A stretch of DNA of 64,000 nucleotides from Somniosus microcephalus (lineage: Eukaryota), in assembly GCA_052327205.1 (NCBI GenBank), contig CM126209.1:33852001-33916000 (forward strand). The letters are read 5' to 3'. Below, piece by piece: positions 1-64,000 of the stretch; positions within the stretch are counted from its first letter, which is position 1; the number at the start of each line of letters is the position of its first letter. The notes under the pieces were generated by a model that saw nothing but the letters and a program-made list of their open reading frames with translations, did not search any database and was not told the origin of the DNA. Position numbers and translations under genes: made by a program.

Positions 1-10
1 AACTGCTTAC

Positions 11-113
11 TGTGGTACTAACCATCCTAGTGGATGGGGGATTTGGCCGACGGTACCTGGCGAGAGTGGGTAATAGGGAGAAATATCTGAAGGATGTGGA
101 GGCCTAGGAATTC
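11..113 (-). CDS. TCF7L2: TCF7L2 internal coding exon (exon 7 equivalent), (G)[33 protein letters not shown](Q)
   Basis: Minus strand reads tctctag|GA ATT CCT AGG CCT CCA CAT...GGA TGG TTA GTA CCA CA|gtaagc; 103 nt. Peptide matches vertebrate TCF7L2. Internal alternative donor TG|GTTAGT (exon end 23) removes LVPQ. Confidence 0.97.
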
Positions 114-1934
114 CTAGAGAAAACAAAAACAGACCCAATATTAACTTTCAAAAGCACAAGTGATACAAATATGTTCATAACATGGTTAAATTTGAATGTG
201 CAATTGTTCCATTTACCTTCCTGTTTCCAATTATGCCAACACTTGAACTGAAACTGCATGCCAAGCCGTCAATGGCCCATGTCCTACGCACCATTTATCT
301 CCATTATTTGCTACAGCTCAGCATATTTTTAATAATCGTTGCAACTGTTGTTTATAAAGTTATCTTCAGCTCGAGGGCCACCAATATCTGCGCACAGGTG
401 ACTTGAACATTCAGTTATATCACTACAACTGGAATTAGTTACAGCATCATTTCTGTACAAACAAGCTTGATATTTAACTTTAGTTTTAGAGAATCAGTAA
501 GCCTTTGAGTATTCTGGGAGCATTTTCGCACCAGTGAGATCCAAGAATTTTCATAAAACACTATATTTTGGTTTTATTTGATCCTTTCCATAGCATTCAG
601 CTTTTGAAATCAAGAATACAGGTTCTTTTAGCTCATCCGTGAATCATTTTTATGTCGATAATAGATTAAATATCTTGCATGTGACTTCACATACTTCCTG
701 TAACACGTCTGAGTTATGCTTATAGTCTAAGTTATTATAGCCTGATAAGAGTCATTCTTATACCTGATTCACTTCCAGCCCTGGTCCTTCCAACCTCAAC
801 TTTCCATTAGCTCCAGCACACCACACAAGAGCTGGTAAGCTGAAAACAGCCTGACCATCTTCATTAATTTGATCGATAAACTTCATTTATTTAAAATAAA
901 CCTCACTTTCAAAACATTGAGTGGTCACAACTACTTTCAAATCACTAAGTCTGGCCGACACCTGCTTTTTCTACCCTGTACGGCCACGTAAATCTTTTCC
1001 TTCATACCCTAGCTACCCCTCCACCCCATTCCTCACTAATTCCACAGCCCTCAAAACCTCTCTCCTTGCTAGTGCTAGGCCCTACGCCCCCCTCCACTCA
1101 TATCACAAACTACACCCCCTCCCTACTACCGACACACCCCATTCCCCTTCCCTAGTGATCCTGGGCCCTTTCCGTGAAAAAGTATTTTTCATTAGACCAT
1201 ATTAACACCCTTAAATTAAAAACAACAATTCCTCTGACAATCGCAAGCACCACCTATCATAAACAATGCCATGGGAAATCCACTAGTGTGTGATAAATGT
1301 ATAAAAATAATAAAAATATCCCAGTGCACACCAGTCACACACTGTAACATGCAAAAGAATCATAAAATTGCTGACGTCATCTGGCTTGGAGTCAGAAATT
1401 TACAAGGAACTACCATTGTCTGCCAACTGACCTCGCAACTTCAGAAGCAATTACATTAGCCAGGATTTGCCCTTTAGATAATTTCCCCATGGAAAGTATC
1501 TGGGCAGTCGTAAAGAGTCGCCAGATTAAACACAGCTCCATCATAACAGTTAGATGTCACAACCGAGTCCCTGACTATCTTGAGCGCAATACCATGGGAG
1601 GTCTGCTAATATCTAAATTGTGCTTTACTTCTAACATTTTGCACAGCACCGCTGAAAGCTATTCTACACACCTCACACCGGAAGACAGAAAGTAAGATGG
1701 TCATCCACAAAAGCAAAGAATCTGTTTCCCAGAAGTTCAGGCAAGGAGATTACAACTACAGATTTACAGAGCAAATTGTGGTACAATACCAAATGGTGTA
1801 CTGTAAAGTATCCTCGATCAAATCTTTACACCGAGTCACTTTGATCAAGTTTCTAAACATTTCTCTCAAAGCCCTTGAATCTCGTTACGTTTTCAGGGCC
1901 TCAAATGTTGCCCTGCAATTTTACTCCAGGCCTG

Positions 1935-2638
1935 CTATTTATTTCACTTATTGGGCATTGTACACTATTTATTTCACTTATTGGGCATTGTACACTATTT
2001 GTTTCACTTATTGGGCATTGTACACTATTTGTTTCACTTATTGGGCATTATACACTATTTGTTTCACTTATTGGGCATTGTACACTATTTATTTCACTTA
2101 TTGGGCATTGTACACTATTTGTTTCACTTATTGGGCATTGTACACTATTTATTCCACTTATTGGGCATTGTACACTATTTATTTCACTTATTGGGCATTG
2201 TACGCTATTTATTTCACTTATTGGGCATTGTACACTATTTGTTTCACTTATTGGGCATTGTACACTATTTATTTCACTTATTGGGCATTGTACACTATTT
2301 TTTCCACTTATTGGGCATTGTACACTATTTATTTCACTTATTGGGCATTGTACACTGTTTCACTTATTGGGCATTGTACACTATTTATTTCACTTATTGG
2401 GCATTGTACACTATTTGTTTCACTTATTGGGCATTGTACACTATTTATTTCACTTATTGTGTATTGTACACTATTTGTTTCACTTATTGGGCATTGTACA
2501 CTATTTGTTTCACTTATTGGGCATTGTACATTATTTGTTTCACTTATTGTGTATTGTACACTATTTGTTTCACTTATTGGGCATTGTACACTATGAAGCT
2601 ATTGGTTTCACTTATTGTGCACTGTACACTATGAAGCT
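1935..2638. repeat. 30-bp minisatellite, ~23 copies, unit CTATTT(A/G)TTTCACTTATTGGGCATTGTACA
   Basis: Directly visible tandem array with A/G variant units, one unit shortened by 4 bp near 2355 and degenerate final units. Confidence 0.98.
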
Positions 2639-3239
2639 TTTTATGCCCCCAACAAATCCCAGTGCGTAAAGAAGGGTCAACAGGTGACATTAATCACATT
2701 TTTCCACAAACAATTTAACATCCTTCTCTTGTATGGCATTATTTAACTGCACAATTTGTAGGATGGTAATGTTTACCTGGGTGCAGCCAGGGCACAGTCA
2801 AGGCCACATGAAGCCAGAATAAATGTTTGGAATTCAATTTGCACAGCCCCTGTGCAGTGTTAATTATTGATATGAAAACAGCTAGGGCACTTATTTATCA
2901 TACAGACAGAAAATGACTTAATTAACTGCGACCAACAAATGAGGCTTTCTCCCTCCCGTTTTCATTTGAAGCTACAATATATATTTTATCATTCATCCAC
3001 AGTAAATGTCTTATACGACTTTAAATTCAAGATTATAATTTCTCTTTAAGATATCCAGACAGGAGTTGATTTTTTTTTTTTTTTTTTTAAAAAGGTGGAA
3101 AGAAAAAGAGCAGCATGTGTACGCAAGAGGAAAATACGTGTAGGTGAGGTCAGGATTAAAAAGAGCTTGCAAGCAAGAAGAAAAAACATATGGGGTAAAT
3201 TGTATCAGAAACTCAAATGGGAAGGTTTTAACTAGATTA

Positions 3240-3610
3240 AAGCAACTTCCTTAAAGGCCCAGGGGATAAATTCACTGCATGCTGTGGTACTGAGCCACAG
3301 ACTATCGGGTTACAATTTGCAGCCTGGTCTTTGCCAGGGCGGTGATGGAGATACTACAAACTGGCCTCAGTATCCCAAGCTGTGGGTTGGGGCTAATCAG
3401 CCAGCTCTGCTGCTCCCGATCAATATCCAGTGATCCCTGCTGGAAAGTAAACATAGGCAAGGACAGGATCAGCCTCAGCCATGACACCCCCCACCAAAGT
3501 CAAACAATTGCTGGTCCAGGCTCATATATGAAGAATCATGATCATTTGAGCAAAAAAAACTGTCAGGCCACTGACACCTGTGGAACTTAAGGAAAAGGGG
3601 GGTGGGAAGA
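3240..3610 (+). mobile_element. AmnSINE2-like tRNA-derived SINE, diverged
   Basis: Motifs gtactgagccacag, ggcctcagt, tatccagtgatccctgctggaaag, ggacaggatc, gctcatatatgaagaat are shared with other copies in the window; family name recalled from consensus. Confidence 0.65.
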
Positions 3611-3730
3611 GAAAGTATAGGTTTCAATGAACTAAAATTCACTTTTTATGGGAGTAAAGGAAAATGCACTGCGGCGTATGGTCAAGAGCAACTTCTCTCA
3701 AGTTGAACCAGAAGTTCATAGTGATGACAA

Positions 3731-4135
3731 GTGTCAGCCTTGGCTCAGTTGGTAGCACTCTCATCTCTGAGTCAGCAGGTTGTGGGTTCAAGTCCCACTC
3801 CAGAGACTTGAGCACAAAAATCTAGGCTGACACTGCAGTGTAGGACTGAGGGAGTGCTGCACTGTCGGAGGTGCCAACTCTCAGATGAGATCTAAAACCA
3901 ATCTGCCCTCTCAGGTGGTACTATTCAAAGAAGAGCAGGAGTGCACTCCTTGATGTCCTGGCCAATATTTACCCTTCAACCAACACCAAAAACAGATGAT
4001 CTGGTCATTTTTGCAAATTGGCTGCTACGTTTCCTACATTACAACAGTGACTAAGCTACAAAAAGTACTTCATTGGCTGTAAAGTGTTTTGGGTCGTGAA
4101 AGGCACTATATAAATTCAAGTTCTTTCTTTTCTTT
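3731..4135 (+). mobile_element. SacSINE1/DeuSINE-type SINE, near full length
   Basis: tRNA-like head with A box TGGCTCAGTTGG and B box GGTTCAAGTCC, Deu-domain-like core (gagggagtgctgcactgtcggaggtgcc), tail gtgaaaggcactatataaat..ttctttct; homologous to 45838-46275. Confidence 0.88.
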
Positions 4136-5649
4136 ATAAGCATGTCAATCTCACTTTGCCATTACACTTCAACTAAAGATTCATGCATCTATTTCTGGAT
4201 TTGACTCCAAAAGCATCTCTTGAATGGTTTGCCACAGTTGGTATTGGAAACTGACCTTTGACCTGATCAACACATATACAGATGATGAATCATCTTAACC
4301 ATTACAATCTATAGGCATTGCACAGTTTAAATACAATCATACGTGGTATGACATGGTATTCAATGTACTCCAGCACCACCCAGGTACATTGAGGGTTTAC
4401 ATCCACAGTAACTACCGCCCTTCTCCCCTCCCCCCCCCCGCCCCGCCCCCCAGTAAAAGTTATCATTGCAGCTCTGGGATAGTGTTGAGTGAAGGTTATA
4501 GAATTTTGCCAGACAGCAGGAGAGTTGTTCTATGGCACCTTCTAGTAGCTGGTTAGAACAAAACTGGCACTGACCTGTCTACTCAGCAGTGAAACAGAAC
4601 CTGGCAATATACAGCTCACTGACTGGATCAGAGGTCTACGATAATGATGCATAAGTATGCACTAGCCAAAATCTACATCCAAAGGTATACTCTCCTAAAC
4701 TGCCTGAGACTAGAACAAAACAATGTGGTGTCCTTTCAGTTTTAGGGCATCCAATAACGAGAAATGCAGTGTTTGGTTTTAGCACTGTGCACTTCACAAT
4801 GCATCATGGAACGACGAACCTTTTGTGTCATACAATTGCATGACGCATTATGACTTAGCCGGTGCAATTAACCGGAATTTTTTTTTTTGTAGAATTGTAC
4901 AAATGGTAATATCGTAGCACTATTTCACCATTATTACTTTCTTCAATATTCCCAGATACATTCCCAACACTATCCCATTCCCAAATAAGGTCCAATCTAA
5001 GGGATTTACCAGCTGGAGGGTAACTGCCACCTGGCATCTTCAAGTTGCTTCTGTGATATTACCATGTGCATGTAGTTCAGGCAGAGCGGCTTCAGGTTAA
5101 TTGGTAATAAACTCACTTCAGATTGAGTTCTTCAATTTAGAAATGGAGGTACAGAAATAAGAACTGATTCAGTTTGGTATACTCACGAAGCATCGCATCA
5201 TATAAAGTCACATCTGACAGTGTGCGATATACACATACATAAAATATATGTAGCGCGCTTCAATGACCCACACACTTTAAGGCAATGCAGAAAGGCAGTA
5301 TAACTTGCTACACTTACACAGATCTGCGCATGCTAAATTGGAGCATGAAACAGATGTTGAACTGGCAATAAAGAATAACTAGCACGGGTGCAATCCAACA
5401 CATCACCAGAAGAGCCAATACCCGCTGGAGACCTGAACAATGATGCTTGTTGAGGTAAACGCAATATTGATCAGGAAACCCTGCAATATGGGTACTGGCA
5501 ATATGGACATTTAACACGCTAAAGAAACCAAAACAAAAGAAACTAGCACAGGATTTCTGATATTTTTTATCATGAGAAGTTATAAATTTCTGAGTTATTT
5601 CTTCCTCTCTCCTTTTTCCCTTCCCAATTTACTTCCCTCATGTTGACAG

Positions 5650-5825
5650 TAGGGAAAGAGCTGGGGTAATCATAGTCCAGCCTGATCCTGTACTCACCCA
5701 GTGTCTAGACGCAGACACACACTTTCTTCCAGGAATAACTGATTAGCAATTTAGAGCATCCATCCATACCAATTTTTCTCTCTAACCCAGGGGCACTGAG
5801 GTCAACAGTAGCATTCCTGCTGCCT
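5650..5825 (-). mobile_element. AmnSINE2-like SINE fragment
   Basis: Reverse-complement matches (cctgatcctgtactcaccc, ctaacccaggggcactgagg) to the copy at 3240-3610. Confidence 0.55.
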
Positions 5826-6143
5826 TTGTAGGTGCCTTATGCTGAAGGTTAGGAAGCAGTAAACCTAAGGGGGCAATATCTGCTTTTATAAACTAGAACG
5901 TTAAATCTTCCCATTTTATTTAAGAGCAGCCAATTCCTTCCACTTTCTGTGGTTGGAGTTTGTTCTATAAAATTTCATTACTCTTACCAGTGGAAACCGA
6001 TCCAATCAGGATTCACCTGCAATAATACCCAAGTGGCTTACGGGCCTCTTAACTAGTAAAATACCACTCAGCTCCGGAATGAGTAGGAAACTGCACATTA
6101 AGCAGAGCAGCAAAAATCTGTACACCCAATTTCCATGACGTGG

Positions 6144-6212
6144 TTGACGTAAGAAAACTACTAGGCACTTGGTCTAAGTATTAAACAAGGCGTAGTAGTT
6201 TTCTTACGTCAA
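6144..6212. repeat. Inverted repeat/hairpin: perfect 20-bp arms with 29-nt partly paired loop
   Basis: TTGACGTAAGAAAACTACTA (6144-6163) and TAGTAGTTTTCTTACGTCAA (6193-6212) are exact reverse complements. Confidence 0.92.
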
Positions 6213-7296
6213 TTTAATCAACTGTTTTTCAACATGGAGATCTAGTTGTGTCCTTCACTAGTTCCTGTTAAAGAATGTCCTGAGCAAGCTGGGCCCATGC
6301 CCGAGTATTTATACTCTCCCTGGACAGCGCCACCAGCAGGCCGCCCAGTATCATTTCACAAGTCATTTACACATGAATGACAAGATTCATGTCAACGGTC
6401 ATTTTCAACTTTCGAAAAAAAGATTTATAGACCTAGGGCATCAGAAGCTAAGTTATATATACTCGTGTAATCAAGCCAGCATTTGAAATCAGAAACAAAA
6501 AGTAAGCTACAATTCAAGTTTTAAAAATTGCACTCATTGTTTATTTGTATTGATTGTACAGGAAATATTTTAATTAATGTATTCGTTATTTCTAGTTTTC
6601 TCTGTGCTTGTAATGATCACATTTAAACAACCCAACCGTGAGGTTTTCAACTCCCCATGAGAGTCAACTATATAGCTGGTTGGTGCATCCGGGTTTTTCA
6701 AACAGTGTCCAGTTCATCTGTATGAAGTACCCCTGAGCCCGGTACTGTTCAGCTGATTTATCAAGTGCAGTTCAAGAGCTGCATGGTAGTTGGTGGGGTA
6801 GATGCTTAGTCTTAGGTGCAGTCTGCGCTCCTGGCAACCTTCTCCTACCAATGGCAACACTGAATCAGTGAAGGTAATAAATGCAGCAAAACCCATGTTG
6901 AAAAAATACTTTGCTAAAGAGATTAGCAGCGCCATCATTGAATTAACTCCGGGTGATCAAGTGAGCTAATTCCTACCTAGTTGTTTTAATTCGCCCAGCA
7001 GAAAACTGCCACATCTTTCTCGGAAAGCTCATTAACAAGCCTTAATAAGCAAAAAGAGTTACCAAATTTACTCTTTTTGGGGGTTGGAAAACATATAGAG
7101 GCACACAAAAAGAAAAAAAGAACTGGCAGTTTCCTGGTCTGCCATCAGTTTTAATGCCCATCTTCGCCACTGTCATGTAACAAGAGTGGAAGTACCCTCC
7201 CATTAATAGCTAACTTACTCAACAGAAAGCTACACAGTAGTTAAATAACCTGACATTGCAATCAATTCATTCACTAGTACCCCAATATGGTGCCAA

Positions 7297-7309
7297 TGCC
7301 CCCTGGTGG
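7297..7309 (-). promoter_or_regulatory. Candidate CTCF motif
   Basis: TGCCCCCTGGTGG is the reverse complement of CCACCAGGGGGCA, the CTCF core; motif match only. Confidence 0.35.
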
Positions 7310-9590
7310 ATAACCCATTCCTGGACAGGACTGTGGATGCCCCGGTCGAGAAATGTTATCAAACGGCAAAGGAAGCTTGCTGCGTCAACAGCATCAACTA
7401 GAACCTAGGGCATCCCATAACTTGGCTACAAGTCTGCAGTAGCCAACAGCAGTACCAGATAGAACATGCTCCTTCACTGCATGTATTCTCTGTCCCAAGC
7501 ATAGAACATTTCTTGGGTCAACCTCCAACGAACCATGAATGATGGAGATACTGCAGGTCCCAAAGTGGTCTGTGTATTTTAGTAGTACTGCTACCTGGCT
7601 GAGGTCCATTAACTCAACGCAAGTCAGAAATCAAAACTGAGACATCAACTATTCAATGCCATAACCTGCTGAGCTGACAGTATTGAATCTATACATCTCA
7701 ACCTGCGCACAAAAACAAATCAATGGCAAGATCTATTAGCCAACTAAGCTATGTGCCTACAAGCCAGCAGTAAAATCTGTTCTTTTATTAAACCATTGCA
7801 CGATGATCTCTATTCCTGTGATCCGTCTCTCCTCCTAAATTCTGCTTCAGTAAGTAAAATAGCATGTCTGAACACGGATTATGAAAATGTCCAAAAAGCC
7901 AAGATGTTTTAATTTATAAATGATGGTGAATTGATATGCTTAAGCAACTTTGTGTTACAACTTTAAATTTCTAAAAACAAAACCTGTAATAGAAAATGCA
8001 GAGCACAAAGTTCATGAATTCGGACATGAAGATCATCACATAACATGTGAATAGGAGTTTTAACATGCAACAGCTCAAAATAAATTTGAGCTAAACCTTC
8101 AAATTAGCTTTCTAAATTCTGTCCCAGGGGAGGCTGGAGCAGGCAAGAGCTTACCTGACCAAAGAAAGGAAAAAAACCTTAAAATGTGAATAGTTGAAGT
8201 GGAGACTGGGCAGAAATAATCAGAACCTCGCCTGAGTGATCAAACTGTGGATTTCCCTGCATTCTATCAGCCTCTACTTTTGTGATATGTGCACAGAAAG
8301 AGACTTCAAACATATTAACTGATGCAAACTGCAGGAAAAGTATAATTTGCTGCAGTCAGGAAAGCTATATTGTAATGTCTGCCATTTAGGCATCATTATG
8401 TGGTGGATCAGTGGAGTAGACTGCCTGTTCGACCCTTATAGAAACTAATTCAGATTCAACTGGTGCTGTAAGCTTGCAAATTTTAGATATTCGAGCTTAC
8501 AATTGCAAAGTAGCTTGTGATTCCATCCCTAGTATTGCATGTTTTTTTTAAAAACTTTTATTCGGTCTCTTCCTCTTCCCCACCACCATTCCCAAGCTGA
8601 GGCAGATAATTCGCTCTAAGGCCCCTTACCTATGGTCCTCTATAATCAAGCAAAAGAACCATGACCAGTCCACAGATTTCAAATCCCTGCAGAAAGTGGC
8701 TTGCACCAGTCTGTCCCTCCCCAAAGAGGGGATTGGATCTTCATGGAGTGAGGGATCACAAGCCAGAATCCGTGAGCCACTGGGCAATCACGGTGTTTTT
8801 CAAAAACCTCTAATATGAATGCTATGAAAAGGAGCTCTATGAAACCACAGAACATTAATTTTACCATAAACTAAAAAACTGAAATCATATTTTTATTTTG
8901 GTGCAGTAGTCAAGGCTCAATACACAGGCAATTCTGCAATTTGAATGGTGATTTCTGGAAAACAGTTCTACTGTGGGAAAGCTTTTTTTTTTTAATTTAT
9001 TTTTTGAGCTGGGCAAGCAGTTCAGACTCCAAAAGGACGGCAATTAATTTCTTATATTTTTTGCCAGGTGTGCAGACATTTCACAGGCCTCCTTGAACTT
9101 CCAATTTTCACAAATAGCTTTATGTATACTTTTATGTATAATTTTAAAAGAACAGACAGAATAGGTGCAAATACCGTTCGGAAGTGCCCAGATGGAAATT
9201 GTGCAAATGTGCGGCCTGACCAACAGCACCCGTCCATTTACAAACCACCTGACCGTGGAGGCAGCAGAAACAATGCCTGGCGTGAAATTATATTTGAAAA
9301 GGTTTATTTTTTCCACCGGAAAGCAATTTATCCCTGGCAAAATTACAAGTGGAACATTCTGGCACTGAATGCACAACAATTACATTTAAATTCAATTACA
9401 TTGCTGATGCACATTATTGAAAATGTATAAGTACACAAACAACATTCAACATCACTTAGTTCTGATGCAGACATGGATCTCCCCTAATGCCTTCTGAGTA
9501 AAGAAAAATTCAGAAGAATTTCATCTGAATTGCACTCTGATCCCAGAAACAAACAGCATTATCAGTGAAGAGTTTTTCCCCTTTACCTAC

Positions 9591-9723
9591 CTGTTTTGGG
9601 GTCCACATCTGCTGGTAAGTGTGGTGGAGGGTTACCTGGTGTGAAGTGTTCATTGCTGTATGTTATCAGTGGCGTTAGCGGGTGGACATGGTGGGGGTGT
9701 TGCACAACGGGTACTTTGTTAGA
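9591..9723 (-). CDS. TCF7L2: TCF7L2 internal coding exon (exon 6 equivalent), [44 protein letters not shown](G)
   Basis: 133 nt; acceptor with branch-like ctaat and pyrimidine tract ...tctttcttttggcag|TCT, donor ACAG|gtaggt. Peptide is the characteristic TCF7L2 segment (inside ORF 9583..9777). Confidence 0.98.
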
Positions 9724-11889
9724 CTGCCAAAAGAAAGACAGGAAAAAAAGTGGATTAGACAACAGCAAACCAACCAATGAACCATGACTTAGACTAATGG
9801 CATTGAGTTGAAGGAAAGGGGGGGGGGGGGGGGGGAGAAATATTTAACAGCCTTTTGCTAAATCCTCAACAGGGGACATTTTAACAGATTAAGTGTTGCC
9901 AAAACTCAAGAGGCCTGCATTAGATGATGAATGGTTCAGATCAGATTTTATTTTGATATATGTCATCTCTCTTCTGCTTCCAATTTAAAAAAAATTGTAA
10001 CAAAGGAGAGTAATTTGAATCACTCTGTTGTAAAACAACCATACCTGTTACATTTATTAATCAGGCTTTAGTTACTTAGCAAACATCCATATTTCACCAA
10101 GTCAACACCCAAAAGAAAAATCCATTAAATATGAACCATCTCAAACTAGGGAATCAGTGTCCAAAAAGGTCATCCAAAGAGAGAGAAATTATTAAAAATA
10201 CAAGCCTCTTTGGGTTGCAATGATAGACAACTATGATCACAATGAAAGAGATGCTTTGCTTTTACTTGGTATATTTAGCCTGGTTTATGAATTGTCAGGA
10301 AACAAAAACATCACCTGGTCTTCTTGTCCATTTTAATGACTCCAATTCAACATGCCCCTGATACTCCATAATCATTGTACCTTTACTGTCCAACAGACCA
10401 ATTACAGGTGCAATAATTTTTTTTAATAAAAAGCCAATTTTGATTAATGCCAATATAAAAATAAGCACAGTAATCAAAACACTTATTCTTCATACAACAA
10501 TGAGCCTTTATCATAAATTAGATCTAACACACAGTTATTGTATTATGAAATTAAAGGACAACATGCTAGATTAAAAAAAATGGAGATATAACGCGTTCAA
10601 GGAAATATTTCCACACAGGTCTTCTCAATATACAGAAAAGAGACAACAGTTTGTCATCATCAGGTCTGCTTTAATGAATTAGTGCCATACAGTTATATAT
10701 ATTACACACGCAAACACATGGGAAAATGAGTACGTATTTTAAATTAGATCCTTGTTAACTATTTGAGGACTGAAAATCCGAGAGTAAACAGATTAAAGAT
10801 TCACAGTAAAATAAAAATCTGAAAATGCCACATTCCAGGAGACAGTGTTATCTATGTACTACTACTTAGTGTCTCTATTACTTTGTATGTGGGCCCACCA
10901 GTGACATCTAGCAGCACTACTCCGGTACTACATTATGCTGTTAAAAAGCTGATTTAAAACATTTATCCAAAAGGTGTAGTTTTAAGAGAATATTTTTGAA
11001 CTTATGAAACCATAATGGTATTACATTATCCGGTTCTATTTCAGTTACACAACACCAAGTATGCAAAAAACTCATTTGTACAGCTACTTGAAAAGATGTG
11101 CCTATTTTGAAGACCACTATTGAGGTGCAGGATCCGCAGGGTTAATATTGTCACTATTTGGACTTTTGATATAACAGTAACAACCACCAGCCCCTTTTTT
11201 AAAAAAAAACAGATCTCATTTGTTTCAATGGGAAGTAGAAGTAAAACCTTGAACTTTGGCATGAAGATTTCATCATGATGCTACAGGGCATTTCAGGCAG
11301 TGGAATTGCAGCTGCTTGCTCTTTGGGAGAAGGCTCTGTCCACTGGCATCATAAGCCTCCCGTAAGTTTCTGCTTCGGAAAGAATTTGCAGTAGAATCCT
11401 GCGAGCAAACAGCAGGAGGCTACAGCTAGTTATTTACTGTCTACAGTCTGTCCTGCTTCTAATTGGCGCCTGCTACTGTAGTAATGAGTTTACATTGAGG
11501 CGTGGACAATACAGAGTAGATCATGATTCAGTTTCTTCCCCTTCATAAATGTTTTGAAAGCCCCATCTCCTCATCAACAAACTAATTTCAATTGTAATGA
11601 AACATTTAGTAACAAAAAAAAATCAATTAGGACCCAATACAATCTGACTTCGGTCCATCTCATTTTAGAGATTCCTTGGATCCTGCACCACTTTTCCCTT
11701 CCAAATCTACATTTTATTATGCAAGGTTAATATTTCGGCCAAATTAGCCAAGACGAACTTTAACTTAAAATGCATTAACACATAGGAAAACAGTAGTTAG
11801 AACATTACCTCCTTTTGCAAAGATCACAGGTCTAATGCAGCCTAGAGTAAAGGGGATAGAATATTTCCTCAGGAAGTGCGAACAAGACA

Positions 11890-12350
11890 AGAATCTCGGT
11901 CATCCAGCTTCCTCATCTGTACCAGGACCTGATCTGATGTAGCCTTTAAACCACCCCCTCAATGATGAATCAGGAATTGATGCAACTCCCTTTTGAATGC
12001 CTTGCTGGGGTTCAAAAGGCAATTAATCCAACTGAGAAGTATGCCTTAAGCTAAGTTCAACTCAGGCCTGCATTTCTAGCTTATAAATAATGAGCCTGGT
12101 TCTTTGTTTTTGCACAAAATAGCTCTCTACATCCATCTCATCAATTCCTTGTATTATTTTAAAGGCTTGGGTATTATTCTCTTCTAGCCTTCTACGCTGA
12201 CAGAAATAAGATTTAGCCTCCATCCATGGCACTGTGATCTTAACTCTGGAATCATACAATATTTTCCACTACACCTACATTTTATTTTTCCACTACACCT
12301 ACATTTTTTAAGTCACAGTGGCCGTGCCTGTACACAGCATTTATTTTCCC
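11890..12350 (-). mobile_element. Degraded CR1 LINE 3' fragment
   Basis: Minus strand encodes decayed RRRL..QAFKIIQGIDEMD typical of the CR1 ORF2 C-terminus; contains a ~25-bp internal tandem duplication (12261-12310). Confidence 0.65.
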
Positions 12351-12399
12351 TCCATTGGCTGGAAGGGTCCCAAATGAGTTTGTACAAGTCACAATCCAG

Positions 12400-12575
12400 A
12401 TTTCATAGAATCATAGAAGAATCAGAGATTTATGGCACAGAAAGAGGCCATTTGGCCCATCGTGTCTGTGCCGGCTGAAAAAGAGCTATCCAGCCTAAAC
12501 CTACTTTCCAGCTCTTGGTCCATAGCCCTGTAGGTTACGGCACTTCAAGTGCATATCCAAGTACTTTTTAAAATG
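12400..12575 (-). mobile_element. CR1 LINE 3' tail fragment
   Basis: catagaatcatagaa...ggcacagaaagaggccatttggcccatcgtgtctgtgccggc is the reverse complement of the CR1 3' end with (ATTCTATG)n tail; compare 57730-57787. Confidence 0.75.
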
Positions 12576-15500
12576 CGAAATTTCATTTGGCACAAATCTA
12601 CAGCACAAAACTACTCATTATGTGGCACTAAATAATGAATCAGTCTCACTCCGAGAAGCCATAAGAATTGTTGATGTGGGAAGTCATATCTATGTGGAAG
12701 TGGGTACTTGCTATTGTTTGGATTAAAGTGCATTGTTGAGGCTTTCCAGGATGTAGCCAGTGCTTTACCTGGCCTGAGAGTGCTTGATATAATGGATTCA
12801 AATAGCAGGAAAATATTTCACTTCAAGGATAACATCCCATGCCTAATAAGGAACACAAAATTCGCCAAAAATGTAAAACAAAATTGCTTCTTGGAAGAAT
12901 AATTCAAAACTAACATAACGAAATAGAAGATAGCAAAGTCACCACCGGAATCAATTTTTTTTCAAGTGATTTAAGAGAGAGAGAAAAGAGAAAAAGCAAA
13001 GAAAACAAAAAAGGAGAAAAGAACAAACCAAAGAATGAAAGAATAAAAGAAACACTTCTCTCTCCAAGAAGAAAAGTACAATATTTGCATGGATTCATAT
13101 TCATTTTTTTTTTTTTAAACTAAAATTAATATTGTTTACTAACACACAACATAGCAAACCACCAGTTTACGTTCCGCCCAAATGTATATTTGCATCATCC
13201 GACATTGCAGTCCAATTGACTAGTGCTCCCGAGTTAATTTGGAATTTGGTTGCCCTTTAAAACCCATTAGGTAATAAAGCATTCAGGTGCTACAAGCAAC
13301 TTGTAGAGCACACTGAATAACGATAAGGTAAAAGGCAGCTACAATCCGTAACACAATACAGCTCTTCAGATTACATCATCAATCGTGCAAACAAAGCTAA
13401 GCATGAAAGATGGACTACAAGGTAGTAATAGGGCCGAGAAGAAAGTTGCTCGATAGCAAATACCGCAAAATGTGGGAATGAATTATGGCTAGAGCACATT
13501 TTATATATTCATACACAAATCTCCAGGACAGTGATATTGTATATCAAGAAAAGTACAGTTATCAGATAAATGTCATCCATTAAGACAAAATAGTAATGGA
13601 GGGAAGACCTATTCAACCCATTATCTTCTCATTTTTCTAATCTGGGGTTTATTTATTTTGGTTTAATGTAACTAATATGTGTAAATAATAGAAATATATG
13701 CAGAATTTCAACAACGATAAGTCCGAGTGCTATTTTTGTACTTTTACATCTGTCGGGAAATATTTGCATTTACTATATTTTCAAGTCAGTGAAACTTTTG
13801 AAGAGGATGTGTATGAGCACCCCTTTATTATAAATGATTAGCTTGGACTCTATAAAAAAAATATTCTTTTTTTTAAACTGACTTCTAGTAACATGCAAAG
13901 GAGAAAAATACTCTAATTTTTCAGAGCCTGAAGAAGTTAAAAATATGTAGCGTTCAAATGACAAGATTCAATGAAGCACCCCAAGTTAGTAACTGTACTG
14001 ATGTTAATTCAGTTCCCTGACAAAGATTTCCCAATCTGGTCATCAGCGCCTACAGTAACAGCTTGATTTTTAAATAGGACCACTGATGAGCCTCAAACAC
14101 TCACAGCCCTAATCACATATCACCAGATGAATTCAGTAAAAACTACTAAATCCACTTTTGCTCTGAACTAAGGGTAACTTGTGTAAATAGGTAATAACTC
14201 AGTACTGCACGGAAAAAATGATACAAAATGTGTCATTTTTATTATGGCAAGAATACCCCCTCCCTAATTCTTAAAGCTTTTAATTTTGTTCCTAAGTGAC
14301 ACCGCGCGCCAGGTAATTTTTCTACCTGAAAATACTGAACGCATTTGATTGTAAAATAGGGAGCATCGCTGCTTTATACACTTAAGATTTTTTAAAAAAC
14401 AGCATAAAGATAATCAGTGCATCAGCTTGATATGTGGCCCATTTGTTCAGCTTTGTTATTAAGAGTTCTCTCCGGTATTACTTACTTATAGGGTGGGGAA
14501 TAGAGAGAGGCAATAGTATTCTGTTTATTTTATTAAATAACGCTGAGTATTTATTTTTGGAATGGGTGAGGAGGGGGATCAAGATATTATTTTTTAAAAA
14601 GGCATTTTTATAATAGATGTGTCGGTTCCAACCTATATATGCCACGGGCAGTTGTGGTGATTTTTCATTATCCGGGCACTTCCCCCTGCCCAAAATGTGT
14701 CCAGCAAAAGGGAAGCATGATAAAATGGGAAATATAAAAATTATAATTGCCTATAGATAGAGCCACTGCTTTACAGTGACTGAATGTGTCAAATTCGGTT
14801 TTTATTGCACGAGACTGATTAGGGATTAGGGATCACATTCGGTGATGCTACCCATTTTTCCTGTGAAAACCACAAACCAGTGGCTCTCTCACCCCATTCT
14901 TCTTCTCTTATTGAGGTCATCTCTCCTACCCCTCGCCAGTGGAGATCATATCTATTTTTATCCCTTTGGTGGAATTGTTTTCCTTTAATTATGGTAGCCA
15001 ACAAATTACATTCAGTGGGAAACTATATAAAATAATCTTGTCATTTTTCTCTATTTAAAACTGTGTTATTTGGGATTTACATGAAGGGAAAGAGGATGTT
15101 AGAATATTAAGCTGCTGCCAGGGGAGGAAATGGAGGAAATGCCTGTAGGAAGTGGGACTGTCCATCAAACAGTGGCAGTAGGCAGGCTGTGAAGGGAAAC
15201 CCCTCCTCTTGGACCATTGCACAACACTTTACCCAGGAAACTCTAGAGTCAACCTCTGACCTTTCAAGTGTACTTAAGCGTCACATTCCAAATAAGCTGC
15301 AGTGGGAGATGTTTCACTAGGGTGGACCCTACACAGTATTCACAATCAGGAATGTGGCAGTCAAAGATTGATTGAACACTCATACTCCTTCCCCGCTTTT
15401 TAAAAAAAAGATTGGTAACCCAAGAGAAATGAAAGCTTGCCATTCACCTCTGATGTCATTAATCAAGAGGCAGGCAAAACAAACTGGAGCTGCTGCGACC

Positions 15501-18500
15501 ATCTTTCTATCCAGTCCCTTCTGCTGAATGCACCCCTATTGCGTTCATCGCAGTTCTGTGCAGCTAAAGAAAGATTGGGTCTGAAAAGTGCATTTGTGCT
15601 CAAAGTATAATAAAACAAAAGCAGCTACACAAGGGGGCTTGTCAGGCTGCCTTCCCCAGGCTAATTCTGGCAAGTCCACTGCTTTGCTTAAATTACTAGC
15701 CCTGAGCTTGGCTGTACCCAGGCATGGCTTACTGTTCCAAAGCTACTAATCGTAATGGTCTGCAACACTACATTCTCTTATTCCAAAAGTCTGCTCTCTA
15801 TTAACTCCCTAATTGCTGGGCAACTATGTACCAACCGCAATTTTAAAAGATAGATTTTTTTTTTTTAAAGCTATGAAGAGTTAAATTTTCTTCAGAAACT
15901 CTCTGAATAACACTAATTCTCTACCAACAGAAGTTGAAGGATTTCCTAAAAGGACAATATTTGAATCTGTGCTTTCATTTCAACATTTTCTTCACATTCT
16001 CGCCCACCAAAAAAACCTCTTCACACCTGAGTAAGCATTTTCTTCCAAATCTACTTTTCCTATTCTTATTTATACAGTGGTCTGCGCCCTTTCACAGTAT
16101 TATATAGCTCATTTCTGGCCAAGGTCTTGCCCTTTGTTAACTGGCCATTGTTCCCAAGGACAAGGCCTTCATTGACTGGTAAAATTCTCCTGTTCAGAAA
16201 GAGGCCTCTCCTCTCCTCCAACAAGCGATGACAGGACCACTGACACGACAGCATACCAAGACAATACTGCACGACCAGGCAGCACAAAACCTCTCCAGAA
16301 TGCTCTCACATATTTCCACGCTGTTCCAGCTGTCAGGAAAGAAAGACCACTTTCTGGCCACCCAATTGTTACAATTGTATAAGCAACCCCAAACTAAAAT
16401 CATGCTTTGGGGCCTACTATCTTCGCGAGTCATTTGGTAGAGAACTCCTGCTATTAAATGCATTTCGTACATTAAACCATTACTTGCTCAGCTGTACCAG
16501 TTCCTCGCATATTTTGGGAGCAGAAAGATTTTAGTGCGTTGCAGTGAAACAGCCACTCTTGTGGTGGCATTCTCAGCTAACACCAGCATTCTTAAGAACT
16601 TTCCCACCCAATGACTATCTAGTGAGGTAAAAAGTTTCAAAAGACAAATTCACTTCTTCCCCGTACTACTCCCAGTACGGAAATAGCTGAAAGTAGGCAC
16701 TTATATTGCTATAATTTAAAATAGTTGTGCAATTAAAAAAAAACACAGAAACATCAGAGTTAGGAAGACTTTCTCAATAGCCATCTTTTGAACCCCATAG
16801 TAATGCTAATGTATGGCAGAAAAAAATATAGGTCTCTTTTGGGGGGGGGGGGGGGGGGGGTGGTGCGGGTTGGGGAAGAGTGGCATGATGAGGCCACACT
16901 TTAATATACGGCTGGGACTCACTTGTGTTGTAAAACAGAATAATTAAGACTGCTAGATAAACATGCAGAGAACAAAAGACCACAAAAAGTAGGGAAAACA
17001 ATGAAGAAGCGGACTTACAAAAAGGTGGATTAACATGTTATCACTGCATGTTATAGTACATTAAATACTGCTGGAGAATATTTGAGTTACTCCAATTGCA
17101 GCGTGCATTCCACTGCAAACGCAGTGGCTTACTGAAAGGAGCCCTTTATCCCAATTGCTTTAGTAATTCCACCCATTTTACACATACTAGGGCCCTCTAT
17201 AAGAAGTCTTGAAGTCACACAAAAAAAAACCATTTCAGAGATTGACATTTGGGAGGTTCCTCTATTAGAGAGTGACCCATAAACATAACTTACACTGTCA
17301 GGGGTTTTTGGCTACTGCTGAACAATAAAATGAGCCACATGTGACTCTGTCAGAATATATTTAATTTGTTTTTGACTGCCCTTATTTACCCAATAAATGG
17401 GTATGTCTGTAATAGAATATGTCTGTAACAAAACCTTTACAGTTACCTGCCCAAGTTAGCTCCTAAATTAGCCAGCCTGCTGCATTTTAATACTTAAAAT
17501 GTTATTTAGTAACCTTGTAAGTTTTGGATACATCTTGCACTCTAATTCACACATTTTTTTTTGTGGAGTTAATATGGGTTGCGGTCTTAAACTCATGCAA
17601 TTTTATCAACAGTGCAGTTATTTAGATGGTTGTTACTTATTTCCGTTTGATAACATTGAGCCCGAGGGCAGAAAGGTCATGTTTTACAAAGCAGTTCCCA
17701 TTTCTTACAATGCACATATGCTTATTGAGGAGCCTTGAGCACCGTCCTTTTCAGCAAAAAAAATCAATTTGCACTTGCAGCAGTTCAGTCTAACATATAA
17801 AAGAGTTTCACAGAGTCCACAGTACAATGACTGAACTCTGTGTAGGACGTGTGTGCCAGACTGGACAAGTAGTACAAGGAAAGTTAACTGACAGGCAATG
17901 ATCGATTGGTGTTTCAGGTTGACAAATTCCAGCAGTATAAGACATCTGCCAAGCATGTGACCTGATAAATAGCAGCACCAAGGCTCAAATCCAAGTATTT
18001 ATTTCAGTATAAACTGGAAAGCATTCATGTGCGAGTAAAAAAAAGTGAGGAACAGGAAAAAAAGGGACAGTGGGACCATTTTATACATACTCAATAAAGG
18101 TTTACTTTTGTATTTTCATGGCCTTCAAAAACATATGGAAAATGACTACAGTACCTTTGTGGCTATCATTTTGCCTAGAGCGCTTAGTAACATTAATGTA
18201 GCTTCAATCAGTGAAATTACCATATTGAGTGATTAAGCAACAAATATAGTAGAGGCCTCTTAATGGGAACACCCGCACGGAGAGCAAAATGTTTCCATTA
18301 TCCAACTACAGTACTACTAAACAAATACAAAAATCTGAGTGGCAATCAAGTGCGTATTGGAAGTGTCAAAAACTAAAGTCATTAATTGATCTTTAACAGC
18401 AGGTTTACAGGATGTGAAGAGAATGTAGAACTATTTCACTGCGTTTTGTTAGAAGTGCATTTACTCAACACAATCAAAGTGAAGCCCGACCAACTCCCAT

Positions 18501-20578
18501 CGCAAAGGGTCCTAAGCACTTGCTTAAACACATTTACCTACTACAGTACTTCGGTTTATCTCTCTTGATTCAATCATGGAACAGTTACAGCTTTGCAACA
18601 GCAGGCCAAAATGTTCATACAAACCATCAGTCTCGCCATTAGAGTAGATTAGGATTAAAATCAGCCATCAAGTAAATGTTCCCTCTCAATTAACAAATAG
18701 TTTCATTGTCTGGGGTGCACTGTACCAGGTTTAAAATAATAAGTAAAAATGATGCTCAAACAGCAACATACGTGTTTAAAAGCAGGGGGGGGGGGAAGGG
18801 GGCACTTCAAAATGTTGCAGGGGGAAAATATTCTACAAAGTAGATTAAAGTTTTGGAATGATATGTACTATATTTAACACGCTTAAAAGATTTAGTTCAC
18901 GTCCATAATGATGCAAGTTCATACCACCTCAAAAATAGCAATTTTCTCTACAATGGAAATCTGCAACTTAAAACTCTGGACATGATTACTTCAACACCAA
19001 CAAGTTCTATGAGAAGTTAACATACATTATAATTAATGCTTTAACAATTCACACAGGAATGCTCAAGATTTGCTGTAAAATGTCCCGTCACACACTTAAC
19101 ATGTTTGCGTAGTTGTTGTTCAGATGCCAGTCCATACCAAATATGTATTTAAGTGAAATACAACCGTAACATAAAAACGTTCTGTAAGTTAATTATATGG
19201 GGGAATCACAGGGAGCATTTATCAAAAAATAATAAAATTTCAGCCTTAAAATGCTCATTTTTTTTGTTCTGGTGGTATGTTCAGAACATCTGGCACTAAT
19301 TTTGTTCATAGCAGGAAAAAGACAGCCCCACAGCAGTGGAATATATATACACAAATAAAAACCTCAACTTATATACATATTTTTTAAAAAACATCAGATT
19401 TGTTTTTAAATCCAACAAGAATGCGTAATATCAGACCCAAATCGCCATTTGGGTACGTTCTAAAATATCATTGAATGGAAGGCTTTTGTTACACTACCCC
19501 ACGGAGCACGAAGAGATGCCAAAACCTCAAAAGTGAGGTTTTCCTGTAAACTCAAAAGGACTGTTCAGAAAGGCTCTGTATATTCCTTTTTAAAATTAAA
19601 TAAAAATCTTCCGCTCCCTCACAAAAATCTAAATGAAAATGATTACATTCGATAACACCAACTTGCTGTCTAGGATTCTACAAATACCTATTATATCTGA
19701 AGAACACCATGCTTCTAATAATTTATTTAAATTATTTTTTTTATATACACTTCAAATGAGTAAACCTTCGGTACATCAAATTATGTGCAATCTTGGAAGT
19801 ATTAACGGACATTGTACAAGTTTTAAAGGGAAAGAATACAGGGCAGGGAGAAATTATACTACAGTATATACTACAGCAATATTTCTTTCACATTTAAAAT
19901 GCAAGGCGCTTTTATTTATATAAAGGAAATTAAAATATTTTGGTTTTCACGCTCTAACTGATGTCTGTGATAAGAGATAATTAAGAAAAAATGCAACTTT
20001 TTTTCTCCCCACCCCCCACCACCCCCCTCGACATGACAAGCATAGATATTACAAGAAAAAAAGCCCCGTTTTACATTGGGTTTTGTACATGATTTGCACA
20101 CTGTTGCATTCAAAACAGCTTCGATATTTGAGCTACATAAGCAACTCTTCAAGGTATCAGAGCACATCCCACTTAAATTTTAAAAGTACAATTTAACTAA
20201 ATGGAAGCATGGCAGTGGAATGTCGGAATTAGTCTGGCTACAGTTCTAAAATGTAAATTCTGCACTGCAATCTACGAGCGTAGAATATCCCGTACTAGGC
20301 AGCAATACAGAAAAAAATAAATCAGTATCGAGCTGGTTAAAGCAACTTTTCTAAAGAAAACCCAATGTCGTGCTGCCTGCAATTGGATTTTCCTTTTTTT
20401 GTTTCTTCTTCACAGAACAGATTCTTATGAAAGCAGCGACACAAAGGTCACAGTTTCAAGTGTTGGATAGAAGGTCGCTGCCTGAGCTGACCACCTCTTA
20501 ACCACAGTAACTGGCCTTATCTGAAGCCCATCGTGTGAAATAAAATACAAACGTGCACTGTAGCGTACAGTAACTTAC

Positions 20579-20701
20579 CCAGCTGTTTAGATTGAGGTGC
20601 CAGCAACCAAACTGATGGAGAAAGGAGAGCCCAGAGGCTAGCGTTCCTCCTTTATTGTTCCCTTCTTCCATTCCCAGCAAAATTGCATCCCTCGGGTACA
20701 T
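20579..20701 (-). CDS. TCF7L2: TCF7L2 alternative first coding exon of an N-terminally truncated (dominant-negative) isoform: MYPRDAILLGMEEGNNKGGTLASGLSFLHQFGCWHLNLNSW
   Basis: ggcATG start, 41 codons, perfect donor TGG|GTAAGT in phase 0, compatible with the SNKV exon. Resembles my recollection of a human short-isoform N-terminus (MYPRDA...LSFLHQFGCRHLNLNSW). Confidence 0.8.
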
Positions 20702-23700
20702 GCCGCTTTGTCTTCTGTTGTCTCTTAACCTCTACAACTTTCCCCCCCTTTCTCTCTTGCTTCGGTGCCGACTGCGCTTTGTTTCTTCCTGGTTTTTCTA
20801 GCGTCTTTTTTTTTTAAAGTACTAAAAAAAGATGTCTCAAAAGATCAAGAGCTTTCCAGTTCTGTGGCCTGGTGTTTTTAGAACCAACATCCTCATTCAA
20901 GTTTGCCGTTAGCAGCATCTTAGTCCCGGTGCAGTCCTATATCTGCCGTACAGCAAGCACCAAAATTTAGGGCACACTCAAACGATAACATAGATCACTG
21001 CACCAAAATGCTCACTTAGAAATGAGTAAGACCGCACACACGGGTGTAACCCCATGCATACTATTTATTTTCTTTTCAAAGCCTACAACTCTCCTAGGAT
21101 TACCAAAATGACAATGCTGCAACTCTATATGGAAAGGTATCAATAAGTGCAGGAGTGAAGAGACAAGCGTTGGTTAAGGGAGCATGATCAACAAACTGTA
21201 GCATGCAGTCACATCTGTGGGAATGTCAAATCCCTCACGCTGAACTTCTGGGGGTAGAGCTGCGAGAAAGCTCTTATTTTTTTGACACAGTGACATTATT
21301 ATATATATATCATACATATACACACTCACATACATATAAATATATAAAAAGACACCTGTGAGGTCTTGCCATCAGTCCCAGCAGGTTTTTTTTTATTATA
21401 ATAGAAAATAGGGGGGGAAAAAAGGCAAAGCACTAGACCTCACTGCAGCTTCTACTGGCTGACCTCGGCTACACACAATATACAAGAGCAGCTTTTGTAT
21501 TGCAAGGATTCTCTTTCGGAGTTGCTCTTTGCATACTGCTTCCCGTCGCTAATTGCATCCCCAAACAAAACCCTCTCCATCTCCAAATTGGGGGCAGCTC
21601 ATATGTTCCAGTAAATGCTTTTCACAATAGAAGCAAAAGTAATGAAATGTTCCCATTAACCCTCACCCCCCCTCCTAAGTATAGGTGGCATACAGCCCAC
21701 GACACCACCACCCCGCCCCCCCCCCCCGCAAAAAAACCCCAACTTTTTAAAAACAAACTTTACACGCGTACAGTTTTAAACTCGTTTAGTAGATTCTGCA
21801 GAACACTTAACACACTTCTTCCTCTCATCTATCCGTACTGCGCAAGAAAAGTGACAAGACACGAGAACAGGAGCAACAAAACAGTGTGCCGTTTTTCCCT
21901 CTTTATTTAGTGCCCTGCACTAATCTGGCCTTCGCGTGCAAAGTGTCGGCCAGAAATCTTTAAGGCCTTAATACCAAAACAAAACCTTTGAATTCCCTTT
22001 ATATGGTGCAATACAGGCGCTAACAAAGGCAATGAGGCTACAGTTTGACATGTAAAAAGCCCAACAACGAGGCAGCTAATTACATTCCCTCCCTCTATTC
22101 ACGGTGGCCACCACACTCCAGCAGCTTCCTTTGTCACACGTGCAATTTCTTAAGTAAACTGGGAGTTTGGTTGCTGATGATGGACAGTTACTAATCATTT
22201 AGCACAATGAGCGCTAAGTGTAGGCAGAAAGGATGGGCAACTTCAACACAGATTTCTTTGGGCTTGGAGGATGTGAGAAGAAAAAGGAGCGGGAGGAAAG
22301 CTCGCCACAGACGACGAAAGGTGAACACTTAAAATACCAGACCCTTTCAGCTCACATATTTACCTTGCATCTACTGAGGGGAGGGGGGAGGGCTGGGGGG
22401 AGATGTGGAGGGAAAGGCAAAAAAAAACTGTGGGAAAGAGAGAATGCAAATCAAACTTGCCAAGTCAGATCAACTTCAGCCATTACATCAAGCAAAAAAA
22501 AATCTGAATACTTCCTTTACTCAATAGTTTTAAAAAAGTTTTTTAAAATTGCAATTAAAATGAAACACATTCTAAAACACAATGCATCTAAGTCATCATA
22601 TTTGTCTATCTGAAATAACGCTTTTCAAAAGCATATTATAACATTCAGCCCTTCTTAAAATTTTCTAACTTACCATTTACACCTGCTCAAATTACGATGC
22701 TTCACACTGCCTGAATTCAAGCATGCTGCCGTTCCCGTGCTACAGCACAAATCAGCCAGCTCTTCATGATGTGGGCAGATCCACTGGAGGGCAGCACCCT
22801 ACCTGAGCCACTTACAGCCGAGATGCTGCTGAGATAGGGACACGAAGCGATTGCATCCAACTCCAGCTCTCCAGGAAAAGATGCTCAAGTTCAGGTCTAT
22901 TCAGTGAATTACCTTGCTTCATGGGAAAGAGATAATGAGATGGCAGCGCTCATTTGATCAGAACCAGCCCCAAACCACTCTTAGCAGTTCAGAAAGGAAC
23001 AAAAGAACAACAGTCGCTTGCTTACTTGAAAACATTAAAACCAGTTGCAGCCTCCTATAATGTTAAATCGGCTGGTACTTTGAAACCACAGACAAAAAAA
23101 AAAAATTTCCCCCCCTCACCCGAGGTATAAAGGCTAACCTACCGTTTATTTTGCCCACATAACCAGCTCAGTTAAACACACTCGTCGGGAAATGCCAAAC
23201 TATGCAATAATTTTGATACATCGATTCCAGGTAAAAAATAAAAATAAAAAGGCAACTTAGCAAGTTGTATATCTGCACTCTAATATTTGCCACAGTCGAA
23301 TGTGGCAAGCGGCTCCATAAAGCTTCACTGCCCACTTTTGAAGCCTGCGTTACTAACACACGCAGAATGACACCGCTGAGCGCCTTTAAAGGATACTAGG
23401 AAAAAAATGACTATTGATCTTCAAATGGTGATAATTGAAAAGATCAAAAGATTAAACAAAATCAAAAAAATGCGCTGACTTACCATGTTATGCTTTTTTT
23501 TTTGTTACAACTTGGTTGAAATTTCAGTCAAACAAGCTTCATCGGAGGTGTCAAATTTTTTGGCGGACTGTGATCGTATTACTTCCGCAGCCTTGCCTCA
23601 CAATACTTCAGAACTTTTTACCTAGCTTTGGTTTACTTTGAAAGCTGCAGCTCAGCAAACCAGCACAAATTATCTTGCCACCTTCTACAGCTCTGATGCT

Positions 23701-26000
23701 TTGGCCGCTAACTTTGGAAGGCCCTTTACTACTGCATCAAAATTAGCATTGTCAAAGCAGTTAATGAATATTAATACTGTATTTGTCATTGGAGCTGGCC
23801 TGATGCTGAACTCCGAGCCATCCATCAGGGACAAGATTAAGAACACAATTATTTCTGACTGACAGGGTCCAAATCTGCTAGACTTTTTTTTTTGCAATCT
23901 AAAAAAATAAGAGACAAAAAAAAAACAACATCTTATGGGTTCCCCCTGGGGACTAACAGTCAGATTAATACACTTTTAATGAAGTGAAGGCTATTAAGTA
24001 TGAAGAAAAAGCAAACAAGATGTACAAGTCGAACTTACAAATGCGGCAAGGTGGCTGATAAAAATTAAAAGAATGGCATATCTTTTTCGACAGCTGTCTG
24101 AAATTTTTCTTCAGAGCTTTCTGGAGTGAAGAAAGAATCTTTCTTCCCAAATCTGCATCATTTGAATAAGGAATGCACTGTTATAACCCACATGGGATAA
24201 TTGTCTCTATCTTACGTCTTAACAACATCAACTCAAAGACAGGATCCTAAATAATTCCTACACAAATATTATAATCAAGACTTCTTTAAAAGCAATCGAC
24301 AATCATGATTATTCTCTCAATTGCATTTGCATAAACCATGTTGCTAAAAATACTTACAAAAAAAATATAAAACGCTGAATAGACTTTGTGCAGACTTTAC
24401 TATAACCATAATATAGGTTACGAAAAATTATTTTGAAGGTATAAAAGGCCAAGTTAAAGCATATTTAGAAACCTTAGAGCTACTTTAACGCTGACAGTTT
24501 CCGTGGGAATTTGGAAAAGTCGTGAACATAGACAACAAAAGGCAACTTAGTTCAACTACATTTCTTTAGTTGCCTTTTATTTGCAGCTAAATATCACTAA
24601 AATTCCCTGTGTGTAAAGTCACGCTACTTGTCTTGATCTCAAGTAACAGAACTATAAACGCACAGTAAACAACTTTTGCCGTTACGCGTATTTACTTTCT
24701 CGCCACCTCCCGCAAGCTATTGCTCCCTGGATTTTGGTCAATTTGCACAAGATTTTTTTTTTTAAATCGGCTACAGAAAATGGCCTTGCCGCTCCTACAG
24801 GTTTCATAATGGGAGACAACGGAAAAGTTCAGATGCAGTTTTAAAGCACAAAGGAAGTTTGGGACTATAGTCATTTGAATTGCAAACCTAAAATGTTTAA
24901 TTTCTCAGCCACCCTTCAAGAATAATGCCGGTGCACCAAATATTGGCAAGCATAGAACTGGTCTTATCCCCCCGCTCACGGGGCTCATTTTCCTTTCTCT
25001 GCAATGTTAAACCTTTTAAAGCTATTTTATTTAAGAGGTGATTTAAGGTTGGGGAGGAGGAGGAGGAGGAGGAAAATAAAAAAAAGGAGAAAACTGACAG
25101 ATGCGACAGTTAATGCCATCTGACCAGTGAAACGAGGGGGTCTGGGTCAAGCGACTATGGCTGCCGAGCTAATCTACTGCTCTCACTGACCACCCCACTG
25201 GCTGCTCCTAATACCATTAGCAATCCTTAGATGAACATTCTAAATTGGAGTTTTGTCCTCCGATGAGCCAGTCTGACCCCGCTGCAACAACCCTGGAGCT
25301 CCATATGCAGATGGTAAATCTCCTGAAAACGCTTCTTTCAGCTTTAAGATTTTTTCCCCCCTTGCGCCCAGTCCTTTTTGTTTCATTCGATTCTCTTTGC
25401 CCTCTCTGATTTGAAATAAACACCACAAGCGCGAAAATGCACCCTTTTTTCTAGCCTGTTACTTGTACCATTCAGTTTCAGGAGTACGTCCGTCCTGATA
25501 CATTTCGAACAATCTATTGGTGTTTTTTTTTGTTTTACCGGTCTTTGGGTAAATTACTTTTACGCTGCGCGTTCTTAAGGGGGGGAAGAGAGGAAAAGAG
25601 AAAATGGAGGATGCTTGTGAAAACTGTCAGATTTGAAGCTTTCTAACCAAGTGAAGTTAGAGGCTGCGGACTCTGAAGCGGTGGGTGCAGAAAGCATTTG
25701 CCTGACAGAACATTTACGGCAGACAGCTCCCGCTACCTCTACTTACACAGCACGATCACATCAGCCCTAGTATCAAATTAACTCACTGACTTTGAAAGTT
25801 ATTGATCTGCTATTAAGACACTAGTGAACTTGATGAAATCAGTGCTGTAGGTGCAGTGAAGACTTCAAAGTCTCACACAGACACATAAAACAAGTTTCTT
25901 TGATCCTTTTTACGATCCGCAGAGGGTTTAAAGCCCAATTCTCGATGTGCTGCTCTTCACACTCGTCAGGTCTGATTTTTTTTACCAATAGACAGCTTGA
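20702..26000 (-). promoter_or_regulatory. Probable internal promoter / alternative first-exon cluster of TCF7L2
   Basis: Upstream of the MYPRD exon; raised CpG, several minus-strand donors (22363, 22673, 22802, 22912, 23483, 25214), TCF-like motifs and no transposons. Matches the position of the known intronic dnTcf7l2 promoters. Confidence 0.55.
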
Positions 26001-29000
26001 TAATGTTAATAGTGCATATTTTAGCAAACAACTAATTCTAAACCAATATCTTAATCTGTTCAGACAAACAGCATCATTTATTTAAACATGCCAAACAAAA
26101 ACCAATTTCACCTTTATTGCTGTCTGCACTGCAGGAATCAGGAATTAGGAATTTTCAATGCAAGCAGTGTACACAGTTCTTGCCATTTCTACATTCACTA
26201 TTTTATTAAAGAGACGACTAATTTGCGCAGACATACTGAAATCCTTACTTGAAGGATTGACCATTAATATTTACAGCAAAACACCGCAAATAAGTAAATT
26301 CATAACTTATTTTATGGATTTATTGAACAGATATACAAGTGCAGAATCTATAACTATTATTCAAAGCTACTCATTTTTTTTTTATAAACACAGAGTAGAT
26401 TTTATAAAATAGCCAAAAGGCTAAAGGAACACAATGCTATAATAACTAGCAGTACTGGCGTTAGAAAAGCAACAAAGGCATTGAAAAGTTCAAGTAGGAA
26501 ACTGCTTCATTAGATCAGGGAATGATTTTACAATAACAAAAAAATTGAAATACAAAACTCAGTATGATTAAATGGCCCTTAAATGAGTCCCTAGATCATT
26601 CATTAGGAACCACAATTATTTCTTCTACACAGAACACACAACATGTCAACTTGAAAAATTAAGATATTGGCAAATAAAATATTTAAATTATAATTTAAAA
26701 TGTTGTACACATTTGCAAAAAGACAAATTTGCAAAAAGACAAATTAATTACTTTTTTTTTACAAAGATCTGGTACACTATAACATTTTTAAATTTTAACT
26801 ATTAGAGAATTGTTTAATACTAGGAGTAGATGCAAATATTTGTATTTTTGAAGGGTTGCATTTATTGTTAAATGTATTCAGCAAAAGTGACAATTTATGT
26901 AAGCACAGAACACGTTCTCTTAATTATGAGAAATAGCATGTTACTGTAAACAAAAACATCATCAATTGCAAGGACCGCTGCCATGATTTTACCATCAAAA
27001 CCTAGAAACGGTTCATGCAAATCTCTCTTTTAGACAGTTCTCACCAAAACACTGTTCACTAATGAAATCATCTACAATACAATTCAGGAACAAATTAAGT
27101 TTTTGTACTAGCTACTGGGGTCCCACTTACAATTCTAATGAAGTCAACACTCCAATAAGATGTGTTCAGAAAGTTTCCTGGGCCACCAGCACAGAGATCC
27201 TTTTCACCAATTAGTGCAAAGAAAAAGGGGAAAAAACAGAGTGCCCGTACTCAAAGAGCTAGGCCTTACGGCAAATCTGTCATGTCGACTGAATTGATCA
27301 ACGGGACTGGTATTTCTAATGGCATCTTGTCAGGAAAAGTCAGCCATAGGGAGCCACCTGTGTTACTCTTTGCAGACAGCTAAAGAGCTAGATACCGATC
27401 TCAGGCAGCATCTTTTACTAACAATTTGGGAGAGCAGTCTGCTTTCTACTGCAGTACAACTTGTCATTCTGCAATCATCACCTGGCTCCCTTTTTTCAGC
27501 AATGGTTATAAGCTGAACACAGCTCCTCTGCAGACAGCCAATTTACCAGAAACTCGGAACATTACAAAACGGTGAAAATTATCCATTTCTAATAAAACCA
27601 ATTAATTGTGCATATCATTATGCCCATGGATTCTCTTCTCTTTAACCCCAAACAGAACCTAGATTTTACAATATAACAAGAGTACAGATGATGTGAAGTC
27701 ATTTTTGGCCAAGGAATGTTTTTCCTGGTTCAATAATACAGCATCTGAAATCTCAAGTCAGTTCTTCAGCCAATAACGTGTTCATGAACTATTTTGCAGT
27801 ATGGTACCATAAACATTATACAATATATGGACGGCCAGATATATACCAAATACATTATTGAGTTCCACAAAATGAATTACGGAAATTAGGAATCTGAATG
27901 TAAAAGCCGCTAAACGCATATATTTTTATATATATATATATTTTTTTTAGGCGGTCTAGTTTGTTAAGCGAGTCAAAAACACTTGGCTTGCAAATCACGT
28001 ATTGCAACCTTTCTTGCTCTCATCAGTCAATGAAATTCTCAGGTTCTTTTTTGCAGCCTGCGGCGGCGGCTTTGCCCAGGGACATATACCAATAGAAAAA
28101 TTTTCATCGTGTTAGCATTTCAAATGGCAGAAAGTGAAAGGAAGCCCTAACTGATCATAGCCTGCGGAATTAATTGGCTATCCTCTGAATAATGTCGCTC
28201 ACCGAATATCCTTGGGAGACGAGCACTAGCCGAGGCCACGTTTTGTGCAGCGGCTTCAAAAAAAAAAAAGCGCTTAGGGGGTATTGGCTGTCTTAAGACT
28301 TTAGCGCATTTCCCCAAAGACCAAGAAAACAGAAACAGCGAGCCTCGCCCAACTAATCCATTTGGTAATTAAACGCACAATTCCATTAAGCATTCTTCCA
28401 CCGTTTCAAAATTATGTGAACAATAGATTCCGATCGCTCTAAATTTATATGCAGGATACTATATCAATGCAATGAGCGCGGCTGGAAGCATTCGGTTTTA
28501 AGTGAGGAAAATTTAAAATATTCTCGGCTTTTGGCCAGTTTTAAAACAAAGAACTCAAGTAGACGCCATGTTGCTACTTGTTTCATTCTGTAGGATTAAA
28601 GTTTGAGCTTTTTTTCAATTCATCAAAGGATATGCAATGACCCTGCTTGATATGAGTATACCTCTCTTTAAGACACATCTTAATCTAACCTTTTTAAGAC
28701 TCTTTGCTTTCAAACTCAAAACAGCATTAAAAATAGGCATTGTTGGTCAGCCCTGGGAGACTGAGCTCCTGGCTTTCGCTGGCCAGGGCAGTGGCCCTCT
28801 GGATACACAGCTGCTTATGCGACCAAATAAGCTCTGTACAGCAAAGCAAAGCAAAGGGGGGAAAAAATGAAAAGACGAGATTAAGAATCTTCGCAAATGT
28901 TCCATCTTTCGTTATCGACTGCAGCCTAGCGTGAGGTGTCAATTTTCAGCTCTAAAGAGAGGACACAAATTCGCAGCGGTCCCATTATGCGGTCTCTTCG

Positions 29001-32000
29001 CTCATTGTATATTCCGTCAACGAAGTCAATCTTATTAACTTCCGCTCTGGTTCACACATGACATTTTCTTCAATTTTCTTGCCAACATCAAAAACATCAA
29101 TTAGCAGCTAGAAAATAGGAAGGAACAAATGACAGAGCCCGATAACGTCAACTATTTGAAACAGAGGGTAAATCTATTCTGCAGTACTGAATGCATTCAT
29201 TACCAATTCATTTTCAAAGGAGGCTTCCAAATAGCAAAGAAAATTAAATTTATCATCTAGAAATTTCCAGAAATTGTTTGTATTTTAATCCTATATCTAC
29301 AGCGTCATTTCCAAATGCAACATGAAGAAATGTTACCCAGTTTTAGGTTTACACAATGCAACTTGGGAGAGAAGTTGGAATTAGAAGGGCTCAGCAGTAT
29401 TCAGAACGCATCGAGTTACAAATAGAAACCTGAAAGAAATGTGACCGTCCGGACTTACTCCAATATTTCTACACTTTATTGACCCTACTTTCCTAAATTT
29501 AAGTTACAAGGAAGATCCCTTCATCCATCGAAATGAGACACAAATTACAAACTTAATTGCTTTGTTCAGCAGACTTTGTTTCACTGGATAACTGACATGT
29601 AGCTAAAAGTGTATCGTGGCAAACCTTGTTTTACAATACTTAAGTAAAAGCCATTTCTGCTGATGTGCCTGCTTTATGAGAAGGCTTTCATGCTTGTATT
29701 ACATCTCCTAGGGAGTGAATAAAAGCAAATTTAGTGACTGCTGAAGACGACTGCTCGGAATTAATGTGAACAGAAAAGGGCAGCTACACCAAATAAACAG
29801 ATCACTTTCCTCTGGCCATTGATTTCTTGATCTTTTGACATTATTTACGAGCTTCCTATTCTCTTTCCTGTCTTTTTTCCAATGTCACAAAGGAAAAATG
29901 TCTAAACAGCTGATGGCAGGATTATCAATTAGCTGTCAAGATTCTGCTTTCCAGCACTGAACAATACCTGCCATAATGCTGAAGATCGGTAATACAACGA
30001 GACACAGCTAATACAGTGCTCTCTGCCTATAGACTTGGATGGCACAGTGGCAAGTCTTGATGAAATTTGTGTCTCGATCATTTCTACAAATATATTGATT
30101 TAGCTAGTCGTAACCGAATACATATTGTAAATTATAATTAAGAATTTATATTTAGTATCAGATAACATTGACTTGCAAATATACATTTTTCTTCTCAAAA
30201 TATAGGGTGGTGGCAGATAGGGTGCTCGATTCTTACCGCAAAAGCTCTTGTAAACACATTCCAGTGACACTGTAATGATTTCTTTAGGTGCATGCTAGGA
30301 CCTAACCTTGGTACTTCTATGTATTCTGTTTATAAAGGGGGTGAGAAGAGAAAGAGAAAGAAGAAATGTCTTAACTTAATGATTAAGTTGGCAATAATAG
30401 TGTAATGAGGATGATTACATTCAGTCCAGCAATCGTGGTCAAGATTGCCACCAAAAGTGCAGTTCTGCTTTTAAAGACTCTGCAAGCTGTGTGTAATTAA
30501 GAGTCAGAGAAGTACAATTTATTCAGTGTTTCACTGGATCTAGGACTCTTCGTGTACAATTTAGTGTTGGCTTATAAATCATTCTAAAACAAGACCAGTA
30601 AAAGAAAATACCCCTGTAACTTGTGTTAACAGGTTTTGTAAGGTTACCTATCCTTTACAAATAAAATTTCAGTTGTAAATGTATCTATAATTACAAGGTA
30701 AGAATAGTGATGATACATAAATCATTACATAGTTAGGGGGGGGTCACAAAAAGAATAAGCTAATAATGTAAGATGATGCACATCTTAACTGACATCTATA
30801 AAAGTACGTGTTCACGTAAAATACAACAAACTTAATAAACCATTTCAATTTATTTAGCAACTGTCTGTGTGTTACTTTCAGTTTGTAAGAATCTGCTTTA
30901 GAATTTCACAATTCTTGTAGCCTTTTAAGTGGTAGAACACACATCTGGACATTGCAAGGTGCAGAAAAATTCACTGCTCAAGTGGCTTAAGTGGGTGATG
31001 TTTGGAGGTTCTGACATATTTAAAACCAATAGCACTGCTGGGTAATTCAGTCAATGTTTTATATCTGCCTGAATGTTCTGTGGCACCTAAAAAATTAGCA
31101 TGTTCCAGAAATAGTGGCTAAAGGAGCTACAAGTACTTTCAAGCATTGCCTTAGAACATCCTGGACAATAATCAGTCTGAATATATTTGGAGGCGGGGGG
31201 AGAGAAAGAATCTTCAAAGATTTTCCAGTACTTTAATATCTAGCTATCTTCGCTAAAAATTCCCTATCTGCAGTATCTTACAGCTCACCCACTACTGCAT
31301 AGAATTCTAAAATATTACTAATTATCAGAGCCACACTACGCAATGCTAAACACCAAAGTTTTCAATTTGACATGCTTTTTTTTGTTCAGTCTAACATTTT
31401 AAAATTTCTAAACCTATTCAGGGCTATTCCTTGGTGCTGCAGAAGTCAAAATCCAATGTTCTGTATAGTTATTGCTATTTTTCCTGACAATTTACATCCT
31501 TATTTGGAATAACGAACCCAAATATTTTTTTATTGTTGTGTAAATAGCAAAATGTTCATTGACCAAAAGCAGCAAACAGTAACCACAAGCTGCTGATTAC
31601 CGGCATTTGCGGTTGTGGTTCTGCACCATGATCTGTCCTTGAAACTGATGCCGCACACGAATCCATTAGGCGAGAGCATTGGTGCTCTTGATCTATTATT
31701 TACAAAGAAAACCCTCCCCTTGCTTAAGTGGCCCCTATACTTCAGCCTTCATTACAAGATCATTTTTATTCTTGTAAAAAACCCCATACTCAGTTTAATC
31801 AGGCTGATAGCACCTACACCCTACCCTGTCCAGTCTCGCTGCTTGGGATTTTTAAAAAAACTAGCATTCCTATCATAACACTGTCATTTGGAGCGCCGTT
31901 ATGTTTTTGACATCCAAAATTAAGTATAATTGATCAGCTGAGACCTTACGCCACTTGGCCTTTTTGATACAAAATTTAACAGTTTGCTGCCTACTATACA

Positions 32001-33289
32001 TGAATCTGGATTTTTCTTTTGTTACTGTAGTTTATACAGCTGCCTCTCAGATTATGCAACAATGTATAATTAAAAACCATTCTACGTACAGTTTTCATTA
32101 ACATTTGTACTCTGTGTGAAGATACGTTTTAAGGAAACTACTGAGAGGATTCAATCAATGTTTTGTAAGTTTTGGGTACCACTTATAAAGAGACATCTAG
32201 TAGAATATCTTTTATACCACTGTAGAACTTATTGCTGCAATATTTTATGCTTCATTAAAGTATTTACATTTCAAACCTGCAGGGCAATTTAAATGCACAA
32301 CCACTACTAGTTGTTCATAATCACATTCTCCTCCCCAGTAAATCATACAAGTATATTCCGACACATTTTTATTTAATAAAATCGATACAAAATTTTATTG
32401 AGTTGTATAAATTTGTGCCGTCATTATTTGTTGTGCAGGGAAAATAGTAAGAAAAAAAACACACATTAATGTCGATTCATTTATACCACAATAATGTTAT
32501 AGGTTGCACACTTCTGAAAGCACTGAATTACACTTGAGGAATTCAGACTGCTTGCCTTAATCATTTTGACATTTAACTAGCAATTATTAATTCAATTTGT
32601 CTTTATTACAGCCACCAGAGACTGATGGATAACCATCACTAGATATGGTACAGCACTGCATGACAGAAAATTGCAGAACAATGCAATATTATAGATAGAG
32701 CTGTTAAGCAGCTGCTAATACTGTACAGCTGAGACTCCCTTTCAGGTGCACACCATTACCTCGGCCACGGTTGGTCTAAGCATCAGCAAAAATACTACAA
32801 CGTTAAACTATTCAGGTCAATGTCTCTTTTAGAACGCAAAAAAAAGATTTATACGCCGGACAAAACATACTTAAGGAAGAGTCACTAGCCACACCTCCCT
32901 TAACAAACTATTCAATGTTCCAAATGCACTTCGAATCTTACATGAAAAGAAATCCTACTTTTCTATTAGCCAAAGGAACAACAAATTTGGTAGGCCACTA
33001 AAACATTACCAACCCACATCTTTTTGAATATGCATAAATAGTGCAGACATTCTCCTCCTCAAATCTACTTTACGTTGAAAGGCAGCAGCAACTCCATATG
33101 ATTTGTTTAAATGGACAGTGTTAAGACATCTGAAATCCTGACTATGTGGGGAAACACTCATTGTCACAAGCAGAACCTGCGCACAGTAAAGTTGAAAGCA
33201 ACCGGGGCTTCCAAAACTTGTAATGTAGTAGCATAACTCGTATTTTGATAGCCTGGGGCTACTGTGAATTTCCATCCCTATTTTGTACA

Positions 33290-33790
33290 TTCATAAGGTA
33301 CCATACAATCAAGAGTTTCAAAGAATAGGACATTATTTTGCCCATCATGGCTGCACTGCCTCAAACCATTTATTTCCCCCTCAGATATCCATCCACTTCC
33401 CTTTTAAAAGCCTTCAAGGATTCTGCTTCCACCAGCGTTACCGGCAAGGCATCCCATGTCCTAAGAGCCCGCTGTATATTTTTTTTTAAATCTTCCAAAT
33501 TTTCCTTTTGTTCTTTTTGATGATCTTAACTGCTTCTAGTTAGGACTCAATGACCAGTGGAAATATAGTTTTCCCTATTTACTTAGCAAAACCCCACGTA
33601 ATTTTAAACACCTCTCAGATCTCCTCTCAACTTTCTCTGTTCTCGGCGAGAAGAGCCTCAGTTTTTCTAATCTCTCCTTATAACTAAAGCTTTTCACCCC
33701 CAGATCATCTTTGGAATGTCTTCTGCACCCTCTCCATGGCCCCCGACATCCTTCCTAAAGTAGTGTGCACAAAACTAGAAATGGGGTAAG
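33290..33790 (-). mobile_element. Degraded CR1 LINE 3' fragment
   Basis: Reverse-complement CR1 motifs (atttaaacacctct..agatctcctctcaac, ctgcaccctctcca, catccttcctaaagtagtgtgc..aaact). Confidence 0.7.
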
Positions 33791-33899
33791 TTTTGTTTTT
33801 CACTTTAAGATTAGCTTGCTTCTATTCTACCCCCACAAACTGGCAAAACCCCAATCCTCCAACAATTTCCACCCATTAGTGCGACTGAATTCAAAACCT

Positions 33900-34190
33900 A
33901 GAAGTGAAAGAATACTGTACTAATAATCTGAAGGCCCTAATCCATAGACATCACAGCATTCCAGTACCTTGCTGCAGTGTCCATTCTTGATGCGTGAACC
34001 AAGACTGTGAACACTGGCGAGCAACTTGACCATTCGGGGCGTCAGTGAGCCCCTGTGCTGTCCTCACCAGACATTCCTTAACATGTACTTCCCGTGTCAG
34101 CCCTGGCTAACTTAGCATAAGCCAAGGATCACGCTTGGAAACTTCCAATTCAATATTGCTCAGTCGCATTTATGCATTGACCCGTTCAGG
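33900..34190 (-). mobile_element. AmnSINE2-like SINE fragment
   Basis: ccagtacctt..ccattctt..gtgaacc, gtcctcacc, gctaacttagcata match the reverse complement of other copies. Confidence 0.5.
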
Positions 34191-34869
34191 AGCACTCGAG
34201 GTATTTTAATGTCATGGTTATGGTGGATTTTTTTTTAACTTGTTATTAACAAATTCTTACAAGAGCTATTGTTCAATGCAGAGGAAATGTTAAGCTTTGC
34301 TTTAAAATATAAAAGCCGTAAAATGATAGTATTTAGTGCAGGATGGTAAAAATAATGCCCATTTTATTTCAGCATTAACAAGCACTATATGGTACTCTGT
34401 GACACATGGCTTTCGTATAAAGGAGATTACGTGAGGAAGACCCTACCTATCCTAGTGAGCAAAGAAATGAGGAAATGTCATCTTCACAGGACTTTTTAAA
34501 AAGAGAAGTGAATCAGACTTTATTTAATAATACAACAAATACTTGTGTTAAACAAGTTTATCCCCAAACCAAATATTTTGCATTAAAGAAATAAATACAT
34601 TAACATCTGATAGAACAGAAACCACAACATACCAGCTTACAGGCTGCACATTACACAGCAAGATAGTGCAAGATAGTAATCACGCAGAAATACAGGAACG
34701 GAATGCAGTCCCATATTCCTTGTTTTATAAATCGTGTTTAAATCCTTTTTACATAGACTTTAAATCACAAGGTGATAGCAAAGTATGGGAGAAAGAAAGA
34801 AGCATTTAAGAGCAGTGAGAAAATTATTATATAGAAAAAAATGCTTCAATTTATGTAGTAGAGATCAAA

Positions 34870-35045
34870 GAAAAAAACACAAATGCTGGAACTCCGAAAT
34901 TAAACAGAAAACACTGGAAATACACAGCTGTCAATCAGCAGCTGTTAACAAAAGCTAGGTTAATATGGCTAATAAAAGGTTATATCCAAAACGTTAACCT
35001 ATCTTTCTCTTTCAGGTGCTGATTGACCCACTGTGCACTTCTAGC
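34870..35045. mobile_element. Palindromic Penelope-like terminal repeat remnant typical of shark genomes
   Basis: aaatgctgga..aaacagaaaacactggaaatacacagc..gttaa / aacgttaacct..tctctttcaggtgctgattgaccc..ctagc forms an imperfect inverted pair; family assignment from memory. Confidence 0.45.
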
Positions 35046-36689
35046 CCCTTTTTATATGCTGGGTAGACATCCTGCCCGTAGCCAATAATGAATGAGATGG
35101 CTAAAGGTATGGCTTTCTTAAGAAATTCAGATTTGTTTCTATCCCAGTCAAAAAAATGTTCGCAAATGTTTCTTTCCCCGCTTTCAAATACTCTGATTAT
35201 CTCTTCATGGCTTTTAATTGGTGGTTTAATTCTGTGATAAACAATATTTATACCTCACCTGCACACCTCCTCTTGCCTTGCATAGTGAAAGTATTTTTTA
35301 TGATTTATGAAGAGTAAAGTCCTTAATTCCAGGGAAGGGTCTGTTCAAAAACCATAAAACCTTCACACTTCATAACAGTCTTTACCATTTGCTGCTTAAT
35401 GCAATCATAGCAGACAAACTGTCGGGATCACTATCCGCTTGGAGTTAATCAACTGTTCAGCCTAGTCTGTTCATTCTGTACTATTACACGGAATGCAACA
35501 CTGTGCACTTAATACCTTGCTGCAGTTATGTGGCAATTCTCGGCTTGATGATGCCCAAAGGGTGCAATTACCTTCAATTACACCAAGTAATTTTTATTAT
35601 GGAATTCTAGTTGACCACACCACATAAGAAGTTGGAATATTCAGCCATTTCCACTCAATTCACAAATAGTGTATATGTAATTCTGTGCTTGTGAAACTTA
35701 AAATGTAGGATTTAATCACAGAACAATGTTTGATTCTTTACGAATGTAAGCAAAAAGTCTACAGCGGACCAAATGAAGTAATAATGTGTATAAAACTTCA
35801 GCCCAAAAGAAAGAGATTTATAAATTAATCTTTTCAAGATTTGTCAGATTTATTTTAAACAGCACTGTACTACATAAAATTCAGATTATTTGTAACCAAT
35901 TAAAAGTAATGAATAATTGTTCAGTACTTGCCAGAAAAGAGTATAAAATCTATTGCCAGGGCGTCCTTTAATTGCTACTTTTAATGCACTTCACCAATTA
36001 CTGTTTCAGAAGGAACAGATTATATAATACGTGCAAGACAGTGAACATGGGAAGGGGAAGAAAAATCAAATCTGGAACTTTTTCATGACAATCTAAATTG
36101 CTTTTTTCTTGATGGCAAGGTCAATTTTCTCAGCTCAGTGTTAGAATGCTACCGGGACTTAATAATCACTGCTAGATCTTCTCTACGGGTTCAAACATCT
36201 TGGGAGATTATTCAGCCGCAGTTTCAAGAATTGCACATCATATTTACTTTTTCTATATGCCAATTGATCCGGAATCAATTGGTTTGCACAGAGTTAACTG
36301 CCAATTTGTGATGAATGGATAATCTAGATTTAGAGAATAGGAAAAACCTTAATTCTTTCAGTCAGATTGGATTTGAAACTATAATTCTAGCCTCCGTTGC
36401 AATCTAGCATTCAGCATGGCCTTGGATGCTAGAAGAATTGGGTGTCTGGTTGCACCCATCAGTACATGCAAAAGAGTACGCATAATGGACGTAGCACACC
36501 AGAGTTTCGCTACCTTCACAGGCAGAGAATCCTTCCCCCCCAAGCATATCCATCCCAAAACAATCATTCAGCCTCCCAGGGATCAACTGCAAAGTTTTGT
36601 TTCCAAGGCCCGACAACCTTTGTCTGAAAGTAGCAAGTCCACAGAAGCAATAATGGACCCCATCAGAAACTGTTCTCTGCAAAGGTTAG

Positions 36690-37260
36690 CAAAAAGGCGT
36701 TTTGGAATGTTAGTCTTACCTCAAGGGGATTGGAATTCAAAAGTGAGGAAGTGATGCTTTTGTTGTACAGAGCCTTGGTCAGACCGCATCTGGAGTACTG
36801 CGTTCAGTTTTGGGCACCGAACCTCAGGAAGGATATACTGGCCTTGGCAGGGGTACAGCAAAGATTCACCAGGATTATACCAAAGCTTAAAGGGTTCAGT
36901 TAGGAGAACAGGTTGCATAAACTTGGCTATTATTCTCTTGAGTTCAGAAGGTTGAGGGGAGGGGTGATCTAATTGAGGTCTTCAAAATGATAAAAGGGAT
37001 TCAATACAGAAAAAAACTATTTCCTCTGGTGGGGAATCCAGAAGAGGGCATAATCTTAAAATTAGAGCTATGCAGTTTAGGACTGTAACCAGGAGGCACA
37101 TTTTCACACAAAGGGCAGTGGAATTCTGGACCTCACCCTCCCAAAAGAATGTGGATACTGGGTAAAATGAAACTTTCAAGACTGAGATCGAGATTTTTAT
37201 TAGGCAAGGGCATCAACAGATAGGGAACAAAGTTGGAGTTGAGCTGGCGGTTCGATCTTA
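36690..37260 (+). mobile_element. CR1 LINE 3' fragment (ORF2 C-terminus, pseudogenised)
   Basis: Translates to EVMLLLYRALVRPHLEYCVQFWAPNLRKDILAL..VQQRFTRIIP.LKG with a stop and frameshifts; hallmark CR1 motif. Confidence 0.9.
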
Positions 37261-40200
37261 CACTGTGTCAGAACACGGCCTAGTCCCCTCTGGGCCCTGG
37301 GTGTGAAACTGGTCCAGACTGATGGGGTGAATGTCTCCTCTCTCTGCAAGCTGTAAGCATTCCAAGTAAAATAGTTTGTCCAGTCTCAGCTTGGCTCCAA
37401 GTATGCCAAGTCCATGGTTAAAAAAAACACTACTTATAATTCAACACGAATGGAAGACTTCACTTGAAGAGGTCACAAGGATGGGAAATGAAGATATTAC
37501 TCCAGTAAAAGTCGGAAGTACTCTTCAGATGTCGAGACCCGGCTCATGATTGGGCCAGTACAAAAGGAGCATTGCTTTGTGTGTAATCTATGCAGTGCTT
37601 GATGTGGGGGTGATTTATATAAAATACTGAGTGGAAAATTTGGGAAAATCCTGCTGTTTTCCACATTATACTCATATTTAACACACATCTCGTATTTCAT
37701 AATGAAAGGTCATTACACTCAATTGAACTAACTTAGTTTAGGCACAAAGCCCCTTTTGTGCTGGCCCAATCAGGAGCCTGGTCTCAACCTCTGAGGAGTA
37801 CTTCTGACTTTACCAGTGTAATATCTTCCTTTCTGATCCTTGTGAGTGAGGTCAATTTGTGGGTTTTTTTTTTTTTTTTACTGTGGAGGTGGCACACTAG
37901 GAGCGAGGATGGGACTGGACAAACTAATTTATGTATGCGTGCGAATGATGGAGGAGCTGCGGGATACAGTTTATAGCCTATGAGTAGGCAAATATATCAC
38001 AAAGGAGTTATGGTCAGTGCCATAGGTAGGAAATATATTCTATATGTCGTTGCTCCTGGCCATGTTTTTAAAGCCACTTTAAGTAACTGAAAATGTTAAC
38101 AACGTTAGATGTAAAATTTTAATTGGAATCATAATTGATGTGAGGAATGCAAGGAAGTGCTGGTTTCACTATGATTTTCACCCCATTTACCCATTACACT
38201 ATTTTTTCTCAATTATAACATTCATGAAATATGAAACTATTTCATGAAATTATGTTATATATTCAGCAGTGGTAAAAATTATTTGCGGGGCAGAATCTAT
38301 CTTAATGGAGACAGGGAAAGCACAGAATTTTAAAACTCTGATGCTAGAATTAAAATATGTAACAGGTATTTCAACAACTATTCTCTTGTCCTACTTGATG
38401 AAAGTTATAAAAATATTCAATTTTAGCTAACACTTAACCCACTCAAAGTGGTTATATTGGTATTTACTAAAGTACTGGTGCATAAGCATGATAGCAAGGT
38501 GGCACCAAATACAAACCAACATGAAAGAGACTTATTCCATCCAAAGATACTCTTACTTCATAATGAAAAGTCACTACACTAATTGAACCAACTTTGTTTT
38601 CACAGTACTCTGTAGCCTAGAACATGACATAATTAGAGAAGCCGGGAGCAGCAGACGTTATCTATAGGGTCTTGCCTGAATTAAGTTGTGTGTAAGCGGT
38701 TTATAAATCACTGCTATAAAGAAAGAAAAAAGCCAGAAGATAACATTTATATTAAAACGGCAGATCATGATTTGGGGGTTTCCCCACTGTAAAACGTAAA
38801 AATGTAAAACATAAAAATGCCTGAACATGAAAGTCAGAAGAGATTTAAAAACAGGAGGACTACACAAACAGAACAACTGCACCAGTTACTGGAATATCAG
38901 GATACCCCTTAAGGCCAATGCGGAATTCTAAAAGGCCAAGAGTAAAAATGGGACTTAAACCTAGACTTCAAAACATTGAGCATCAGATTTTGAACACCGA
39001 AACCTTGTTATAACAAACCAACATTATAGATTTCCCAATGTAACAAAAAATTTCCACTCCCTGTTAAACCCCACCAGTTTGTAAAAACAAAGTTTGACTG
39101 TAAGCTTCCATTTCTAAAGCATTAATTGTGCTTCCTGTTGTGAAAAGCGCTATATAAATGCAAGTCCTTCCTTCCATTAATTCACATACATACATTTTAT
39201 ATAACCACACACGTATAATATATATCCCAGACATATACTAAAATTACAGCTAAAACAATGCTTAAGAGAAATTACAGAGATCCTTGGGTATCCTCCTCCA
39301 CATTAGTGGCAGAGGAGATAAGATAATGTAAGAAATCAGCTTGAATATCATGTGAAAGGATCAGTACAAAGCAACTCACAGTACAATGCATTATTAATAA
39401 TTTTCTGTCACTATACCAGAAATGCTTAAGAAGCGAGATGTAACAATGCTCCTTCAGGACTTGAGTGTTACCAATCACATCTTTAATCCTGCTCCTCAAG
39501 TAATTTATGCTGGGTAAACAGAATTTTAAAGCTGCAAATTTTGTGTGTGTTGGTCTTAAGTAGAACTGTGGGATGATTTCTTGTCAATGCTATCTGGAGC
39601 AGTATCATAAGCGCATTCCAAATGGGTGGCATTTTCGATTTCGCTAGGAATGCTGACTAGCAGAAATATTTTGCACGCGCTGTGACGCCGCGACACGTAA
39701 AAATCATCCCTGCTGAAAAACCACAAAATTGTAACCAAACGCAAACATGGTGAAGCTTATTTACAAAAATGTCAAGTCTTTTCAAGAGGAAGGTTCAATT
39801 CTGAATTGTGTTTGTGCATCTCGGGAGTTTTCAAACAATTACAGCATTGGGCGAGAGGATGCCAAGTAATTAACTTTTTTTTTATATAAAAGAGCCAGCC
39901 AAAAATAAAAACTGCACACCAGCTTAAGTTACTTTTAATCCTTAAACAGAATTAAATAAAATACACTATTATCAATAACCTGTTATTTAAAAGTACTAAA
40001 AACCCTGAGCTAGGAGGCTGTGGAATGCATTTTCCTCCATTTGGCCACACATTTTTGGGCATACATGGAGCAGCCGCCAATGAACCAAAATCAGACATTT
40101 GAGGTCCAGTGTCAGCGCACCACTGCAGAAACGCACCAGCAGACTTCCCCCTCTAATATTTTCGCCATATTTCAATTTTTTTAACCAAGACTGGGCCTCA

Positions 40201-40671
40201 GAATCAGTGGGCTTTCCCTTGGGCTTCCCCCATTCCTCTGCATTGAAGAGGGGGGGGGGGGGAAATCAGGAGGCCCACTGCAGGGATCCCAGGCAGATCA
40301 GATTGCTGCTGACCCCTTCCTGCTAATACCCATGCTCCCACACTAATCTGTAAATGAGTTGTTCCAGCTGCCAATTAGCTGCAGGACACATGATGGTGAA
40401 CTTCAGCTAACCAAGATCTGATGCCACTACTAAATGAATCCTACCACCACGATTCCTTTTCAGTAACAAGTTCAACTTAGTCGCCGGTTGACATGGGGCT
40501 CTTCTTCACAATTACCAAGTCTTCCACTTGGAGATCCACATGCTGCTCCTTTGCACAGGCACACATCCCATCAGTGACAACAACATCTCACTGATAACAA
40601 ATCTGATAGCCTTCCTTCTGTTTAAGGCCACCATGGCTCCTCTTGGTGTCTCCTTCTGGGTGCCCTTACTA

Positions 40672-41000
40672 CAGGAAACTCTTTGGTATCCGGCACCAAC
40701 GAGATCAGGATGGTGCCGGTTGGTTAAAAATTCCAGATGACGGAGAGGGTTATCTACCGAGGCTATTTTTAACAAACAAAGAGTCAGACTCCCGTTATTG
40801 AGGTGTTCGGACTTCCGACAGCACCAAGAAGCCGAGTAGTGGCAGTTTGGAGAACTACCTCCACTGACTAACTCGGCCACCACAGGAGACTCTGGCTCGG
40901 CAACATTTCCGGTTATTGAGGTGTTGTTTTCGGAGTATGAATTTTGCCGGTTAATAGAGCATTCCGGATATTTAGGTGCCGTTTAAGTGAGAGTTTCCTG
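40672..41000. mobile_element. Tigger/pogo-like (Tc1/mariner superfamily) non-autonomous MITE
   Basis: TA|CAGGAAACTCTTTGGTATCCGGCACC...GGTGCCGTTTAAGTGAGAGTTTCCTG|TA: 26-bp imperfect TIRs (first 11 bp perfect), TA target duplication, internal subterminal CCGG-type repeats. Confidence 0.82.
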
Positions 41001-43070
41001 TATCTTAGCTACCTGCTTCCCCTAAGGTGCAAGAGGTTCTGAAGAGTTTGCCTGTTTACTTGGGAGGGGTGGTTGGGTTAAAGTGCTACTTCCTCATTTT
41101 CATTCATGGGTCACTTCCCCCTCAAGAAGAAAGTAGAGGGAGTATGGAATGCAACCCAAGTTTCAGAAGGCATTCCTTCATGGGATGAGGTGACACTCAC
41201 TGGCAAGGCAACCTCCTTTCATCAACCCAGATTATGCCTTTCACTGGACTCTTTTCCCTGCAGAGCCTAAAAACTTTGCTGGATTACAGATAGTCCTACC
41301 TCAACTCAAGAATCTTTAACATTGTGGGCTCAGTCACCTGAAGAGGCACCAGCCTCGGACAGTGCTTATGGTTAGACACAAAATGACTGCCATGATCCTT
41401 TCAGCTGCTGCACTAGCACTGGATTATAATCGCTGTCTTGTCAACAAGGAAGGGCATGACAGGACAGGACAAGACAGATACAGGATTCAACCATCATAAT
41501 TCAACTACACTTGCAGTTCTTGCAACCCCACTTCCTGCCACTTAGAGATTTGCGGCCCAAACGATCTTACCCCCGCAGGCACCTACACGGAACAAATGGA
41601 GGGGGTGGGGGGGGGGGGGGAGGGGTGGTTGGTGGAACAAAGACAAAAATCTACATGATCTTTTCACAGAAAACATCGCGCTTAAAGTACCTTGGATTCA
41701 GTGTTCGTTCTAATTCTTAAATGGCTGCGCGGCCCATTCAAATTTTCACGCACGCGCGGTTTCTTCTATGTAGAAACCGGTGAGCGGCCTGCATGGAATA
41801 TCTCCAGACTTTGCGGGAACGTTGCTTGGATTCATTAAGAGTGTACTGTGTGAACCGTCTAAAACAGGTCAATAAAAACATGAAGTCTTCTGCTACTAAC
41901 CTATGAGGAACGATTTGTCCCTTTAGGCTGTAAAGACAGATACAGTGCATCGCCCAACACCTTTTAAAGCACATACATATTTTCTGCATCTATAATGAGT
42001 TTGAAATAGAAGAAATCCACAAACAAGTTGCAATTTAAAATATTCGGGTAAGTTTGCTGAATTTGTGCTCCTAGCACAGAGTTGTGTGTGCCGGGAGCAC
42101 GTTTTAAGTGTTCAGACTCGAAGGCCCCACAGGATTTTTCACCTATTATCACTTATCCGACACTGTGTCACACATTTCAACTTGTATCTAATATATCTGG
42201 GCGGGCCAATAATTATTTTTTAAAAGAATATTTAGAAGGCAATGATGTCCAAAACATTAATTTTAAAATTTTAATTAAAAACTGGCTGCTTTATGATAAA
42301 TTAACAGTAAGGGCAGAATACGAAGGTTCATTCATACTCAACTTGCAATACACACAAAAGCATAACCAAGTGTTGTCCATTCCAGCTAACATCGGAATTT
42401 CCATCCTGGGACTCCCAGTCACCAGCCTGTACGCATGAATATTTACTGACTAGGTCAGTAGAATCATAGTGTTACAATGTATGTGCTTACACTGCATGAA
42501 TGGAGAAAACTGCAAGTGCAAATCAGATGAAATGCGCATCACTTCTGTAACCTAAAGGGATGATATGATTGGGATCAAGGCTGAAAGGAGATAAAGCTGA
42601 AAACAATATGGATATCTGGTTAAAAAAAAGTTAGCTCGAAAAATCAGAATTTCTTTCAAGACCAAAATGAGGTGAGGAAAGGGAAACTGGATAACTAGAG
42701 AAAGGTAGAACTGGGTCAAGAGCAGTTGACTTTAAATAAACAGGTTCGCACTGCTTTATGATTCTACCAAATAACACTCAGCTAGATGACTTCATCTAAC
42801 AATGGACCCACACAATTTTCCAGTGAAATGCTATGGTGTCATTTTCAACAGAATGTTTCTCCAAGTAATAGACTCAAGGCAACATTGAAGCTGAGATGAA
42901 GGCACCCTGGATTTGTGTCAGGGCTCCCTTTGAGAGCTGCAAATGTTGGCAATGCTGTTTAAATAACTATAACCTAAATGAAGAAATAGCCAATCCAAAA
43001 TAATATTTTTTTAAACTATATATTCTAAATATGAGAAACAACTACAATAGCTCATTTATCTATCTATCTA

Positions 43071-43760
43071 TCTTCTATATATATATATATAAATAAAAGG
43101 ATACTTCTGTCTGTCATTCCATCTGTCTGTCTTGAATAAACTCGAAAGTTATGGAGCGTACCTACACGTGCGTTACGTCGAAAGAAAGCTGACAATTCCA
43201 GAACCGTCATAAGCGTATTTACTTTTCGGTCGGACTAAAATTGTTCGCGCGTTATGCAAAAAACCTTCAAAATTAAACTCATTATCTGCTAATAGCATTG
43301 ATTGACTGACGTCAAGGTCGACCAATCCTGTGCCGTCACGATTGACCAATCCTACAGTTCAGTCGCCTGATGGTTGGCCAATCACTGCGTCTGTGGGTGG
43401 GACTAATGCTTTTCAACTCGGGCATCGGGCAGCCATTGCTTCACTACTTCCAGCTCAAAATCTGCTAATCCAGCTTCTAAAAAGTTAGTATCTCTTTTAA
43501 AAATAACATCACATTTACCAAAAACGTTTTATAAGTACTTTCACTTTCATCTTTGAAGCTATTAAAAAAGGTAGAAATGTTGCCCGGCAGCAGATTCACA
43601 GAGGGACACAGAGACAGGCCCCAAAGCCTGGGACTCGATTTAAAACGTTGCCCGGCAGCAGATTCACACAGGGACAGACAGACAGGCCCCAAAGCCTGGG
43701 ACTCGATTTAAACTGCCCGGCCCAAAACAGCCCTGGCAACGCCAGGGCCCCCCCAGCTAG
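43071..43760 (+). mobile_element. Non-autonomous Helitron
   Basis: 5' A|TC followed by TATA-rich and CTGTCTGT motifs; 3' hairpin GCCCTGGC-AAC-GCCAGGGC (43730-43748), then CTAG|T (43757-43761); no TSD; CpG-rich; internal 68-bp tandem duplication (43579-43721). The 5' TC could alternatively be at 43059. Confidence 0.82.
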
Positions 43761-44599
43761 TTATATATATTAAAAGTGACTGGCTGCAACATTCCAATGG
43801 AATTACGTCTGCTTGAGCATCACGTTATGTGACTCAATAAGTAGGACAACCCCTAACCTTACACGACAGTTTGTTTAATGCTCCTTCCACCCTCCAGTCA
43901 TTGAGAAGTGGCAATTTAAAAAAATATATATATATTTTCCAAGATCCCTTCTCCAAAATTCGAAAATTCTCCAGTCAGGTTAAACTTCATCTAACCACCA
44001 AATAATTTAGCCCCGCTGTAATTCCAAAGGCACGTTTTCAGTTGAAGCAGCAGAAAGCACCTTCAGAATCAGGCCCTCATTTAAACTACCCTGGCACAAA
44101 GCACAGTGAACTTTAAAAATATTGTTACGACCTTGAAGCGATGGGTAAAATCTCACCAAGTGCCTGTCCTAAAAACACCCCGAGGAAAGCTAACCTTCAC
44201 AAGAAGAAAACTGCTATTCTGTGCACCGCACCTCCCCATCCCCTCCGCCACTTCAAATGGAGACGGAAATGGGCTTCATGCAACTCCCCTTCCCCCACTT
44301 TGAAGAAAATGGTCTCTGGCTCACTGCAGCACCCCCCCCCCCCAACCCCCACATAAGGAAAAAAATGAAAAAGAAAATCAACCAATGCCACCCATCCTTC
44401 TTCCCCATCCCTCTCTTCTCCCTCACCCCACCCCCCTCGCCGTCTCCCCTCCCATATGCCTTCCCAAGTCCAGGTATCGCACCTTCTTACCCTGCTTTAC
44501 CTGAATACTGCACTGGGTCTCGACTTCCCGTGTGTAACGCCACAAGAGATCGATCGGTAAATTATAATCAAGATAAAACATTAGCTCTTATGAGCAAAT

Positions 44600-44910
44600 G
44601 TTATCAGGGTGCTGAGCCACGCAGGACCCAGAATGCACTTGGCAGCATGTCCCCTAGCTTAGGGAGGAAGGAAGGATCAGCTTAGGCTCCTAGCTGCTGT
44701 CAATTACCATTGCTGCAAAGTATGTGTGTGGGTGAGGACGGGCTCAAATTCAGCGGAGTTACCCGGTGTTGAATAGCCTGCTGAAGCTCGCTATCAGCAT
44801 GCCAAGAACGGCCATTTGGATGACCTACCAGTTACCTGTCAGCATGCCAATGGAACCGTAGCCAAGCACAAGTAGCCACCTTCAAGAGAGGAGAGGGGAG
44901 GGGGGAGGGG
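44600..44910 (+). mobile_element. AmnSINE2-like SINE, diverged
   Basis: gtgctgagccac, ttagggaggaag, gtgtgtgggtgaggac, gaatagcctgc, ggccatttgg, caccttcaagagagg match other copies. Confidence 0.6.
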
Positions 44911-45837
44911 AAAAACTGAAGAAAAATATTAACTTTACAGCTGCTGCTGCCTCAGCATGAGTTTTAAAACCAATCTGTACAGCATTTATTTAACACTACA
45001 GCAATAATACAGATACCACTGGCAGGAGTATCTTAACAGGAAATCTTTCAAGCCTACCTTTTTTTTAATGTACAAAATATTGCATTTTTTTTGCATCCCA
45101 CAGCTAAATATTCCCAGAAGCTCTGCATCCACTTTGTCAAACAGCAGGCTTTGGTTATTTAAACTTTAAACCTGAATTTTCTTTATTGCTGAATATTGCT
45201 CCAACGTTCCAGGATGAGGTTTCTGTTAACAGCTAGAATTTCTCGCAGTTCTGGAACTGTCTCGTGTTTACCCTGCTAAATATTTCCACCAAAACCTTTG
45301 TATAACCACAATTTGCATGAGAATCTACCATGTATTTTGTATGAAAGTAAGAACACCACAAACTAAGCATGCTTTGCTTCTGTAATCCATACTCTTTAGG
45401 CCTCAGTGTCAATTAACAAGCACTTAGGCCAGAATCCTATGTTTGCACTAAAAAAAAGTGTAATTACTTCCAGAGAGGAAGAGGCTTTCACAGTATACAG
45501 ACATCTCTAAGCAGCTTTCTTAAGTATTGGTTAACTCGTGCCAATTATGGGCTACAACCGCTGGTGTGGGCCCACGGTAATTCTAGCCTGTCCCTTTACT
45601 AACAATTATGAATTAACTAAAAGCAGTTTAACTTTAGGAGGCTGCCGTCAATCACCAACAACACCATTCTCAAATGTAAATGGTGCAGTCTCCAGAGTTC
45701 CAGTGGCATTGGAGACCCACTTTCCTGTGCGCCTTGGGAGCTGCTGTTGGGTTAGCTGTGCCACTAACCATCTGTCAGTAAAATATTAAAGTCCTATCTC
45801 CAATGGGCCAGATGATAAATATAAAGAAAGTGCATCT

Positions 45838-46275
45838 ATGTTAGCTGTGGCTCAGTCGGGAGCAAGCTCACCTACGAGTCAGATGGTTGTGGGTTCCAGA
45901 GACTTGAGCACAAAATCTAGGCTGATACTCCAATGCAGTACTGAGGGAGTACAGCACTGATGGCGGTGCTGTCATTCAGATGAGATGTTAAACCAAGGCC
46001 CCATCTTCCCTCTCAGGTGCATGTAAAACATCCAATGGCACTATTTCAAAGAAGAACAGTGTCCTGGCTGATATTTATCCCTCAACCAACACCACGAATA
46101 AAGATAATCACATTGTTGTCTGTGGGACCTTGCAGTGCGCAAATAGGCTGCCACGTTTCTTACATTACAACAGTGACCACAGTTCATAAAGTACTTCATT
46201 GGTTGTAAAGCGCTTTGTGACGTCCTGAAGTCGTGAAAGGCGCTGTATAAATGCAAATCTTCCTTTTCTTTCTTT
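45838..46275 (+). mobile_element. SacSINE1/DeuSINE-type SINE, near full length
   Basis: Collinear with 3731-4135 (gtggctcagt, agagacttgagcacaaaatctaggctga, gtgaaaggcgctgtataaatgcaa). Confidence 0.88.
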
Positions 46276-46276
46276 A

Positions 46277-46683
46277 TCAGCTTGGTTCAGTGGTAGCTGC
46301 ATTGAAGCCCCACTCCAAGACTTCAACACATAATGTAGCTTACAGTCCAGTACTACAGGAGGTGGTGTCTTCCAGGTGGGATGTTAAACAGAGATCTGCC
46401 TATTCTGGTGTTCAGGTAAACAGTTAAGATCCCATGCAACTATATGAGGAACAGCAGGGAGTTCTTCTGGTGCCTTGGCCCTGATTTTTCCCTCAACCAA
46501 TACCACCAAACGCCGATCAACATTCATCTAGTTGCTCTTTGCGGGATCTTGCTGTGCATAAAATGGTTTCCACATTTGCCTTTGCAACAGTTACTACATT
46601 TCACAAGTAATGCATGGGTTGAGAAGAGCTTTGAGATTTCCTGAAGATGTGAAAGGTACTGTATAGTTGCAAGTCTTTCTCTT
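46277..46683 (+). mobile_element. Older SacSINE1-type SINE, head-to-tail with the preceding copy
   Basis: Same motif order (ttggttcagtggtagc, ccccactccaagac, aagatcccatg, ccctcaacca, gtgaaagg..tatagttgcaagt) but more diverged. Confidence 0.72.
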
Positions 46684-47030
46684 GTTCTAAATTACCACCA
46701 GTTCAAGAGTTGGAGGAATCACACAGTTGGGTTCTTAGAATGTTTGCTAACGCTACACCATCAGGACTATACATTTCTGGGAAAGGTTAGGAGAAAGTAA
46801 AATTTCCACCTCGTCAGGCATATCTGGAGATACTTTACTACCTTTTATATAACAGCTTGTTCATAGCAGCTAGAACGAAGTGCTCAGCAACTCTGGATTC
46901 AAAACTGCAGCCAGCCAGTTTTAAAGACTATTATTATTGGGCGATCAAATATTTCAATGGTTTAAAAGAAAAAGAGCCTATATAGAAAAAAAAGTCGCTC
47001 AAGGGACTACATGATGACAAACCAATCCTC

Positions 47031-47808
47031 TTTTTTTTAAATGGAGGGTTAACCCTGGGGTTGGATTACCATATATCATCGATTTGAAGATTCTTTTAAA
47101 GTTTCATTAAAGCTTTAATGAATTGTGGATGGTCACTAGCTTCCATTTAAAAAGTAGAAAAATAGAATATTCGGTTCCTACTGTAAATACTCTGCAATTA
47201 GTATACTTTTTTCAAATAGTTTTGGAAAGATACGCTATCTTTTAATTTCTCTTTCTCCTCCTTCTCCTTGTGGGTGCCCAAAAAATCCACCCCCCCCGCC
47301 CCACAAAAAAAAACACAAGCAGCATACCCTGAACTTGGTATCACGTAGTTCCAGATTTACACTGTATTCAGTTACTAATCCCAGCAGTGTTGTTATAGAC
47401 AAGCACAAAGCAAATGTCAGGTGTTTCCCTACAAAGGGGGAAGGGCAAACTGACTGGACAGCAGTCACGTGTCTCTCATACTTTCTAGCAACTAGCTCAG
47501 AGCAGAACCCTGCTCGTTCACTCTACCCTCCTGGCCTCAGGTGATGTGCGAGACTCGGGACACCCACAAGGAGAAGGAGGAGAAAGAGAAATTAAAAGAT
47601 AGCGTATCTTTCCAAAACTATTTGAAAAAAGTATATTTATTGCAGAGTATTTACAGTAGGAACCGAATATTCTAGTTTTCTACTTTTTAAAATGGAAGCT
47701 AGTGACCATCCGCAATTTGTTAAAGCTTTTAATGAAACTTTAAAAGAATCTTCAAATCGATGATATATGGTAATCCAACCCCAGGGTTAACCCTCCATTT
47801 AAAAAAAA
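47031..47808. repeat. Long inverted repeat: ~250-bp arms (47031-47279; 47557-47808), ~277-bp unique spacer
   Basis: Manual alignment of the arms shows about 9 differences (~96% identity). Confidence 0.97.
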
Positions 47809-49749
47809 AATTGTATGTCACTAAGCTCCCATTTTACATGGATTCAATCCTTTTCAATTCTGCTTCTTCAACAATCACCCCCATTGCAATAGACGTGCTT
47901 TTGCCTGCTCCTTTCTCCCCATCTCTCTTTACATTTATCGGCTGTGAAGTGCTTTCCCATTTCTTTGCAGGGGGTTGGGGGGGGGGGGGGGGGGGAAAGA
48001 GAGGTAGGGGAGGAAAGGTAGGGAGGGTGCAACAATTCACATCTGCAAAGGCTTTTTTCTTTTCAAAACAGCTGCATAATATTGAAGTTACATTTTTACT
48101 GAAATTTGCCCTGGAGAGGATTTTCTCCTCAATTCACTGCTCTGCTTCCCTCAGGACCAATACTGGAGCGCTTCCAAGCTATAACACAGACAGGTGTTAC
48201 ATTACACCACCTCTTGCACCACCACAACTCTGTTGAATATACTTATTCAGATGCAGCAGAAAAAAATGCAAAGGTTGCAAGAATCATTCACTGTTACCAC
48301 CCCCCCCCCCGATCCTGGCCCCGTGTCAGTGCCCAAAACCCCTGCCTTGGTTGTAGAATTTTTCACTAAATGATAGGTACTGAATATTTGAAGAACCACA
48401 ATAGACAGATACATTTAAAAAAAGAGAACATTAGCTTAAAGGTCTTGTCAAAATGACCTTGAAATGGTAGTAATTAGGAGAGATTTTTCAAGTAACTTTG
48501 GTGCTACCTACAAGCTTTTTTTTTGTTTATACGTTTTTTTTAGTTCCAACAAATACTTTCTTAAACTCCCATAAAAGGGTCTCTAGTCAACTGTCAATTT
48601 AAGCTCTTTTAAATGGAGCCTGATCTGACAAGTACTGGTGCTGATGACATATAAATGAATGTTTGCGGAGGACCTCGGTGTTCACCCTTGACCTCTGTCC
48701 TGTAGATCACATTAAGCTTGACATTATCTTACTGTCAACTCAGCGAGAACGAGAAAGATAGAGAGTGGGATCAGGCTAAGACAACAATTTAGAATTGGCA
48801 AGAGCATGAACTGGATTGACTTTACCAGCAAAAGGCAGTAAATATTAAACAAAACTTCATGCTTTCCATCGAAGACACTAAAACATGAGTATCAGCAACG
48901 TGAAGTCTGCTGGCCATAATGCCAACAAAGTCACTCCATTCTCTGTGTCCCTATACAACAAAAGTACGGTGGCGGAGAGACTCGAGGTGGGATACAATGC
49001 TCAGAAAAAGTCTTATTTGTTCTACAGACAAATAAATGGATTATCCAGTTGCTTTCATTTATGTACCATGTGAAGAAAAAACTTTCTTTTATCAGAAGTT
49101 AGCTAGTACAACAAAAAGCGTACAGTTCGAGACTTTCTAACAGAGATCAATAACTGCATCTTGTTAAAAGAACTAGTTCTGAACTCACAAATGTACAAAA
49201 CTTCCAATTAATTGGCCTAATTTAAACAATTCTCCTCATGTGACATACAAACCCTCAATCCTCTTGGTCAATCTCAAATAATATTTCATGTTTTTTTTAA
49301 ATCAAACATACACGCACCAGGTCTTCATCCCTGAATGTTTGCTACAGGCCCCATCATCACAGCCATGATTTTCTGTCGAGAGGAGCAGGAAGAGTGAGTT
49401 ACACGACTATTGTTAGAGCTATTGTTAAATCTCATGTCATTTCCAAATGAAATACGCTTTGTGACACCAGGTGCAGCACCACAAGGCAGGTCCGCACACA
49501 ATGTTTCATAGTGATGATGGAAGTCTAGACATACTTGCGTGTTTTGCTCTTTATTCACTCCCTTTACAAACTTTAAATCAGTGGCCCAAAGCCAAAACCT
49601 TGTTTACAGTAGCAAATGAGAAGCAAATCAATGAAAAGATTTTTTTGGACAATTCCACTCTCGTTTATCACCTAAACCTACTGAAGATAATGCAATCAAA
49701 CTAAACAAAACTCACTTTGTTGAGAGTGGAATTCAAAATTTGGAGGATA

Positions 49750-50970
49750 TAGCATGTAAAGGGACTAAAGTGAAGGGCCAGGACGCATAAAAAGGATACC
49801 ATCAAGCTCGAGAAAGTAAAACAGAGGACAAAGTAAATCGAGGAACAATGAATAAATAGGTGGTGCCAAGCTTGGGTTTCAAAAGCCTGAACATTGTTGG
49901 TGGGAGGAAACTAAGGGAGGTTTAGGAGTTCCATAGTTTTGAGGCCCTGGGGAAAAAAGGTGAGTTAAGAGGAGATTAAGCAATAAATCTCAACACAGTA
50001 GGGATGTCAGGGGGAGAAAAACTAAGATGGTGTGCTCGCAGGTTAGAGGAGCAAGAGAGGATCTGGCCATAGAAGGATCAATAAAAGAGAGAAAGAAAGT
50101 TTGCAATGAGAGAAAAGATGGAGGCAAGTGCGAAATCACCCATCAAATGACACTTCTTTTTCTTGCATTCCTGGACAGGATAAAACAAGAGGTGCTAGAA
50201 AAGCCTCCGAGACAGAGACAGCATTCAAATCTTGGATGGGCTCGGGCTATATAGTTAACTAGTGAGACGCAAAGAGCTGGGGCACAAGAGAGGAAACAGT
50301 TTCTTGGAGGCAGCTGTAGCAATGGAGTCGAGATGGAAAGCCTAATTGACATCAACAGTTACCGAGACCAAATCTGTTGATAGATGAAGAGCCAGTGATG
50401 AAGTCAAAAGTCATCAGGTGGCAGCTGTTGATTAGACTTGTTCGAGACGTGCAGAAGAAACAATAATTTGAGAGCTAACAGCAGCTTCTATAGCTTTAAT
50501 AAAGGGGAAATGGGCCATAGTTAGAAAGCTAATGTAGATCATCTTTCTTAGGGACATGATGAATACAAGCAAATTTCCAAGGATATAGATAGATGGACAT
50601 TGAATAAGAGGGATTGAAGAAACAGTGTAGGGCACTGGACAAGTTCGGAAGCATGCATCTAGAGAATGCGGGAAGGGATACTATTAGGACCAGTAGTCTT
50701 ATTGGACTCCAGACAGTGGAGAAGCAAATGAAACTAGGAGGAGTAAGATATGATGTCAGGCATAATGGCTGAGCAGAATGTATCAACGGTGGAAAGGCTC
50801 CTCACGAAGATCATCAAGAATAGAGCTGGAGAAAGGCAACCCAAAAAGGTCAGCTTTACCTTTAGGAGAGTTAGCAACGGAGACATTTGTATAGAGATGG
50901 GGTGGAACGAAAGATTCACAGATGTTACAAGAGACAGCTTTAGCAAGGTATACGAGTTCTTCACTTCCAC
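49750..50970 (-). mobile_element. Heavily decayed non-LTR retrotransposon (CR1/Jockey-group) reverse transcriptase fragment
   Basis: Minus-strand frames give YPWKFACIHHVPKK (cf. WK.A...P.PKK), IKAIEAAVSSQI and YIARAHPRFECC..GG (cf. YKAQIRP.LEYCS..WG); the central RT region appears deleted. Confidence 0.65.
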
Positions 50971-53399
50971 ATTGCTTCAGTTAAAAATCTAAATTCATTT
51001 TACACTATAAACTGTGATAGAGAGGAAAATTTGAAACAGCCAAGAAATATGGCCAGCCACACCCCCTCCCCCACCCCAGCCACTTTATTCCCTTCTTTTT
51101 CTGTCCGTACTGCAAATGAAACAGTTGTGACTGTCCTAACTACTGACTCCTGTTTACCTAAATGAAAAAATAAGGCTCTAAAACAAAAAGTTTGAAAACT
51201 TCCAAGTTTGCTATTTTACTTTTTTTTTAAAACACCCCACAACACATTTTTTCCACCAAAGGAACCACCTTTCATTCACATGAAGAGTCGCACCCCAGAC
51301 AGGTCCCATAAAAATGACTACAGTTGCACTGGAGACAGAACAGTATAGATAGGATGTGAACTATCGCCAGTCATGTATTTTGTTGTCTAAATATTTTCAC
51401 CCCGGTACTGAAACTCGAGCTGCTGCCTGCAGGTGACATTCTAAATGTCCAGTCACTTCCCAATACGCTTCTACAGCCCAAGAGGCCACAGGGATTTAAA
51501 TTCCTGGTGACACCGGCCCGCCTCTAAACTGGTTTACTGTACTCTGTGTACAGAAGATATAACAAAATAGATAAAAGTCTCTTGCAATTAACTTGTAGAC
51601 ACGAGGAGCTTCATGATATCAAAAGCCAACAGTTACAGTGGAAGGGCGCGGAGACATTTTAAGCTTTTTATTGAAAGAGAATTCCATTACAAAGGAGAGC
51701 GTGTTATTAATGGAGCTTACTGGAGCACCACTTCTGCATTTGTTCAATAAAAACTTAAATTCGCAAAATCAGTTTTTTTTTTTTTTTTATAAACGCATGC
51801 GAGACTACTTTGAACAGAAGATTTCCAAAGCTGCTTCAGGTTAGCCTAGTGTGTGTGTATGCCATGCAGCAGAGATAAACCCAGCCCTATAGACCCAGAG
51901 TTACATCCGCACATTCTGAAATTAACCCCAAACTGCTATGGAGATTCTCAGGAATAGTGAAATGTATTATAATGTCATACTTTTCATCTTTACACACATT
52001 TTGCACAATCTCTTTGATGGGTGATGGAGAAACATTTAATTAAGTGTTTCCCCACCCCACGAATAATGGGACACAATCATTGCCGGTCAAGAATGGTTAA
52101 GAGAATCAGAGGGAGCTGGGTGGGGAAAGAGTAGAAAGCAGGGACAATATGTCAAGTTTGGAATATGAAAATCAGCTGTATAGAGGAACATTCAATGTCT
52201 CGCCCAAGTCTCTACGCCAAACCTATTTCATCACTCACCATCGAACTTTCCCAGGCCACTCTCGTACAGGGTGAAGGCACAGGCTGCTGCGGATCATCTT
52301 ACCAAGTGCCCCTTCACCACATGACCTTCCAAATTACCCACTGGCTTTGGCTTGACACTAATTGGTAAACCCGCTGAACCATATCGAGGCAAACAAAAAG
52401 ACACCTGGAGTTCTGTCAAAACATGTCATCGGTGAAAACTGAACATTATAAATGTGCTCAGACCCGCCCTGAAACAACCTGGGGTAAAATTTGCGAGAAG
52501 AATGGGGTAAGTATAACCTACAGGAAATTCTAGAATTCTGCACTTGTATCCAGATTATATGATTCTGAAATTCAGGTTAGATCCAACAATTGGAAAGAAT
52601 GTGCATTTGTACTTCCTCACTGGCGGGTTCCTTTACTATTCAAACATCTCTGCATGATAAAATGGAAAGTTGACTATAATAAAAGTAGCTCTGAATAGCC
52701 TTTCAAAAATAGCAGATCAAATTTCACTTTAACATGGGACTGCAGGCAAGTAACTGAAACATGGGATTCTCGGCTCCTGCTACTGTCAGAATTTCTAGAT
52801 TTAACGAAGAATGTGCTTTTTTTTTTTTAATCATAATTTGTAATGTTATGTTTATTTGTTATAGTGTGAATGTCAATCCAAAACTTTGCAATAATTATTT
52901 TTGCATTAAATCAATGGTATATTGGAATACAATCTAAAATCTAACCTGTAAGATTTCAACAAAGTGCCTAAAAAGCCCTCACAAGAGGGAAGTCTATAAA
53001 ATAAATCAATTCACTTCCCATACAAGCCAATGCCTTTTACCAGCATAGTTAGTCCAAGGTCCAGAAGGTGTATGCCTTCATTAACTGCCTGAAGCACTGA
53101 ATCACACAAACTGTTAATAATTGACAAAGAATTGCTTCACCTTGCTATAAACCAATTCCATATAGCCACCGATTCTCAACATTAAACCCATTTTCATGGT
53201 AAAACATCAACTGATTCAAAGTATCTTTATTAGCACTATACTCCTCACCTAGAAGAGTTTAACGTGGGCTTCTCCCAGTAGGTAAATGTCCCATGTGGTA
53301 TCATGCCATGCCTTCAATTACCGGCCCCAACCCTCCACACCAATCTTTCCCATTCTCGCGTTCCCTTGTAAAGTCCTCTGAAACACGAGAGGTGCTAGA

Positions 53400-53630
53400 A
53401 ATACAAATCGTTGTTGTTGGTCCTGAGCTACAGTCGAGGAAGTACCCAGGTTCAATTCCTTGCTGAACTCAGAAAGGGTAGCAGCAAGGTGCTACAATTA
53501 ACCTCAGTCCCCATAGGCTGGGAAGGAGTTTTTTCCCCCCAAAAAAACCCAGTCCTCACTCCTGACCACTATCCGCTAACCCCTGCTGGGACGTGTTGAT
53601 CCATGGTCGATGCAGTGCCAGCACAGGATC
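53400..53630 (+). mobile_element. AmnSINE2-like SINE fragment
   Basis: cccaggttcaattcc (B-box-like), ggtgctacaattaacctcagtcccc, ctcctgaccactatcc..acccctgctgg. Confidence 0.65.
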
Positions 53631-56600
53631 ATTCATTTGTTTTTAAATTGAAAAAACCAAGACAAAAAAGCCAAGACGGGCATGTGGAATTTTCACGCTA
53701 TGTTTACTTGAAGTGCGAAAAACACCCGGCAGTGTGATTACAGATTTTTCCTCCCAAATGTGCATCGGCTGGAGATAGCAATTTAAATTACAAATTACTC
53801 CTTAATTCAGAGGTGCTTCATTTGAATAATCTGATCATTCAAAAAAATGGTGGTGCAAAAATGGCCTTTAATCATCAACAGTAGCGCAAAGTATTGGCGA
53901 TTACAAATCTGTTTAGTAGCAGCAATAAGCAGAGCAATCTGAAGTTAGGAATGGCATCTCACAAGCGTTTCAAGTGTGATTTCTGCTATAGCATATTGAT
54001 ACCAGCATGTGAAATAATCTAGTGGCAAATTGATGAACTAAAGTTTAATGTTTGATGACATCTTGTCCTGCAGAACAAATAAAAGCAGTAGATAACTACC
54101 ACATAATAATGAAGGTACTTTTCCAATGGTAAGCCACCCACTTCAGTAAAATGGTCACTAGTCAAAAGCTGTACAAGCTTCATCCAAGCCCCCAGAGCCA
54201 AATGGATTGCAAGGCCATTGGACACAGATCCCTGTCCCACTCCTCCATTTCCCATAGATTCTCAGCATCACTCTATTCTAGTTTCACCGAACATTAAAAA
54301 AAAAGGGCTTTGGAATTACAGGATGCTAGCAAACGAATGTGTATTGCATTCCACTGAAATTCTGCTGTTTCAGTGGAAGTGTGAACCCACGCAAAATAAA
54401 TGGATTTAAAGAGCTCCTATCTTTAATCAATCAGCATAATTTCAAGGCCCAAGTTCACATCCAAAATTGCTTTCATCAACATAAAAGTGACAGTATGATG
54501 GGCAAAAAGTAACTAACCGTCCAATAACATACTCTCGATTGCCCTCAACGCTTATACGTTACTCTTGCATTTTAAACTCTGCTTCTGTGCATACTACACG
54601 TGTGTTTCCTACGATATTTTCAGCATTCAAATTTCCATCGGCATTGCTGGTAAAATTAGAATGCGCTGAACAAATCAAACCACACTTTATCCAGTACTAT
54701 GAATAAAAGGAATTATTTTTTTGCAGCTAAAATGGTGGCATTTTCAAAGGGCTAACATTGCATCAGTAATCACACAGAAAAAGTTTAACTCTAATATTTA
54801 AATCAGAACTGGAACGTTACTAATTTCCTTCAGAAAAAGGGTAAGGAACTCAAGACACTCATTTAAGGTACTTTTACTTTTGGTGCTTCTGTAGTTTGGA
54901 TGGTAGAAGACTGGTGTATATGCACCACCTCCCCCAAGTCTAGTAAATCTAGCTCCCTTGCTCCACAGTAGAACTGTAGACCTAAATTTCCATGGGTCTA
55001 CGGTTCTGTTGTCGGGATAAAGAAACCGGTTTCAACAATGTAAACCTGATGTGAGCCAGGCACAAATGTCAATCCCATTACCCAAACTACAGGAACGCCA
55101 AGTCTAAACTGTCTTAGGATATTTGGCGATTCCTCACATATGTGATTTGCCACACACATTCACTTTCAGTGGTGAGGCACAAACAACTCTATTAAAAATC
55201 AATGTTGTTCTGCAATTGGTAGACAGGAGGCAGCACTTATGGTGAAGACGACGACTTTAGTCACCGTCTTCCTCCATCTCCCAAAAAAGAACCTCGCACT
55301 TTTTCGGTAATTTCCATCGAAGAGCCTAACTGACTGATAAGGACTGTCTAAACCTTGATTGAACTCTGCTTTTTAAAAAAAAATAATTATGGATTTAATA
55401 AAAGATGAATATACCCATTTCCAACAAGAATGAGGGTATTACATTGTGCATATTCACTTTTAAATAGATTTGAAATAGAGCCTAGAAGGGTTAACAGAGG
55501 GGTATTGTCCTGTTGAATAATCATTTATAATTTTTATTCTTCAGGCTCAGTTACAAATGAACATTCTATGAATGAAAAAGGCTACTTGTTATCATTCAGA
55601 GAGAACACTGAGGGAAGGAAAAAAGACGACATTATTCCCTTTCCCGTGCAGCTCAGAGTGGGCTGTTCTTAACGCCGTGTCCTACATGACCCCGCAAGTC
55701 TATGACTCCATAGTTTTAAACCTTGGTTCAACTGCTCATTTAGTTCAAGTTGAACAGTTGCTCACTGCAGCTTTTGTTTGGGGGGAAAAAGTGCAGGTGT
55801 TCTTTTCCCACCCATTTTAACAGAGGATATGAGGAACAATGCAGTCACATTAACAGCGTGAACAACCTGCATCAGCCTGTAAAAGTTGACAGCCACCCCC
55901 ACATGAGCCAAACCTACCCCCCACCCCCCCGGAAAACATCCAACCTCAATCACAAATCTGTCTGCTGCCTATAAAATCCACCAATACAATGGGAGAATTG
56001 TCCAGTGAGCCAGTTTCCTAGAGTAATGACATTTTTTGTTTATGGTCTAGTTCTTAGGCTGTCAGTTTCAACATCCAGTTGTTAAAACCCGATCTGCTTA
56101 AATGCAATTCAACCCGATTCAGGAAGGATGTGCTTTAATTTTTAGACAAAGAATTTCCCATTTGTGTACTTGGGCAACGATGGTAAATCTGTTGGAAATA
56201 GCGCCTTCTCAAACATGCATTACACTGCCAGACCTCTGTAATAGCTAAATGTGCCGAGATATTAAGGTGCTTCAGGTCACCTCTGTAATATGTAGGACTG
56301 TTAAAGGCTCTATGCTGCAGTCAACAATTGGTTTGTTATACTTCCCTTCCATGCAGACTATAGTTTGCATGCTGCTACAGAAGGAGAAATATATCTTCCA
56401 TTACCCACTGGTAAGTTTTAGCAGGTTAAAGTCATTTAAATCTAGCTCTGCATGTAACCAAAATGGCTATATTATACCAGTAATTAATTGAGTCACAGAT
56501 TGGGATTTCAACGCTTTCTTACATTAAACCTGCCTGTTTTTTTGGAGCTGCAGAATAATTCACTGGTCTTCAGAACTATATATCCAAAGAGATCAAGAGA

Positions 56601-57329
56601 TGGCTATTCAGAACATCCTTAGTTTTAATTCAGATCATCAGATAAAATGTTGCTGCCAATCATTTGAAAGTTGTTTTGGTCTTGCTATTTCTGCTCCTCG
56701 GGTAACCTGGCTCCCATCAGTCACACTCTAGACAGAGCCAAGTCTGTGTTTTTCATTTTTTCCTGATTCAGAAACTCATCCAGTTCTTCACCGAGTAATT
56801 CCCTGATCCAAACATTACTGCACAAGAAGTTAATAACCATGAGAGGGGCCGGGAAAAAAAACTTTATAACTCACTTTGTTAGTGGGTTATCTCATTTTGA
56901 AATGGAGAACCACCAAGCATCTCTCTGGGTCACTCCCCTCATTATTTACAGCACGTGGATCAGGCCTGGCCAGTTTGAGGGAAGAGTTGATGTTCCCTCA
57001 GTCTGTCTTCACAGCACAACAGCCCCAATCCAGGAACCACCCATATCATCCTTTTTCCTCCACATTATTTCAAGCACACTGACTATCCCTCAACCAATGT
57101 TCCCTTCAAATTGCAATCTAAGTGTGCGGTCCCTTTAAACTTGCTAGCGGCCCCGCATGCTTTGCCCCCAACATGATGCTCAACACTAATTACAATGCAA
57201 TCAATAAGTCAGAACAGTTCATTTTTGTTCTTTTAAACTTTTCCTAAAACACTGTCAAAAGCCACTTATGCTTAAGGTATCTGATTTGTGAGAGCTTCAT
57301 TTTTAATTGACATAGACAGACTGGTGAAA

Positions 57330-57787
57330 TAGGCAGACTTCAGTTATGTGGAGAGACTAGAGAAGCTGGGATTGTTCTTCTTGGAGCAGAAATGGTTACG
57401 GGGAGATTTAATAGGTGGTGTTCAAAATTATGGGGGGTTTTGAGAGAGTGAATAAAGAGAAACAGTTTCCACTGGAGGGTGTGTCAGTAGCAAGAGGACA
57501 CCGATTTAAGATAATTGGGATAAGAGGGGAAATGAGAATTTTTTTTTTTTTTTTTATAAACACAGCGAGTTATGATGATCTGGAATGTGAGTTATGATGA
57601 CCTGGAAAGGGTGGTGGAAGCAGATTCAATAGTAACTTTCAAAAGGGAATTGACTATATAGTTGAAACGGACACATTTGCAGGTGTATGGCGAAATAATG
57701 GGCCTAATTAGATAGCTCTTTCAAAGAACCAGCACAGGTACGATGGGTCGAATGGCCTCCTTCTGTGCTGCAATATTCTATGATTCC
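57330..57787 (+). mobile_element. CR1 LINE 3' fragment with intact tail
   Basis: SYVERLEKLGLF..EQ..LRGDLI..FKIMGGFERV motif; 3' end gaatggcctccttctgtgctg..attctatgatt. Confidence 0.9.
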
Positions 57788-58439
57788 ATCACCATAGATA
57801 TCATGACCATCTTGCTCTACTGCCAGGCTAAGCATATGGCTTTGTGAAGCAGTGACTGATAGCAGACTTTCAGGACTGGAGCATATTTTTACTTATTCAA
57901 TGTTTTGACCAACAGCATACATCACATAAAACACTTTATATTTTTTTAAAAAACTATGCTGGCTTGAGGGCAGTGGCACAGAATGTTATAGTGCCAATCT
58001 ACCATGCCACCCAGTGGATTAGGACATAGGTGCACAGCTCACACACTGAGTTGCCAACCTCTGCCATGCCATCATGGAGAGAGATGAACAGATTCCCCAC
58101 AGGGAGGAAATGAAAATCACCTCAGGCCACTTGAGTGCACCCTCATAGCAAGCCTCAGAACAATACTGACAGTAGCCCAGCAGTTGAGTTACCCTTCTGA
58201 CCGCAAATGATTAGTGATGCAGGAAACCCAGTGAGAAAATACCATAAAGGAACCAGTTTCTAAGATGCCTTTCTGCTGGTGCGCAATATCTATTGGGGAA
58301 TACTAAAATGGAATGAGGGCTTCAATAATAGTTCTAATTTCTGCCATGTTATCCCAGTTCAGCTTTTGTTCATTTTTCCCCAACCACTTTTATTACAAAC
58401 AATTATAAAAATAAAAGTGAAATAAAATTTTCAAAATAC

Positions 58440-58870
58440 AGGAGCTTCCCCCCAGTGGATCAGTGAATTGTGGTTCTAAGCCAAGCAAATCCGGAAGGTC
58501 CTCCCTTCAATCACTAGTCTGTGGAGAGTCAGAAGAGATGGCAATAGTGGCACTACTATTTGCCTCAGTACTCCTGTACTGTGGTGCGTGGGAAGAAGGC
58601 AGAGGAGAGAAAAACCATCAGGCTGGGTTCCCATTTACAATCACCGTCAAGTGACTCCTGCTGCAAATTGTGCATGCAGACCATGAATGGGCCAAGGATG
58701 AAGCTCGACTATGATATCCCAAGCCCACTGTCAAATCGCCTTGCAAACTCACTGCCCAGGTTCACCTCTGAATAATGATCAATTGGGCATGATGTTAGAG
58801 AGCTGCCTTGCCAAAGGAACCATGGCCCAGCACAAGCTAGCATCATCGGGGTGTTGGAAGACTGGGGAAA
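58440..58870 (+). mobile_element. AmnSINE2-like SINE, diverged near full-length
   Basis: ccagtggat, ggaaggtcc, tgcctcagt, aagtgactcctgctg, ggaaccat..ccagca occur in the same order as in other copies. Confidence 0.55.
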
Positions 58871-59544
58871 AATAAAATCACCCTTAGTGGAGAATGTTAC
58901 TTAGTCACTTAAAATTCAAATAAAGGAGGCGTTAAATGTTGAGCGAGCTTCACTTTTTTGACAAACAATACATGAAACTGTTGTACGTTTTTAAAAACGT
59001 ACATCAAAAGAAATTCACCCCCCCCCCCCGCCCTCCCGCCAGGCCTCATCACTTCGGAAAGTTGCAGCTGTGCATTTCCAGCCGCCTGCAGCTTGACCTA
59101 GCTTCTCTGGCAGTGCATGGTACAGTGACAGACAAGACCAGTGTGATTTCAACCAAGACTGGCACTGCACCTGATCCTCAATGACTGGAGAAGGCTAGTG
59201 GTTTCGGCAAATTTGACAGCATGCAACTAAAACATTATTGGTATCTTTTATAATCTTAAGTATGATAGAAGGTTAAGTGCATTAAGATCTTCACTTATTA
59301 AATGTTCAGAGAAAAAAGGGGAAAACTACAAATGCTGAAAATACATAGCAGACCCAACTTCAGTAAACACTCACCTCAGAAAAAACACTTATTATAATAC
59401 AACATATCAAAATGGGCAAATAAAATGCTTGAAATATGAAATAAAAACAAAAAAAATGTTGGAAATGAGTTATCAGCATCTGAAAGAAAAAGTTTAAAGT
59501 TTTAGTTATGATTCTTCATTAGAACTCAGGTGTGACCTTTCAAA

Positions 59545-59640
59545 GAACCATCACTACACTGGCTAAGATCAGCTAGCTCAGCACAGACCACGGGGTGCAA
59601 CCTTCCGGGTCTGGATGGTTCAGGTGCCAGTTGAACCTTC
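59545..59640 (-). mobile_element. AmnSINE2-like 5' fragment
   Basis: ggctaagatcagctagctcagcacagacc is the reverse complement of ggtctgtgctgag(c/t)tagctgatct. Confidence 0.55.
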
Positions 59641-62600
59641 GAGGGCACGCCCGCATTTTTTGTTTTTTATTTTTAATCTCCATCAGAGCCTCGAGCCAGC
59701 AGGAGTTATATTTCCCCAAGTAGAAGACGGCTCGTACAGATAATTCCCATACTTTTGCGGCAAAGAATGTAAAATTTCTCCCAACGGTTTAATGTGATCA
59801 CTATTTATGAATCATACAAAATCTTTTGCCTCATTGTCAATTTTGTTTTTAAAATTCAGCCTAAAAAAATTAGATCCCCAACCACCTTAAAAAAATTAAT
59901 TGCAACAACCATATACAGTTAACTGTGTGAACCGCTTGGAGGATAAGGAAAACATTTCCTCCATTCGGCACAACATTACTCTTGGCAAAACTAAAAGCAA
60001 AGACATCCTGTTTCACGGCAGCAATTTCTTTAAAGAAATTCTTTGCTGTGCAAAATACTGCCCAAAATGCTATTCTCAACACCAAGTACAGATTGCTATT
60101 CAAACAAATACTTCTTACAAATATTAAATGCATTAAGACCTTCAGTCCCCTCAAATGTTAAGAGAAAAAGGGGAATAAAACTACAAATGTTGAAAATACA
60201 TAGCAATATACAAATATTTCATACCTGAAAATTGGCCTTTTTGTGCTTTCTACTTCAGCCCACCTCACACACCTACATTGTCTTAGAATGCATCGAACCA
60301 CAAAAATCTAGGCCAGGAATATAACCCATCTTTCAAAAATTGTCTTTGCTGACTAAACTATCCACTGCCCCCCCCCCCCCCCCCAATCACACCTCTGGTC
60401 CCCCATGCTGGGATAAAGGGAGCAGTTTCAACAATGTAGATGTGGCACACAGACACTGCTCTCCTGTGATCTGAACTAAACAAGTGCCTCTGATGTCATT
60501 GGGTCTCAAAGTCAGATTATTTATATTAGCAGTGCCATCAATGGCACAGCATCAAGGAAAACTGCCTTGCAAAACTCCTCAGCTAAATCGGATCTGTGCA
60601 GGGCACTTGATGCCAGTTTCCTGTGGCACTTGAATGGTGAGCCCACCGAGAAATGTGAACTTGCTTTTTTTTTAAAGAAAGTTCTAAAATCTTGCAAGTC
60701 TCCCATTAAATCTCCATCTTTCTGCACTCCTGATAAATCACAACTGTAAGTGACATTAGTTGTTCTGTGCCTTGAGCAATTTCTTTCCAATTACATTCTT
60801 GAAATAGTGCCATTAACTGCCTCACTAGCTTGATTACCCACTTTGTCCAGCTGTTTTGATTGTGCTAAGTTTGATAGCCAGCCATGTGCATCTACTAAAA
60901 CGCAAAGCTTTATTTTAGCAACTTTTTTTTTAAATGTAGAAAAGAAAAAATATCCAACTTCTGTGAACAATAAAAGACACAAAGTATGTATTTATTTTAA
61001 TTACGCTTTAAGTATGTGGACAATTATTAAAAAGTACTCCATACTGTTCTTTATGACAGTTCTGTGAGCCACAACAGAATGACCTCTGGCACCAGCATCA
61101 TGTATTACTTTTACTGCTTGGCTGAAAGTTGCTGCTTCTGGGCCATAACAGCTGCTGAACAGAGCAGGCAGCGTTAAAAAACCCACACTGCCAGGAAGTA
61201 TATCCATGATCTAAACTCATCAAAACAATAAGACTATAATATAGATACAGAACATGCAATCAATGGAAAACTAGAAAGACACAAACAAATTATTGGGGGA
61301 CAGACCATTTAACTCCAAAGTGCCATCAGGCTAGCAGGAGTTGAGGCACATCGCCTGACACCCCAAATCCAGGAATTCCTCAATTACATTTTTGCATTAT
61401 CACCCTTTATTTTGATGCTTCAACCTAAAAAGGTTTACTTCCATCTTTCTGAATGGCTCTTTTTCGGATGCCTTTAGGGTTACGGGGGCTGGCTAGGAGG
61501 TAGGTTAAGCTAGAATGCAAGGTCATTTGATGTGACTGGGTTGCTGTGATGGTCTACAATGGTCAGCAATGCATTCTCACTAACCCAGGTCAACCTCTGA
61601 AGACATTGGACTTAGGGATGGTTTCTTTATCTATGTACATTTCAGCAGCACCTTATCAGGCTCGTTTAACTTCCTATCCTTGACTCAGCAGGTCATTGTG
61701 GCAACATTTACAACAGGAATATTTGCAAGTTACGCACGTAGGTCTTTAACATAATTTCAGTTTTGATTTCCAAGTAAATTGCATCTGTACTTATCTTCAC
61801 TGACATGTAAGACACTGTATCTATGCACAGCTGTTGCTATCTTTACCCAACATCTTGAACAAAACAACGAGCAGAAATCTCACTACTTTTGATATCTTTT
61901 TGTATGGGGGAGGAGGAGGAGTCAGGTTTAATATCAGATTCGTACTAAATGGAACTTTGTGATTTACAACAAGCCCCACACTATATGGTGTACTCAAGTA
62001 TTAAAAACTTTTCCACCAACAGCATCTGGCACACGTACAAGGCAGATTAGTGTTCAGAGGAAGGTATGCTGAGAATTTAGTGAGAAACAACCTGTCATGA
62101 TACTGAATTGCAAATGTTGGACGTAAAGCAGTCACATAATCATCAACAGCTCACAGTAGGAAGATTTCCTCTGCTCGCTATCTGTAGTGCAATCATAAAC
62201 ACATTCTTTATGATTTTGCTTTGAACAGAAGCATGCGCAACCCCCAGAATATTGGTCAGTAGCCACATGCTCAAGGCTCACATTGATTAGGGGGTTTAAC
62301 AGTGTTTGCATTCAACAAGATGTGAACGGACATCAGAGGTACACAACAGCACATGGCTTATCAACTTTTCTGTTTTCTAACAGTTTGCACAGGAACAATT
62401 TAAATTGGGCATTTCAGTTCCAAAACATTACTTCAATACACAAAGCAACAGATGTCAAGCAACTATTTATCTGGAGTTCAATTACATACAAAGCTCCAAA
62501 TATTGTCCACTGTGACCAAAACCTGCATTGCAGAACTGCCCCACACAATGGAAGCTTTTCACTGTCCAGATAAATCAAACGGTGTTTCTAAACACTATCT

Positions 62601-64000
62601 TCTCACAAGTCACAATAAGATTTGATCAGAACAAGTTATTGACGTGTTCGTACATTAACAGGAATACAAACTACACACTTCCCTCTGCACACTTATTTTT
62701 CTCAATTTTTAAAAAGATAAAACTCACAAAGTATAGCTACTTTGATCGCCACGGGCAACAAGCAAAAATTTTAACAGGCGCCAAAGTTGATAAAGGGAAC
62801 CATCTCCTGGTAGTTCCTGAGGTTTCGCCAGCCACATAGAAGAGTTCATATCCAACTATAATGGGCAGAGCAGTTATCTAAAACACTCCACTGAAACTCA
62901 CCAGGCCACCAATTTATTCCGCTCTCGTTAGCGAGAAAGAGAAAGAATTCTTGCCAAATAAAAGAAACAATAAATAGCCCTAGACAAAAAAAGTTTTTCT
63001 TTCATTTGTTGGTTCATTTGTACATCAGCAACACACTAAATACTATAAACAACAATAAAGAGGAAACCAAAATTCATGCACAATAGATGTTGCCAGAAAG
63101 CTACCATAAAGCCTGGCTCCAGTCTTTTTGGACAAATTGTGCCAGAATAATATCTTATAAATTTAACAATTGGACTATTAATCAGGACTTGATAATATAA
63201 CAAAGGACGGTATACAGGTGTTTTGTTAGCAGCTGTAGCGGATCACACAGTGATAATTGGGGTCAAAGAATGACCTATTGTGCAGTGTTCAGACCGTCAC
63301 TGGAGCAGAGCAAAGAACATTGCTTAGGGTTCACTTGTGCTTGTGAATACAGAACAGGAATGCTGCTGGAAAGGGAAAAGGACATCATGATCCTGCACAA
63401 CTCTATAGCTACTTTTATACTGTACCATTTTAATATAGGTCCCAAGAGACTGATGTCCATGAGCTAGCTCCTGGCATTTATCCTGATAAATCTGGCTCCC
63501 TTATCATAGCAACAGACACTCGGGCTCGCAAAAATCAGGGTCTACAAGTCTGCTGCTGGGATAAGAGAGCAACATTTAGCAGGATGAGTGCCAGGAGATG
63601 GTGCACGAGCCATGGTCTCCCAGAAGTCACATTAGAAATGGCCAATATAAAGTATCAAGTGCCACAACAGAAACACTCACTTCTGCCCCACAGAGCTCTG
63701 CTGTGCAGCTTTTTCAAACTGGATCAGAGAAGACAACATTAAAACACTGGTGGTCACACTTCCAGGTCTGGCACAGTCAATGGGACTCCTTTTTGCTGCA
63801 CTGTGGTTGTGAACACTGAAGTCAATTTTACAAACGGAGGGACAGGGGAGAAAGTTAACTTGCAACATCTCTACATACAATGATACCAGTTGAAATATGT
63901 TTTGGTGCTTCAGAGGCTTCCACTTCACAGGATCAACTGGTAATCTATTTTCTACTGATGTTGAGCCCTATTTCAGAGGCTTCTGAAAATGAGCCATACC

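Follow-up and report, generated by a model that had tools for sequence, protein, structure and literature searches.

An alternative first exon in intron 5 of TCF7L2

The window, a 64,000-nucleotide stretch of Somniosus microcephalus DNA analyzed at its full length, carries TCF7L2 exons 6 and 7 on its minus strand. Upstream of them lies an open reading frame with the anatomy of an alternative first exon. The features around it are as follows.

20579..20701, minus strand: putative alternative first exon, coding part, 41 codons from Met to Trp; ATG at 20701-20699; 38/41 residues identical to skate protein P0001
20573..20578, minus strand: predicted splice donor GTAAGT, phase 0, beginning at 20578; W-V-S continuation in 15/21 further ORFs
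20702..20900, minus strand: putative 5' UTR; the limit at 20900 is that of an earlier reader and is itself putative; in-frame stop at 20734, 10 codons upstream of the ATG at 20701
9591..9723, minus strand: TCF7L2 exon 6, 133 nt, without Met; 45/45 identical to skate; acceptor ends at 9724
11..113, minus strand: TCF7L2 exon 7, 103 nt, without in-frame Met, LVPQ motif at its end; the window stops just beyond

An earlier note on this DNA had described 41 open codons that begin with an ATG, end at a GTAAGT donor and join exon 6 in frame, and we confirmed each of these elements on the minus strand. The donor (G|GTAAGT) and exon 6 at 9723 are both in phase 0; the exon 6 acceptor consists of a pyrimidine tract followed by CAG, and the exon opens with TCT AAC AAA. 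The note had also credited the ATG with a good context. The ATG stands, but its surroundings (GCGGC-ATG-T, with G at -3 and T at +4) are adequate, not optimal. ATG is absent from the minus strand between 20889 and 20702, and of the 10 upstream ATGs in 21300-20702 none opens a frame that overlaps the start at 20701. Within the 64-kb window we found no match to exon 5 or to upstream TCF7L2 exons. The exons for the Groucho site and the HMG box fall beyond the window, and these features were read instead from the skate ortholog. Transcription of the first exon, splicing from 20579 to 9723 and translation from 20701 are likely in this shark, judging from annotated orthologs.

Orthologs across jawed vertebrates

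A search with the peptide alone gave one match among 6 candidates, and the family was recovered once words from exon 6 were added to the query. The single match was TCF7L2 isoform X18 of a skate (RefSeq), which is identical at 38/41 residues and runs directly into exon 6. Residues 1-75 of this skate protein, used as query, returned 3790 hits. Among the best 120 clusters of these 3790, which were the ones examined, the peptide was present in 45 (the top 45). The 45 carriers include skate, sturgeon, cypriniforms, salmonids, percomorphs, frogs, squamates, chicken, platypus, a carnivore and rodents. The distance from Met to Trp is 41 residues in 42/45 (two of the others have 35 and one has 58), the Trp is joined directly to exon 6 in 42/45, and an upstream extension is annotated in 8/45.

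An exhaustive phmmer search of 1.84 billion representatives yielded 22 hits, 21 of them new, all sharing the same peptide pattern; no paralog of the peptide was found among these 22. Eighteen of the 21 new hits are 41 residues long, and in 15/21 the Trp is followed by V-S, as read-through of a kept GT donor would give. Among the 66 peptides there are five length changes, every one of which keeps both ends in one frame. The same 66 peptides contain no stops, a count that is biased because protein searches cannot show copies with a broken frame. Jawless fishes were not named among the hits, which does not amount to absence, given that members are hidden by clustering. In frogs and teleosts, identity of the peptide goes down to 41-63%. 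The same junction occurs in separately annotated genomes of chondrichthyans, ray-finned fishes, frogs, reptiles, a bird and mammals. Some of the listed gene models are ab initio, and such models also absorb neighboring non-coding elements. Two salmonid proteins (P0017, P0025) differ in peptide type from two others (P0016, P0018), and both duplicated gene copies may keep the exon if the paralogy that we suppose is right.

By sequence comparison, the exon is orthologous across jawed vertebrates, and the proposal that the peptide had been kept across gnathostomes held, from skate to rodents, in 45 of the best 120 clusters. The exon cannot be called novel: RefSeq-type models, those of skate included, already annotate it, and this window adds one elasmobranch member.

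The layout of the human exon was deduced from published variant numbering, not from the human protein sequence itself. Variant W34L (c.G101T) is given on transcript NM_001349870.2 (PMC12540182), as are P113L, R243W, K283N and C337Y (PMC13665058). In the peptide-bearing isoform of Mustela, residues W34, P113, R243, K283 and C337 all coincide with the human numbers (5/5). Three other proteins that were checked fit at W34 and P113, with later positions offset through length differences. Furthermore, NM_001349870.2 and NM_001349871.1 have been named as DN-TCF7L2 isoforms (PMC13693294). Because all five published residue numbers fit and the transcript bears this name, we conclude from the numbering that human NM_001349870.2 contains the exon, in the same 41-residue layout. 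The layout agrees with the human short isoform cited in the earlier note; the residue given there for position 34 does not, the human residue being W. A tumor variant at this near-invariant position, W34L, was called deleterious; it is one somatic call in a small cohort (PMC12540182).

Constraint on the encoded peptide

Among 45 distinct 41-mers, M1, G24 and W41 are invariant; Y2, G32, W34 and L38 are found in 44/45, G10 in 43/45, and K17 and Q29 in 42/45. M1 overlaps the start signal, and W41 the donor. Position 31 is hydrophobic in 45/45, using six different residues. The motif proposed in the earlier note, LSFLHQFGCxHLNLNSW, proved to be the shark version of the sequence, since several of its residues are rare in the 45 (F27 in 5, H29 in 3, F31 in 7, S40 in 11) and its 'x' is W in 44/45 and in human. 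The accompanying idea that conservation is stronger at the ends than in the middle fared well: over residues 1-5, 6-23 and 24-41, boundaries that we set after looking at the data, there were 1.6, 4.9 and 2.9 parsimony changes per column, respectively. These changes were counted on a hand-set species tree with 36 of 43 tips, from which 7 near-duplicates or odd joins were excluded. The 36 tips required 149 changes in the peptide vs 9 in the first 41 residues of exon 6; the peptide therefore changes ~16 times faster than exon 6.

As a neutral reference, random single-base missense changes were drawn 2000 times at each of two transition ratios, a null that concerns amino acids only. The mean BLOSUM62 score of the peptide changes was -0.23, vs -0.61 under the null, a value reached by 1/2000 draws and by 0/2000 at the higher transition ratio. 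At the peptide ends the corresponding means were -0.10 and -0.76, and residues 6-23 did not differ from the null (187/2000 draws). About 6 stops were expected and none was seen, a count weakened by ascertainment through protein searches. One-base changes suffice for 89% of the substitutions. Of two metagenome scans for orthologous DNA, one gave 0 matches and the other 55 pattern matches, of which none was confirmed. Taken together, the amino acid comparisons show constraint at the level of the residues themselves at the peptide ends, and we read the pattern as that of a peptide that is probably translated, under moderate selection at its ends and with a loose middle.

Resemblance of the peptide to known families and motifs

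The peptide alone matched no Pfam family, gave two matches among PDB sequences (both at E>1) and had no usable match in the ESM Atlas. AlphaFold2, run on 31 sequences, returned a mean pLDDT of 42.4, with values of 37-46 over the first 50 residues, too low to be informative. We also considered the eh1 motif (FxIxxIL, pattern from PMC2701438). Its best register begins at residue 25, has F in 8/45 and places Q, E or H at the sixth position in 45/45, and we rejected it. A WRPW-type tetrapeptide is absent from the peptide. Homology with cassette exon 5 of fish tcf7l2 was likewise rejected, as likeness was at chance level (19/675 pairs at p<=0.05, median p 0.43).

The start codon and the size of the short product

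Exons 6 and 7 lack a Met, and the first Met downstream is residue 147 in 5/5 proteins checked. In the skate ortholog, LVPQ is found at 117 and FPPHMVP, the Groucho core, at 150, placing Met147 three residues before the core. Groucho binding is poor in a LEF-1 fragment that retains just three residues ahead of the core, and a stretch of 25 residues upstream of the core is protected by Groucho (PMC2701438). A start at Met147 would sacrifice LVPQ together with the flank for Groucho binding, and so a short transcript probably depends on an ATG in its first exon if the Groucho region is to stay whole.

The short S-type TCF7L2 band of mouse runs at 35 kDa (PMC3825142). By calculation, the product would weigh 38.0 kDa with the peptide, 33.7 kDa with one Met and 22.2 kDa if begun at the internal Met. 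Since the last of these is too small, translation of the mouse form would start upstream of exon 6. The observed 35 kDa is nearer to the one-Met mass than to the peptide-bearing mass, which leans weakly toward a bare-Met form as the main one; the peptide-bearing form may be minor.

Neighboring candidate first exons and conserved elements

Four further features lie upstream of the exon.

22668..22676, minus strand: candidate further first-exon end ATG|GTAAGT, one Met in phase 0 with exon 6; proposed from sequence only
23478..23486, minus strand: second candidate ATG|GTAAGT exon end, one Met; proposed on the same basis
22088..22213, minus strand: conserved non-coding element, part of the promoter cluster; translated identity of 65% with a bird gene model, and a stop and a gap here
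23682..23825, minus strand: highly conserved non-coding element; 43/48 translated positions (90%) identical to three bird gene models, with a stop here

All three minus-strand GGTAAGT sites of the window fall within 2.9 kb, and 1209 of 200,000 random triples were as tight. Clustering is weaker for G|GTAAG (3/8 sites upstream of exon 6), and ATGGTAAGT by itself is not above chance, with 2 seen and 17/100 shuffles reaching 2. A targeted search for proteins with Met directly before exon 6 found that none of the best 120 of 3771 begins in this way. The two ATG|GTAAGT sites, a pattern noticed post hoc, may nonetheless serve as bare-Met first exons, and by analogy such exons would fit the mouse cluster of at least 10 first exons. 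A third ATG|GTRAG site lies far upstream in intron 5 (52231-52239, minus strand).

Conserved elements and raised CpG are found upstream of the exon. Against bird, the element at 23825-23682 has 5 differences in 48 positions (mean BLOSUM62 -0.75, one stop), and the element at 22213-22088 has 15 differences in 43 (mean BLOSUM62 -0.62, one stop, one gap); these two controls are single pairwise comparisons, which illustrate rather than test. Because of the stop in the window and the radical changes, the three bird 'hypothetical' models that take 23682-23825 as a coding exon are likely wrong. In translated identity to birds, this neighboring element exceeds the exon (90% vs 73%). We also asked if the first exon could itself be a conserved non-coding element misread as an ORF, and rejected this: unlike the two neighboring elements, the peptide has no stops (among 66, a biased count) and its changes are conservative. 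The element at 22088-22213 adjoins a homeodomain-type site, TAATTA (22082), and two TCF-type sites (22028, 21992). Counts of TAATTA and of TCF sites upstream of the exon are no higher than in the rest of the window.

Relation to known short TCF7L2 isoforms

Vacik et al. 2011 reportedly described first exons Ex1b-e, from which intron-5 promoters produce a short, dominant-negative TCF7L2.

The first exon of the window likewise lies in intron 5 with its donor in frame with exon 6. The skate ortholog aligns only with positions 138-222 of PF08347, and so is without the β-catenin-binding domain; it retains the Groucho core at 150 and the HMG box at 208-276, in exons that lie outside the window. The shark exon thus shares with short TCF7L2 (PMC10208975; NM_001349870.2) an intron-5 first exon joined to exon 6 and the lack of a β-catenin-binding domain. 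It likely begins the known short, β-catenin-blind TCF7L2 and adds to it a partly conserved putative leader. Anatomy, orthologs and the human transcript all support the central proposal of the earlier note, a coding alternative first exon of short TCF7L2.

In mouse, first exons of this kind (exon 5') number at least 10, eight of them within about 6 kb. When eight are deleted, the short protein is lost and the calls of pups are impaired (PMC10208975). The short isoform accounts for almost 70% of Tcf7l2 mRNA in embryonic mouse thalamus (PMC3825142). The short form is mentioned for mouse and Xenopus in reviews (PMC4963812, PMC3468386, PMC6147171), a smaller protein has been noted in zebrafish (PMC4194317), and PMC6772062, PMC10670284 and PMC8651982 add little. 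The earlier note had called the product a Wnt repressor. This agrees with work in cells, where a dominant-negative construct represses TOPFlash in HEK293 (PMC10208975), but is disputed by isoform knockouts in embryonic mouse thalamus: there, genes are reported to shift in the same direction as after loss of the long form, 37 genes changed on loss of the short form vs 297 on total loss, and the short form substituted for the long one without β-catenin. One published construct with an N-terminal deletion begins at residue 162; exon 6 opens with this residue, so the construct does not contain the leader.

The mouse and human literature on short TCF7L2, in the text available, treats these exons as promoters or start sites without discussing a coded leader. 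Peptide-string and topic searches of the literature did not find the leader peptide; Vacik et al. 2011, or figures and supplements, may cover coding capacity. Publications describe the isoform class and databases annotate the exon, but in the literature searched we found neither the pattern of constraint nor the start-codon logic. Comparable systems share part of this design. In dnLEF1 and dnTCF7 (TCF1), an internal promoter likewise gives a β-catenin-blind HMG-box factor (PMC4963812), but no paralog of the TCF7L2 peptide was found among the 22 phmmer hits. Cassette exon 5 of ray-finned fish tcf7l2 also places a short peptide directly before exon 6, and in zebrafish this 20-residue exon, at the same acceptor, raises Tle3b binding (PMC6908431). 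The fish cassette, however, is internal and part of the full-length protein, whereas the leader is a first exon, and no clear copy of the cassette was found in the window.

Interpretation

We favor, with a probability of roughly 55%, an account in which the exon supplies a start codon and a weak-motif leader to short TCF7L2. The intron-5 promoter cluster would be transcribed in shark brain, the first exon spliced to 9723 and translation begun at 20701. The main job of the exon would be to provide the start codon that keeps the Groucho region whole, and the peptide itself would be a likely disordered leader, dispensable for making a short isoform. Its C-terminal half, G24-W41, with alternating hydrophobic residues ending in W-x-x-x-L-x-x-W, could be a weak short linear motif, modulating the stability or the partner binding of the product from one among several short transcripts. 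Where β-catenin is present in the nucleus, the product would repress Wnt targets; where nuclear β-catenin is lacking, it would work together with the long form. A weak linear motif is the simplest reading because 41 residues with fixed tryptophans are kept though a bare Met might suffice.

The same residues could be read more ambitiously, as a dedicated interaction module that replaces the β-catenin-binding domain, with 24-41 docking TLE or a β-catenin-independent co-activator and giving the short isoform an activity of its own in embryonic diencephalon. The presence of G24, G32, W34, L38 and W41 in 44-45 of 45, the steadily hydrophobic position 31, the maintained length where one Met would do, the effect of the zebrafish exon on Tle3b binding (PMC6908431) and the reported replacement of the long isoform without β-catenin are all consistent with such a module. 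Yet Pfam and PDB gave no match, the eh1 spacing fails, likeness to the fish cassette is at chance, frogs and teleosts drop to 41-63% identity, and loss of the short form alters few genes (37 vs 297 on total loss); we judge a dedicated module to be unlikely. We are similarly doubtful that the peptide is a passive leader, in an exon retained because of its start codon, its donor and regulatory DNA or RNA signals that overlap it, with protein selection removing stops and harmful residues only. The higher translated identity of its non-coding neighbors to birds, the predominance of one-base changes (89%), a mean BLOSUM score of changes that is still negative, the neutral-looking middle and two nearby ATG|GTAAGT sites, which suggest that a bare Met suffices, would all be expected of a passive leader. 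Against it, the substitutions at the ends are much more conservative than neutral draws (1/2000 and 0/2000, one figure for each transition ratio), and hydrophobic columns swap residues but stay hydrophobic, which a DNA element would not favor. It is highly improbable that the stretch is a conserved intronic element unused as an exon in this shark, with the database proteins being propagated gene models: in this species the exon is known from its sequence alone, and some models are ab initio and swallow neighboring non-coding elements too, but the ATG, frame and donor are intact in the window, and the same junction recurs in separately annotated genomes and in a human NM_ transcript.

The account of a start-codon exon with a weak-motif leader bears on an isoform that is needed for mouse vocalization (PMC10208975) and whose mode of action is now disputed. 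A leader constrained from elasmobranchs to mammals provides a concrete, testable feature on this disputed, disease-linked isoform. A further proposal, possible but with the odds clearly against it, is that first-exon choice creates two classes of short TCF7L2: bare-Met forms, and a leader form, kept since the shark-mammal split, whose G24-W41 segment docks a cofactor in place of β-catenin. If so, exon choice would switch the short isoform between competitor and autonomous regulator, the 'dominant-negative' and 'redundant' results would be reconciled, and variants in the exon, which are intronic on the full-length reference transcript, would become candidates for TCF7L2 neurodevelopmental disorder.

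Repeats in the window

Intron 6 contains a minisatellite at 1935-2642, with 22 copies of a 30-base unit that are 93% alike and pass into a 38-base unit. A 68-base unit is tandemly duplicated at 43575-43712, and the CpG ratio of the window peaks, at 0.82, in the 1 kb bin that starts at 43001.

Follow-up and report, generated by a model that had tools for sequence, protein, structure and literature searches.

TCF7L2 exons at the locus

The minus strand of the 64,000-nucleotide stretch of Somniosus microcephalus DNA analysed here (the window) carries part of a chondrichthyan TCF7L2 gene, consisting of the large intron 5 and exons 6 and 7, whereas exons 1-5 gave no tblastn match and fall beyond the window. 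Exon 6 (SNKVPVV..., 9723..9591) is 100% identical to the TCF7L2 matches listed, and the peptide of exon 7 (GIPRPP...LVP, 113..11) is identical at 34/34 positions to Callorhinchus and Hemitrygon TCF7L2, with an HPSD variant that is confined to chondrichthyan TCF7L2 sequences. Both peptides identify TCF7L2 and not TCF7L1, TCF7 or LEF1, and the gene identity proposed in an earlier, sequence-only reading of this DNA agrees with the protein matches. That reading also placed the acceptor exon in phase 0 and saw no Met in it or in the next exon. The common exon 6 acceptor at 9723 is indeed phase 0 (ttggcag/TCT AAC AAA; the slash marks the splice site) and the main frame of exons 6-7 has zero Met in 78 codons, exon 7 included, but four out-of-frame ATGs were overlooked, at 9689, 9653 and 9608 in exon 6 and at 25 in exon 7, two of them with A at -3. 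The next in-frame Met is 105 residues on, beyond all four.

Intron 5 contains the MYPRD alternative first exon, whose coding part (20579..20701, minus strand) was recognised by protein identity and comprises 41 codons in phase 0 with the donor TGG/GTAAGT. It is identical at 38/41 positions to skate (Leucoraja erinacea) TCF7L2 isoform X18 and at 25-30/41 to carp, reptile, bird and mammal isoforms. MYPRD is joined directly to SNKVP in 11/137 named proteins, 2 more reading through the donor, and this join to exon 6 is annotated from skate to chimpanzee. The isoforms Leucoraja erinacea X18 and Pan troglodytes isoform 29 have the same exon and junction as 20701-20579 to 9723; these annotated forms add 41 residues, whereas the candidate exons ending at 23484 and 22674, described below, would add Met alone.

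Candidate ATG-ending donors in intron 5

Two copies of ATGGTAAGT are found on the minus strand, 810 bp apart, with their ATGs at 23486 and 22676, and none on the plus strand; an exact count thus agrees with the earlier statement that the 9-mer occurs twice in 810 bp and nowhere else on the gene strand. At 23478..23486 the ATG (23486-23484) is followed by the donor GTAAGT and preceded by A at -3 (aacATG), which makes it the best candidate for the end of a Met-only first exon; the candidate at 22668..22676 (ATG 22676-22674, donor GTAAGT) has T at that position (taaATG) and a TAA stop in frame immediately before the ATG. The A at -3 claimed earlier for these starts therefore stands for 23486 and fails for 22676; a weaker site at 25217 has C there. 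The nearest ATG upstream of 23486 starts a 4-codon ORF that is closed before 23486, and 22676 has a weak start context and is preceded, within 500 nt, by several upstream ORFs that are closed. By an approximate donor matrix, both ATG/GTAAGT sites rank joint 4th among 3886 minus-strand GT sites, with the exon 6 donor 7th and the MYPRD donor 24th. These two sites and the MYPRD donor lie 10.9-13.8 kb upstream of 9723 on the sense strand, and splicing from 23484 or 22674 to exon 6 would be in frame and give M-SNKVP, as a capacity of the sequence. We regard 23484 and 22674 as good candidate first-exon donors. The weaker site, ATGGTATTA (ATG/GTATTA, 25209..25217, minus strand), is present where it had been reported, but it ranks 754/3886 as a donor, 0.3-0.7 copies of its motif are expected by chance, and it probably lies outside the first-exon system; its use as a first-exon donor at 25215 is very doubtful. 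A third strong ATG donor, ATG/GTGAGT at 52241, had been overlooked and is outside the cluster. ATG/GTRAG is about equally common on the two strands (minus 3, plus 2).

The surroundings of the two sites were also analysed. G/GTAAGT occurs three times in all on the gene strand, within 2.9 kb (P about 0.006), the third being the MYPRD exon donor, whereas the five NNG/GTAAGT of the plus strand are spread over 47 kb. A larger zone (20578..29458, minus strand) is rich in sense GTAAGT, with 9/14 (p 0.0003 in a scan test at 9 kb; the plus strand has none), and in CpG, with an observed/expected ratio of 0.54 vs 0.35 elsewhere (p 7e-5), and is likely the extent of an internal promoter and first-exon cluster. 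The donor clustering is significant for the full GTAAGT hexamer and insignificant for the looser motifs GTAAG and GTRAG. No TATA-like motif was found within 500 bp of 23484, no tandem repeat near the two sites within the cluster and no Rfam match to a structured RNA in the window. An origin of the repeated 9-mer by local duplication was rejected, the flank alignment score of 21 being equal to the random median of 21.

A deeply conserved shark-bird element with four TAAT/ATTA cores lies 204 bp upstream of the 23484 donor (23688..23825, minus strand). Translated from 23825 to 23688, it matches the N-terminal ends of two bird gene models with 91% identity across 46 positions, and its frame in the window has a stop codon where the bird models continue reading; the element is probably non-coding, a promoter or enhancer. 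Its TAAT count is at background level, being equalled by 12% of same-size windows, and no enrichment of TAAT, TAATYA or polyA signals was found in 20.5-26.5 kb.

A probable intron-5 promoter cluster and alternative explanations

Vacik, Stubbs and Lemke reportedly described in 2011 a dominant-negative mouse Tcf7l2 made from intron-5 promoters with the first exons Ex1b-e. The arrangement in the window is alike in gene, in intron and in having several candidate first exons to be spliced to exon 6, and the mouse product, a protein without everything before exon 6, is the same as the one predicted here; the difference is that the window comes from a cartilaginous fish and is known here from sequence alone. 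Dominant-negative Tcf7l2 from intron-5 promoters is reported for mouse and Xenopus (PMC3429047, PMC6147171, PMC3468386, PMC3825142, PMC4963812), with activation of the promoter by Vax homeodomain proteins (PMC11969957, PMC9981622). In mouse brain at least 10 alternative first exons of Tcf7l2, termed exon 5-prime, are reported, numbers 2-9 lying in ~6 kb (Qi et al. 2023, PMC10208975); eight exons in ~6 kb resemble in extent the shark candidates and the MYPRD exon, which span 2.9-4.6 kb. The exon 5-prime forms are neuron-specific, and their deletion abolishes the short protein (PMC10208975). The account in PMC10208975, as far as it bears on these exons, describes them without start codons or N-termini and concerns mouse, with no fish data; Fig. 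6d and S15 of that paper and the supplement of the 2011 study may, however, contain the ATGs. N-terminally truncated LEF1 and TCF7 also come from intronic promoters, with a start at a Met inside the shared exon III (PMC9303524, PMC4963812), whereas the TCF7L2 first exons are novel and precede an exon that lacks Met, and each of them must therefore carry its own start codon.

We consider it reasonably likely that 23484 and 22674 are the 5' splice sites of alternative first exons in an intron-5 promoter cluster, the counterpart of mouse Ex1b-e and exon 5'. Transcription would start a short way upstream of each donor, the first exons would be spliced ~13-14 kb downstream to exon 6, and the last three bases of the first exon would be the initiator Met, which would be needed because exons 6-7 are Met-free in frame and four out-of-frame ATGs come before the +105 Met. 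The product, M-SNKVP..., would be without the beta-catenin-binding N-terminus and would retain LVPQ, the co-repressor regions and the HMG box, and would therefore occupy and repress Wnt response elements. Under the established rule of N-terminal processing, its Met-Ser start would be predicted to be stripped of the Met and acetylated. From the sequence, transcription, splicing and initiation appear probable at 23484, and at 22674 the balance tips slightly in their favour. This explanation draws on the sequence, the frame, the gene identity and the conservation of the MYPRD exon and of the upstream element as found here, and takes the promoter cluster of mouse and the function as a repressor from the literature. 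The truncated-repressor reading proposed earlier, in which several internal first exons all lead into exon 6, is thus in agreement with the protein matches and the published mouse work, except for its third site at 25215.

U1 snRNP docking sites downstream of an internal promoter suppress premature polyadenylation, and the two sites could be such docking sites or chance motifs, in which case they would not be exon ends and MYPRD would be the sole real first exon. Indeed, ATGGTAAGT is expected 0.28-0.45 times per strand, giving a P(>=2) of 0.03-0.07 (Markov orders 0-4), 295 other 9-mers are likewise present exactly twice, 20-810 bp apart, 6/9 clustered GTAAGT have poor exonic flanks, and the comparable site at 52241 is outside the cluster. 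A pair within 810 bp anywhere has a P of 0.001 for the exact 9-mer, 0.004 for ATG/GTRAGT and 0.049 for ATG/GTRAG, all for a motif picked post hoc. The repetition of the 9-mer is by itself weak evidence and the sequence context is stronger. Also in line with this alternative, Met directly before SNKVP was found in 0/137 named proteins, among the matches listed (the best 120 of 3843 matches, 5/120 unnamed omitted, plus a short-protein set), these being 90% cluster representatives, so that one would expect a Met-only form to be subsumed in MYPRD clusters; within the short-protein set, none of the 22 named proteins of <265 aa among 120 matches listed (98 unnamed omitted) begins M-SNKVP. On the other hand, both sites score above the exon 6 and MYPRD donors, 10 or more donors are reported to be used here in mouse, and docking sites do not account for the ATG at -3 to -1. 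We consider this alternative unlikely, while deserving more weight than those that follow.

The same protein sets contained three short proteins that begin at the Ser of SNKVP, which are partial models and uninformative, and further short N-terminal sequences of gene models, among them those of Crotalus, Limosa, Fukomys and Apteryx, had no match in the window. The strings MSNKV and MYPRDA did not occur in the literature text among the matches listed, a literature search for Met-only first exons in general gave nothing related, and the supplements of PMC9303524 (longest isoforms) contained no MSNKV or MYPR.

The donors could also be used with the ATG being incidental, or mostly skipped at 22676, and the protein made mainly from the MYPRD exon or the +105 Met. 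Splicing favours G at -1 and ATG precedes 9% of G/GT sites generally, although its presence in 2/3 clustered G/GTAAGT sites has a P of 0.024 given G at -1; once spliced, 22676 would have T at both -3 and +4, and MYPRD is the sole form met in the protein sets, among the matches listed. However, the site at 23486 has A at -3, the four out-of-frame ATGs would lie ahead of the +105 Met, and a start there would lose LVPQ and the helper co-repressor exon (PMC9303524). The short TCF7L2 protein is given in a review as 35 kDa with the first 161 residues missing (PMC3429047), and 161 is the exact length before SNKVP in many full-length isoforms. Gel sizes of the short and full-length proteins are 35/58 = 0.60 (PMC3825142), whereas the computed mass ratios are 0.65-0.69 for the Met-only form, 0.73-0.76 for MYPRD and 0.42-0.48 for the +105 Met; the gel ratio is closest to the Met-only form, a soft comparison since gel mobility is not mass. 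An incidental ATG appears improbable. Least probable is that the donors close cassette or poison exons lying within the full-length transcript, such as a 155-nt exon at 22828-22674 with a frameshift leading to decay, since the weak pyrimidine-AG sites at 22828 and 23898 that would serve as acceptors barely clear a loose filter and mouse exon 5' transcripts lack exons 1-5 in long reads (PMC10208975).

Age and significance of the candidate Met-only exons

That several internal first exons converge on exon 6 is an idea already known as the dnTCF7L2 promoter cluster. As the ATG-ending donors lie within an internal-promoter region known from mouse, 23484 and 22674 most probably belong to an old copy of an arrangement already known and not to a new mechanism, and no new kind of system is revealed. 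We tentatively suggest, as a possibility with the odds against it, that Met-only exons are ancient, being shared by sharks and mammals, and have been selected as such, since the decoy ATGs of exon 6 would waste first exons without a start of their own. Several promoters ending in ATG/GT would then make one invariant repressor, the start context (A vs T at -3) and upstream ORFs would set the yield per promoter, and the MYPRD peptide would mark a functionally distinct second repressor.

The short TCF7L2 brain repressor is reported to be required for mouse vocalisation (PMC10208975). If the shark exons are used, the start codons of a Wnt repressor of the brain would be named exactly, the two ATG donors offering single-base targets for asking which first exon makes which protein, and the multi-promoter dnTCF7L2 switch would date to the common ancestor of jawed vertebrates.

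Reading frame of TCF7L2 exons 6 and 7

Two coding exons of TCF7L2 lie on the minus strand of the window: exon 6 (9723-9591, peptide SNKVPVV...) and exon 7 (113-11). Exons 1-5 have no tblastn match there, and all sequence above 9723 belongs to the large intron 5, as numbered in the mouse literature. The exon 6 peptide agrees at every position with the TCF7L2 protein matches listed. Exon 7 has the HPSD variant, shared with the chondrichthyan TCF7L2 matches listed in this analysis and with the four chondrichthyan TCF7L2 rows in the published sequence table of a chordate survey (PMC9303524), which identifies the source as a cartilaginous fish. Intron 6 contains a 30-bp tandem repeat of 22 copies (1935-2594). 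As the sequence-only reading had stated, exon 6 starts in phase 0, so a donor placed right after an ATG would give M-SNKVP, and none of the 78 main-frame codons of exons 6-7 is Met. These exons hold four out-of-frame ATGs (9689, 9653, 9608 and 25, minus strand, with A, G, C and A at -3, respectively) and the next in-frame Met lies 105 residues downstream, beyond LVPQ, at the end of the helper co-repressor exon by the survey's exon assignment; a first exon would therefore have to bring its own in-frame start.

ATG-bearing donors in intron 5

The 9-mer ATGGTAAGT occurs twice on the gene strand, at 23486 and 22676, 810 bp apart as first noticed, with no other copy on that strand and none on the plus strand. 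Both ATG|GTAAGT donors rank joint 4th among the 3886 GT sites of the gene strand, ahead of the donors of exon 6 itself (7th) and of the MYPRD alternative first exon (24th), all ranks resting on an approximate scoring matrix. An A at -3 had been ascribed to both sites; it is present at 23486, but 22676 has T, with an in-frame TAA immediately before the ATG. Of the two, 23486 is the better candidate, and 22676 would initiate weakly. The proposed third donor, at 25217, did not hold up (754th, C at -3) and is probably noise. The earlier list had also overlooked ATG|GTGAGT at 52241-52233 (minus strand, 10th strongest donor, T at -3), which could be a distant first exon or else a chance control. This site lies 42 kb upstream of exon 6, outside the CpG-rich cluster, and the frame opened by an out-of-frame ATG 59 nt upstream continues across it. 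Further fairly strong donors, none with an in-frame Met, lie in the stretch from the two ATG sites to the MYPRD exon (22364, 22803, 22913, 23026 and 23120, minus strand) and, by analogy with the extra mouse exon 5-prime forms, are candidate non-coding first exons.

Local duplication as the origin of the two sites is ruled out by their unrelated flanks. The repeat of the 9-mer is by itself weak evidence: 0.28-0.45 copies are expected, P for at least two is 0.03-0.07, and another 295 9-mers likewise have exactly two copies, 20-810 bp apart. With the exact word, a pair within 810 bp has a probability of 0.001; with ATG|GTRAGT and ATG|GTRAG the value is 0.004 and 0.049, respectively, the word having been picked after the fact; ATG|GTRAG has three copies on the gene strand versus two on the opposite strand. 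More weight is carried by the genomic context. Nine of the 14 sense GTAAGT sites fall within 20.6-29.5 kb (scan p 0.0003; none on the plus strand). Among the 24 motif/strand/width combinations tried, values below 0.05 were obtained in all three with sense GTAAGT and in one with sense GTRAGT. Sense sites with G at -1 number three and all lie inside 2.9 kb (P about 0.006), whereas the five antisense ones are scattered over 47 kb. In the 19-30 kb stretch, CpG o/e is 0.54, versus 0.35 elsewhere in the window.

Local CpG o/e peaks (0.95 at 28001-28500 and 0.82 at 43001-44000, background 0.38) mark possible further conserved regulatory elements, and intron 5 also holds a 68-bp tandem duplication in two copies (43575-43712). 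TCF-type sites (CTTTGWW, both orientations) number 11 in 20500-26500 versus 5.6 expected, a weak hint of possible autoregulation.

The MYPRD exon and an upstream conserved element

The 41-codon frame MYPRD...NSW (20701-20579, minus strand) ends on the third sense G|GTAAGT site and is identical at 38/41 residues to skate TCF7L2 isoform X18, where it is directly joined to SNKVP. Among the matches listed, 13 of 137 named proteins (115 + 22, from two listings of 120 matches each, unnamed records left out), from carp to chimpanzee, carry the peptide, 11 with the same junction; all are annotation models rather than direct transcript evidence. Its identity of 60-93% from skate and carp to mammals suggests that the peptide has a function of its own; none of the papers listed in the literature search names it. 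Isoforms carrying it (P0001 and others) bear a precomputed Pfam PF08347 label despite missing N-terminal exons, which does not imply beta-catenin binding.

The second conserved anchor, 23825-23688 (minus strand), stops 204 bp short of the 23484 donor on its upstream side, and its translation is 91% identical to the N-terminal peptide of two bird gene models, Turdus rufiventris and Hirundo rustica (P0015, P0037). Since the window frame has a stop where the bird models continue, we read it as a putative conserved non-coding element mistaken for coding by gene predictors. It has four TAAT/ATTA cores, a number not above background. The element is a candidate Vax-responsive sequence.

As a point against the Met-only exons, none of the 137 named proteins among the matches listed has Met directly before SNKVP. 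The set consists of 90% cluster representatives, however, and a Met-only form, 40 residues away from the MYPRD version, would probably be absorbed into its cluster.

Relation to the known dnTCF7L2 first exons

According to the literature, mouse intron 5 promoters Ex1b-e make a brain dominant-negative Tcf7l2 (PMC6147171, PMC3468386, PMC3429047), a form reported for Xenopus too (PMC4963812), and Vax proteins activate them (PMC11969957, PMC9981622). Mouse long reads give at least 10 alternative first exons in about half of brain transcripts; numbers 2-9 of these lie in about 6 kb, and when they are deleted the short protein is lost and vocalisation is impaired (PMC10208975). The chordate survey describes at least two N-truncated TCF7L2 isoforms that arise here from novel exons (PMC9303524). 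A review gives the short protein as 35 kDa without the first 161 residues (PMC3429047), which equals the stretch ahead of SNKVP in many full-length isoforms among the matches listed. The mouse gel ratio of short to full-length protein, 35/58 (PMC3825142), is nearest the computed Met-only ratio (0.65-0.69) compared with MYPRD (0.73-0.76) or the +105 start (0.42-0.48), which lends soft support in mouse. PMC6772062, PMC7473649, PMC3581223 and PMC12516193 added nothing on start codons, and the literature covered, outside the primary report and key figures, holds no statement that any such exon adds only Met; this contribution may well be in print already.

As the best reading we propose that an internal promoter cluster in intron 5 would produce short first exons spliced onto exon 6, each bringing its in-frame start along with a peptide, as MYPRD does, or in the form of a bare ATG at the donor. 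The sequence, the reading frame and the two conserved anchors are shown directly, whereas we infer that 23486 and 22676 have promoter activity, are spliced and initiate translation. Judging from sequence, these two sites are likely members of the dnTCF7L2 first-exon cluster. Like the mouse cluster, the one here, known from sequence alone, lies in intron 5 upstream of exon 6 and has several candidate first exons. It works like the known cluster of dnTCF7L2 first exons, an arrangement already known in kind from mouse, and its position and the MYPRD anchor place it there.
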